This document shows positions 1-64,000 of a DNA stretch of 64,000 nucleotides, piece after piece (within the stretch, counting starts at the first letter, position 1; every line of letters begins with the position of its first letter). The stretch lies in assembly GCF_006345805.1 (NCBI RefSeq), contig NC_043009.1, forward strand, positions 56,668,001-56,732,000. The letters are read 5' to 3'. Position numbers and translations under genes: made by a program. Source of the DNA: Octopus sinensis. Taxonomy: Eukaryota. Under the pieces are notes generated by a model. The model did no database searches and was not told the origin of the DNA. It saw only the letters and a program-made list of their open reading frames with translations.

Positions 1-5
1 ATATA

Positions 6-244
6 TTCTTCTTTTACTTGTTTCAGTCATTTGATTGCGGCCATGCAAAAGTACCATCTTTAATCGAGCATTTATACCCCCAGGACTTATTCTTTGTAAG
101 CTTAGTACTTATTCTATCGGGCTCTTTCGCCGAACTGCTAAGTTTGATTGTCAAGCGATGTTGGGGGAGACAAACACAGATACACAAACATATACACACG
201 CATACATACATACATACATGCATGCATACATACATACATACATA

Positions 245-295
<51 letters not shown>

Positions 296-482
296 TATAT
301 ATATATATATATATATATACAATAGGCTTCTTTCAGTTTTCGTCTTCCAAATCCACTCACAAGGCTTTGGTCGTCCCAAGGCTACAGTAGAAGACACTTG
401 CTCAAGGTGCCACACAGTGGGACTGAACCCGGAACCATGAGGTTGGTAAGCAAGCTACTTAATACATAACCACTCTTGCGCC
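6..482 (-). mobile_element. tRNA-derived SINE, family A, full length, with internal (CA)/(TA) microsatellite
   Basis: Minus strand reads a GGCGCAAGAGTGG... head with B-box GGTTCAGTCCC, body GGCACCTTGAGCAAGTGTCTTCTACT and tail ...AATGACTGAAACAAGTAAAAGA. The same sequence recurs more than 10 times in the window. Confidence 0.9.
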
Positions 483-527
483 CATACACACACACACACA
501 CACATATATGTGCATATATATAAATAT

Positions 528-561
<34 letters not shown>

Positions 562-576
562 GCATATATACTTGCA

Positions 577-800
577 GGCGGCGAGCTGGCAGAAACGTTA
601 GCACACCGGGCGAAATTCTTAGCGGTATTTCGTCTGCCGCTACGTTCTGAGTTCAAATTCCGCCGAGGTCGACTTTGCCTTTCATCCTTTCGGGGTCGAT
701 TAAATAAGTACCAGTTACTGGGGTCGATATAATCGACTTAATCCAATTGTCTGTCTTTGTTTGTCCTCTCTATGTTTAGCCCCTTGTGGGCAATAGAATT
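577..800 (+). mobile_element. tRNA-derived SINE, family B, monomer
   Basis: GGCGGCGAGCTGGCAGAAACGTTAG (A-box), GAGTTCAAATTCC (B-box), central GTCGACTTTGCCTTTCATCCTTTCGGGGTCGAT (resembles the MetaSINE core as I recall it), tail GCCCCTTGTGGGCAATA. Many copies in the window. Confidence 0.88.
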
Positions 801-851
801 GTATATATGCATATAATATTACATATGTATGTGTGTGTGTATACATATACA

Positions 852-896
<45 letters not shown>

Positions 897-1210
897 ATAT
901 ATAATATGCATATATACATATGTGTGTATGTATATATATACACACACACACACATCAACAGACACGTATATATATAATATATACATATATATATATATAA
1001 TATATAATATATATAAATATCTATATATATTTACACATTCAATATATCATACCTTGATAACTGTGTGAACAAGATCCCCGTTGACAGACCGCTGTTATTT
1101 AAACAGTGTTAAGCACTTTGGGTATACAAATTAGGGACTCCTTCATAGAGTAACTGCTGCATTTGTTGAGGATATAAACAGTTTGGCAGCCAATCCCTCA
1201 TAATGATGTA

Positions 1211-1259
1211 GACGCCTCTGATGAGAACCCAATAAGGTTCGAAAACTGATTAAGGTTGT
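1211..1259 (+). ncRNA. Degenerate minimal type I hammerhead ribozyme motif in a Penelope-like LTR fragment (~1050-1310)
   Basis: GACGCCT-CTGATGA-GAACC(CAATAA)GGTTC-GAAA-ACTGAT-TA-AGGTTGT: intact core boxes and a perfect 5-bp stem II; stems I and III are imperfect. Confidence 0.6.
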
Positions 1260-1541
1260 TTATCGTTTTTACAGTCTGCAGAGAAATGGCTAAATTTTGC
1301 CGTTTCTGCGTAATATATATTATGCATACACACACATGTATATATAACGGTATGGTTTATAGTGAATTTGACAAAATGATTTAAACACAGTTTGAAAGTG
1401 TATCATTAAAGGGAGATAATGCCAATAAAATCAGCGGATTCAGTTTTCAGAATGTTATAACATCGGATAGAATAGCTTGCAAGTTTTTTTTATTCCACCT
1501 CGTATGTATGTATATGTACATACATACTCTCTTTCTCTCGC

Positions 1542-1574
<33 letters not shown>

Positions 1575-1587
1575 ACACACACACACA

Positions 1588-1621
<34 letters not shown>

Positions 1622-1882
1622 AATATTCGCAATTTTAATGGAAATATTTCTTTATACACAGCAATAAAATAGAGAACTCAATAAAAGTGGAATGTAACCG
1701 CGTTTTCGACAATAATATAATGATACATCAATACAGATAAAATGTAAAATGAAGACACTTTTGAAAATAATATCAAGGATGATATCGATATAGGTATTTT
1801 ACACACACATATACAAACACACACACACACACAGAGACACACACAGACACACACAGACACACACACACACACCAACACACAC

Positions 1883-1919
<37 letters not shown>

Positions 1920-1923
1920 TATA

Positions 1924-1971
<48 letters not shown>

Positions 1972-1975
1972 AGGT

Positions 1976-2170
1976 TACATATGTTTCATAGAGAGCGGAA
2001 CCTATGAAGTAATAATATCGAAGTTTACATCGTCGCAAGGAAGTACATGTTAACCCCGATGTAAACTTTCATTTAATCAAGATATCATTGGCTTGAAGAG
2101 TAGCCTGCGGTATACACCTCGCTTGGATATTTATCACTTCTGAGGTTCCGCTCTCTATGAAACATGTGGA
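1976..2170. repeat. Inverted repeat (~45-bp arms) beside a (TA)n tract; probable Penelope-like inverted LTR remnant
   Basis: CATATGTTTCATAGAGAGCGGAACCT...AAGT pairs with ACTTCTGAGGTTCCGCTCTCTATGAAACATGTG. A second inner inverted pair is AAGTTTACATCG/CGATGTAAACTT. Confidence 0.6.
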
Positions 2171-2240
2171 CCGGATCTTACCAACTCCATTCCTTAACTC
2201 TTGTATTCTTGTATGTGTATGTGTCTATGTTTATACGTAC

Positions 2241-2284
<44 letters not shown>

Positions 2285-2868
2285 TGTGTGTGTGAATGTA
2301 GAGAATGTAGAGAATGTATAGTTATTCAAAACAGTGTCTGAGTGAACCAAATTACTACACGGAATTTCTTGGAAAAAACTGCAAAAGTCACTCAAGATTG
2401 ATTACTTACCATAAATCAGTTGACGATCATAAAGTTGTGCTGGAAAGGCGTAAACGAGATACACACTGGGAAATGGTGAAAAACATTACAAAAAGGCAAA
2501 AAGAATGTACATTTTAGAGAAGCTATGAATATATTAGGTAAGAGATCCTCGATAAAATACGCCAATAAAATATCTGCATTGGGTAACTGGGATTTCGAAT
2601 CAGCATCAAGAAATTTTCATCATTATTTACTTAGTTAAAGACCGGATATAAATATCTATAGCACGAGTGAAGCATGATAAATGAGAATAAATATATGTAC
2701 GGTACTCGTATATAATACGTATAATAGATAAATAAATATATATTTAGTCTTCCTAATGAAACTAGACGTTTCGATCCTCATTCAACGATGTCGGGAGACG
2801 TTGCTTTGTCAGCAGGATCTATTTCTGTAGCGAAATTAAATAAGTGGATATTATGTGCATGGATGTGC

Positions 2869-2930
<62 letters not shown>

Positions 2931-3308
2931 TATGTGTGTGTGCATGTGCATGTATGTAAGTATGTATGCATAAATATATACGAACACATGCACACACACT
3001 TACGTACCGATATACATGTACAGAAACGTATATTTGCATATATTTACATTCGGGTATATATACGTATGTTTTTTATATAATATATATATATATATATACA
3101 TAGCATATGTGGTATATATATATTCATATATATACATATATATATGTGTGTGTGTGGTGTGTATACATAACATATTCACACATACATGCATATATATATA
3201 CACACACAGACATATAGTTTGTGTATGTACGTACATATACATACATACATACATACATATATAATATAATATATATATATATATATATATCATATATATA
3301 TATACATA

Positions 3309-3377
<69 letters not shown>

Positions 3378-3782
3378 CGTCTCGTCCACAAGAAGAATAT
3401 ACTACTCCTTCCTATGTATGGGGGTTTTTATTCCTATTTTCGCGTTTCGTTTATTTCTTTTCAGTAGAGTCTGCCAGTGATTTCTGTAAAGTAGGAGTTC
3501 TTTGTCAGTTTACTTAATTATGTCAGCGTCGTAAGTTCTCTTGTCAGCAACTCAGAATGCTAGAGACATATCGTGTTGCAAATAACCGCAAAACTGTGGC
3601 AGTGTGTGTGTGTGTGTGTCAAAACAGCAGACTACGAATAGTGAAACACCTTACATTTGTGTATGCGTGAGTGTATATATGTGTGTTTTTGTGAATGTGT
3701 ATATATATGTGCATGTGAGTGTATGAAAACATTAGGTCATGTATAGTAAAACACCTTATATTTGTGTGAATGAGAATGTATG

Positions 3783-3813
<31 letters not shown>

Positions 3814-4167
3814 GTATGTATGTATGTATGTATGTAGAGATGTGTGTGAGCGTGTCTGCAAAACCTAAGTCTGTGTTTCTGAATGTTTGTATGCATGTAT
3901 GTATTCTTAGAAGTTACACAAAACGCAAGAATGTGGTATATAGCAACAAAACAAAATAATAATAATAATAAATAGAATAAAATGGAAAAAAGTATGAACA
4001 TGGCCGGTTTTCATAAATATATATTAACCCCTGTACTGCACATAACTCTTGAGATTGTGATGGTCACATCGGATTATGTTTACATTTCAGTACACAGATT
4101 ACTTACATATATATATATGCTTATATGTCGTGTCTGTATATGCACACGCATATACAGACACAAACAC

Positions 4168-4286
<119 letters not shown>

Positions 4287-4330
4287 TATACATACATACA
4301 TATAATATATAAAAATATAAAACAATTAAA

Positions 4331-4400
4331 ATATTTACATCCCGGACCTAGGTTTTATTTGTTAATTAAAGTTCGAAACCTAAGTCCGGGAGGTAAATAT
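4331..4400. repeat. Short hairpin whose arms are the 3' half of a hammerhead motif (Penelope-like inverted junction)
   Basis: ATATTTACATCCCGGACCTAGGTTT / AAACCTAAGTCCGGGAGGTAAATAT. The right arm reads GAAA-CCTAAG-TC-CGGGAG. Confidence 0.55.
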
Positions 4401-4561
4401 TGCAAATGTTTTTTTATTTTTCATTCCCTTCAAAATTGCTCTTAACCGTGGTTTGGACTTTGACTGTTCCTTCTAGCATGTAAGGTGTCCTGTTAGGTTC
4501 ACCTCTTTTGTGTTTCAATGTACACTAATTTTATATATATATATATACATATATATATATG

Positions 4562-4823
4562 TCCATGTCGTGGCAAGGACATATTACCATGGATAGGACA
4601 GCTTCTTCGAGAAGAACATACAACAGAATGAGGAGGCAAAACGCAGGAGAAGAAAGGAGCATCTTCAACATCCTCAGCCTGCATCGACCATCCCGTGCGA
4701 GTTCTGCCCACGACTCTTTCACCACCGACTTGGACTCCAGAGTCACTTTCGGCACAAACATCAGCCGAGGAGACTGGATGGAAACTGACGAACCTGATGC
4801 TCGGATACGAGCTGGAGCCGACT
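4562..4823 (+). mobile_element. RTE-clade LINE 3' end (C-terminal C2H2-type zinc motif plus short 3' UTR)
   Basis: Translates FFEKNIQQNEEAKRRRRKEHLQHPQPASTIPCEFCPRLFHHRLGLQSHFRHKH, matching the RTE/BovB C-terminus (CxxC...GLxSH). Flanked by TA repeats. Confidence 0.8.
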
Positions 4824-5277
4824 TATATATGTATTTGTAAATTGAAAGATATATATATATATATATATTATAATATTCCAAGAGAGATGGAGGTTGTGAA
4901 TCCAACTAAGGGATAATATATATCCAATATAATGCTGGTAAAATACCCAATTATTAATACACAAGTGTTTTTTCATTGCATGGCAATTACATTGCCGAGT
5001 GTAATAAATGTGTGAGGGTAAAAAGTTATTTTACCCTTAATTTATATAGCAATTAATTTATATAGAAAATGGAGGGGATCAATAGTTGGTATTTATCAAC
5101 TTATAGACATTCCCGCAGGATTTCAGTTACTCAATAAACAAAAATAACGGAAAATAATAAAGTATATTTATTAATAGCCGGAAATTTATGACTTGTAGTA
5201 CCAACTATACTCTAACCCACTTATTGTGGACTTTGGTCTAAAGCCCTGAATAGAAACATACCGCATGTTTTATGATA

Positions 5278-5359
<82 letters not shown>

Positions 5360-5598
5360 CTTATATTTATATTCTCTTTTATATATATTCTACTTATTAT
5401 ACAACATTACTCTTTTATGTACACTTTTTTATGTACATTCCTTTATGTACACTTATTGTTTCTGCTTTTTATATTTAACATATAGTCTCTTATGTGGTGG
5501 TTTAATAAGTATGTGATTGAGTATTATCTGGTAATTGATATTTAATTTAGATGTATTTCTCCATTTTCTTATCTTGTATATATATATATATATTATAT

Positions 5599-5663
<65 letters not shown>

Positions 5664-5667
5664 TAAA

Positions 5668-6048
5668 CCATAGTGATTAAATTCATATAACAAGTTTAAA
5701 CCAGACTCATACCAAGAACTGCATGCATTCGGAATCCCAAAGGGGTCCTTTCCAAGAAAATGAAGTTTTAAGTGTTCGGACATCTCAACGATGTTTTGGT
5801 TAGTTTCGCTCGGGAGAGTTTTCTCTTACAGATTGATCTCGATCAATATATTTACAGAATTTCGTCTCTTGATCGAGATCAATCTGTAAGAGAAAACTCT
5901 CCCGAGCGAAACTAACTAAAACACTCGTTGAGATGTCCGAATACTTAAAACTTCATTTTCTTGGAAAGAACCCCTTAGGGATTCCGAATGCATGCAGTTC
6001 TTGGTATGAGTCTGTTTTAAACTTGTTATATGAATTTAATCACTATGG
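5668..6048. repeat. Long near-perfect inverted repeat (~180-bp arms, 22-nt spacer)
   Basis: 5668-5846 is the reverse complement of 5869-6048 with few mismatches. Adjacent to (TA)n, a layout typical of Penelope-like inverted pLTRs. Confidence 0.85.
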
Positions 6049-6290
6049 CTTAGATTTAATCACTATGGTATAATAGGAATTTAATCCCTATGGTATAAAG
6101 TAATCCGCAAAGAAAAACATTAGAATGTAGAATGCTTATTTTAACGTAAGTAAAGTGTGCCCGTGTGCTCGTGTGTGTGTGTGCGTGTGTATGTGTGTGT
6201 GTATGTGTGTGTGTGGTTTGTGTGTGTGTGTGTGTGTGCGTGTGTGTGTCTGTGTGTTCGTGTGTGTTCGTGTGTATGTGTGTACATATT

Positions 6291-6770
6291 CAGGATGTAC
6301 CAAAAAACTGTTTACACATTTTAACAGTTGATAGCTCACTCAATTTTCATTTCTTTTTATATTAAACCCATCAAAAATAATGAAGGGAGCCAGATTATAC
6401 TTTGAACAAAGGTGATTTGTGCCAATGTGTTACGGGAAATCTGAAAATGCAATTGAATAGCATAGATCTTTTAGGAAGGAGTTTCAAACAGAACCACCAG
6501 TGCGACTAGCCATCACTCGAATAAGTAATAAGTTCGAAGCCAATAAAACTGTTCAGAATGTCCACAAGAAAAGTTTGCTTCGGAAGACGGAAGACGGCAA
6601 CAAGCTTCACGAAACAACAAAGTGTTCTAGAAAGGTTCCAGAAAATTTCTGCGGCGAGCAAGTTGTGAGATAGGAATTTAAAAATCAAACGTCCATCTAA
6701 TTTTGAATCGAGGTTATTGGAAAAGTTACACTTCCAGAAAAGTCCATACTCTCAATGAAGGGATCTGGAC
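6291..6770 (+). pseudogene. 5' fragment of a Tc1/mariner-superfamily transposon (DUF4817-type HTH transposase N-terminus), decayed
   Basis: Terminus-like CAGGATGTACCAAAAAA, then MKGARLYFEQR*FVPMCYGKSENAIE*HRSFRKEFQTEPPVRLAITRISNKFEANKTVQNVHK with in-frame stops. Confidence 0.7.
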
Positions 6771-7338
6771 CGAAGAATGGAGTTATGTAAGTGGTACTTA
6801 GTAAAATGTGAAAAAGACGCTCTCTTAAGACATGGTTGGGGTGGGGGAGGTCATACTGGGCACATGCCCAGGGGCCCACAATTATACAGAACCCCAATTC
6901 TCATTTATGTATGTTGTGGCTTGCTGTCAATAAATAAATACTTACGGGCCCCTGTACATTGATTTGCCCGGGGACCTATAATACGGCTAATATAATACGC
7001 ACCTAGTATAATGTACACGCGCGCACACACACACACTCACACACACATAGAGGAGAGCATACACTTGTATACACCACCACCATCACAAACATATGTTTGC
7101 AAACGACGTGTTTCGGGTTTCGGTTCGCAGTCACAACTGTCACTCACGCCAACAGATCTTTTAGGATAAGCGGTTGGGTTGATGAGAATGTTTGTTTATC
7201 AGCCAAGATTGATATAGGTCGGGTGGGATGTAGGTGAATAAAAGCCAACCCAAATGATTATACACTCTCTCACTCGTACCAAGCCCATACTGACACACCC
7301 AGCTGATACTCGGAAGATAAAACACGCGCTTTAATGTA

Positions 7339-7718
<380 letters not shown>

Positions 7719-8295
7719 CCAATGCAATCTATCTTAAATTCTGTGGCTATACATTTGGGTATAATGAATTCTCTGCAAGTCATTCTTGCATAAGACGCCG
7801 TGTATCTTTTCAGGATTTCTACGTTTTGAGTTCAAAATCCACAGAAGTTAATTTTATCTTCTACGTTTTCGCAGTCTATACATATAGATCCACTCAGGTC
7901 CTGGGAATCAATTATCTCACTCTTTCTCTCTCAACCTTGCTTTCTTTTTGATGGCCGTCCCTGTTGCCCTCTTTTTATAACCTAGTACATCTTTGGGTTA
8001 ATGACATCCTGTTCATCCCATATATAGAGAGAGAGAGTTAACGACATGGGTAGATCCCATCCTCCTCATCTAATACATTAAAATATTGAAGGATGTGATT
8101 CTTCATTGTAGGGGGAAGTAACACTAATTGGCATCAAGCCATTTTATCTTAATACTGACCCATTAGCTTAACATACACTCACATACAAACACTTACATAC
8201 GCTCATGCACGCATATACACAGTAATACAAGACAATGTAGTGTTGCAGAGGAAGGCACCAACAAATTAGACTGATAGTTCACCCGATATATGTAC

Positions 8296-8880
8296 AAGGC
8301 AGCTCCGTCGCGTGACTTTTAGAGGACCCCTGCAACATTTTGTTTCGAGGCCCCATCCCTTCAATCAAAATTCATAATCTACGCACCTTTTATTCGTAGC
8401 TGTATTTTACTTCATTCTGTCTGCAGTTCAATCTTTCACGTTATCCTAAAGAACATTTTTTTAAAAGTACAAGTTAAATTTATTTGGGTCCATTATGAAC
8501 TTCAATAAGTAAAACTTCCAGATATGAATAAAAGAACACTTTTATAATCCATGCAACATTCAAAGACAAACACAGCGCACTTTTTGCTTTGTGAAATCAT
8601 CGATCAGTTCAGAATAATCAAGCTGAGAGCTAAGTTCGTGTTCAATAGATATCATAGACAATCCACAAAATCTGGTACACGTTCGTGGTACAATGTAATA
8701 TTTTTACAAGTACTTTAGAAGGTACAATGTATTACTATTTTATTTCTTGAATTTTTCAGTTAACATAGTTTAATTCTTGTTCAACATCTTAACCAAAGCA
8801 AACAATGACTCATCTGCGACCGCAGGGGATGTAAGGACTTAGCGAGGGCCCTGGAACAAGGAAATGATAAATCCTTGAAT
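8296..8880 (-). mobile_element. hAT (Tip100-like) transposon remnant with transposase C-terminus
   Basis: Minus strand ~8570-8680 reads RFCGLSMISIEHELSSQLDYSELIDDFTKQKVR, like the hAT dimerisation-domain end (RLxGLAxLSIExE...IIDDFA). GGCCCC/GGGCCC subterminal motifs at both ends. Confidence 0.6.
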
Positions 8881-8929
8881 CTTTCTTTGCATTGTAAGCT
8901 GTGTGCATTGTTCTTTTATTATTTTACAA

Positions 8930-9110
8930 TACTTCAAGCGAACCTCCACTCTATTCATTAACTACTATGCTAAATCCTAACTCCTTGGTTTATTGTACGT
9001 CGGAGAAATTGGTCGGAAGTTAGGTGATTATTTTAGAGATCGTTTGATTGTCGTTCGACGGAACAGCACCGGGTCACTCAAACGCTCGATTTCTACTTCA
9101 ATTTTCCAGC
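8930..9110 (+). pseudogene. Penelope-like GIY-YIG endonuclease fragment
   Basis: LYVGEIGRKLGDYFRDRLIVVRRN resembles the PLE motif YIGETGRxLxDRFxEHLxxVR. Confidence 0.6.
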
Positions 9111-9389
9111 CAACTCCCAATTGTATCTCATTGTTTACACCTGTTTCTGGACTTCTTTTAATATCTTTTCTTAACAGCCTTTCCACCGAGCAGGCAGCAA
9201 AATCAAAAGTAACTTTAAAGGTCCAATTAGGAAGAGAAAATATATATGCTTAAGTATTCATATATGCATACATATAAGCACACACAAATGCAAACACACA
9301 CACACACACTCAAAATATATAGACAAACAAACATACACTTATGTTGAAAAACAAATCAATAGCTAACAAATTTTTGATATTTTGATGAA

Positions 9390-10050
9390 TTATGGAGGTA
9401 GGTGTTCTGGAGGAAAGGTAACCAATGTAAGAGCAAGATGGAAAAGTCCAAGAACCAGTAACTGCTGAGGAAAACAAAAGGGTTCACAACCCTATTGAAG
9501 ATAGTACGATGCTTGCATATGAAATGCAATATTGCTTATCAAGTGAAACACAAGTGTTGAATACGATCGATGTGTGAAAGTTGGACAGAAATGTGACGGG
9601 TACTGTTCCTTGGATGTGTGAAAGTTGGACAGAAATGTGACGGGTACTGTTCCTTGGATGTGTGAAAGTTGGACAGAAATGAGACGGGCACTGGCCCTTG
9701 AATGTGTGAAAACTGGACAGAAATAAGACGGCGAATACTGTTCTTTGGATGTGTATTGTCAATGTTGAATGAATGAGTTGAGAGAAAAACTAAATATAAG
9801 AGCAATGAAATGTACTGTGTTGCTGACATATTAATCTGTGGAGGATCACAGTCGGAGAAAGAAGTGCCAAATGATTTAAATGGGAGAGACCTGCGCAAAT
9901 GGAAGATTGAAAAACAAATGATGATGGTTGATCTCAGAATGTTCAAGCACGCAAAAGAGAAAGACAAAAAAGACTGTTAGAAGTTGTGAGACGTATTGGA
10001 AAAGAACAAGTGCAACAAATGCTAACAGAGAAAACCAGATGTTAACTGGT
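9390..10050 (+). mobile_element. Decayed RTE-clade LINE 3' portion containing a 44-bp x4 minisatellite
   Basis: GGRCSGGKVTNVRARWK, SSETQVLNTIDV*KLDRN...WMC and NELREKLNIR match RTE post-RT motifs (GSETW...LERNE..MLRWMC...ELREKL). Ends at a (GGT)n tract. Confidence 0.65.
9569..9754. repeat. Minisatellite, 44-bp unit x4
   Basis: GATGTGTGAAAGTTGGACAGAAATGTGACGGGTACTGTTCCTTG starts at 9569, 9613, 9657 and 9701; units 1 and 2 are identical. Confidence 0.92.
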
Positions 10051-11337
10051 GGTGGTGGTGATAGTGGTGGTGGTGGTGATGGCGTAAATACTTTCATACA
10101 TACGTACAAACAAACCCACATTCAAGAGCAAGAGATAGCCACAAAACACATGCCGAAGAAGAATATCGCAGTGAAACTCTTAAGCTCCCAAATGCGATCG
10201 AAAATGTCAATTCTGTTGCTTATGTTGGAAGAAGAAAAGAACACATGTAATCAGTTGCTACTCTAAAATGTTGCTGAGGCACTTTTCACCAATGTCATGA
10301 CATTGTTACTAAAACAATATACAATGCTGCCGCCGTAAACATTGCCTTGGTATATAGAAAAATATTTCTATATTTTAAAGCCAGAAATAATGGTGGGACA
10401 TGCTCATCGAAATTTCTATTAAATGCAAACACACAGGTATAGATGTAGTTTTTTTCAGCCATGTCAGCAGTCCAGGTTTTTGTGGAATATTTCATTCGAG
10501 ATCATTGAGAAAGAGAACGTTTATGGATAACTACTTATGGAGGTTCTTCAGGCAAACAAAGAGGCCTTTGAACACGTATTCTGTAGATTCGCTCTGTAAG
10601 TAGAATAGTAAAACTACTATGCAAGAGTTTTCTGAAATTCAACCTTTCCCTTTATAGTTGTGCAATTTAGTCGTTTCTTACTTAGAAATTAAACCCTTCT
10701 TTTCAAGACGATTACAGGGTATTAAAAATGAAAGACTTCTAAGACCTGACCTACTTAGACAGACATGCCCACATTCACTACATGTTAAATTGGACCGTGT
10801 GCCAACATACTCAAACAAATTCACATCAAGGGTCTTATGAACGTCTCCCTTGAGCTATCAATGCACGATGCAATTTTATTAAAATTGTTTTCTCTCATGA
10901 TATACTGCTTTTATTTTTCATAACGAACGAGCTAAAGGGAGGTTTCTCCATCCATTTTCCAAGAATTTGACATTCTCCAGGGTATTCTTGATGCAGTTTT
11001 TATACCTTAATTTCGGTGTATGCTGGTCTTTTTCCACGGACTAATCTGCAAAGGCGTTCGATCACTTCCATCCTGACCACAAGAACACTCCATCGTAATC
11101 AGTGCTGAAGTACTAGAGACTATATACGGTAGACTGGCTACTTTCAAGGACTTCAGTTTCATTTACATACATTTGCCATTGGATATCCAGTATATGATGG
11201 AAATTGCTGGTAAAATCGCTTTTCCATGTCATGAATAATTAACCAAGGTCTCACATGCATATAGCAACGAAGACAAAACAGTATTGTAGGCCTTCAACTT
11301 TGTCTCTATTGAAATTCCATGCCGAGACAATAAATGT

Positions 11338-11667
11338 GGCGAGCTGGCAGAAACGTTAGCGCGCCGGGCGAAATGCTTAGCGGTATTTCGTCTGCCACTA
11401 CGTTCTGAGTTTCATCCTGTCGGGGTCGATTAAATAAGTACCAGTTACGCACTGGGGTCGATAAATCGACTTAATCCGTTTGTCTGTCCTGTTTGCCCTC
11501 TCTGTGTTTAGCCCCTTGTGGGTAGTAAGGGAATAGGTATTTCGTCTGTCGTTACGTTCTGAGTTCAAATTCCGCTGAGGTCGACTTTGCCTTTTATCCT
11601 TTCGGGTCGATAAATGTCCTTGTTTGTCCCCTCTGTTTAGCCCCTTGTGGGCAGTAAAGAAATATAT
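11338..11667 (+). mobile_element. SINE family B dimer (second unit head-less) inserted in the RTE remnant
   Basis: Family B sequence with internal restart at GGTATTTCGTC (11536). TSD ATAAATGTG (11330-11338) / ATAAACGTG (11668-11676). Confidence 0.85.
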
Positions 11668-11699
11668 ATAAACGTGTATTCAACTTTCCGAATGCATTA

Positions 11700-11922
11700 C
11701 AGTAATCCCTCGTATATCGCGGGTGTTACGCTCCTAAACCCCACGCGATAAGTGAAAATCCGCGAAGTAGAAGCAGTACTGTACTGTATATTTTTTTTAA
11801 TTATTTTTATAATTTGTATATATTTATTTTATTATAAATGCAAAACAACAATATGGAGGAGTTGACGTAAGCTTAAATAATAACCGTCGATATGTGACCT
11901 GCAATATGGCGAGGGTTTACTG
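11700..11922. mobile_element. Tigger/pogo-like MITE
   Basis: TIRs CAGTAATCCCTCGTATATCGCGG / CTGCAATATGGCGAGGGTTTACTG with TA on both sides. Confidence 0.85.
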
Positions 11923-12699
11923 TACTGGCTTTCTTGATTCGGAGCGAGCTTTCTCCATTAATAGTACTTGTCATGGTTACACTACGCCTAAATCCACAAA
12001 TTTATCCACAACCTGCAATTTCTGTCCATACACATAAATGTTTGGCTCAGAGGAAGCCCTATTTGGTGCAAGCTGGTAAATTACGACTATCTTTTATGGA
12101 TTGGTTGTTAAGCCCAATAAGCTGTCGAGAAGGATTCCTCAGTCGCCAGCATACAGGAATCTGTGTATTAGTGATAAAGAACATCTTTGTTTTGGCAGCA
12201 AGCTATCTTATATTCAACAACCTACCCATTGTTCGGTATTTGATGTACCCCTTGTATAAGTAACCCGCAAGAGCCATCAAGAAACATTACAGCAAACTAA
12301 AATAGGAACAGAGTTGCTTTATACCATTTTCAACCAAAATTGGATCAGAGAGCTTAATACTCACTGTGTTTTAAGACCTTCATTCTGTCTGTACGTAACG
12401 TTGAAACCACAGTGGATTCTCAAGAGGATCGCTCTTACATGGTGTCAAATGGATTACGTCTAAGGGTCGAAGTGGAGTTCAGGGAGGATAAGAAGGTTCG
12501 CAAATTGATCAGATGGCATTTTCAGACATAGCTTTCCAACTGCTCGATACTTTTAGATTGTATTCACACATCTCTATGACATCACTTGACTGACAATTGG
12601 CACGAAACTGACATTCTGCGAGATAAGTATATTTCTTGGCCAAAGGTGGGTTGTTCTTATCTAAAGATTTATAAATGTATGTAAGACCGGTTAAACTCT

Positions 12700-13090
12700 T
12701 CTAAAACATTACTAGTCCTTTACAGCTGAGTGTAAAAACCCAAAAATAGATATTGCTTTTGACGTGGTTTCGCTATATACATAGGCGTTAAGACCAAAGC
12801 CAAGCAGCAAACAACGCAGTAAAACTGCATGGTCTATGGATCCTTTTTTATTACAACACATAAAAAACATACATTGAAGCCCATCTTCCCAGTGCATGTC
12901 TTATCGTTTTTTTTTTTCCCAACAGGTATAAACTGATAAACTGGACTGCATCTCGTTCAGTTATCAACGATCGATTGGCTTTGAGCCATCTGACAAACGA
13001 ACAAACAAAACGGATTTTCGGCATTTTCATCCTGAGCAAATAATTTAACAATTCTATCTTTGAAGATGTTAATTATTTTCAGATTTTTCC
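12700..13090 (+). pseudogene. Possible very decayed Penelope-like reverse transcriptase fragment
   Basis: IAFDVVSLYT (cf. SFDVVSLYTNI) and NNSIFEDVNYFQI (cf. NNYFxFNxxFYxQ) in the expected order. Confidence 0.4.
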
Positions 13091-13579
13091 ACTTCATCAA
13101 TTGTTGGCATAAGTTATAAAATTCTTCTCCCTCAAGTACAGGCTTTCAACTTCAGACTGTTTGGTAACAGCTTCTTTTGATAGATTCATAGATAAAGACC
13201 ACCTGTTCCTAGCAGGTCAATAGGCGGAGGTTGTCATTTCTTTCATAAACAAGCCAAGCCGCTCACGTTATCAGTCCGTATTGAAATGATATTGATTTTA
13301 TTTGATATTGTTAATAAATCAACAACATTTGTTAGTACCTATGTAAATTTTCTAGTCTTTAAATGCAACTTTCTCGATATGGCAGGCTCACAAGTGCACA
13401 ATACACGTTGTGTATAGGATCCCTGGTTTTGAAATAAAATGTGAAGTTGAAAATTTCACTGACTGAGAGGCTATCGAAGATGGCCAAAGAAAGGACGATT
13501 ACTTTGGATTGTGATAATAAGTTGCTGAGTTGTCATATTGAGTCTAGTGTCTGTAAGCCCACAATGATTTAACGCAAGT

Positions 13580-13740
13580 GCATACATACATACATACATA
13601 CATACGTACATACATACATACATACATACATACATACATACATACATACGTACGTACATACATACATACATACATACATACATACATACATACATACATA
13701 CATACATACATACATACATACTACATACATACATACTTAC
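13580..13740. repeat. (CATA)n tetranucleotide microsatellite
   Basis: Directly visible. Confidence 0.95.
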
Positions 13741-13980
13741 ATAGTGGCTGCTTTCTCGCATACGAGCAAAGCCATTGCTAAAACGTATCAATCAAATGAG
13801 TCATTGATAATGCAGTGTGAGGCCTATACATGACTCTTGAACTCCGCCAAACATTTGCACATTTCAGTTGAGGTGGCTGGCAGAAGGAACCGGTGCCATA
13901 GTATGAAGTCTTTTGACGTGTCATTTTCTTCAGCTGAACGGCACACCTTTTCATAGGTTGCACATGTTCTGTTGTCAACA

Positions 13981-14014
<34 letters not shown>

Positions 14015-14095
14015 CAGTTGTATAATTATGTATAGATAAACATAGAACACACATATACACAATACACACACATAAAAGACATTTTTTCTTCAAAT

Positions 14096-14299
14096 AGGTG
14101 CAGGTGCAGATGTGTTTCAATAACGCTGCTTCCCATCCACATTGTTCTGGGTTCAGTCCTACTGCGTGGCACCTTGGGGAAGTGAATTCCACTCTAGCCT
14201 CGGGTCGACCAAAACCTTGTGAGTGGATTTGGTAGACGGAAACTGAAATAAACCTGTCGTATATTTGTACGTGTATGTGTGTGTGTGCGCGCGAACGCA

Positions 14300-14355
<56 letters not shown>

Positions 14356-14600
14356 TGTGTGTGTTTGTGTCTGTGTTTTTCCCCACCACCGCTTGAAAAC
14401 TGCATGATCTATGGATATTGACGTACCGATAAGTCCCCGTAACTTATCGGTACGTCAAAACTGACCGGTAGAATAAGTACCAAACTTTAAAAAAAAAAAA
14501 AAGAAATATTGGGATCGATTCATCCGACAAAGAAAGTTCTTCAAGGCGGTGCTCTAGCATGGCCGCAATCTAATGTCTGAAACAAGTGAAAAGAGAAAAC
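14096..14600 (+). mobile_element. SINE family A, diverged full-length copy
   Basis: GGGTTCAGTCCTACTGCGTGGCACCTTGGG...GAGTGGATTTGGTAGACGGAAACTG...(TG)n...GGCGGTGCTCTAGCATGGCCGCA...GAAACAAGT. Confidence 0.85.
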
Positions 14601-16106
14601 AAAGATAAAAAGCAACAACAACAAAATCTAACGCTGTCATGCACAATGTCAGGCTGACCCAGTCTTAGTTATTACGTCAAAAGTCCAAGTGTTTATGGAA
14701 TACACAAACACTTAAGCCTCAATACAATTAATATTTCCGTCAATGGAATGACTGGAACATTCATTGGTCGAAACTGACAGGTATTTGTTTATTTTACGAT
14801 GTAACACAAAAAGAGAAAATTATTTTAGAGTAAGGTTAGAAATAATTTCTGGCGTGGAAGACGAAACAATTGTATATATGTGTGTATTGTCTTGCAAATG
14901 TAGACACCGGTCTGTGAGAAACAAATTAACGGGGTGTATATACGCGTGCGTGGGTGTATACGTGAAGAAATGTGTGCATGCATGTGTGAAAGAAAGAAGC
15001 CGGTACGCGTAGATGTGTGTATGTGTGTGTGGTGTGTGTGTGTGTGTGTGTATGTGTGTGTTTGCGTAATTTGGCTTGATATATTCCAAAACACAACTTT
15101 TTGTTTGTTAATGACATTTCCATATGAACGTTTGTTTGCTTCTTTGGTTTGCGCTTTTTTTGTTGTCGTTGTTGTTTTTCTTTTACACTGAACATGTAAG
15201 AAATTCTTTATTGGCCATGTTTCACACACACACACACACAGGCGCACACGCACACACATGCAGACATACGCAAACATGCACTATTATAAACACATACACA
15301 CACACACACACACACATATTTATACATATATATATACACAAACACACACGCATATATATATATGTATGTATGTATGAATACATGCATGTATGTGTGTGTG
15401 AATATATATATATGCGCATATGTACATGTATGCATGTATATGTTTATGTATATATGCACATATACACATATACACGTGTGTGTGTGCGTGATGTCTTATT
15501 TCCTACACACGCGCACACCACAAACACACACACACACACACACACACACGAACTCCTCCGAATCGTTAGTGATATAAAGAAAAGCTGTTTTTTTCTGTTA
15601 AGAAGAAAAAGAAAGAAAAAGAAAAGAAAAAAAATGAAAAGAAAATGACATGAAAAAGAAAAAGAAAAGAGAACAGAAAAGAAAAACAAATCTTTACGTC
15701 AACACCTCTTTGTTAGCAATTCAATATCATATTTTATTTATTTCTCCCTCTCTCTCTGTATTTCTATATTTATATTATTTAGAGAAATTTTCGTGGTGAC
15801 TATTTGGATAAAATTCAGACATTATAATATTTTTCATTGAAATTTATATACACGTTCCTCTTTGTTTTTATTTACTTATTAACTTTATTCCCAGATGTAG
15901 AGGCTGTTGCGCTTTTTTATTCCTTTTTGTTCTTAGATTCCTGCGGTTTTTATATTTTATTATTTTAAAATAATGTTTAAATGTTTTATTGCTTATGGTT
16001 TAATACATAGTTAAGTGGGTTTCGTTCGTTTTGAGGATAGGACTGAGACGTGAGGGTGTGTTGAAATGCTTTTGCGTAAAACATTTACTATTATATATGA
16101 ATATAA

Positions 16107-16470
16107 GGCGGCGAGTTGGCAGAATCGTTAGCACGCCGGGCGAAATGCTTAGCAGTATTTCGTCTGCCGCTACGTTCTGAGTTCAAATTCTGCCGAGGTC
16201 GACTTTGCCTTTCATCCTTTCGGGATCGATTAAGTAAGTACCAGTTACGCACTGGGGTCGATATAATCGACTTAATCCGTTTGTCTGTCCTTGTTTGTCC
16301 TCTCTGTGTTTAGCCCCTTGTGGGTAGTAAAGAAATAGATATCTCGTCTGCTGCTACGTTCTGAGTTCAAATTCCGCCGAGGGTCGATTAAATAAGTACC
16401 AGTTGAACACTGGGGTCGATATAATCGACTCATCCCCACCTCTACCAAGCTGCTCTTGTAGATTTGAAAT
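16107..16470 (+). mobile_element. SINE family B dimer
   Basis: Full head at 16107; the second, head-less unit begins after GAAATAG at ~16338. Confidence 0.85.
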
Positions 16471-16773
16471 AATTATATATGAATATATGTGCATATATAA
16501 TTATTTCAAATTTTTACCACAAGGGCAGCTTGCGTGGCCTAGTGAGATCGTAGTTTCGATTCTCAAACAGGCAATGCATTGTCTTCTTGAGCAAAACACT
16601 TCATTCCAGTATTCATCCTGTTCCTAGTCATGTCAACCGAAGTTCAAGTGAACTACTTAACGGCTGTAGGGGAGGGTAGAGGCTCTCCAAGGTTGTATAG
16701 AGAGAGTGCAAGAGAAGGTTCACATGTACAGGACCTGCTCAAGAGCATGCAACCACCGCTAGAACATAAGTGA

Positions 16774-16854
<81 letters not shown>

Positions 16855-16873
16855 ATATATATATATATATTAT

Positions 16874-16920
<47 letters not shown>

Positions 16921-16940
16921 GTATGTATGTATATGTATAC

Positions 16941-16972
<32 letters not shown>

Positions 16973-18009
16973 GTGTGTATATGTATGTATGTTGATTACT
17001 GAAGTGTATTTGTTACATCACTTAATGTTTTCACTTTAAACCAAGAGGATATCTAATTTTTGCCTTTCAGTCTTTTGATGTCAGTAAAATACATACTAAT
17101 AAAAAATAAGGCATCTCCTTTATAAATAACTGGAATGCTGTTATTAGATGTCTTTAGTTATCTCCCTTTAGATCGTCGATAAAATGAAATATCATCCAAG
17201 TACTCAGTTGATGTTGGAGCCCCCCCTCTCTCTCTCACTCTCTCACTCTCTCACTCTCTCTCTCTCTCTCTCTCTCCCTCTCTCTCTCTATCTATCTATC
17301 TATCTATGGAAGTTTGTACCCTGTGTCAATGTTGTACTATTTAATTCGTGTTTCTATTTCCTGTTCTGTTCATTGTGAGATAAGTATGTGAGCCCACAGA
17401 AGCGTGTGTGTGATTCCCAGAAGTGAATGTTTATATGAGGCTCAGAAGTAAATGACTTTGTTAGTCCCAGAAGTAATTCAGAGCTACAGAGGTGTTTGCT
17501 TTCATCAAGAGTACTTATTGCAGGTATGGTGAGAACCATCTATCTCAAACTTGCACCCATATCAGGGAAATGAATCCTGCACTTTCTTTTTTTCTTTCTC
17601 TCTTTCTTCCTTCATTTTCTTCTTCAAAGCTCTATAGAGATTAAAATTCAGGTAATTCTACTGATTTTAGGGTCTCATGCGTGCGGTTCATATAGGCGAT
17701 ACCGGTCACACCATTGTGTGTCTCTAATATAAAGTGTTACCATTATGACACAGTCCAAATTCAGTATATCTTTAAGAAGCAATCAAGATATGGTGATATT
17801 AATTTGAAATAGCCCAGAGACAACATGATTTCAGTATGAAAATATCCGCTGGCGAGAAGTTATCGCTATATAAAAATATAAAAGCAAGAAGATAGTTGTG
17901 AAACTGTTCAGAAATGAGACTGTATAACTATTTAACTAAAGTCGATATTGAACAGGAGACGAGTGGATATCTTATGAAACAGTCCTCATATACGATGATA
18001 TTAACGTTG

Positions 18010-18190
18010 GTTTCAAATTTTGGCACGAGTCCAGCAATTTAGGAGGAGGGGATAAATCGATTACATCGTCCCCAGTTCTCAAGTGATACTAATTTTATCG
18101 ACCACGTAGAGATAAAAGGCAAAGTCGACTTCGGCGGAATTTGAACTTGGAACGTAAAGACAGACGAAATGCCGCAAAGCATTTTGCCTG
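18010..18190 (-). mobile_element. SINE family B, diverged
   Basis: Reverse complement of the family B core: AAAGGCAAAGTCGACTTCGGCGGAATTTGAACT...GACGAAATGCCGC. Confidence 0.75.
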
Positions 18191-18835
18191 GTGATACGAT
18201 TACGTTAATATTAAAAAAAAAAGTTTAGAAACCAGTTGATATCTTCTTGTAACAGCCTTGAGATGAGATGATGTCACTATGTACCAGTCCACTTCTACAA
18301 ATATATCACTATAAAGCTACTAAGATATGACACAAATTAGTAAAAGTATCCAAGACAAATCTTATATAACAGTGTATAGTTGAGATGGCATCAATTTATA
18401 CCACATTAAATTTATGACACAAGGCCGGCAACTTAAGTTGGTGGGTATTAGCCAATTACATCGTTCCCCAGTACATTTTTAGCCACACCCAAACAATATC
18501 AAAGTTGACTTCGGCGAAAAATAATACCCGGAACAAATACAGCAATGTTTTAACGATTATATGAAATGCAAAAATCTGAACTGAGGAAGCATTTCCTGGA
18601 ATTAACCGAACAGTTTTGAGGTTGTGATTAGTCGAAGGCTCTGATTCGTAAAAAATGTTAGGCTTGTATTCTTCACGGCAAACTTAAACGGTTGCCACGT
18701 GAATTTATGAAAAATATTTTTGCAGAGTAACATGACCCGAAGTAAATTCAAATTAGAATGACTTTTAATATAAACTATTTAAGTTTGTTACGTTGACATG
18801 AAGATTTATTTTACGTTAGATGTCTCTGGGATTTA

Positions 18836-18896
<61 letters not shown>

Positions 18897-19059
18897 TGTG
18901 TGTGTGTATGGGCGTGTGTGAGAGAGAGAGAGTGTGTGTGCGTGCGTGTGTGTGTATGTGTGTATTTATGTATGTATATGTGTGTATGTATGCATATGTG
19001 TATGTAACGTATATAAATATATGCATACACTCAAACATACACACACACTCATGCATTCA

Positions 19060-19093
<34 letters not shown>

Positions 19094-19991
19094 ATGTTTT
19101 GCGTTCCTCAGTTCTGTTTTCTGATTGCTATCTCGAAATAGTTGCGATCACTCGATGAACATAAAATATTTTTTAGTTCCGTAAACAACAATAAAGCAAG
19201 AATACCAAACAGCAATATAGCAAAAACAACACCGAAGCAACAATAACCGCATTAATATTTAACTCTAATTCTCCAGATAATCTTTATTTATATCATTCAT
19301 TTATTTGTCGTCTTTTCGAAATTAATTGAAATGTTGAAAAGACATTTCCTCCTTTTGAAACCTCTGTTGACATAACACATGTGTGTAAGCATGCTTATAT
19401 GTACGTATGTCATTATTCAGTTTATTTCAAGATTTCTTGTCAATAAAGAAAGGATCGGTTTCTAACATAGATCCAAAGCTCCTTCATTGGAATTTAAACT
19501 TCAAGAACAGGGCATTTTTGTATGTATGTATGTATGTATGTACGAACGCTCACACATACCTACATGTTTTCGTTGTGATTTATTTATTTTTTTCTTTGCA
19601 GAATTCAACTTTGAGTACCCAGAGCTGGAAGGCTCTTTTGTTTAAGTCAAGAGAGCTGGGTGGGTGGGTGTGGGTCGGGGTCGTGTTTATTTGAATTATT
19701 TGTTGTGTGTGTGAGCGATTGTATATAAATGCTTGTTTGTGTTTGTAAACATTTGTTTGTATGTGTGGGGATAAAATTGCATTCATGTAGTTGGTGTGCA
19801 TGTCACTTTAGTACACTAGCACGTATAAGTGTGCGTGTCTCCTAACTTCTTATGCATGTGTGTTTAATATGTACATGTGACTGCGAAACAGAAATCGTTA
19901 AAAAAAAATCACAGAAATCCCTTCAAAAGTTTTTCAAGTTTTTTACTGTATCTCGAAACGATTGTACTTAGAGAATCAGTGTCTGTTACAG

Positions 19992-20468
19992 CAATGGTTC
20001 TCAACCATTTTTCCCGGATCCTCATAGCCATTCGATGCTTAAAAATCCTATCATATTTTTACAATTAAATATTACTAGGAATTATATAAAATTGTTAAAA
20101 TACAGTAATCCTTTGTCATATCGCGGTTCACCTATCGCGATTTATTATTTAAGCTTACGTCGATTCCTCTGTGGTGTTGTTTTGCATTTATAAAATAAAT
20201 ATATACATATTTAAAAAATAATTTTAAAAAACATACTGGTGGTGCTCCAGTATGGCTGCAGTCAAATGACTGAAACAAGTAAAAGAATAAGTACATTACT
20301 GTTTCTACTTCGCGGGTTTTCACCTATCGCGGGGTGTTTTGAACACCAGCTATAGTAGAGGAATTATTGTATTTTATATATTGTTGAAGTATAAACCAAT
20401 TTATTGCACATACATTTTAACAACAACGTTTTGTATGGACCCCCAAGGGTCATGAGGATCCCGGTTGA
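19992..20468. mobile_element. hAT (Charlie-like) MITE hosting a Tigger MITE
   Basis: Left end CAATGGTTCTCAACC; right end ...GGACCCCCAAGGGTCATGAGGATCCCGGTTGA (decayed). Confidence 0.55.
20103..20369. mobile_element. Tigger/pogo-like MITE containing a SINE-A 3' tail fragment (~20238-20290)
   Basis: TA-CAGTAATCCTTTGTCATATCGCGG ... TAGAGGAATTATTG-TA. Internal sequence matches the 11700 and 27341 copies. Confidence 0.75.
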
Positions 20469-22517
20469 TTTTAGAACGTGACGCTCGAGACACCCTTATT
20501 TCTCTTATTGATCAGATAGTTAGCAACTTTCGTCTGTTCTTCGGCGCTAAAGGCGTTGACTTCTAGGTAAGATGTGATGTATTTATCACAGGTCCATGAG
20601 AGGCTTTTCATTGTGTTAATTTTGTTGGTATTCTCTAGCTTAAGAGATATGTACCCATATGTTTAGAGCTTGGCCCTTTCGGGCCTTATTTCTGCTAAAG
20701 TGAGAATAGGTTAAACGTCATCTCTGCCGGATTCCCGGTAAAACAATTATGAAAAAGATAAAATGATGCGGCCAATTCTGTCCATCAGTTTGACTGCAAT
20801 CGTTACTCTTGCGTTGTATATGCAACTATTAATCATTATTATTATTATTATTGCTCGGGAGCCCAGATGGGGGGTAAAGTTAGACACAGGGGTTGAGATC
20901 TTGGAAGATTAAGGTTTTAACTTTTCTGTACCCAAACTGCTTTTCTAATTTGTATTCTATATGTTTCTGATGTTTTGCGAAATTATTGTTTGTATTACAT
21001 TCCCAACTATTAGAATCTGTGAGCTGTTCAACACCGAAATATAATGGTACCTTTTAAGTTTCGATTCCTCCCTGTATTTGCTGACACGTATATCAGGCGA
21101 TTGAGCCTCGTATGTTGTTCTACACTTCGTTGCGAGAATCATTTTAGATGATTTCTTGTTATTTCATTTAAAACAACCACTTCAAATTGTGAAAACTCGG
21201 AAACTCCTATATTTGTTTTGAATAGCTTGTCTTTCAGGTTAATGCTTTATACCTGCTGCAATATATACTATTACAAATTACTTGTCAGATTTTAAAAAGA
21301 TTTTAGTATTTCTCTGATTGCTCGGCAAGACAATGAATTTCAAATAAATTGTTTCTGATTGCAGGAAGGTGTATCTGCTGCATGGCTACCCTTTTAGTAG
21401 CTTCAATGGTGCTATACTGTCTGCTTCTACGTCGCTGTTGGCATTAGTGTTGTTATTGTAGGATCATGTATCGCTATTCGGTATTTTATTAACAAGATTG
21501 TTATTATATGTTGTTTCGGGTAGTTTCAGTTATATGAACTAATTGACGTTTGAAAGTACGCATAGCCTGTTCGTCTACACGTTTTAGACTCAAGTCTAGT
21601 TCAATAGTTTTCGATCCTTGCATAAAACCAAAGCATTTAGACTCAAATTGTGTAATATGCCTCATATAATTATTTGTTAGGTCTTATTCTAAAATATACT
21701 GTGGCTACAACCTTGATTGGGTCGCAGAAGACTTATACTTTTAACCATGATGATTATATTTATTCAAAAGACAATTCATGTTTGATTCTAAATACATTTC
21801 TTTAACGAAGTTTTGAAGAATTCTTGTTGCGATTGATTAAATTTAGAGTTATTCACAGTTTGAGCTGTCTTTTCTTTAAGAATGCTTTAGTTCAGTGAAG
21901 GTGCGTGAGTTCTCGGTTCTTGTTCGATTCTTGCACCGAGTAACACATTGTCTTCTTGAACAAAGCACTTTATTTCACGTTGTTCCAGTCTGGTCACCTG
22001 AAATTAGTAACAACCAACATCTTGTGCAGTCACTCTCCCTTAATCCATCATATCCTCGATAATCTATTGGATCAAAAGCAAGAAGGCTGAGAAAGTTTCT
22101 GTCTGTTTGCGACTACTTAACCACGTGAAGCAATTAGCCAAAGCGTAGTACATGTAACAAAATTATACTCGCTTGTGAGCGATTGCTTTGATCTGTCTTT
22201 AGTTATCCACTTGTCTCTGACGATACATACATAGTTACCATGCAATACCTGGGGATTATGTCCCAAACGTTGCTCGCTTTATTTGTGAATGGAGGTAAAG
22301 TTACTGACTATTTACTGCCTCGATGTAGACTTGCAGAAATATTCGAATGCAAATATTAGCATCTTTCTGTAGCTCAGTATTTTCGTAATATAGTATGTTA
22401 CATTTATAATAGTAATATTTATCTATGGCTGAATATTGAACTGAGCATCATGGTCGCCATGCATGCATGCATGTATGTATGTGTGTGTGTGTAAGTGTGT
22501 GAGGGTGTATTTATGTG

Positions 22518-22548
<31 letters not shown>

Positions 22549-23342
22549 TGTGTGTGTGTGTCTGTGTCTGTGTCTGTGTCTGTGTATGTGTGTGTATGAT
22601 ATATTTATGTCCTGCAAACTAATGGTGTTAACGGAAGATAGCGCTGAAGTATGAGATTTATAAAAACAGAAATAAGTACCGGGATATATATGATCTACAA
22701 GTACACTTCAAGGCGATGCGGTGCCTCAGTATGGCTGCAGTCAAGTGCAAGCGAAAAGTAAATGAGTAAAAAATTATAAGAAGCGTAAAATCCGTAAACT
22801 TCCAAGAAGAAAATGAGATCAACGTCGCAAAAGCCGTATTAGTTATGATAGTCCATGTGATCTTTTTTAACCACCAGAGAGCCGAAATATTGCAACATTC
22901 GTCAAAGAGCCGAAATATTGCGACGTGCACAGAGAAAAAGAAGAAATGTAAATTAACACTTACTATTCATTAAAGAAAATGCGTAGAAAAGAAATATATA
23001 TGACTTTGATTTCTATTAATTTTAAAGCTATATTAAACAAGATCTGTGGAACTATACAACGCATTTTATGAAATGCATAAAAAACATGCTTGAAATGGTA
23101 AATGAAACAGTATAATAAACGTCAAACAGAACAAGCAAACACACGGACGCACGAATATTTATAGGCGACAAGACAAGCACACTACAGTTGACAATACAAC
23201 ACGTGTTTTCAAATCTTGTTTTCTGATTGGATAAAAAATTTTCACGGAAATTGACGAATTTGATTAACAACTCTGAGACTGAATAGAAGTGAACACCTAT
23301 ATATGTATGTATGTATTTGCGCGTGCGTGCGTGCGTGCGTGC

Positions 23343-23399
<57 letters not shown>

Positions 23400-23409
<10 letters not shown>

Positions 23410-23576
23410 TCCCCCCACCATTGCTTCACTACTGACAGGTTGCGGTTCGGCAAAAGAAACCGATAGAATAATTACTAGGCTCACAAAGAATAAGTCCTGC
23501 GGTCGATTTGTTCGATTAAAAAAGCCTTTAAGGCAGCGCTACAGTATGACTGAAACAAATAAAAGAATAAAAGAAT
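23400..23576 (+). mobile_element. SINE family A, 3' half, preceded by its internal (TG)n tract
   Basis: GTTTGTCCCCCCACC...GCGGTTCGGCAAAAGAAACCGATAGAATAA...ATGACTGAAACAAATAAAAGAATAAAAGAA. Confidence 0.8.
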
Positions 23577-23859
23577 CACGTGAATTGTTTATTTGTTTTT
23601 GGAAATGTTTGAGTCTATTTGTTTATTTATTGTCTTTTTATTTAATCATTTGTCTGCACATATACACGCAAATGAATGTGTGTGTGTGTATTAACTTAAC
23701 ATGGGGTAATATTTGGTAGAATCATTAAAGCGTCAGATATAAATGCTTGACGTCATTCGTTCCGGTTGTCTAAGTTCCTAGTTCGACTCCCGCTGAGGTC
23801 AACTTTGCCTTTAATTCTTTCGGGCGCGATAAATAAAGTATCAGTCCAAAACTGGGATC

Positions 23860-24010
23860 CACCACTACCACCACCACCACCACCATCATCATCATCCTCA
23901 TCATCATCACCACCGCCACCACCAACATCATCATCATCATCATCATCATCAATAATTATTATTATTATCATTCTTCTGCTTCATCATCTTCATCATCATC
24001 ATCATCATCT
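23860..24010. repeat. Compound (CAC)/(CAT)/(ATT) trinucleotide microsatellite
   Basis: Directly visible; source of the poly-P/S/H ORFs. Confidence 0.9.
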
Positions 24011-24204
24011 CTGTCTGTCTGTTTGGCCCTCTCTGTCTATCTCTTCCCCTCTTTTTCTCTCTCTCACTTTGTAGAATAAATCGGATGAGTTCAAACTTGT
24101 AGAGGGATGGACAGAAGCGCCCTATGTCACAATGGCGCCTCTAAACCTCCACCAGGAGTAGAGGACTGAAGGAAACAAAGAAGTAACGTGCATATATATA
24201 TATA

Positions 24205-24407
24205 CAGAGTCCGCCCCTCCAAAAATGTATACACATTTTAAGTAAGGAAAAATCTGTATGAATATGTATTTAACTTGAATAAGCATCTCTAGATTTAGAC
24301 ACCGCTTTCGACGCTTTATCAAATTGCAATAACACTGAATAAAAATTTTTAAACTGATTTTTCCTTTCCTAAAGAGTGTATGTATTTTTTTGTAGACATG
24401 CAGGTGA
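24205..24407. mobile_element. Decayed Tc1/mariner-type MITE
   Basis: Imperfect long TIRs: TA-CAGAGT...AAAAATGTATACACATTTTAAGTAAGGAAAAATC versus GATTTTTCCTTTCCTAAAGAGTGTATGTATTTTTT. The left end resembles the terminus at 6291. Confidence 0.5.
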
Positions 24408-24601
24408 ATGCGTAGATCTCGTGTGTATCTGCATTTGGTGATGTACAATTGGTGCTTATATCTTGTACGCACGATGTATGTTTGTATGTAAAACGTGTGC
24501 GTACGATTATTTCTATATATATGAGCATTTACATACATTTACATTTGCTTATATAAACGAAAGCACGCTCTGAAGACAGTTTTATATTTGTGTGTATGTG
24601 T

Positions 24602-24634
<33 letters not shown>

Positions 24635-25199
24635 TATTTGTGTGTGTGTGTGTGTGTGTGCATGCGTGAGTGTGTGTTGTGAAATAGACAGATAAACAGA
24701 TAAATAGAGAGGGGGAGAGAATGTCTATGTGGGTGTACATGAGAATGTGTGTTTGGAGTATGCATATACATACATAAATATGTTCGTACATACATGAATA
24801 CTTACATAAATACGTTCGTACATACATATGTATGTATGCGTACATACATATGTACATTTGTTCGTGAGTAAACCATTTTGAGACACAAGAGTGCATTCAT
24901 ATAACCTGACTAGTAATAAAAAAAGCTTCAATTATATATCTGTCAGAATTTACTATTGTGTAACGCAAACTAAATTGTAAAGTCACCGCCATATTTCAGT
25001 GATTTTCTGTAACCCTCTTGACATGATAATTGTAATGATTCTCTGACCCATATGGCCTACAAATTCATTACAATGACGTTCCACATTGCTCATGTGTACA
25101 TAATAATAAGTCTTACGAAAAACTAAGACAATTATATAGTCTTCAAAAAATACACAGAGCGTTCAAAACTGTGCTTGACTGTGCAATAATAATTATTTC

Positions 25200-25655
25200 T
25201 ATTATAGACACAATGCCGGCAATTTTGGCGAAGTGGCTAGTCGGTTATGTCGACCTCATTGCTCAACTGGTACTTATTTTATGAAGGTGGCGAGCTGGCA
25301 GAATCGTTAGCACGCCGGGCGAAATGCTTAGCTGTATTTCGTCTACTGTTATGTTCTGAGTTCAAATTCCGCCGAGGTCGACTTTGCCTTTCATCCTTTC
25401 GGGGTCGATAAATTAAGTACCAGCTGTGCACTGGGGTCGATGTAATCGACTTAATCCCTTTGTCTGTCCTAGTTTGTCCACTCTATGTTTAGCCCCTTGT
25501 GGGTAATAAAGAAATAGGTACTTATTTTATCGACTTCGAAAGGATGAAAGACAACGGAGGTCTCGTTGGAATTTGAACTCTGCGCGTTAAGAGCCGGAAG
25601 AAATGGTGCTAAACATTTTGTCCAGCATGCGAATAATTCTGCTAGCTTGCTGCCT
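25200..25655 (-). mobile_element. Old SINE family B copy (minus) split by a younger family B insertion
   Basis: The two halves join across the insert: ...GCTCAACTGGTACTTATTTTAT|CGACTTCGAAAGGATGAAAG... Confidence 0.75.
25283..25516 (+). mobile_element. Young SINE family B monomer with 14-bp TSD
   Basis: GGTACTTATTTTAT at 25269-25282 and 25517-25530. Confidence 0.9.
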
Positions 25656-25689
25656 TTCTTACATTGACTCCAGTACTCAACTACGGGCA

Positions 25690-25796
25690 TTTTGCCCCCA
25701 ATGCTAACTATTTTTCCAGTTTGCCCGTAGTGCTAACTATTTTGCCCGTAGTGCTAACTACTTTGCCCGTAGTGCTAACTATTTTTCCAGTTTGCC
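25690..25796. repeat. Short minisatellite (~21-bp unit TTTGCCCGTAGTGCTAACTA, ~4 copies)
   Basis: Directly visible. An inverted partial unit (ACTACGGGCA) precedes it at ~25680. Confidence 0.8.
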
Positions 25797-25989
25797 ACCT
25801 GAAAAAAAAGTCAAAATAGAGCAGTAACAATGAGACTATTGAAGTATAAGTACTTCACTCGTATCCTACTTATGCCACGGAGCGGAAACGGTCTCAAACT
25901 ACACGCTGGCATCGTGGTATGGTTAGAGGTTTGTTTCGCAAACAACAAATTCATTGTCGGGCGCTTGCTGTTGGTGTTGTACTTACACT

Positions 25990-26202
25990 TCTTTTATATA
26001 TTTTTTTTCCAGTCACTGGACTGTGGCCAAGCTGGGGCACCGCCGTCAAGTGTTTAGTTTAACAAGTTGACCCCACTCTATGCTTATTTTTTTCTTTTAA
26101 ATTCCGGTACTTATTCTATCGGACCTTTTGCCGAACCACTAAGTTACCGGGACATAAACATACCAACACCGGTTGTCAAGCGGAGTGAGGGGAACCAATC
26201 AC

Positions 26203-26266
<64 letters not shown>

Positions 26267-26410
26267 GCACGGGCTTCCACCTCACTTCTCGTCAACCAAA
26301 TTCACTCAGAAGGCATTGTTTGACCCGAAGCCCGAAGAAGTCACACAGTGGGACTGAAACCGGAGTCACATGGTTGCGAAGTGAGCTTCTTAACCGCATA
26401 CTTATGCCCA
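25990..26410 (-). mobile_element. SINE family A, diverged
   Basis: GGTACTTATTCTATCGG...GCCGAACCACTAAGTTAC...(CA)n(TA)n...CACAGTGGGACTGAAACCGG. Confidence 0.8.
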
Positions 26411-26519
26411 GTTGATGTTGATATTGTTCACATTGTTGTTTCTTAGTTCTAATATTGCCCTGATCAAGCAGATCTATGATCAAAGTCGTTCCAACCGTGA
26501 CTATCTCGTCCTTTTGTCT

Positions 26520-27167
26520 ATCTCAAATTGCTATATATTTTTCTAGCGACTCACTGTCGCTGATCTCCTAGAAGAGAGAAAATGTTATATTAAATCTCTG
26601 AGTGAGATATAAACAGTAGCAGTACGGAACTATACAGGACAATGCTACTGATGTTTATAGCCCCAGGAAGACATCTCCTCCAGCTGGCTAACGACAGACA
26701 TTCTGTATCCGATTAGTATTTGCGGGGGCAGGTCATCGCTCCCATCTCTAGTCTTACGTGATGCACACGGACTCGAGTTTCTGGGTGGTTACTAATCGGA
26801 CACAGAATGTGTATCGTTAGCCAGCTGGAGGAGATGTCTTCCTGGGGCTATAAACATCAGTAGCACTGTCCTGTATATGACGCTACACTTAGTTGGCAAA
26901 TATATATTACGGTTCCGTACTGCTTCTGTTTATATCTCGCTCAGAGATTTAATATAACATTCTCTCTCTTCTACGAGATCGGCGACAGTGAGTCACTAGA
27001 AAATATATATAGTAATTTGTGAGTAGAATGAGCTTCTGTCACTACCTGGTGATTAACACACGCTGAGGACGGGTAACCACCCTGAAAATCGAGTCCGTGT
27101 GTATCACGTAAGGCTAGAGATATGAGCGATGACCTCCCCTCGCAAATACTAATCGGACACAGAATGT
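26520..27167 (+). mobile_element. Penelope-like non-coding element: inverted truncated pLTR (26520-26790) plus direct pLTR with terminal redundancy
   Basis: 26520-26716 is the reverse complement of 26790-27020 (with one indel). 26700-26790 is the reverse complement of 27073-27167. ACTAATCGGACACAGAATG occurs at both 26791 and ~27148. Confidence 0.8.
27056..27102 (+). ncRNA. Minimal type I hammerhead ribozyme motif
   Basis: ACACACG-CTGAGGA-CGGG(TAACCA)CCCT-GAAA-ATCGAG-TC-CGTGTGT: perfect 7-bp stem I, both core boxes and a GUC cleavage triplet. The inverted copy at ~26764-26790 keeps the palindromic stem III ACTCGAGT. Confidence 0.75.
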
Positions 27168-27340
27168 TATTTAGCTGTAACTTACACAGAACCCTTATTA
27201 AAGCTTTTTTGTCATATCTATGAATTTAGGGAAGTGTATATCTAGCTATACTTTTAACCGTGTTTGTACTATATGGCGGATTGTACCACAATTTTTTTTT
27301 ATTCCAGCACTCGAGGAGCCAAACCAGGAAGTGTTCTATA

Positions 27341-27561
27341 CAGTAATCCCTCGCCATATCACGGGTCACCTATTGCGGTTTATTATTTAAGCTTACGTCG
27401 ATTCCTCCGTGATGTTGTTTTGCATTTATAATAAAATAAATATATAGAAATTATAAAAATAATTTTTAAAAATGCAGTACAATACTGTTTCTACTTCGCG
27501 GATTTTCACTTACCGCAGGGGTTTTTTGAACGTAACACCCGCAATAGTCGAGGGATTATCG
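27341..27561. mobile_element. Tigger/pogo-like MITE
   Basis: TA-CAGTAATCCCTCGCCATATCACGG ... CCGCAATAGTCGAGGGATTAT. Confidence 0.8.
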
Positions 27562-27929
27562 CTAAAACCAGATCCTCTCAATGCACAATTATTGTATTAT
27601 GCAACCTCATAGAGCATGTGCATATCTGAAGACATGTTGGAGATATAGTTAGTAATTATTAGTAATTAGTTCTTTAACGATCACCGGTGGATGTTTTATA
27701 TAAATTGCTTCTTCATTCAGATTAAGATATGAATGTTTTCGAAGTTTATTCCAGCTGATCTGATGAACAGCATCACTCCCACGCAGGGAAACCATTATTA
27801 GTTGCCAATGCTCTGGATTCACTAACCGAATTATATGTATGTGTATTGCTTTGAACTTGCGTGTGTGTGTGTGTGTGCGTGCGTGTACGGGTGTGTATGA
27901 GCGTGAGAGAAAGTGTGTTTGTATATATG

Positions 27930-27983
<54 letters not shown>

Positions 27984-29079
27984 TGCGTGTCCACATATAT
28001 ATATTATATACATACATACACACGTACGCACACACACGCACATATAGTGTGTGAGTGTGCGTTTGTGTGTTGTAACAGAGTTTACAATGTTTATAGTGTT
28101 GAGCATGTACAGATCATTAATTGTTTGTCGACAGAATCGGTAGCTGCAGTTGTAGTGTCAGTGTAGTGATGGCGGTGAAGCTGTGCCAGTGGTATTGGTA
28201 GCGTAGCGGTTGTTGTGGTGATGGTGGTGGCGGTGGTGGTGGCGTGGTTGCATTTCAGGTTTGATGGTTTCTTAGCCTTAGTCATGGTAACGTGGTTATT
28301 GCTGTTTTTGTGATGATGCAGTTTATAGTATAACTGGTTATTTGTATAACGTTTCAGTTTGATATATTAGTTTATGGTATATAATATAATAAAAGCTTGT
28401 AGTACAAAGCTGTTAAGTAATTATGTCTACAAAATTTTAAATCGTGTTTACAACATTTTGGACGTTGATTAAGAGGCATCACTCTTCAGTTCCGGTACTT
28501 GTCGCAGTATGGTAACTTGTGTGTTTCAATGACCCCGAGAGCTATACCTACGAAGTGCAAGTGGTACCAATTAAATACTGATGTCTTAATAATCTTTTAT
28601 TCTCAGACTACATCATGTGTAATAGACTTATGCCCATGTTTAAGATAAGAATCTTTTTGGTTTCACATACTAGATCCAAATATTTTGAGAAATTCTACAC
28701 GTATGGTATTTAGTTCTAATTTTGAAAATTGTAACAACTTTTTAGGAGAAATTAAAACATAAAGAAGTTACGAAACTTTAAAAATTGATTTCTTTATTAA
28801 AATTTCAGCCAATCAGCCAATCCAAAACTGACAACTACTATAAGAATGCTAGATATCGGAATTGGTAAGTGGCAGAAAATACGTAATCTATTTTGTTACC
28901 TTTTTTAACGATCTAAGTTCAAATCCTGCTCAGGTAAACTTTTACCTTTCTGGAGACGATAAAAAAATATGAACCATATACTAAAGGTGATACTTCGATT
29001 GTATGCTCTTCTACGAATTTACGGAAGCTATGTGCCCATGTCAAAATTTTTGAATTTATAGTAGAAATCATGTACTAAT

Positions 29080-29385
29080 ATTGGCTTTAAATTTTGGCAC
29101 AAAGCCAGCAATTATAGGGTAGAATGAGTCAATTATATCAACCTCAGTGTCCATCTCGTACTTATTTTATCGATACCGAAAGGATGAAAGGCCAAGTCGA
29201 CCTCGGCAGAATTTGAATTCAGAACGTAAAGATGGACGAAATGCCGCTAAGTATTTTGTCTGGCGTGCAAAAACTTATTTAAGGCAGCCAGACTGGCAGA
29301 ATCGTTACACGCCGGACAAAATGCTTCGCGACATTTCGTCCGTCTTCCTGTAGAGAATTCAAATTCAGACGCGGTCGACTTTGCA
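29080..29385. mobile_element. Two SINE family B copies, head-to-head (minus 29080-29270; plus 29281-29385)
   Basis: GAAAGGATGAAAGGCCAAGTCGACCTCGGCAGAATTTGAA (minus copy), then CTGGCAGAATCGTTAC...TTCAAATTCAGACGCGGTCGACTTTGC (plus copy). Confidence 0.75.
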
Positions 29386-30153
29386 GCCGGAGGTGATCTT
29401 ATCTTTCCTTTCCCACCAATTTCGAAGGCTGAAAAAAGTGTCATAGGTGCTACTCTTATTCCTCTGGTTCAGATATTAAAGAATAACAACATCAGACACC
29501 TCCGTTGTATCAAAGAATTTTATCCTCAGTCAGTTGGCTTCAAATCTAGTCAAACAAAACTGGGTGTGGAAATGCGAATAAACAAATAAATAAAAAGCGA
29601 AAAGCAAAAGTCCAAGAATTTTATCCTTTAGCATCTTCACCTGAACAAAAGACGGTTTATGTTTAAAACGATGTGCAATTGCGAGCGTCTGTTTTTTTTA
29701 AAGAAAAAATTCCATTCTTTTACACTTCTTTCTTTCTTTCTTTTCTTTTTTCTTTCTCTGTTTTTATTTTTATTTTTATTTTCCTTCAATCTAATCTGTT
29801 GCATCTTTACAATGTCTATGAATAATCTCTACCTAACTTACATAAGTCAGTATTTAGCACGAGGTATTTTACATAAGGTTGGTGTCTTGTTATACAGGAG
29901 CGGCAGTGATGGTGACGGTGATGGTAGTGGTAATGGTCGTGGTGGTGGAAGCGGCAGTGATGTACTTGAGTGATGGCAGTAGTGATACAGATGTGCTAAT
30001 GGAAGAATGATGGCGGTGAGAAATGATGGTTTTCTTTATTTTTTTACTCTCTCTCTGAAGTGATGCGTTCTCAGCAACTGCACCTATATACTGTCACCTC
30101 GATGGCAGCATGATGAACACGCAGTTTCTGAGCTGTGTTGTGCCTTGTCATTT

Positions 30154-30208
<55 letters not shown>

Positions 30209-30851
30209 ACAACACACACACACACATATACATAACACACATCATATATACATAAATACACACATACATACATACATACATACGTACATACATACATACA
30301 TACGTACATACATACATACATGCATGCATACATACATACATACATGCATACATACGTACGTACGTACGTACGTGCAGTTTCTCCCTAGAACAAGAATAGA
30401 TGCAGTGAGAAAAAATGTCATCAACATATTCGAAGAGTTAGACTTAAAGACCGCAGCAGGTACGATTAACAACAGAGTCATTTCTCAGGTATCACATTCA
30501 GCGTCTGGTAAACCGTAAATTGCATTTAAATTTACACAAAAATTAGCAACCTGCCGTTTGTACAAACGTCCTCCTAGTTATATTAAAATCATGCATTATT
30601 CCTTCTCCATTAGAGAACGATCATCAACGTTTACAGCTTTTAAAATATAACAGCAATTATGACGATGATTTTTAATAATAATGAATTATAATGACACGCT
30701 GTATAAACAGAAACGTTTAACATTTTCTCCTCATTACCCGAGAAATTGGCGAGAACCCCCGACTTGACATGTTACTTTGTAATCTTCACAAATAATAAAT
30801 ATATAGTACAGTAGTTCTAGTAAGAAATCTGCTTTACTTCATATATGCCTT

Positions 30852-30916
<65 letters not shown>

Positions 30917-30975
30917 ATATATGTATGTATGTATATATATATATATGTATATATTATCTTATATATATGTCTTTG

Positions 30976-31062
30976 TGTAGCTGAAGATTTCTCTGCGTTT
31001 TAAATTGATGTAATGATTGCATTGCTCAATTAAATAGAGTTGCATGAAACGATCGTACTGTA
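30976..31062 (+). ncRNA. Type I hammerhead ribozyme motif with extended stem II, in a Penelope-like fragment (~30960-31170)
   Basis: TGTAG-CTGAAGA-[58-nt imperfect hairpin, CTCT..TTTAAATTGA/TCAATTAAATAGAG]-GAAA-CGATCG-TA-CTGTA. Palindromic stem III and GUA triplet. Confidence 0.65.
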
Positions 31063-31618
31063 TTACTCTGGATATCCTTGTTGCTTATTTTGATTATAAT
31101 CACCCCATTTTGAATTATATGGATAATACCATACTAAATTCTGGTGCCTTTAACTTAAATACCATATTCATCTTAATCTAAATTTTACTGAACTTATACA
31201 CACACACACACACACAAAGAATAGGAAAGAAAGAAAAAGAAAGGCAGAGAGAGAAAGCAGATCGATCGGGATAGTATAATCCAAGCGTTTATCTTTGGGA
31301 AGCACTTCCATGAACAACAGCAATCTGAAAATTGGAAGCAGGGAAATTTCCTTATGATCTCCTGTTCCAATAATCTGAAAATCTACCATTAACTTATTTA
31401 TAGAGTATAAATGACAAACATTGAAGTTTGGAGCTACCGATAAAGTTTTTACCTCCATGTTGATTAATCTTATCTTGCATCTTGTTTATAAACATGTCTA
31501 CAGTTACTTATCTTGCTATATCTGCTGTGTAAATACTGCGTTCATTGAGGTATTTTTTTACGGAACTATCCCAAAACAAGCAACTGTAAATTATGAAATA
31601 CACGCGATATTGGAAACT

Positions 31619-31674
<56 letters not shown>

Positions 31675-31699
31675 GAAAATAAGACAAGTTAGAAAATGC

Positions 31700-32002
31700 T
31701 AAAATGATTTCATCATGAAATACATTTTGTAAAGGTTAGTAATAGTTTCAGTCTTTTCGACTTTTTCAACTGAGAATAAAACAAGAAAAACAATTAAGTT
31801 GAAAAATTAAATGAAATGTTTTGTAGATACTCCCATATAGGTGTAGGTGTGGCTGCGTGGTAAGTTGCTTGCTTACCAACCAAATGGTTCCATGTTCAGT
31901 CCCATTGCGAGGCACCTTCGGCAAGTGCCTTCTACTATAGCCTCGGGCCGATCAAAGCTTTGTGAGTGGATTTTGGCAGACGGAAACTGAAAGAAACCCG
32001 TC

Positions 32003-32048
<46 letters not shown>

Positions 32049-32545
32049 GTGTGTGTGTGTGTGCATGCGTTTGTGCGTCTGTGTTTGTCCCCCACCATCA
32101 CTTGACAACTGATGCTGGTGTGTTTACGACCCCGTATCTTAGCGGTTCGGTAAAATAGACCGATGGAATAAGTACTACGCTTACAAAGAATAAGTCCAGG
32201 GGTCGATTAAAGGCGGTGCTCCAGCATGACCGCAGTCAAATGACTGAAACAAATAAAAGAGTAAAAGAGTATAGTCTTGAAATAGGTTGGACATTTTCCT
32301 TTTTTTCTGCCTGTCTGTCTATCTCTCTTCCTTTGGGAAGACTCGGTAAGTAGTAGCAGATCTGAAACAATAGTGTTTATGGGTGCTGAACCAAATTGAA
32401 GACTATGGAAATATTTACAAAACATTTCATTTAATTTTTTTCTTCAACCTAATTGTTTCTTTTGTTTTACTCTCAGTTAGAAAAGTCGAAAAGACTGAAA
32501 CTGGTACTAAACGTTACAAAATGTATTTCATGATAAAATTATTGT
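31700..32545. mobile_element. Inverted-repeat (Penelope-like) element split by a SINE-A insertion
   Basis: 31700-31837 is the reverse complement of ~32403-32540. The left arm continues after the SINE (ATAG|...|ATAG-TCTTGAAA, matching TTGAAGACTAT in the right arm). Confidence 0.7.
31839..32268 (+). mobile_element. SINE family A, full length
   Basis: GGTGTAGGTGTGGCTGCGTGGTAAG head through AAATGACTGAAACAAATAAAAGAGTAAAAGAG; short TATAG duplication. Confidence 0.9.
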
Positions 32546-33632
32546 TTTATTTGCCCTATACATATCAACTCGTGTGTTACTTTTCAACCATATATATGTG
32601 TGCGTGTGTGTGAAAACATTTATAACAAGGGAAGCAAGTATGTAGTATATCATTTAAGTTCATCTCTTGTTTTATTCTTAATAGCTGAAAATGAAACACG
32701 ACCGTTCTAAGAAAATGACGAAATTTAGTTGGAAGATTGAGATTAACGTTGTGGACTGTTTTTGCAAGAGAATGTTGTGCTTGCTTCAGTATTTTAGTTG
32801 GGCGCCTTGCACAATCATTTATAGATGAAAGAGAGGCATAGTGAGAGGTGAGGTAGAGCGTGTATGAGTGCCGCTTACAATGGCCGGATTTTAACTGAGT
32901 TGCATTTTGGTCATTTGGGTGTTGCAGAATGTCTGTGCTGACTTGCGTAGTTGTTGATAAACTACTTATCCTGAACTTAGACAACTACAGGTCTATCAAA
33001 AAGCATATAACATACATTGTTAATTTATTAAGATTATTTCCACCTCTAGAGAGTGTATCATAATTACCAAATAGACATTAAGATTAGATCCACTTGAGAA
33101 AAGGATAATCTCAAGATTTCTCCAAAGTTGATATGCCATTAAGGAAAATGACAGGCTCATTGTCCGGACATAAGATGACGGTCATGGACACATGTTTCTG
33201 GCTGTATTGCTATCATCAGAATGACGAATGTCTGACCTTATCTCCAATAGCCAAAGAACTTAGACTTATAGAATAAAGAGTAGAAAACATTTATGGACAA
33301 GGTAATTTGTATAATATAAAAAAATAAGCGAGGGGTAAATAAGTCAGCACGGCCAATGGGCTGTCTGTGTCTCTCTACAATAAGCCTGTCCTTTTCCCTA
33401 AGGATATGCCAGTCTGAGAGAATAATTGATTCATGAACTCATCTCCCCTACTCTTGTTGATCTTAGTTGCCACTCGGAAATTATGATGCATCGTCGAGAA
33501 GTGGAGATAATTTTAATAGATCAAGAATCTATTCTGCTTGATAGTTAATATAACTGTATTTGTCTATTATAGAGATGCGCTTGCATAACAAATGCTTTGA
33601 TCTGAGATCGCGTATTGAAACTTAAGTGAATG

Positions 33633-33868
33633 CAGCGTGGAAAACATAAATTAGCCATTCAGAAACACACAAACACCGTCAACTTCACTTAAACATTTAT
33701 TTCTAATATGGTATCACAATTTCCGTCGCTCGAAACTACGACCTGTTCACTGACAAAAAATTCTGAAACATCAGAATTTTGATACCATATTACAAATATA
33801 TGTTAAGGATACGTTGACGGTTTTTGGTTGTTTCTGACTGGCTAACTTATGTTCTTCCGCGATGCAAT
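33633..33868. repeat. Decayed inverted repeat (~90-bp arms), Penelope-like
   Basis: TTAGCCATTCAGAAACAC...CCGTCAAC...TAATATGGTATCA versus TGATACCATATTA...GTTGACGG...GTTTCTGACTGGCTAA. Confidence 0.6.
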
Positions 33869-34531
33869 CGTTGTATTTGTCTGTCTTTATTGTTCAAATT
33901 CATAAAGCTGGACACTGAATTATTTCCCTTTGCTCATTTTTGTTTAGATGTTGAACCTAGCTTAACGCATGATTGTGTCTGCCCTTTGTTTGTCCAGCTG
34001 TCTGTGATTATGTTCGTCTGATACCCTGCCTGTTGTTCTCAACTCTTTTTATAAGCTGTGATTAGCTTAATCAAAGCTTGGATTCGTTACAACTTTCTAG
34101 TAACATCAGTCGACGAATTTTATGTGTAATTGTAGACTGTCATTGGTTAGATTTTTCATGACGTTACCACTCAACCTGAAGGTCCTGTTTTATTTTTACT
34201 AACAAAACAGTTTCAAATGAGGCAGGGACCTGTTACATGCATACACGCAGTTACACCCTCCCCAACACATCCACATTATACGCGCACGCGCACACACAAT
34301 ATACACATACACAAACATATCCATCCATGTAAGGAATATGGCTTTGTAAATCTAGAGATGGGTCGGAGTCACAGTGTAGACAGATACATTATGTAATTGA
34401 GCTTTTAGGCACTAATGTATCGAAATCGACGAAAGAATCTCCCATTATACATACGTGCGTACATAGTAATACTTATCATTCATTCACATGGGTGTGTGCG
34501 TGCGCACGCGTATGTATGCGTGTGTATATAT

Positions 34532-34574
<43 letters not shown>

Positions 34575-34639
34575 GCATATACTATGCATAGACGCGCGCG
34601 CGTACACATGCACGCACACATAGGATATATATTGTACTG

Positions 34640-36200
34640 CAGTGATTCCCTCGTGCATCCTTCAACGTTCTCAAAAAGTATGTGCGGTCCTCCTAAAAAG
34701 TTTTTATGTAAATCGGGTGATTATAGTAAAAATAAACGATCACAAGTTTTCAGAAACTATATTTAGTTCTAAAAATACGTTCTAAAAGAGAAAGAAAATG
34801 AAAGGAAAATCAGTAGGATGAGAGGTTCTGTTGCCTTTTTGTACAAATCCCTTTGAAGTTTGGTTTAATGGTAGACAGCTGGTTTCTCATTTCTCCTCAG
34901 CACTCAGTCAGTTACGAGGATTTGGTTTATTTATGTGTGCGTGTGTATACAGAAGATCCAGCTTCATAAAATACATTGTGGCGAAAGTAATAAGTACTTT
35001 AATAGCATTTTCTGATAGTTATGGGTATTCTTATTTTATATTGCACCAAAATTCAGAAAATAGCAGTCTTTAAATTATATTAGTATTACGGAATTTTTGG
35101 ACTTAAATTCGTTAGTGCTTCTTGAACATTGAATAGATATCTAATCCAAGTTTTATTTTTTAAATTTTATATATTCTTACTTGGAAAGTATCTACTGAAC
35201 TGCAAAGTTCTTCACACAAAAACATTAAGAGATTATTTGCATTAATATTATCACTTAATTCGCCGGAAATGTCATTAAAAATTGCGAAATTGTCAGAGTC
35301 ACGGTTTTGGATTAAGGTTCTCAAAGTTCTAAATAGTTTTTGGAAAGTTTGGACTTTTTTTCCTTAGCAGTTAAAATAAAATCTGTCACTTGCTTTCTTT
35401 GTAATAAAAGATTAATTTGACCCTTTTTAGAAAAAAAATATCAGCCATATGTTTGTGTGTCTGTCCTGGGGTCGATTTGCTCGACTAAAGGTGGTGCTCC
35501 ATCATGGCCACAGTCAATGAAAAGTAAAAGAAAAGAACCAAGAGCAACTGAATTTTATCTGATAATCCATTTTTTCAAATGAAATTCTCTCCTATAATTA
35601 AATCTGATGAGATGACCTCTCAAGTAAAAGAATCACCACTGGATAACTGCGTTCAACGGTCTAGTTTTAATAAAATTGATATCGTCATCGCCTTTCAAGG
35701 ACGCTTTTAAAACAGAACTAGCATTTTAAAGACTATTATAGGGCTGTACAGAATGCAATGATTACTCAATACTTTGGTACTATTACTTTAATCTGTGTTA
35801 GAGCCAGTTGCTGTTCATATCATAAACTTTACAACAGTGCACACTCAAGTACCACTGTTCCACTATGAGCTGTCAGGTTCAAAGAAGTTATTAAGTAAAT
35901 TGAATATTGCAGCACCACTTTCATTGCTCGGTAAATACTCACTTATGAGCAAGTAATTTTTCTATTGTTTGTTGATAGTGATATCGGAGAAAGACTTAAA
36001 AAGCAGCAAATCCAGCAATACCTGTAGATTTGTCCGTTTGTAGGGCAAATGAAAAATTTGAAGACGACTTAGCTGATAAGTTATTAAAATGACGAGTAAT
36101 TGTATCATTAAACAGTGGGTCAAACATGATTTCTTTAATTACTGATTTTCTGTCCAGCGGGCATTCAAAAATATCTTCTGGGAAGGCTTTTAAAGATTAA
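34640..36200 (-). pseudogene. hAT Buster/Charlie transposase remnant
   Basis: Minus strand gives FALQTDKSTGIAGFA (cf. FALQLDESTDVAGLA), NHCILY (cf. HCxIH) and EFWCNIK*EYP*LSENAIKVLITFATMY..EAG..MRNQLSTIKPN. Possible terminus CAGTGATTCCC at 34640. Confidence 0.8.
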
Positions 36201-37385
36201 CCAACAACAAAACTCCTGAGACAAACCGAATTCACTACAACGTCTCTACCTCTCTATTGTTTCTATTTGTGTATACAGGACAGAGCCATCGACAGTTAGG
36301 TATTCGGGCTAGATATTGGCCGGGCACAAGTTATAGAGTGTAGACACTTTGATTATTCATTGTGATAATGTGTCTCTAACAAAGATTTGTGACTTCCTAT
36401 GTCCTAACAAACCAAGGTACCATGAACGTGGTGGAGTTTTCTCTGAGAACAAGACAAGAGCACTGAATAACTGACTAGTGTATTCGTTAGTTGACAAAGA
36501 CGGATTAAAATACCACCATGGTTCTGGCAAGTCAAAATAATCATTTCCGTATATCTTGCCCATCATTTCCCCTTGCTACCGATTCATCTTGAAATTGCTC
36601 TTGTAGAAATAAAGTAATTCTACATTCTAACTCTTCTCAACAACTGCTTTACCGTATCAACGAAAGAATGTTTAAGCGATCTCTCGTCCTGTTAGATATA
36701 GCAGCCAAATCTCCTTCTCACAATATCCTGCCATCTTAGAAATGTGAGAGATATTTGACAAAGTAATGTAAGATGTGTTATATCTAGAAGGGTGGCATAA
36801 TCTTGGATGAAACGCCTTTGGTAATAGGTATGATGAATCAGGGTTAATCAGGTGCCAAGAAATAATAATGGCAAAAACAGCAGTACCTTCAGCAGCATAA
36901 AACTATGTAAAATAAACCAAAACAGAAATGAATAATGATTACAAAATATATATACCTATTACAATGTTACTAATGATACATGACCAAAGACATTTTGACG
37001 GAAGTGAAACCTCATACACTGAAACCAATATGGCGTCGTTTTTCTCCCGCAAAGTGGACATTTCAATCTATTTTTCGGTTTACTCTATCCCGATGTAATT
37101 TGTCATTTGATTGATTACTCCCCTTTGATATTCACTCTCCTTTTGTAATTATTTTCTTTCTTACTCGATCAATTTTGCGCTTCGTAGTCTGTGTGGAATG
37201 ATATTTAAACAAACATCATTAATATTTCATAGCGTATGCAAGAGTATAATGTTGGCTCTGCTGTATTCTGTTACACAAATGGCCGAATAACGTCTCCTGG
37301 GACAACAATATGCTATTATTGATATGCGCTTACTCCTCGCAAACGATTATAAATATGTTAATAATGATATATATACATATATATA

Positions 37386-38228
37386 CGAGGTGGGATCAAA
37401 AGGTTCCCGGACTAGTTATGATTAATAACAAATAACTTATTTACCTAAGTTTTAACAACATCTTCGAAATAGTCACCTTGCGCAGCAATACACCAGCCCC
37501 AGCGTTCCTGCCACTTTTGAAATCTGGCCCGGTAGTGGTTTTCCGTAAGTGAGTTGAGGAACTTCTGCGATTCGCTCTAGACCTTCGACAGCGATGTTAA
37601 AACGGCAACCTAAGATCTGCATTTTCATGTTAGGGAAGAGATGGAAGTCCACAGGTGTTAAATATGGTGAATAGAGTGGGTGCAGAAGCTATAAAATGTT
37701 GCTTTTGTCGAGAAGCTCACGAGCGAGAAGTGCTCGAGGACAGGGTGCAATGTGGCAGGTGAAGAATCCAGTTCTTCGCGCTCCACGGTTCCGATCGCTT
37801 TCGCGGAATGTTCTTCAAACGCTTCAAAACGTTGTTGATTGTCCTCCGACAATCCTCATGCACAAGTTAAGGAATTATCTACACATTTCCGGGGGTGACG
37901 CTCGTGGCAGATCTTCCAGATCGCTCATCGTCTTTTAGGGAAGTATTTTCTCTATTGAAGCACCCGTGCTTGCTCAATGTCTCTGTATCAGACTACTCAA
38001 GTTTAACGCAAAATTTCACGTCGGGTTTTTGTTCCAGCTTGCTTTCTATGACAAAAATCGCAGACTGCAGCCACGTGAACACAAAAATACAAATTTCACA
38101 ACTTGCAGAGTAAACTCAGCGATGTCACTCGGCACACTTCCTCATGAAGGTCACTGCACACGCAACCGCGTGTTGCCATCTCTTGGTACGCTAAAGAACA
38201 ACTCTAGGAACTTTTTGATACCATCTCG
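37386..38228 (-). mobile_element. Internally deleted mariner transposon
   Basis: TIRs CGAGGTGGGATCAAAAGGTTCC / GGAACTTTTTGATACCATCTCG. Minus strand gives VKFCVKL, DDERSGR, HPLYSPYLTPVDFHLFP (YSPDLAP motif) and FQKWQERWGWCIAAQGDYFE. Confidence 0.9.
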
Positions 38229-38291
38229 CACACACACACACACACACAACACACACCACACACACACACACACAACACACACACACACACT

Positions 38292-38497
38292 CAGTAATCC
38301 CTCGGCTATCGCGGGTGTTACGTTCCGAAACCTCCCACAGAAATAATTAAAATCTAAAAAAAATATAAATACCTATCGGCCGTAGAAACTCGGAAATAGT
38401 GAAGAGTCCGCGATATAAATTTACATATATTAGCCAGAAAAATCCGCAATGTACTGAGTGCGCGATAGGTGAACCGCAATATGGCGAGGGATTACTG
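38292..38497. mobile_element. Tigger/pogo-like MITE (different internal sequence from the other three)
   Basis: CAGTAATCCCTCGGCTATCGCGG ... CCGCAATATGGCGAGGGATTACTG-TA. Confidence 0.85.
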
Positions 38498-38499
38498 TA

Positions 38500-38718
38500 T
38501 ATATCCTATCACCTTTAAACGGAGTCTGGACAGATTTCTTCAAGGAATACCGGATAAGCCACCCATATCTGGATACAACTCACTCAACAAGAACTTACTA
38601 CCTGAATGGACTATAAACAAAACTTGACTTAAACAGGATTTAGATAATCCTATCAGATGGTGCTATTAAGTTAGACATGGCCTGGACCAATTTGGGGTTG
38701 AAACATATCTAAGTTTAT
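38500..38718 (+). mobile_element. CR1-group LINE 3' end
   Basis: PITFKRSLDRFLQGIPDKPPISGYNSLNKNLLPEW (cf. FKxxLDKFLxxIPDxP). The tail TATTAAGTTAGACATGGCCTGG recurs at 46525, followed by (TATCAAAG)n. Confidence 0.7.
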
Positions 38719-38884
38719 GTACAGCCGTATCGGTATATATATATATAAAGAAATTATGTTGCAGTGTACCTATATGCTGTGATCCTGAATTGGGCAGGGG
38801 ACATACGGCCTGGAAGCTGTAGCTCGAAACTTCACACACATACACATACACATACGTACGCACACGCACACACTCGCACACACA

Positions 38885-38928
<44 letters not shown>

Positions 38929-39149
38929 TCGAGTATTGCCATCTCCTGATCGAAAGTCCCACACATACGTAGGCTACGACCAGCCATTTTTGTGACAAGT
39001 CTTACTTTTCTTTTCAAGTGATGCCTGTACATGATGATTTTTTATAGTAGAGAAAGGATTTGCACAAATCCAATCCCACTCTCTGACGATATAAACTCGA
39101 AAAGAAGAACTAGTCTACTCCATCGAATATTGTCAGTGTTGCAGCTTTT

Positions 39150-39492
39150 CTCTCAGAGTTTCCCTCTCCTAGAGAATTGTTGTGTAACAGTAGAGGGGCC
39201 TCCCACTTCCAGTGGGAAAACCGAGCGCCTGGACATTAATCCAGGTGTTTCCACGTTCCTGCGTACACATATATGCTTACATACATACACATGTACACAT
39301 ATTGTTGGATGACTGCTCATGAGTTCTTCCGCTCGTTGACAGATCTTATTTTTCGTCCTGTAGAGTGTGCAACAATCACCCTCCTCACCAAGCAAGCTTG
39401 ATGGGGTTGCCAGTCTAGTTGCCGACAACACGACCATGCAACAGGTTGTACTGGGTTACATGTTACCAGTAGCGCCCAATAGCGACCTGACA
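39150..39492 (-). mobile_element. RTE-clade 5' UTR fragment, copy 1
   Basis: Minus strand contains TCTAGGAGAGGGAAACTCTGA, an RTE/Expander 5' UTR motif as I recall it. Homologous to 39890-40122. Confidence 0.5.
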
Positions 39493-39889
39493 TACATACA
39501 TACATGACAGCTGCAACTCGATTTCAAGCAATACCATCGCTTAATTGCTCCCTTAAACATGTGCAGCGCAAATGTGGTTTCCCTGTCCTGTTATGGACCT
39601 CTACTCTGTTGCACTGATGAAGCAACGATGGGCGCCACCTGTAGCAGGTATTCACAGATCTCACCGCTCATTCAGATAATATGCCTTCATTTCATCATAG
39701 AATTTTTTCGTTGAATGTTTTGCATTTTCAGCTACGCAACACATAATAGAGATGTTAAAAATCAAGCAACACCTGTGCCTGAAGCCTTTTAAATTGAGGA
39801 AAGGCTTCTCACATGGCCAATTTCATTCTCTAAGCAAAGGGTTTATTTGTTCAAACAGAACTAGTTTACATTTTTGGATGCAGGTATCA

Positions 39890-40122
39890 CATCAGAGTTT
39901 TCCACCTTCTATTGAGCTGTCTAAACAAAAAAAAAAAGTGTTCTTACTCCTGGCTGTTGCACGGTTGTTGACTCTACTGAGTTCATCCTGCAGTTTGTCC
40001 AATAAAAGCCACCCTCATTACCAGGCAGGCTTGGTAGGGTTGCCGGGTTAGCCGCCGACGACCCGACCACTCGACAGGTTGTACAGGGTCACATGTTACC
40101 AGTAGCACTAAGAGTGACATGA
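39890..40122 (-). mobile_element. RTE-clade 5' UTR fragment, copy 2
   Basis: Shares ACAGGTTGTAC.GGG.(T/C)ACATGTTACCAGTAGC with copy 1; both end at the same position next to a microsatellite. Confidence 0.5.
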
Positions 40123-40136
40123 CATATATGCATATA

Positions 40137-40213
<77 letters not shown>

Positions 40214-40232
40214 TTACATATATACATATATA

Positions 40233-40269
<37 letters not shown>

Positions 40270-41070
40270 TGTGTATATTACACACACACATACATACACA
40301 CACACAGATACACACACATACGCACAATTACACCTAAACATATCAATATCACATACTTAATGTAAGTTTGTTGATAAGCGCTTGCAGATGCGGTATTCAG
40401 ATACGATTTGGCCTAATTAAACATGGATTAAACCTTATTTTCCGCTCTGCACTGGTGTTAAGTAGAGGTCACCCTAGATGTAAACTTTATAGCCATATCA
40501 GATTTCAACATGTCCCCCATCACATCACTCGGTATCTTAAACTAGCAACAAATAAATAAATTAACTCAATTCGCTGCGAAACACGCTTGTTGAAGGACCC
40601 TAAATGAAGGTGCACAGAAGATTATGCTGGGTTTCGTGAGCACTTGCACGTACTCTGTGCTGCAGAAACACGTGTCGGTCATTGTAACAAAATAATAATG
40701 TTGTATGACCAACTGTAAAATTAAAAGGAAGAAAATTTGATGATGTACCTGTTTCCGTATTGTTTATAATTATGAACAGGAATGCCTAAAGCCAGCATTT
40801 AATCTTTGCACACACAGACACCCACCCAAATACCACCCCCCACACATACTTACTTATACACATACATTATCAATATCACATACTTAATGTATATTTGTTG
40901 ATAAACACTTGCAGCAATGGTATTTCGTTCTGAGTTGTGAATTCCGCCGATGTCGACTTTGCTTTTCATCCTTTCGGATCCCAGTGCCACTGGGGTCGAC
41001 GTAATCAACTTATCCCCTTCCTTAAAACTGCTAACTTTGTGACACAAAATTTGAAACCAATATGACACAT

Positions 41071-41316
41071 AATATTCTTTTATTCTTTTACTTGTTTCAG
41101 TCATCTGACTGCGGCTATGCCGGAGCACCACCTTTTAGTCGAACAAATCGATCCCAGGACTTATTCTTTCTAAGCCTAGTACTTATTCTATCGGTCATTT
41201 TTGCCGAACCGCTAAGTTACGGGGACGTAATCACATCAACATCGGTTTTCAAGAGATGGTGGGGAAAACACACACACGTACACACAAACATATACATACA
41301 TACATACATACATACA

Positions 41317-41379
<63 letters not shown>

Positions 41380-41540
41380 GACGGGCTTCTTTCAGTTTCC
41401 GTCTACCAAATCCACTCACAAGGCTTTGGTTGGCCCGAGGCTATAGTAGAAGACACTTGCCCAAGGTGCCACGCAGTGGGACTGAACCCGGAACCATGTG
41501 GTTGGCAAGCAAGCTTCTAATCACACAGCCACTCCTGCAC
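41071..41540 (-). mobile_element. SINE family A, full length
   Basis: Near-consensus match to 6-482. Confidence 0.92.
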
Positions 41541-42707
41541 GTTGTTAAATTCTAGCCGCAGTATTTCGTCCAAGGGAGGTCTCTTTAAAGATGTATGGTG
41601 CTAAAAAAGGCTACTTCAAAGAAGAATGGATCGAGAAAGAGAGAGACAGCGGGTGGGAGTAAGAGAGAAATATTCTTGTGGAAATAAAATTCCAAGAAAA
41701 CAGCCTTCATCGTTAACATTTGCAAAGTCTTTTTTTTTTTCTTGTCTCAAGGGTTTACTACGTATTGCAGAAGAATTCATGAGACTCGATAAATCCCAAT
41801 GCAAGGCTGGGTGTTTACAATATATTAGCAAAATAGATTTTGATAAATATGACAGCCTTTCTTTCGGGATATGTGAAAAATAATTTGATTTTACTTTGAG
41901 ATTAAATACTTTAGTATCGTCACAGAGAGATTAATTTTCATGCTATCACACAGTGAGATTAATCAGCAAATCATCGCAGTTTTATTATAGCCAAAATTTG
42001 TACGTAAGAGGTGGAAAACTATTTATATATCAAAAATTCCCTGGCCTCTTGCCTCCACAATTTTACGAAATATTCTTGTGTAAATAACATTCCCAGCGAA
42101 CACAGCCTTCTTCGTTAAAACTTTCAAAGTTTTTTTGTCTCAAGGGTTTACAATAGAAGGGATTGAGGTTACAGTAAATGGAATAACTGACCCAAAGTTC
42201 GATAATATGCGATAATTTTCTGAGAATGATTAACAACCAAGACAAACAAGATGGCGATTATAAAGTCATCGTATTCACATACTGACAGAAATATTATAGA
42301 GTTCTCGCTGCAGTATGTTTATACTGTGATATGATTAATGCGTATCAAGCAACCTGACGCCACAGATATTATGTTTCATACGGTCGAGCTTATAGAAGCT
42401 CAAATAATGTGACATTCATTTTCATTTCGTCTTTAACCTTTGTTCTTTAATCATTTCTTTCAGATCGTTTAGTAACATACCTGCTGCTTAGCAGCTTAGC
42501 GCCAAGTCAGCCCTGCTGGTGTAGATTTATTAGTAAATGCATTCCAGCAGAGACCATCCTGTTTGTTATTGTTGTTGTCTTTTGTTTTTTGTTCTTTGTT
42601 TTGCCTTTCTCAGTTATGGTGTATTAACGGCGAGACCTTCTGATATGTCGCTCACTTTTTAAAACGAAAAGCTGTGATTCGACTGTTATTTCCAGTGAAA
42701 CATAGAG

Positions 42708-42848
42708 CAGTCATGGGAAAAGTGAAGCCCACGGGACTTTGTGAATGGCACACCTAACGAAAAATTACAATGAATTTTGTCAGAAGTGCTGCTTTAGAAG
42801 TGCCATGTTTCATGCGGCCCGCTTCTTGAAAACGCTTGCACAAGCCTG
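42708..42848. mobile_element. hAT MITE with 8-bp TSD
   Basis: CAGTCATGGGAAAA...GCCC / GCGGCCCG...TTGCACAAGCCTG; TSD ACATAGAG / ACTTAGAG. Confidence 0.65.
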
Positions 42849-42959
42849 ACTTAGAGGCTGCCAAAGTACCTAGTATTCAGTAGTTGTCGTTGTTTGACCC
42901 ATGATCAACTCCAATAAGATGGTTCCAAAGACAACACATTGTTTTTAATTTTATGTAGG

Positions 42960-43345
42960 ATTCTTTTACTGTTTTATTCTTTTACTTGCTTCAGTCATTA
43001 CACTCCGCCTTGAAGAATTTTAGTCGAACGAATCAGCCGTAGAATTTATATATTTTTTTAAGGCTTTGTACTTATTGTGTCGGTCTTTTTTATTTTTTAC
43101 CAAACCGCTAAGTTACGAGGACGTAAATACACCAACACTGATTGCGAAGCAGTGATGGGGACAAAACTCAGACACACACACACACACACCACACACACAC
43201 AAACCTAGGACGGGTTTCTTACGGTTTCTGTCTACTAAATCCATTCACAAGGCTTTGGTCGGCCGGAGGTTACAGTGGAAGACACTTACCCAAGGTACCA
43301 CACAGTGGGACTGAACCTGGAATTACGTGGTTGAGCAGCCTATGT
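42960..43345 (-). mobile_element. SINE family A, diverged
   Basis: CCGCTAAGTTACGAGGACGTAAA...CACAAGGCTTTGGTCGGCC...CAGTGGGACTGAACC. Confidence 0.82.
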
Positions 43346-43611
43346 GGCAGTGTTTCTTACATGGAAGGGACTGTAGGGAATGGAAAGTGTAACTGAAATT
43401 GCCATTCTTTGATAAAATTCGATGACTTTAAACTTTTGAACTTGTCCAAGACCATAGCGAAGAAAGAAGAATTAAAATGGCTGCAAATTCTGTTTTGATT
43501 TCTCATTAATAACAAGTAAGGAGGAGTATTAACATTTCGCATTTTAGCAAGGCCGGATTAAGACCCATAGAGGCCGTAAGCACTTAAAAGATTTTGGTGA
43601 CCCCGTGTATC

Positions 43612-43805
43612 CTTTTATTTGTTTCAGTTATTTGACTGCGGCCATGCTGAAGCACCGCCTTTAGTGGAACAAATCGACCCCAGGACTATTCTTTGTAAGC
43701 CTAGTACTTATTCTATTGGCCTCTTTTGCCGAATCGCTAAGTTACGGAGAGGTAGTCACGTCAACATCGGTTGGCAAGCGATGGTGGGGGGACAAACACA
43801 CACAT

Positions 43806-43856
<51 letters not shown>

Positions 43857-45478
43857 CGACGGGCTTCTTTCAATTTCCGTCTACCAAATCCACTCACAAG
43901 GCTTTGGTCAACCCAAGGTTATAGTAGAAAACACTCACTCAAGGTGCCACGCAGTGGGACTGAACCCGGAACCATGTGGTTGGTAAGTAAACAAAGGAAA
44001 TTCTTGTGTGGGAGTTGACACCTCCCAAAAAATATTTAAAAGAGCTGGAAAGGAAGACCGTGGTGTTGAGGATCTATTCGAAGTCGCTAGACACCATAGC
44101 CGTCTTCCCAAAGGCCACTATTTTGAACGAGCTGGCGGACTACATGCCAGCCGTTAAATTTATCTCACAGGGAGTCAAATATGCAACGGTCTGGTTGCTA
44201 TTTGACTCCCCACAAGAAGCTTGCGACTTTGCAGGCCAGCCCCTTGATGGCAAAGAAATATTATTCTTGCCAAATTACATGGGGAAAAAGCTATTAAAAG
44301 CTTGGATCTGTGGCCTACCACCCGGAGTTGAGCCCGAGTGGATAGAGGACTCTATCCGCCGGGGTCTGAGTGGTAGCAGTACCAAGCTGCTGAGTGTTAA
44401 AATGTTGCCTGCGGCTGATTGGGAGGGGTCGAAAGCTGTTTTGACCCTATGGACCCAATCAGCCGAAAGTCTGGTTTTTCCAGATTTCTTGAGGATGGCC
44501 GGGTCCAGGTATCCGGTGATGCTTGAGGGACGCCCCCCCCCCCCCGCCAAGTGTCACTGTGCCTGGAGACCGGCCAAATTAAGAAGAACTGCCCCAGGGA
44601 CCAAAGTAGGATCCTGGAACAGTTAATGGTGGAATCTCTCCCTGCTCCCCCAATGGAGGGAGAGAAACAGAACGAGGAAATTGCTACATCCTCAAAAAAG
44701 AAAAGAAAGATGAGCAACAATGGTGACCCACCGAATGACCCGGGAGCTGCGGGAGAAATAGAGGACCCGTTGTGTGCAACACAGGAACCTCACCCTCCCG
44801 CGGCCCAGGGAAAAAAAGGTAAAAAAAGAAACGGGACGCCGCCGGCGGATTGTAACACGCAGACGGCGCCTCCCAAGTCTCCTCAGGCGGGTGTGCCGCC
44901 GGAGGATCAATATGTGGTCCTCTTCCACAAAGGAGGAACACTTGAAAACGAAATAGGGAAAATGGAAAGGAGAGGCCAAAGGGAGAGACTTCGGTCCTGC
45001 ACGGAGGACCCTGAGTGGCCTTCGCAGGTGGCTGCGGAGGTCCTATGGGATAGTGATCTGTGCAGGATCGTGAATTCCTTCCCGGAGGACTCCTTTCAAT
45101 TTATACCTGCATGGTACGGCCTGACAAAGAATGATTGCCTCAATGAAGCAAGAGCGCTGGTCGGCCGGGTGACTTGAACTTTTTGAATGTTTTTAAACAA
45201 AAAATAGAACATTGCATCATATTGAGAAAGAGGTTCATTGCCTCATTGCGACTTTTGTGAAATTTTGTGACTTTTTGATTTTTTGAAAAAAGAACATTGT
45301 CTTAGAGAAGCGGAAGTCGGCGGGCGCTTTCGTCTTCTCCCATCACCATCTTTGTTCCTTCACCATCATTCATACCATCAATGTTTACGTCCAGCCCGCA
45401 AAGCTACATCTATGTACTGCATTCATGGCAAATTTAATGAATAAAAGTAATCTACTTACCACACAGTCACTCCTCCGC
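43612..45478 (-). mobile_element. SINE family A split in its tRNA-like head by a 1.45-kb insertion
   Basis: ...GGAACCATGTGGTTGGTAAGTAA (43990) resumes as TCTACTTACCACACAGTCACTCCTCCGC (45451). Confidence 0.9.
43991..45444 (+). mobile_element. ORF1-only non-LTR retroelement (Tx1/L1-type gag-like ORF, one frameshift, no RT), 5'-truncated
   Basis: Reading frame open from the first inserted base. ORFs 44006-44626 and 44551-45177 join into one protein with ...PVMLEGRPP..KC/SLCLETGQIKKNCP (CCHC-like knuckle) and a Lys/Pro-rich tail. ~265-nt 3' UTR ending in AATAAA. TSD AAGTAA (43985-43990, 45445-45450). Visibly GC-richer than its flanks. Confidence 0.78.
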
Positions 45479-46732
45479 TTATGTGTAACTCAAAATATAA
45501 ACGATAACAAATCATAAAATAAACTGTTATTTTTCAAAATGAAAGAAACCTAACAGTAAGATGGAAAATAATGTTTATTTTTGTATGCATCCACTTTATT
45601 TCTATTTGAAAATCTTTCTCCTTGCTTTTAATTGCGAAGTATTTGATAAGATCCTCACTATGACACCATGAACACTTTGAAATTATATTACCAATCATAT
45701 AAACAACTTGGAATAACTATTTTAGCAAGTTTAAAGTGATTTCTTTAGTGCTGTAAACCATTTACCATTTCTGTGGTGCCCCTTTTCCCTTGATGCCTTA
45801 AGTACATACTTATTTTGCTTAATGGTTAATCCAACGCCGCATTTTAGTGGAATAGGGTGGTTCTCTGATATCGTCATTTTGAGAACCACTGATCTAATAT
45901 ATCATATATTCCGTTCTTATGTAAGAGAACTGGGTGCGGTCTCAAGGACACACAGCTGCTATTTCTTGCACCTACGCAGATAGTTCGTATCGGTTGGTGC
46001 TGAATAGTTTAATAGGTGAAATGAAGGACTCAGAATATTACGTATTCTTAGGTTTATGCAGTTTAGACGTCTGTGTTGGCTATAATTTCTTTTCTTATTC
46101 TTTTTTTTTTGTTTTTTGCTTCTTTTTATACAACTCAACATCATATTTACGTATTTTAATATAAAAACAAGACATCACCCATCTCTACGTCAGACTGAAG
46201 CTACAAACTCAAGTGTTCAGTACCTCGTGACACCTGACTGTCAAGGTATTCATTACCTCATAACACTTAATTGTGTACATAGATGCATACAAATATATAT
46301 ATATATACGCACGCGCACACGCACGTACACACGCACGCACACGCGTTCACACGAACACACACACATACATATGAGTCTCTTGACTTAATGGTACAGACCG
46401 CTCAGTCAGAATTTGAGAACAAGGTTCGATTCTCTGTAGAGGCTAGCTGGCCAGTTTTTTTTTACCGGTGTTGCTCCAGCTGGGCCACAACCTTTGGGCT
46501 GAAACGTATAAAATAATAAAAGAATATTAAGTTAGACATGGCCTGGGCCAATAATGGCCGAACCTATCAAAGTATCAAAGTATCAAAGTATATATATATA
46601 TATTATATATATATATATATATATAATATAAAGTTAATCCAAACAAGAAAACACAAAAAAACAAAAAACACAACAACGCGAGGACGAGATACAAATAAAG
46701 TATTATTGGACGCTCAGGAAAGAAGGAGGGTT

Positions 46733-46782
<50 letters not shown>

Positions 46783-46787
46783 CTTTA

Positions 46788-47190
46788 CAGGCTCTGGCAT
46801 AGCTGTGTGGTTTTAAGAAGCTCGATTAGCAACCAATTCTTTTGGGTTCAGTCTCAACCTGTAGTACGTTGGCCAAGTGTCTTCAATTGCACCACCCGTT
46901 TGACCAATGCTTTGTGAGTGAATTTGGTTGTCGGAAACTGTGTGGAAAGCCATCGATAACGTATACACATATATACACATGTGTGTGCATGTATCTATGT
47001 TTGTGTTTGTACCCTCACCACTGTCTGACAATTGGTGTTGGTTTGTTTACGTCCCAGCAACTTAACGTTTCGGCAAAAGAGAACGATAGAATAAGTAACA
47101 AACCTACTTGAGTCGATCTGGACGTAACCCTTCAAGACGGTACCCCAGAATGGCTGCATTTCAATGAACGAAACAGTTAAAAAATAAAAG
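46788..47190 (+). mobile_element. SINE family A, diverged
   Basis: GGGTTCAGTCTCA...CAAGTGTCTTC...TGTGAGTGAATTTGG...GTTTCGGCAAAAGAGAACGATAGAATAAG. Confidence 0.8.
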
Positions 47191-47637
47191 ATTAAGATGC
47201 AGAAGAGAGAAGAGAGAGAGATAGAGAAAGAAAGAGGCAGAGAGGCAGAGAGAGACTCAAAGAGAGAGAGAGAGGGGGGATATTGTGTTTGTTTGTATGT
47301 GTCTATAGGTAGTAGTGCATACGTGCGTGTGTTGTATGTATGTATATGAAGATGTGTGGTAAAGGTGTTGGGCTCATAATCATAACGTCACGAGTTTGAT
47401 TTCAGCATAGGGCAGAGCGTTGTGGCTTTGATGAAGGCACATCATTTTACATTCTTCCAGTTCACTCAGGCAAAAATGAGTATCACGTGAGTGCTGGGAT
47501 AGCGCTCTTTTCCTCCAACAGTCACGTCCACGATGCTCAATGAGTCAAGAGAATGAATGTTTGTGTTGGTTTTCGCTTGCAAGTGACGGCTAAGCTGATG
47601 TGTGCGTGTGCATAAGTTTTCGTGTGTGCATGTGTGT

Positions 47638-47910
47638 GAAGGTGCGTGACCCAGTGGTTAAGGCGTTGCATTCACGACCAAGCAAATGTGTGTTCGATTT
47701 CCCCACCGAACAGCGCATTGTGTTTTTGAGCAAAACACTTAATTTCATGTTGTTCCACCCCACTCAGTTGTAGACCGGTACCACTGGGTTTGGCTAACCT
47801 TCTAATCAGCAATGTTCGCCTGCTCTCCTAGCCAGCAGGGTGACATCATTCGAAAACTAAAGCGATGCAAAGCGCATTCTAACTAGCAATAATCTGGTCG
47901 GTCACGTGAT
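47638..47910 (+). mobile_element. tRNA-derived SINE family C (CORE-like body)
   Basis: GAAGGTGCGTGACCCAGTGGTTAAGG...GTTCGATTCCCC then TTGTGTTTTTGAGCAAAACACTT. Related pieces at ~16530, 21897, 47350, 54569 and 61587. Confidence 0.7.
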
Positions 47911-48122
47911 ATATATTCTTTTATTTGTTTCAGTCATTTGACCTCGGCCGTGCTGGAGCACCGCCTTTAGTCGAACAAATGGACCCCAGGACTTATTTTT
48001 TGTAAACCTAGTACTTATTCTATCGGTATATTTTGCCGAACCGCTAAGTTACGGAGACATAAACACACCAGCATCGGTTGACAAGCGATGGTGGAGGGAC
48101 AAATACAGACATACAAACACTC

Positions 48123-48155
<33 letters not shown>

Positions 48156-48330
48156 GATATATATACATACATACATACACATATAAATATACGTCTACCA
48201 AATCCATTCACAAGGCTCTGGTCGGCCTGGGGCTATGGTAGAAGACACTTGCCTAAGGTGCCACGCAGTAGGACTGAACCCGGAACCATGTGGTTGGTAA
48301 GCAAGCTATTTACAACACAGCCGCACTTGC
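47911..48330 (-). mobile_element. SINE family A, full length with internal deletion
   Basis: Matches 6-482 and 41071-41540. Confidence 0.88.
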
Positions 48331-48502
48331 AACAGCATTAAATTAAAGAAATAACGTATATATCAGTTATAAAGTAATGTGCAAAAATAGAATGGCACTA
48401 GCTTAAAAGCGTGTTTACAAATCAGAAACAATGTTTTTTTATTTACTGGTTTCTATATTGGAAACAAAGATCCGATTTAGCTCAGAATGACTATACATGT
48501 GT

Positions 48503-48545
48503 GTCACTGAGGACGTTAAATCAAGGCGAATCACCGGTGTCTGGC
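48503..48545 (+). ncRNA. Degenerate type I hammerhead motif
   Basis: GTCA-CTGAGGA-CGTTAAATCAAGGC-GAAT-CACCGGTG-TC-TGGC: palindromic stem III and GUC triplet, but GAAA is mutated to GAAT and stem II is damaged. Confidence 0.5.
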
Positions 48546-48883
48546 GGTCTCCTAATGTCATTCTGATTGTGATGTGACTTTTAATGCATAAAGTCTCTCA
48601 AAAGAAGTCTCTCTGACACAAGCATAATTATATTAACGCCGATTTTACCTCTTCCTTTTTGTTTTTTTCGACTGTCCATTTTTTGATGGCTAGCTTGATG
48701 ATTCATTTATACTTCTTGCGGCCCTCATTAAGGTAACAAGGACCTGGTGATTAGCTAAGCTGCATTCTACACGTTATTATTTACGTAACGAACTTTAGCT
48801 TGTTATGAAACCAATTATAGTCCTTAACAATCGTAACAGAGTTAGTTGCTAAACCGTAAGCCGTATGGACACAATCTACTTAT

Positions 48884-48943
<60 letters not shown>

Positions 48944-49403
48944 TACGTGTGTATATATACAGTGAATATATATATATATATATACTGTATATATATATGT
49001 ATGCATGTATGCATGTATGTATGCATGTATGTATTGTATGTATGTATGTATGTATGTATAGGAGCCATGATTTCACATGAAACGTGTACAAGTAGAAAAT
49101 GCACAAGCGATAAATACGTACGTATAAGGAATCATTTTGTGAAAAATTAATTTGTCTATATGATTAAAATTGCATGTATCTGTGTGGTAGCTTGGGGTAA
49201 GGCATAACATCTGTATTGAGAAGGAGGGGCAAACGAGCCCTGGTGTACTGTAAAACTTTTGGAAACGTTCGGCACCGAAGAGTTTGGCACGCATCTAATT
49301 TGAGAATAGGACTGAATACCCGGACATATGTATCCGAATTCCTGCAAGCATATGTACGAGTGTGTCTGTATGAATGGTTTTATACATTCATACACGCACA
49401 CGC

Positions 49404-49475
<72 letters not shown>

Positions 49476-49579
49476 GCACGCACGCACAAACGTTTACTGG
49501 AAGCTGACTGAATAATGATAATCTACCCGGACCTCTAACTCGTACACGAGCCGTCGTACATCTAAGTATACCCACAAGC

Positions 49580-49614
49580 TATAGATAGACAGATGGATAG
49601 ATAGACAGACAGTC

Positions 49615-49665
<51 letters not shown>

Positions 49666-49745
49666 TGAGTGGATGGATGGATGGATGGATGGAGGGAGGG
49701 AGGGAGGGATGGAGGGAGAGCTAGTTAGATAGATAGACAGGTAGG

Positions 49746-49841
<96 letters not shown>

Positions 49842-49870
49842 GGGTGGGTGAATGGAGGGAGGGAGGAAGG
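49580..49870. repeat. Compound (GACA)/(GGAT)/(GGGA)/(GATA)n microsatellite
   Basis: Directly visible. A similar minus-strand tract is at 63268-63390. Confidence 0.95.
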
Positions 49871-50420
49871 GAGTGATAGATTGATATAGATATTTGTGCG
49901 TATGTAATTTATCTCGGTTTACGTATATGTGTGCATGAGTGTATATACTTGTGGGTGTGTGCATATGTGATATGTGTTAAATCTAATTTTTGTCCACCCG
50001 ATTGACACTGATTTGGTTTTTAGTGTTTACAAAATATGCATTTAATCTGCTACCAAAGATTATTTACATTAAAAGCCTTAGTAGATAATTAATAATGTGA
50101 CATGAATACATTTCTACTTTATATACGCATATAAACACACATATATATATATATATACAATACCCCTTTGTATATGCTTACATACATATTTAATAACATT
50201 TCTCTTCAAACTTAGCCCTGAGAATTTATCTAGACTAAATAAAACGTATATATCTATGTATGACGAATGCATTTTGTAGGCATGCATATGTGCGCATATT
50301 CACCCTATCTCTTGGTTAATCGCTTGTGAGATAAATAGGGTAGAGATATAATACGTACAGAAGCCCATCATGTGTACTTAAATGCATACACGCGCGCGCA
50401 CACACAGAGTGCGTGTGTAT

Positions 50421-50820
50421 TAGGTGTGGCTGTGTGGTAAGAGGGTTGCTTCCAAACTACATGGTTCTGAGTTCAGTCACACTATGTGTCTTCTATAGCG
50501 TCGGGTCCTCTACTATATCTTTGTGAGTGGAATCGGTTGATGGAAACTGAATAAAGCTCGTCGTGTGCGTTTGTGCGTGTGTGTGCGCGCGCTAATGCGT
50601 GTGCATGTGTGTATTTGTGTTTGCCTCCCACCGCTGCTTGACAACCGGTGTTGGTGTAACCTAGCGATTTGACCTAAAAGATCGATATAATAAGTACCAG
50701 GCTTTCAAGAAAAAGTACTGGAATCAAGTACTGGGATCAGTCGACTAAAAAAATGTCAGGCGTTGCCCCAGCATGGCTGCAGTCTAATGACTGAAGCAAG
50801 TATAAGCTAAAAGCAAAAGT
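50421..50820 (+). mobile_element. SINE family A, diverged
   Basis: AGGTGTGGCTGTGTGGTAAG...GAGTTCAGTCAC...GCATGGCTGCAGTCTAATGACTGAAGCAAGT. Confidence 0.8.
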
Positions 50821-51010
50821 ATGTATTTCAATATACCTTTATATTATTGATAGAAAGTGCTCAATAATATAAAATGACAGAGGAAATAATGCAACCTAAT
50901 ATATCATAAATAATGCGCAATATCCTTTACCGAGTGCGTGTAGGAATATTACATTGTATGCAATAGCATACACGCATACACTCGGGTGGATAGGCGGCCA
51001 GATAACTATA

Positions 51011-51066
<56 letters not shown>

Positions 51067-51609
51067 GTGTGTGCGAGTGTGTGTTTACAAGTGTATATTT
51101 GTGTATGTATGCACCACATAACTACATGCTCGTCTCTTCCCAACACTCAGACACGAACATACACATATTAACACATAGCGTTTGAATAAAGTAAGTTTTT
51201 ACTCAGTCCGTGGGATGGGATGGGCGAACTCATGGCATTATAAACAAAACACTAAGCTTTTACTTAAATATTGGTGTGCCAGAGGTTGGTACAGGGAGGT
51301 GGGGGTGACTATATGTCGACGATGCAAATACCTCATTCTTCATTATTGCTGGAAGATAATATGTTCGCAGAGAAACAGGAAATCATTTTGATTCGGACCA
51401 ATGACGACGGAGAATTTTTTTGAAAAAAACCAAAATGCTCGAGCCAAGAAAATACGCATTCACATACGCTCTTAACAGTTCGTACACACATACTTGCATA
51501 GATACATATATGCAGGCGTGCGTATGTACATTCGTGTATATACGTATTTTTACTTATAAATACAAGCATAAATATATGCATATACATACATACATACATA
51601 TATATATAC

Positions 51610-51656
<47 letters not shown>

Positions 51657-51998
51657 ATAAATGTATATATATATGTATATAAATTTATATGCGCGTGTGT
51701 GTGTGTGTATATATATGTATTTATGCATTATCTATATATGTACGCATGTATCTATTTATCTATATATATGTGTGTATGTAGGTATATAATGTGTGTATAA
51801 TCCCCCCCCATCTCTCTCTCCACACACACGTGTGTGTATGTGCATATGAATTGTATATGTTCTTTATGATAATTTACGTATGCATACATGCTTATGAATA
51901 TGTGTAGGAAAAGAATATTGTACAGTATATATTGCAAAGTATATTAAAAATATATACAATCTATGTATGTGTACATTATATATATATACATATATACA

Positions 51999-52830
51999 CT
52001 AGATGAACCCGCCAAATTGAACCTCCAAATTGAAAATGTCGATACGCAGCGAGAAAGGAAAAAGTACTAATTTGAACTTCATGCAAAAATTCTTAAATAA
52101 CACAGTTCCCCTGCCTTTAATATGACAACATAAACACGACCAAGTGTTTCTTCTTTGAAGCCATTCAAATGACCTACTCTTTCCCCTCGCTTTCTTCTTT
52201 GCCATTTTTTGTTACTACTGTTCCAGTGAAATACATGGGTGCTTTAGCATAAAGTAATGTTTTTTGCAAAGTTATCATTGATGCACAATGAAAAGAATTC
52301 TGTCAATGTTTTTCTCATATGTCGTTCATTGATAGCCATATATATCCTCATCAAGACTATTGAAAAGGTTGCAAGACGCAACGAAAATTTTAGGAAAATA
52401 AAAATAAGAAGTGGAAATTTTACCGGTGAGTGTGTTACATTATAAGGCACAAAAAGAAAATGACTCTCTCCAGACACAACAGTATATCCTCATAATTTCA
52501 GAGCAATATTCTTAGTTCATCTGGTAGACGAACTTGCCATTTCACTATTGTAGTTGCTCTTTCATGAATTGAAAATCCTAAAATAGATGCAACTGCTTCG
52601 GATGGCCCACTATATATATTGACTAATTTCGTTATCTTTGTTTATTTGAACAGCAGCTTGGTCATTTATTTTCTGTATGTACTGAATGACGTTCTTAATT
52701 GACCTCACTAAGGCAACGATTTCAAATTTGCAGTGGCATTTGAATGTTCTTAAAAGAGTTTCATTATAAGGTACAACCCATTTGTTGTCTCTTTTTCCAT
52801 TCTTATGAGATTTAACTCCTCCCATTGCAA
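51999..52830 (-). mobile_element. Helitron remnant: RepHel fragment with a 3' CTAG terminus
   Basis: Minus strand gives DNKWVVPYNETLLRTFKCHCKFEIVALVRSIKNVIQYIQKINDQAAVQINKDNEISQY (cf. DNRWVVPYNPxLLxxFxCHINVE..SxKSxKYxxKYxxKGxD), TLTEFFSLCINDNFAK and APMYFT. Ends GGCGGGTTCATCTAG|T. Confidence 0.85.
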
Positions 52831-54568
52831 CTGATCTTCGTTTATGATAAAGATTTGATGATAAAGATTAATATTGTATTTTAAATGAAATAGTAATTAT
52901 TCCCCTTTAAGAAAAACTATCAAGTACCCTTGATTCAAAAATAGCTCATCAAAATATAGGGAGAATTTCTATCTTTCGAGTCCACAGCGCTCCGAAAGTT
53001 GTATAAATACTTAAGGGAAGAAAAAAGAAAGTAAGAAAAGAGGACGGACGGCAGTAGCTGGCACAACTCTTTGAAGTGTCGACATTTTCAACACGACTTT
53101 TTTTCTTAAAGTGAGAAATGACTATTTTATTTGTAATCGTTATCATCTTAATCAAATGGTAGGAAAATAGACAAACTGTGAGTTTTAGTATTATGTATGT
53201 GTGTGTGTACATTCTTGATGTATCTTGTAATGTATGTTATCCTGTATCCCACCCCATACAAAGGATTAATCCAACAATTACTATTTTAAGTTTAGTAATT
53301 TACTTAACGTCCCAAAGAGATACACAAGCAAAATGGTATGATAACAACCATGTCTAACTTCTCCTTTTTCTTCTCTAGGTTCTTTTTAATTTATTCTTCA
53401 CTCTGGTGAAGCTCCATGTTTCAGATGGGTTTCATTACCAAATATGATAAATATTTTTAGCATATCAATGGCAATACCATACAACATTAGAAGCAAAAAC
53501 AGCTGTTAGATGGGATGCAGTCTATATGTATTGAATGAATAAATAATAATTGATATCATTCAATTGTTGTTCATCATTATTTCTCCACTTTTTGTTTTCT
53601 TTAAATTTTGATTCTGGATAAACTCTTGTTTATCCTTATCTTTGCCTATAATTCATGAGCATAATATGCTTACTTGCATATGTATGCCCATGTTAAACAT
53701 GGATGATATACCGGTAGTATAATGGATACTTCTATCCCCAGACGGTTATTTTAACCTCTAACTCAGCTAACCTGATATATATATAAAATAATGAGGGTGA
53801 AAAATTGAATATTAATTTGATTAATATCAATTTAAAACCAGTGGTCTAGCATATTGAAAAATTTGAAGATTCGGAAAAACTATATTTCATACATATAAGA
53901 GAGATGACCACTAAGTGGACATCCATTATGCTAGAAGTAGACCCCCTATGGTCTTACCACTAAGAAACGATGAAACGATTGTTCTCAGGAAAATTTAGCA
54001 AACGCCAGAACGTAAGCGAGCAAGACAAATGAAAAGATACGAAATATAAAGATGAATCACAAACCCGGTTATTGTGTACGTGATGTATAATAAATATATA
54101 AAAATTGAAATTTACATCCTACGCACATATCTCATCTCGATCCTGTCCCTGAGTTAGTTACATAATATTTGAAGCTTTCTTATGTGCAGAGCATTTCGAA
54201 TTGATCAGTTCGGAAACAATTCTGGGGAATTTACTGTTTCCAGTTGCAGGCAATTAACCAGTTAACAATGTGTAACACAGAATAATTTTTTAGAAATTGT
54301 GCTATAAAGCAATTTCTGCAGATATGCTGACATTCTATAGAAAAGACGGTATGAAAAATTCTTTTTAAACTTTCCATAAAATATTCTTGCTAAGGACACC
54401 CTCTGCGTTGAAGCAATAGATGCAGACATGCTTTTGTTAAGGACCCCCTCTGCGGCGAAGCAACGGATACGCAGATATGTCAAAACTAATGATTAGTGAA
54501 TACAATTTGCGATAAATTAGTTTTATCGCGTGATGTGGTTTGGTGAGTAATAGTGTAGTGAGGTAGTG

Positions 54569-54885
54569 AGGACACATGACTTAGTGGTTAGGATACTCTG
54601 TTCGCGATCGTAAGGTCGTGAGTTCGATTCCCGGCGGCGGGTTGTGTCCGTGAGCAAGTCACTTTATTTCACGTTACTCCGATTCATTCAGCTGGCAAAA
54701 GTGGGTTTTACCTATATTTCAAAGGGTCAGCCTTGTTACACTCTGTATCATGCTGCATCTTTCTGAGAACTACGTTAAAGGTACGCATGTCTGTGGAGTG
54801 CTCAACCACTTGCACGATAATTTCGCGAGTTGGCTATTCTGTTCATCGGATCAACTGGAACCCTTGTAACCGATGAGGTGCCAGA
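54569..54885 (+). mobile_element. SINE family C
   Basis: TGACTTAGTGGTTAGG...CGATCGTAAGGTCGTGAGTTCGATTCCCGG, then TTGTGTCCGTGAGCAAGTCACTTTATTTCACGTT. Confidence 0.75.
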
Positions 54886-55019
54886 AGTGTCATGTGGTGT
54901 TAGGGCTGTAGTATAGTAAATTGTACAATGATGTCGTATTTAGCGGTGTACTGCTTGTTGTATGAAGTGATCCATAGTAGTGTATAAAGGGTATGGCCAT
55001 AGTATTAAATGGTATCATG

Positions 55020-55205
55020 TTTGTGGCGATAGCGATGATGATGAAGATGGTGGTTGAGGTAGTGGTGTGGCGATGGCGATGATGATGGTGGTTGTGGTAG
55101 TGGTGGTCGTGATGGCAATGATGATGATGATGATGGTGATGACGATGATGGTGGTGGTAGTGGTAGTGATGGTGGTGATAACGATGATGATGATTCCGAT
55201 GGTGT
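55020..55205. repeat. (GAT)/(GGT)n trinucleotide tract
   Basis: Directly visible. Confidence 0.9.
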
Positions 55206-55260
55206 GGTATATAGTAGCGTGGTATGATACGGTATAATGTGGCGTTTGGCGCTGTTATCC

Positions 55261-55300
<40 letters not shown>

Positions 55301-55567
55301 CGTGTGTGTCAGTATATAGTGATACGGTGTGTCTTACATAAGAAAAATAACGAAAAATAAAAAGTTGTGAAATAAGATCAAATGTTGAAATAAATACAAG
55401 AACGAGTTTCTTTAACCTTCAAGATTTGAAGGAAATAGTTGGTTAGTTTGTTCAGAAACAATCTTAAAGGTGCGATATGTGTATGTATGTCTAAGTTTGT
55501 GTATGTGTGCATGTACGTATGCGTGTGTGTGTATATGTGTATGTGTGTGTGTTTATATGTATATATG

Positions 55568-55665
<98 letters not shown>

Positions 55666-55731
55666 GAATATATATATGCACACACATATTCATGTAGATG
55701 TATGTTTGTATGTATGTGTGTGCGTGTATAC

Positions 55732-55765
<34 letters not shown>

Positions 55766-56290
55766 TCACACACACACATATATATATAGAGAGAGAAAGA
55801 CAGAGAGAAGTAGGAGTGAGACACAGACAGATAAACTGTAAATTAAAGCGTGCAGGAAATAAATTTCACAGAAAATTTGGTTAGAATTTTGATTATTGGC
55901 CAAGTAGATGACGAGAGACAATGCCGCTGTTGATGACGGTGATGATGATGATGGGGTGTGTGCTATTTAGTAATTGTGATGGTAGCCATGCTGGTTGTTA
56001 TATATTTTATTATTGTTGTCTTTGGTGTTGTTGCTAATATCGTCATTATTAAGATGGCGAACTGTTAAAATCGTTAGCGCGAGGGACAAAATGCTTAACT
56101 GCAATTCTTTCAACGCTTTACGTCATCTGTTCGAATACCGCCGAGGTTAATTTTGTTGCATTCCCTCCCACAAAACTGCTAGACTTGTGCTAAAATTTGA
56201 AACATTTGGTAGTTTCAGGCAAATTTCTATTGCATCACCTGCTATACCGCTGTGTTGCTGGGGTGTGTGCAGCAATTATTATCATTATTA

Positions 56291-56510
56291 AAGGTGGCGA
56301 GCTGGCAGTGACGTTAGCACACCGGGCAAAATGCTTAGCGCATTTCGCACGATTTTATGTTCTGAGTTCAAATTCCGCCGGAGTCGACTTTGTCTTTCAT
56401 CCTTTCGGAGTCGATAAATTAAGTACCAGTGAAACACTGGGGTTCGAGTGTTCGACCAGTCCCCTCCCCACAAATTTCAGGCCTTGTGCCTATTGTAGAA
56501 AAGATTATTA
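56291..56510 (+). mobile_element. SINE family B with alternative tail (an older copy lies at 56052-56200)
   Basis: AAGGTGGCGAGCTGGCAG...GAGTTCAAATTCCGCC...CATCCTTTCGGAGTCGATAAATTAAGTACC...AAATTTCAGGCCTTGTGCC. Confidence 0.82.
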
Positions 56511-56520
56511 TCATTATTGT

Positions 56521-57075
56521 TGAGTGAGAGAGCAGTGCATGCCATCAAAGTAACACTGGGGTAAAATATACGAAGCCCCGTATACTAATCATGACGACCC
56601 GTCTGATAAGGGTACACTTGGCACATGCATGACTATTATATGTGAATAACATGGTGATCTCATATCAAGATAAACGGCGCATGATCTTGCAGGTGGGGCC
56701 CAGTTAGAATTTTCTGCAGGTCGAGTACCTCATCCTGCTCAAAAAGTCCCTGAATAAGGGTTGTTTAAGGATGCTGAACGAAACACCCGTGTTTCCAGAG
56801 GTGAATTATCCAAACCCCAAAGAATTCCTCTTAACACATGACTATGATGCTCCCCCACTACTGCTATTCATGATCAGAGATGCACATATCGTCAGCTACT
56901 AAGGGACATGCTCAACTTGTTACGGTCAAACAAGTGACAAGCAAATCTATAGTATTGAGCAGAATATTTGCTGTAGACCATCTTTTATACCAAGACAAAA
57001 CAGTGCACACGATAACACTTCAAATCAGTTAAGATCAGAAGCCATGAGAGTCAGTACCTGGTACAGCTAAAAGGC

Positions 57076-57113
<38 letters not shown>

Positions 57114-57201
57114 TATTATTATTATTATATTATTATTATTAATTATTAATTATTATTATTATTATTTATTATTTTATTATTATTATTAATTATTATTATT
57201 A

Positions 57202-57248
<47 letters not shown>

Positions 57249-57262
57249 CAATATTATTATTA

Positions 57263-57305
<43 letters not shown>

Positions 57306-57901
57306 ATTATCATTATTATTATTATTATCATCATCATCATCATCATTGAGTGAGAGAGCAGTGCATGGCATCAAAGTAACACTGGTGTAAAATATACGAA
57401 GCCCAGTATACTCATCATGACTACCTGTCTGATAAGGGTTCACCAGGCACATGCATCACAACCATATGTGCGCAACATGATGATCTCATATCAAGATAAA
57501 CAGCACATGACCTTGCAGGTGGAGCCCAGTTAGAATTTTCTTCTGGTCGAGTAACCCACCCTGCTCAAAAGGTCCCTGAATAAGGGCTGTTTAAGCATGT
57601 TGAACGAAACACCCATGTTTCCAGAGGTGAATTATTCAAACCCCAAAGAATCCCTCTCAACACATGGCTATGATGCTCCCCCACTACTTCTGCTCATGAT
57701 CAGAGATGCACATATTGTCAGCCACTAAGGGACATGCTCAACTGGTTAAGGTCAAACAACTGACAAGCAAATCTGTGGTATTGAGCAGAATATTTGCTGT
57801 AGCCCATCTTTTATACCAAGACAAAACAATGCACATGATAACACTTCCAATCAGTTAAGAGCAGAAGCCATGAGAGTCACTGTCTGGTACTGCATCAGGG
57901 C
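56521..57901 (-). mobile_element. Two ~555-bp copies of one non-coding element (56521-57075, 57347-57901) separated and flanked by (ATT)n
   Basis: Both begin TGAGTGAGAGAGCAGTGCATG and align end to end with scattered substitutions. A ~270-bp (ATT)n tract lies between them. Strand is inferred from the (TAA)n tail. Confidence 0.8.
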
Positions 57902-57928
57902 AGTTATTATTATTGTTATTATTATCAT

Positions 57929-57985
<57 letters not shown>

Positions 57986-58439
57986 ATCAACAACAATAAC
58001 AGCAACAGTAGCACCACTAACACGATAAACAGCACTAGCACAGCTGCCACCAGAAAAGTTAAGCTGAAGTGCTTAAGTCAGTCGAATTCCATAGAAAACA
58101 AATTTCAGTTCTACATCCGCTCTCAAAACAGCAACTGACGACAACTACAACAACAACAACAACAGCAGCAGCAACAACAGTAACGATAACAACAATGACT
58201 GCAGTGTGACTCGCAGGAACAACAACACTCATCACCACTATTATAGTAACGGAGACAATTATTACAACAGCTTCTACCTGCAGCAATATCGCCGTCATCA
58301 TTATAGCCATTAAGAAAAAAATGAAAAAAAGATTTCTGCCGTCATCGTCACCACCACCGCCGCCGTCGCCTACGATATAAACAAACAATGCAGTGTCGTT
58401 TTCAAGTGTTGCACAAACGTAGATTGAACATTCGCTTTG

Positions 58440-59795
58440 TAATATGGCGGTGTTCAAGCAGAAGTATAAATAGTGTTTAGAAAGACTTAAACTGTTCGCG
58501 CTACCAGAACTGGAGAGGGAAGACATCCAAAGAAGGAACCGGAGCTGATGCGTCAACAAGAAGACCAGGAAGATTGAAAAGTTCTATCCCCAGCACAGAC
58601 ACGAAAATAAATGAAGGATATGTGAGGTTCCAAATGACAATACAAAGGGAAATCAACAGAGGACGTTGGTGACTTTATTCTTCAATGAAGAAAGGGATAG
58701 AAAAGATGTCGTCTCAAAATATAGGCGCAGGTACTGTGCATTCCTGAAAGATCCTAGACCCCATCATACTTTGAAAGTGGAGATCTGATAAGGGTTGCAG
58801 CAGAAGGTAAGATAGCCAGGTGATACACGTGAAGTAGCACCAACCCTCGTGCCTGAGGACATAAACTACAGTTGTAGTATCCACAGAAGCAGGTAAGAAC
58901 AGAGGCAGTGATAGCAGCAGCAACGATAGCAAGAACAACTGAAAGTAACACCAACATTACTACCAAAGCAATGAAAGGAATAACTGTTATCACGCCCAAA
59001 ACAGGAAGTTATACAAGGATATCCTCCCATCCGAACAACATGAACATTGACTCAAAATGCAGAAATATATATACGCATGCATCAACCAACGTCTACCCTT
59101 CCCCTGTGGTTTCTAATGAAATGGTGAAGAGGAGAAGAAGGGACTGGAGCATGGTGAAATGTCATTAGCAGAAGTGCTAAGAGGAAAGAAACAGATAACA
59201 GTTATCTGTTTCTTTCCTCTAAGCACTTCTGCTAAAAAAAAAAAAAAAAGAAAAAATCCGGTAAATTGATAAAACGTGAAACAGTGCTAAAATCAGTCAC
59301 TCACCAGTACAACTACCACAACAATATCAAGAATAATAAAAAACAAAACATCAAGTCTGAATCCACGGCCAATCGGCAACCACATCAATATCGTTGTTGT
59401 GTTTGCGCATCGTAGGTCTTCCATAGATGAAAGTGAAGGTGGACAAGGAAGTGCTACGTAGTAAATGTGTTGAAAGATAGGTGAGAGATGTGAACAAGGC
59501 CCCAGTAAATGGGTCTACCCTTAGCATACATGTGTGGGCCAAAGGAAAGCAGAAGGTACTAACCCTTGGTCGTCAAGATAATCCTTTATTTGTGGGCTTC
59601 TTTTGATTGTTCATGGGTGACAGTCTTATTCTAAAGACATTATAAAATGTGATACTTTGCTTATGCTTTCATTTTCTTCATTTTTCTTTTCTTATTCGAT
59701 TTTTATTTAAATTCGCCCTTTTGCTGTAAACTGTCTGTGTAATATCCTCTTAATATTTTCCCATCTGTCGCCTTGGTGGTGAATATAAAAAATCA
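58440..59795 (+). mobile_element. Heavily decayed, internally deleted Tx1/L1-like element (ORF1 remnant, ORF2 C-terminus, 3' UTR)
   Basis: LPELEREDIQ..KKTRKIEKF and ESGDLIRVAAEGKIAR*YT*SSTN (EG..CxxC position) parallel the 44-kb ORF1. MKVKVDKEVLRSKCVER*V...VNGSTLSI resembles a Tx1 ORF2 end. Confidence 0.45.
59165..59235. repeat. Near-perfect palindrome: 35-bp arms, 1-nt loop, followed by poly(A)
   Basis: TTAGCAGAAGTGCTAAGAGGAAAGAAACAGATAAC-A-GTTATCTGTTTCTTTCCTCTAAGCACTTCTGCTAA, one mismatch. Confidence 0.92.
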
Positions 59796-59839
59796 TTATC
59801 CTCCTCCTCATCATCATCATTATTATTATTATTAATGCT

Positions 59840-61080
59840 ATTATGGATGTGGGCTGTATCCGTGGGAACAATCTTTTTGCAGCTTTGACATTTTAGGGTT
59901 TTCTGGTATTTTGATCTCGGTATTAAAGAGCGCCGTTTGGTATTATCTCCAAAGCTTCGATGATCATAAGTACAGTTTTTGAGACTTCTGCTTCAAGGTC
60001 CTTGTATTTACTTGACTCTTCAAACGTTTTTACTGAGCTGTTGCCGTCTCCTCGGATGGATATATCTATGAGCTAACATGATATTTCACTATAATATCTG
60101 GTCTATTGGCCTGAACAGCTTGATCAGTTTGAATACTAAATTCCCAAAGAACAGCGATGTCACTATTTTCTAATACTTAAGCAGGTTTGTTTCCACTATT
60201 TCTTCTAATATGAGAGTCCAAACTCCCATATTAGAATTTTGTATCAATGAACTATTTTATGATATTAATGATGGACTATTTTATGATAAAAAAGCTATAG
60301 CTCAGAATAGGTATTGCCTGTGTGTTGATAGCATCAATCCTGTTTCTCCCATCAAGTTCGATTTTTAGGATTGCTCCAACTCTACGATAGCATTCTTCGC
60401 GTATTTATGGTTCCTGGATGCCACCCACCTCACAAACACCTAAATATTTACAGTTTTTCTTCTGCATCTGATTCGTTGATTATGATAGCCATGTCTAGCT
60501 GCATGTTGTAGATTTTTAAGAGTTTTCCTTTAAAAAATATGACCTTAGGGTATTTATCAAGGCCATATTCCATTTCACTATCGCCATTAAATTGTTTTAC
60601 TATCGTTAAAAGTCGATCCGCTTGTTGATCACCTTTCGCAAAAAAGGTGATTGATTGATCTATCGTGTGTTCTGCATTCCTAAGAGAATTGATGATAGAG
60701 AATCATCTTGAAAAATACCGCAGAATATATGAATGACATCAGCGTTCACAGTACCTGCCACAGAATTCAGTATTAAAATTGTTTTCCAGCGTTTCATATT
60801 TCAGAGAAAATTATCAACAACTTGAGATACTTTATGGATTTCCAAACATTGTTAGCTTTCCCCATAAATGGATTTCTCAATCCATTCATGGTGAAGGCTA
60901 ACAAGCGTTTTTTTTCTTTTTGTTTTTTGTAATCAATCTATGCAATGGAAAGATTTGCTCTCGTTTATGGCACTTCCTTAAAATAATTTTATTGATTAAA
61001 AGCAGGACTTTACACCCATACGAAGCTGTTTCTTTTTAGTTTGAGCAGATATATTTTCCTCCGATGTTGCCTCATATCAA
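59840..61080 (-). mobile_element. R4/Dong-clade non-LTR retrotransposon remnant (RT plus restriction-like endonuclease)
   Basis: Minus strand gives LSIA*IDY, GIFQDDSLS, EMEYGLDK, KYLGV and VLENSDIAVLWEFSIQTDQAVQANRPDIIV...LIDISI...KYKDLE. The 3' end abuts (TAA)n. Confidence 0.85.
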
Positions 61081-61334
61081 GTTATGATATATAAACTGAC
61101 TCTTTTATGATGCTATATGTCTGTTGTCCTTGTTACGATATGCGTTAAGATATGTCTTCTGTCTATGTTACAGTGTGCCAAGCGCATTTATTATGACAGC
61201 AACGTGTTATGATATTCCACCTTTCCACTGATCGTAGAATACTTATACAATACACTCGAAAATTTCATGTAAGCCTGAAAATATTCAAGATACTTTTGGT
61301 GACCGTGAAAAAGGACATACACTTGAATGCTGTT

Positions 61335-61540
61335 TAAAATGTTGGCACAGGGCCAGTAACTTCGGTGGAGGGTAAATCGATTACATCGACCCCAGTGCTC
61401 CACTGGCATTTATTTTATCGACTCCGAAAGGATGAAAGGCTAAATCGACCTTGGCGAAATTTGAACTCTAAACATAAAGTCTGACAGAATGTTGCTAAAC
61501 ATTTCGTCCAGCATGCAGACGATTCTGCCTGCTCGCCGCC
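61335..61540 (-). mobile_element. SINE family B
   Basis: Reverse complement of the family B head and core. Confidence 0.8.
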
Positions 61541-61586
61541 ATTATACCGTTTATAATATTCAGGTTACAGTGTATTGAACATTTGT

Positions 61587-61895
61587 GAAGGCGCATGGCT
61601 CAGTGGTTAGAGTGTCGAGCTTACGATCGTGAGGTTGTGAGCTCGAATCCCGGACCGGGCAGTGTGTTGTGTTCTTGAGCAAGACACTTTAGTTCACGTT
61701 GCTCCAGTTCACTCAGCTTTAGAAATGATTTGCGACGTCACAGGTGCCAAGCTATATCGGCTTTTGCCTTTCCCTTGGATAACACTGCATGGGCGACTGC
61801 TGGTCTTCCATAAAACAACCTTGCCCGGACTTGTGCCTGGGAGGGTAGCTTTCCAGGGGCAATCCCATGGTTTGTGTCGTGACCGAAGGAAGTCT
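61587..61895 (+). mobile_element. SINE family C, best-preserved copy
   Basis: GGCGCATGGCTCAGTGGTTAGAG (A-box)...GCTCGAATCCC (B-box), then GTGTTCTTGAGCAAGACACTTTAGTTCACGTTGCTCCAGTTCACTCAGC. Confidence 0.8.
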
Positions 61896-62279
61896 CAGTA
61901 TTGAACATGATGTTGTATTGACCTACATACCATTATAAACATTTCATTGTGTTCGTTCGGACCCGGCATATGTATTTAATTTTCTTTTTCCAGTGCGCAG
62001 TTAAATTTTAATAGCGCAGTAGAAAATATACAAACATGGGAACATTTATACGAACGTTATTCGTAGATTAAAAGATAATTGATTCGTCAACAAATATATC
62101 ATTTACATTTCCGCCGAAAAATCATTAAGATTTGGCTTAACTCACAACAGCAGTGTCCTCGAAGTAAGACAGTAATAAGCTGTTTGAATTTTATCGCCTA
62201 TAGCTTGACAACCATTTTTTAAAACGCAGAACATAGCATATCTTAGTAGAGCGTATGTATGTATGTATGTATGTATGTA

Positions 62280-62355
<76 letters not shown>

Positions 62356-62398
62356 TGCGTGCGTGCGAGTGCGTGCGTGTGTGTCTAATTATATATAC

Positions 62399-63194
62399 GG
62401 CGAGCTGGCAGAAACGTTAGCACGCCGGGCGAAATGCTCAGCAGTATTTCGTCTGTCGCTACGTTCTGAATTCAAATTCCGCCGAGGTCGACTTTGCCTT
62501 TCATCCTTTCGGAGTCGATTTAAATAAGTACCAGTTACGCACTGAGGCCGATGTAAACGACCGACTTAATCCGTTTGTCTGTCCTTGTTTGTCCTCTCTG
62601 TATTTAGCCCCTTGTGGGTAGTAAAGAAATAGAAATAGGTATTTCGTCTGCCGTTACGTTCTGTGTTCAAATTCCGCTGAGATCGACTTTGCCTTTCATC
62701 CTTTCGGGGTCGATTAAATAAGTACCAGTTACGCACTGAGGCCGATGTAAACGACCGACTTAATCCGTTTGTCTGTCCTTGTTTGTCCTCTCTGTATTTA
62801 GCCCCTTGTGGGTAGTAAAGAAATAGAAATAGGTATTTCGTCTGCCGTTACGTTCTGTGTTCAAATTCCGCTGAGATCGACTTTGCCTTTCATCCTTTCG
62901 GGGTCGATTAAATAAGTACCAGTTACGCACTGGGGTCGATCTAATCGACTTAATCCGTTTGTCTGTCCTTGTTTGTCTTTTCTGTGTTTAGCCCCTTGTG
63001 AGTAGTAAAGAAATAGAAATAGGTATTTTGTCTGCCGTTACGTTCTGAGTTCAAGTTCCGCCGAGGTCGGCTTTGCTTTTCATCCTTTCGGAGTCGATTA
63101 AATAAATACCAGTTACGCACTGGGGTTGATGTAATCGACTTAATCCCTTTGTTTGTCTCCTCTATGTTTAGCCTCCTGTGGGCAATAAAGAAAT
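62399..63194 (+). mobile_element. SINE family B tetramer: one head plus four ~190-195-bp body units
   Basis: Units restart at GTATTT(C/T)GTCTG at 62444, 62639, 62833 and 63023; the array ends GGGCAATAAAGAAATA. Confidence 0.92.
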
Positions 63195-63273
63195 ATATAT
63201 ATACATGCACATACACATACATATGTATGTACACTTATATCTATATACACATATGTATCTCTCCATTCATCTA

Positions 63274-63379
<106 letters not shown>

Positions 63380-63439
63380 GATCTTATCTATCTATTTCAT
63401 CTCATTCAATACATAGTAATAATGAATCGAGAATATGCC

Positions 63440-64000
63440 TCCTTTCGGTCGGGCGCTGATAAACGTAGATCAGACTTAAAGATTCCGACGGAGTTAACAT
63501 CACTCTATTAAGGCTTTCCCAAGCACAGCCGGGTCAGGTCCACTTTAGCTGGATGGATCGTTACAATGTACAACAGCATCTGTTCGGTGGTCAAACTCAA
63601 TGGTCACCTCCCAGAATCGGTTAACATTGTGCGCTTGGAGTGTTACTGATGACATCTTTCATCTCTCCTGTACTTTGCCATGCTCGACTCCTTGCTGCAA
63701 AAGTTAAAGGTTTTGAGGAGAAACGCACTTGGATTAGGACGCAAAGGGCCATGGAAGCATATGCGGATGTTGTCACATCAGAAATCGAGGTTGTTGGCAC
63801 CATATAGGATGAGTAGCAGATGAAAACTGAGTACGTATCAACCATGATAATTTTCAACTCGGTGCGTGGATAAACAAGTCCATATGTGAGTCAGAGACTT
63901 CTGCCGCTGGACCGAGGGTCTGGTTAAGGTACTCTGGTCTGGTTCAGTACAAACTTCTAGGAGAATAAAACTGAGTAAAATTCGCAAGTAAAACAGCCAG
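63440..64000 (+). pseudogene. Tx1/L1-clade reverse transcriptase remnant (runs off the window)
   Basis: ALINVDQ (cf. LINLDQxKAFD), WIVTMYNSICSVVKLNGHL, SLLYFAMLDSLLQKL, AYADVVT (YADD) and RWTEGLVKVL..VWF in RT order. Confidence 0.8.

Follow-up and report, generated by a model that had tools for sequence, protein, structure and literature searches.

Background

ORF1-only LINEs are a named category that comprises HeT-A, HAL1 and Ag-Sponge (as described in PMC5786205, and for HAL1 also in PMC5753468). HAL1 elements of mammals are non-autonomous derivatives of the L1 group that encode ORF1p only (PMC5753468, PMC5786205); in HAL1 proper, derived from mammalian L1, this protein is of type II (Transposase_22; PMC5203782). 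The same source gives type I ORF1 with RRM and CCHC motifs as consistent with Tx1 elements in animals. At Drosophila telomeres, HeT-A and other ORF1-only Jockey elements lie in head-to-tail arrays with ORF2-bearing partners, and ORF1-only lineages have spawned new ORF1-only families (PMC13534243). Preference for a site within a repeat is described for other APE-type LINEs, namely Tx1L in Tx1D and the crocodilian Tx1-Mar in Mariner-N4_AMi, whose targets are shared by non-autonomous passengers (SINEU; PMC4494074).

Here we describe an element found in 64 kb of DNA from Octopus sinensis (contig NC_043009.1, positions 56,668,001 to 56,732,000), referred to as the window. We consider it highly probable that the window holds a broken copy of a multicopy ORF1-only element that occupies a fixed base of a SINE, and for which an autonomous L1/Tx1-group element found at the same base is the likely source of mobilisation in trans. 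Like HAL1 (PMC5753468, PMC5786205), the octopus element is a non-autonomous L1-group derivative with ORF1p only, but it differs in a type I ORF1 (RRM-RRM-CCHC) instead of Transposase_22, in its fixed SINE base, in an AATAAA end with a partner-shared hairpin and in its independent molluscan origin. Like the telomeric Jockey elements (PMC13534243), the octopus system is ORF1-only, restricted to a niche and arranged head-to-tail with ORF2-bearing partners; unlike them it belongs to the L1/Tx1 group, its niche consists of tens of thousands of dispersed SINE sites, and there is no sign of a host function. Ag-Sponge is likewise an ORF1-present non-autonomous LINE and differs as CR1-derived (PMC5786205). 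The targets of Tx1L, Tx1-Mar and their kin are given as a DNA transposon, LTR element, snRNA gene or microsatellite (PMC4494074), whereas the octopus target is the head of a SINE and the octopus passenger is protein-coding and more numerous than its partner.

ORF1-only LINEs and repeat-targeting Tx1 elements are both known; their combination in a SINE was absent from the literature searched. The literature searched (listings and the first parts of abstracts) contained no ORF1-only Tx1-type family and no SINE-head-targeting LINE in cephalopods; Repbase, subscription journals and supplements could hold them. The term ORF1 has no occurrence in the main text of a recent octopus repeat annotation that lists L1-Tx1 families (PMC13282606), and octopus tRNA-SINEs are cited without sequences in the part of PMC4758252 consulted.

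Results

The window contains a truncated and frameshifted ORF1-only element

The 64-kb stretch is of animal type and rich in microsatellites and SINEs. Among its 29 stop-free frames of at least 130 aa, only two appeared protein-like by eye, the overlapping frames 43991-44626 (211 aa) and 44527-45177 (216 aa). Aligned with five other copies, they are one ORF split by a 1-base deletion at about 44556-44557, within the zinc knuckle, and jointly comprise 395 codons and a stop, which agrees with the roughly 395 codons and single frameshift read in the initial annotation. Compared with another copy (L023), the C-run preceding the knuckle is 9 bases longer in the window copy, and the reading frame is kept. 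The insert ends 267 bases after the stop, at AATAAA followed by the second AAGTAA, so that the earlier description of a short 3' UTR, AATAAA and a target-site duplication (TSD) with no room for ORF2 holds (Table 1). Altogether, the insert at 43991-45444 is no one-off deletion but belongs to a multicopy family of ORF1-only non-LTR elements, with its 5' end truncated and its frame shifted.

The truncation is real, although small within the ORF itself. In 25 of 29 other loci the alignment begins at base 1-4 of the query with an ATG immediately before it, and therefore the window copy lost exactly the ATG and a 5' UTR of about 0.6 kb; the 5' junction lies 554-627 bp farther upstream in 17 of the 29. 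The element had also been called young. Its nearest copies are 92% identical, compared with 3.0-4.9% divergence in the ORF1 core of the three largest sampled subfamilies; the copy is thus not among the youngest, and it is decayed. Contigs from four public runs (four organism labels) covered the stretch in each of its 30 bins (90% likeness), and in these runs an empty orthologous site is indistinguishable from many other SINE copies.

Table 1. Features of the ORF1-only insertion and its host SINE (positions within the window)
Feature	Positions	Strand	Remark
Host SINE, 3' part (B-box-like motif, body, AT/GT microsatellite, tail)	43613..43984	-	Ends approximate; same sequence follows the element in sense copies
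5' target-site duplication AAGTAA	43985..43990	+	
ORF1 without ATG, broken by a 1-base deletion near 44556	43991..45177	+	
Two tandem RRM domains, predicted	44024..44536	+	Mapped approximately from residues 13-183 of intact copy L073
CCHC zinc knuckle, frameshifted, H to Q here	44552..44592	+	CX2CX4HX4C in other copies
Conserved C-terminal alpha/beta domain (~90 aa) of the ORF1-only lineage	44902..45174	+	Preceded by a disordered basic linker; without a clear match in structure searches
3' UTR, too short for ORF2	45178..45444	+	
3' hairpin, family YGCC-N5-GGCR	45418..45430	+	One stem mismatch here; common to the autonomous partner
AATAAA terminus, without poly(A)	45440..45445	+	Joined directly to the target
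3' target-site duplication AAGTAA	45445..45450	+	
Host SINE, 5' head part with A-box-like motif	45451..45479	-	End approximate

ORF1 is predicted to have an RRM-RRM-CCHC fold

Neither broken window frame had a Pfam match, and Pfam detected only zf-CCHC in ORF1. An AlphaFold2 model of the intact natural copy L073 with 19 relatives has two confident alpha/beta domains (residues 13-99 and 100-183). Behind them come the knuckle, a linker that is basic and disordered (216-303) and a small domain at the C terminus, itself modelled well (pLDDT 81). The first two domains match RRMs, with a Foldseek E-value of 7e-5 to tandem-RRM proteins and a VIA match to La (Z 9.2, rmsd 2.8, 83 aligned), and the predicted fold is thus RRM-RRM-CCHC, in line with the RRM-like pattern noted initially. 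The knuckle recognised at that stage is present as CCHC, reading KCHLCLETGHIKKNC in other copies, and its Q is private to the window copy, which has CAA where the compared copies have CAC or CAT for H. With a predicted RRM and CCHC, the octopus protein is a type I ORF1. The earlier likening to HAL1 is apt for how the element works, but it is not a HAL1: an assignment to HAL1 proper was rejected on the zf-CCHC match and the modelled two RRMs plus knuckle. An RNase H1 hybrid-binding fold was considered for the C-terminal domain and rejected (no Foldseek match at E<=0.001; best VIA match Z 4.8, rmsd 3.5, 81 aligned), and searches of Pfam and the Atlas with this domain gave no match.

Named protein homologues come from Octopus and Argonauta species. 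Among 153 database proteins compared, one was clearly of the ORF1-only type (P0001, 74% over the core), and the others were nearer to autonomous types or weak. Separately, in the alignment three ORF1s (L102, L125 and L038) are chimeras: across subfamilies, the C-terminal half varies independently of the RRM core to which it is joined, a pattern that suggests recombination or template switching.

An RRM-CCHC protein might also come from a processed copy of a host gene, for example a ZCCHC3-like one, and Atlas features include ZCCHC3-like clusters at 0.89-0.90. Against this, the protein is homologous to the ORF1 of APE-RT elements (27% identity to the ORF1 of the autonomous partner over 195 aa, E 1e-21), and the family comprises numerous diverged subfamilies, has a fixed target and ends in a tail that it shares with a LINE and that lacks poly(A). 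We give a host-gene retrocopy, named initially as an outcome that would overturn the annotation, practically no chance.

A multicopy family lacks ORF2

The family has a 5' UTR of about 0.6 kb, an ORF1 of about 400 aa, a 3' UTR of about 0.27 kb and a terminal AATAAA, without ORF2, for a total of about 2.0-2.3 kb. In the octopus genome a DNA search gave 48 matches (best 40 of 2,724 candidates scored) and a protein search using a natural copy as query yielded 130 (best 129 of 13,828 candidates), many with open frames of about 400 codons. ORF2 was found between ORF1 and the tail in none of 85 non-redundant loci chosen by homology, three of which had no tail found; in 81 of the 82 with a tail, it lay within 1.9 kb of the ORF1 start. 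Loci chosen by their 3' UTR gave the same picture, with ORF1 upstream in 27 of 30, truncation in three and ORF2 in none. Copies continuing into an APE-RT ORF2, the other outcome named against the initial proposal of a non-autonomous ORF1-only family, were therefore absent from both sets, and that proposal stands. Three features of ORF1-present non-autonomous LINEs are seen here: a multicopy family encoding ORF1p only, ORF1 kept functional in the source elements, and a 3' end shared with an autonomous LINE. Mobilisation in trans by the ORF2p of that LINE would be a fourth.

Flanked on both sides by target motifs were 73 ORF1-only units, 12 autonomous units, two of a second ORF1-only type and nine without a strong coding match. 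The ORF1-only units measure 1.3-2.7 kb, mostly 2.0-2.3 kb, with one of 5.2 kb. The second type (L103, 1.46 kb, and L104, 1.49 kb) is a separate ORF1-only lineage at the same site, whose ORF1 has 34-36% identity to that of the autonomous elements and 24-28% to that of the main ORF1-only lineage; two fragments (L013 and L089) may belong to it. At another locus (L009, 1-900 and 3280-3560) a copy and its host SINE interrupt a sequence resembling, by eye, a C2H2 zinc-finger array.

ORF1-only elements form a separate lineage with a conserved ORF1

A quick, midpoint-rooted tree built from 101 ORF1 cores places the 58 ORF1-only proteins beyond one long branch (SH-aLRT 100), which separates them from the two autonomous groups. 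Their subfamilies reach a dS of about 1.7, all with the short structure. Pairwise dN/dS among copies, a check proposed initially, was calculated for ORFs intact up to the knuckle and on that core alone: it is 0.20-0.22 at dS 0.1-1.5 and 0.43 at dS<0.05 for the 58 ORF1-only ORFs, and 0.17-0.29 and 0.52, respectively, for the autonomous ORF1 set. After correction for transition bias, private changes give 0.64 (not 1) and comparisons between subfamilies 0.18-0.25. By this measure the ORF1 of ORF1-only elements is under purifying selection between subfamilies (dN/dS about 0.2). Low values between subfamilies and higher ones for private changes argue that the source elements needed their own ORF1p while the subfamilies diverged.

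The same values would arise if the ORF1-only copies were recent deletion products of an undetected autonomous element with the same ORF1, in which selection had acted. The genome searches scored the best 40-150 of 1,441-16,654 candidates, and an autonomous element with an ORF1 of this type could be missed because only the best-scored candidates were examined. RT fragments also occur downstream of ORF1 at two loci, L091 and L213; however, in L091 the RT belongs to a 3.2-kb insert nested in the 3' UTR of an ORF1-only unit, and in L213 it lies outside the element, beyond the tail. Moreover, the autonomous ORF1s in 60 fetched stretches and 30 loci are at most 31% identical to the ORF1-only ORF1 among the matches listed, and the long branch (support 100) with deep, uniformly short subfamilies points the same way. 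We consider such deletion products improbable and favour an ORF1-only lineage.

The elements insert at a fixed base of a SINE head

The target is TGTGGT^AAGTAGCTTGCTWAC (TGTGGT^AAGTAGCTTGCTWACCAACCACATGG), which in an abundant octopus SINE lies between an A-box-like and a B-box-like motif. The motifs were recognised by eye against the box consensus and make this head a candidate tRNA-related one. An Rfam search with the same SINE in L061 and L093 gave no tRNA match, only hairpin and microsatellite noise. Of the 85 homology-chosen loci, 57 are sense insertions in the SINE site, and in 17 the motif leads into another unit or a decayed SINE; the remainder are seven others (four with the motif 4-5 bases later), one antisense insertion (the window copy) and three without a resolved site. 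In PMC4494074 a Tx1-type element counts as sequence-specific when over 20% of its flanks fall in a single repeat type, and here the share is 57/85 strictly and 74/85 at the motif. Exact tail-plus-site junctions number 453 genome-wide (reversed control, 0) and exact empty target sites 48,177. Duplications are frequently 15-16 bases long, and their lengths peak again at 9.

The target specificity suspected initially is therefore present as a fixed SINE base, to which the window copy is a rare antisense exception. Its host SINE is on the minus strand and split at 43984/45451. The antisense pattern occurs at four places genome-wide, and the truly antisense cases are the window copy and L241, a tail insert of about 30 bases with its own TSD; L242 and L244 were rejected as sense inserts read from the other strand. 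The target GGTAAGTAGCTTGCTTACC is nearly palindromic. The opposite strand of the window SINE reads GGTAAGTAA (GGT^AAGTAA), which agrees with the normal target at one more base; this base, a T, is present in both TSD copies. We infer that it arose by substitution before the insertion and improved the wrong strand as a target.

A variant SINE site, AAGAAGCTTGCTTCC, flanks both sides of seven inserts (L189, L197, L198, L200, L201, L028 and L188) that have their own common 5' ends; they may represent an earlier wave that followed an earlier SINE subfamily.

An autonomous L1/Tx1-group element shares the site and the tail

The 12 autonomous units at the same SINE base span 3.1-5.7 kb, with full length (5.4-5.7 kb) in L114, L123, L235 and L161. 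They encode ORF1 and an ORF2 of APE-RT-zinc organisation (Pfam Exo_endo_phos, RVT_1 and zf-RVT), whose nearest solved protein is L1 ORF2p (E 2.7e-65; R2, 6e-20). On its N-terminal APE, RT, C-terminal zinc motif and closeness to L1 ORF2p, the partner fits the L1/Tx1 group; none of the 21 matches of a reference search was a Tx1-named sequence, and membership of the Tx1 clade in particular is putative. A second autonomous family (L221-L228, L238 and L239; APE about 60% identical) was rejected as sharing the site, having no target motif at its ends and other tails. It is a young L1/Tx1-group set with several near-identical scores, without the SINE site and ending in AATAAAGA.

Comparison of the 3' tail with that of an autonomous element, suggested at the outset, showed that only the last 20-40 bases before the target, including the hairpin and AATAAA, are common to partner and ORF1-only units, joined in some subfamilies by the first ~35 bases after it. 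The YGCC-N5-GGCR hairpin is fully paired in 63/73 ORF1-only and 12/12 autonomous units, counts obtained with a fuzzy pattern that favours detection and from related sequences. Its loops vary (at least five common loop sequences), and four autonomous units have C-G for T-A in the outer pair. RNAfold favours another helix for the window tail. In 39 junction loci selected by pattern alone (the 30 listed first and nine of those after them), 25 tails were ORF1-only, 13 autonomous-type and one unassigned, or about 2:1 for ORF1-only over partner; one of the 13 (L050) in fact belongs to another SINE, which matches over 20 bases and sits in the target site. The host SINE was rejected as sharing the partner's tail, with only a weak internal 25-nt match (E 0.023). 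A different SINE at window 62400-63200 (tandem copies) and 16280-16309 has a 26-base 3' segment in common with autonomous tails at 96%.

The RT remnants of the window had been taken as the borrowed enzyme. An autonomous partner with the same base and 3' tail does exist, but it is not the source of that remnant: 63542-63715 (+) is a decayed L1/Tx1-type RT fragment (46% aa identity to the partner, E 7e-6), rejected as partner family since blastn gave no match to any fetched autonomous element.

Both element types also occur in arrays, head-to-tail and separated by the target motif, in the order ORF1-only/autonomous/ORF1-only in L092 and autonomous then ORF1-only in L234 and L165. These mixed arrays bear on whether the copies transposed at all or spread passively within SINE copies or segmental duplications, as the same SINE halves on both sides of nearly all copies and the duplicated appearance of L268/L269 might suggest. 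Passive spread is very improbable in view of different 5' truncation points at the same base (L011, L192, L035 and L056), the antisense insertions with their own TSD (the window and L241) and the recurrence of the SINE variant on both sides of its inserts, and we retain transposition into the SINE.

At the 5' end, the first 41-53 bases including the target motif are common (81-94%) to L161 and L010/L088, and to L165 and L170 versus L030. This likeness between autonomous and ORF1-only elements, despite 27% ORF1 identity, suggests exchange of 5' ends.

A model for mobilisation and a possible promoter in the target

The shared site, tail and arrays point to trans-mobilisation by the partner's ORF2p. 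The model draws on established knowledge of target-primed reverse transcription (TPRT). A Pol II transcript of the ORF1-only element would be coated by the element's own ORF1p; the partner's ORF2p would bind the 3' hairpin, nick after GGT and reverse-transcribe the RNA by TPRT. Each insertion would recreate the target at both ends, allowing later copies to stack, and the window copy would have entered the opposite strand of the quasi-palindromic site.

More tentatively, the landing site may be part of the element, with transcription starting inside the target (TAAGT as initiator) and a DPE-like RGACGTG at +28 coming from the element; we regard this as possible, though rather unlikely. In insect LINE promoters the DPE is placed at +28 to +32 (PMC4748587). 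RGWYG begins exactly at position 29 from the first target-motif base in 34/87 units, across diverged spacers and both element types, a count inflated by shared ancestry, and is elsewhere or absent in 53/87, including the youngest autonomous family. Twenty units carry subfamily-specific, heritable variants in the 5' target copy, and the 3' copy abutting the SINE lacks the variant in register in 15/15 (L110 ambiguous). Transcription inside the target is suggested because the RGWYG spacing matches a DPE and the 5' target variants are absent from the 3' copy; the RNA would then begin with target-like bases guiding 5' joining.

Discussion

The octopus elements make up a three-layer parasite system of a SINE, a site-specific LINE and an ORF1-only passenger. 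Selection on the passenger ORF1 is as strong as on that of the autonomous element (dN/dS about 0.2 in both) despite 27% identity between them, which makes it testable why half-LINEs keep ORF1 and whether ORF2p works with a non-cognate ORF1p. The partner offers a site-specific APE with a short, readable target, and the passenger is an ORF1-only lineage thriving in a dispersed niche, not at telomeres. If the promoter reading is true, an old ORF1-only lineage, more numerous than its enzyme donor and with 5' ends in common with it, would have in the SINE head both a safe haven and half of a promoter.
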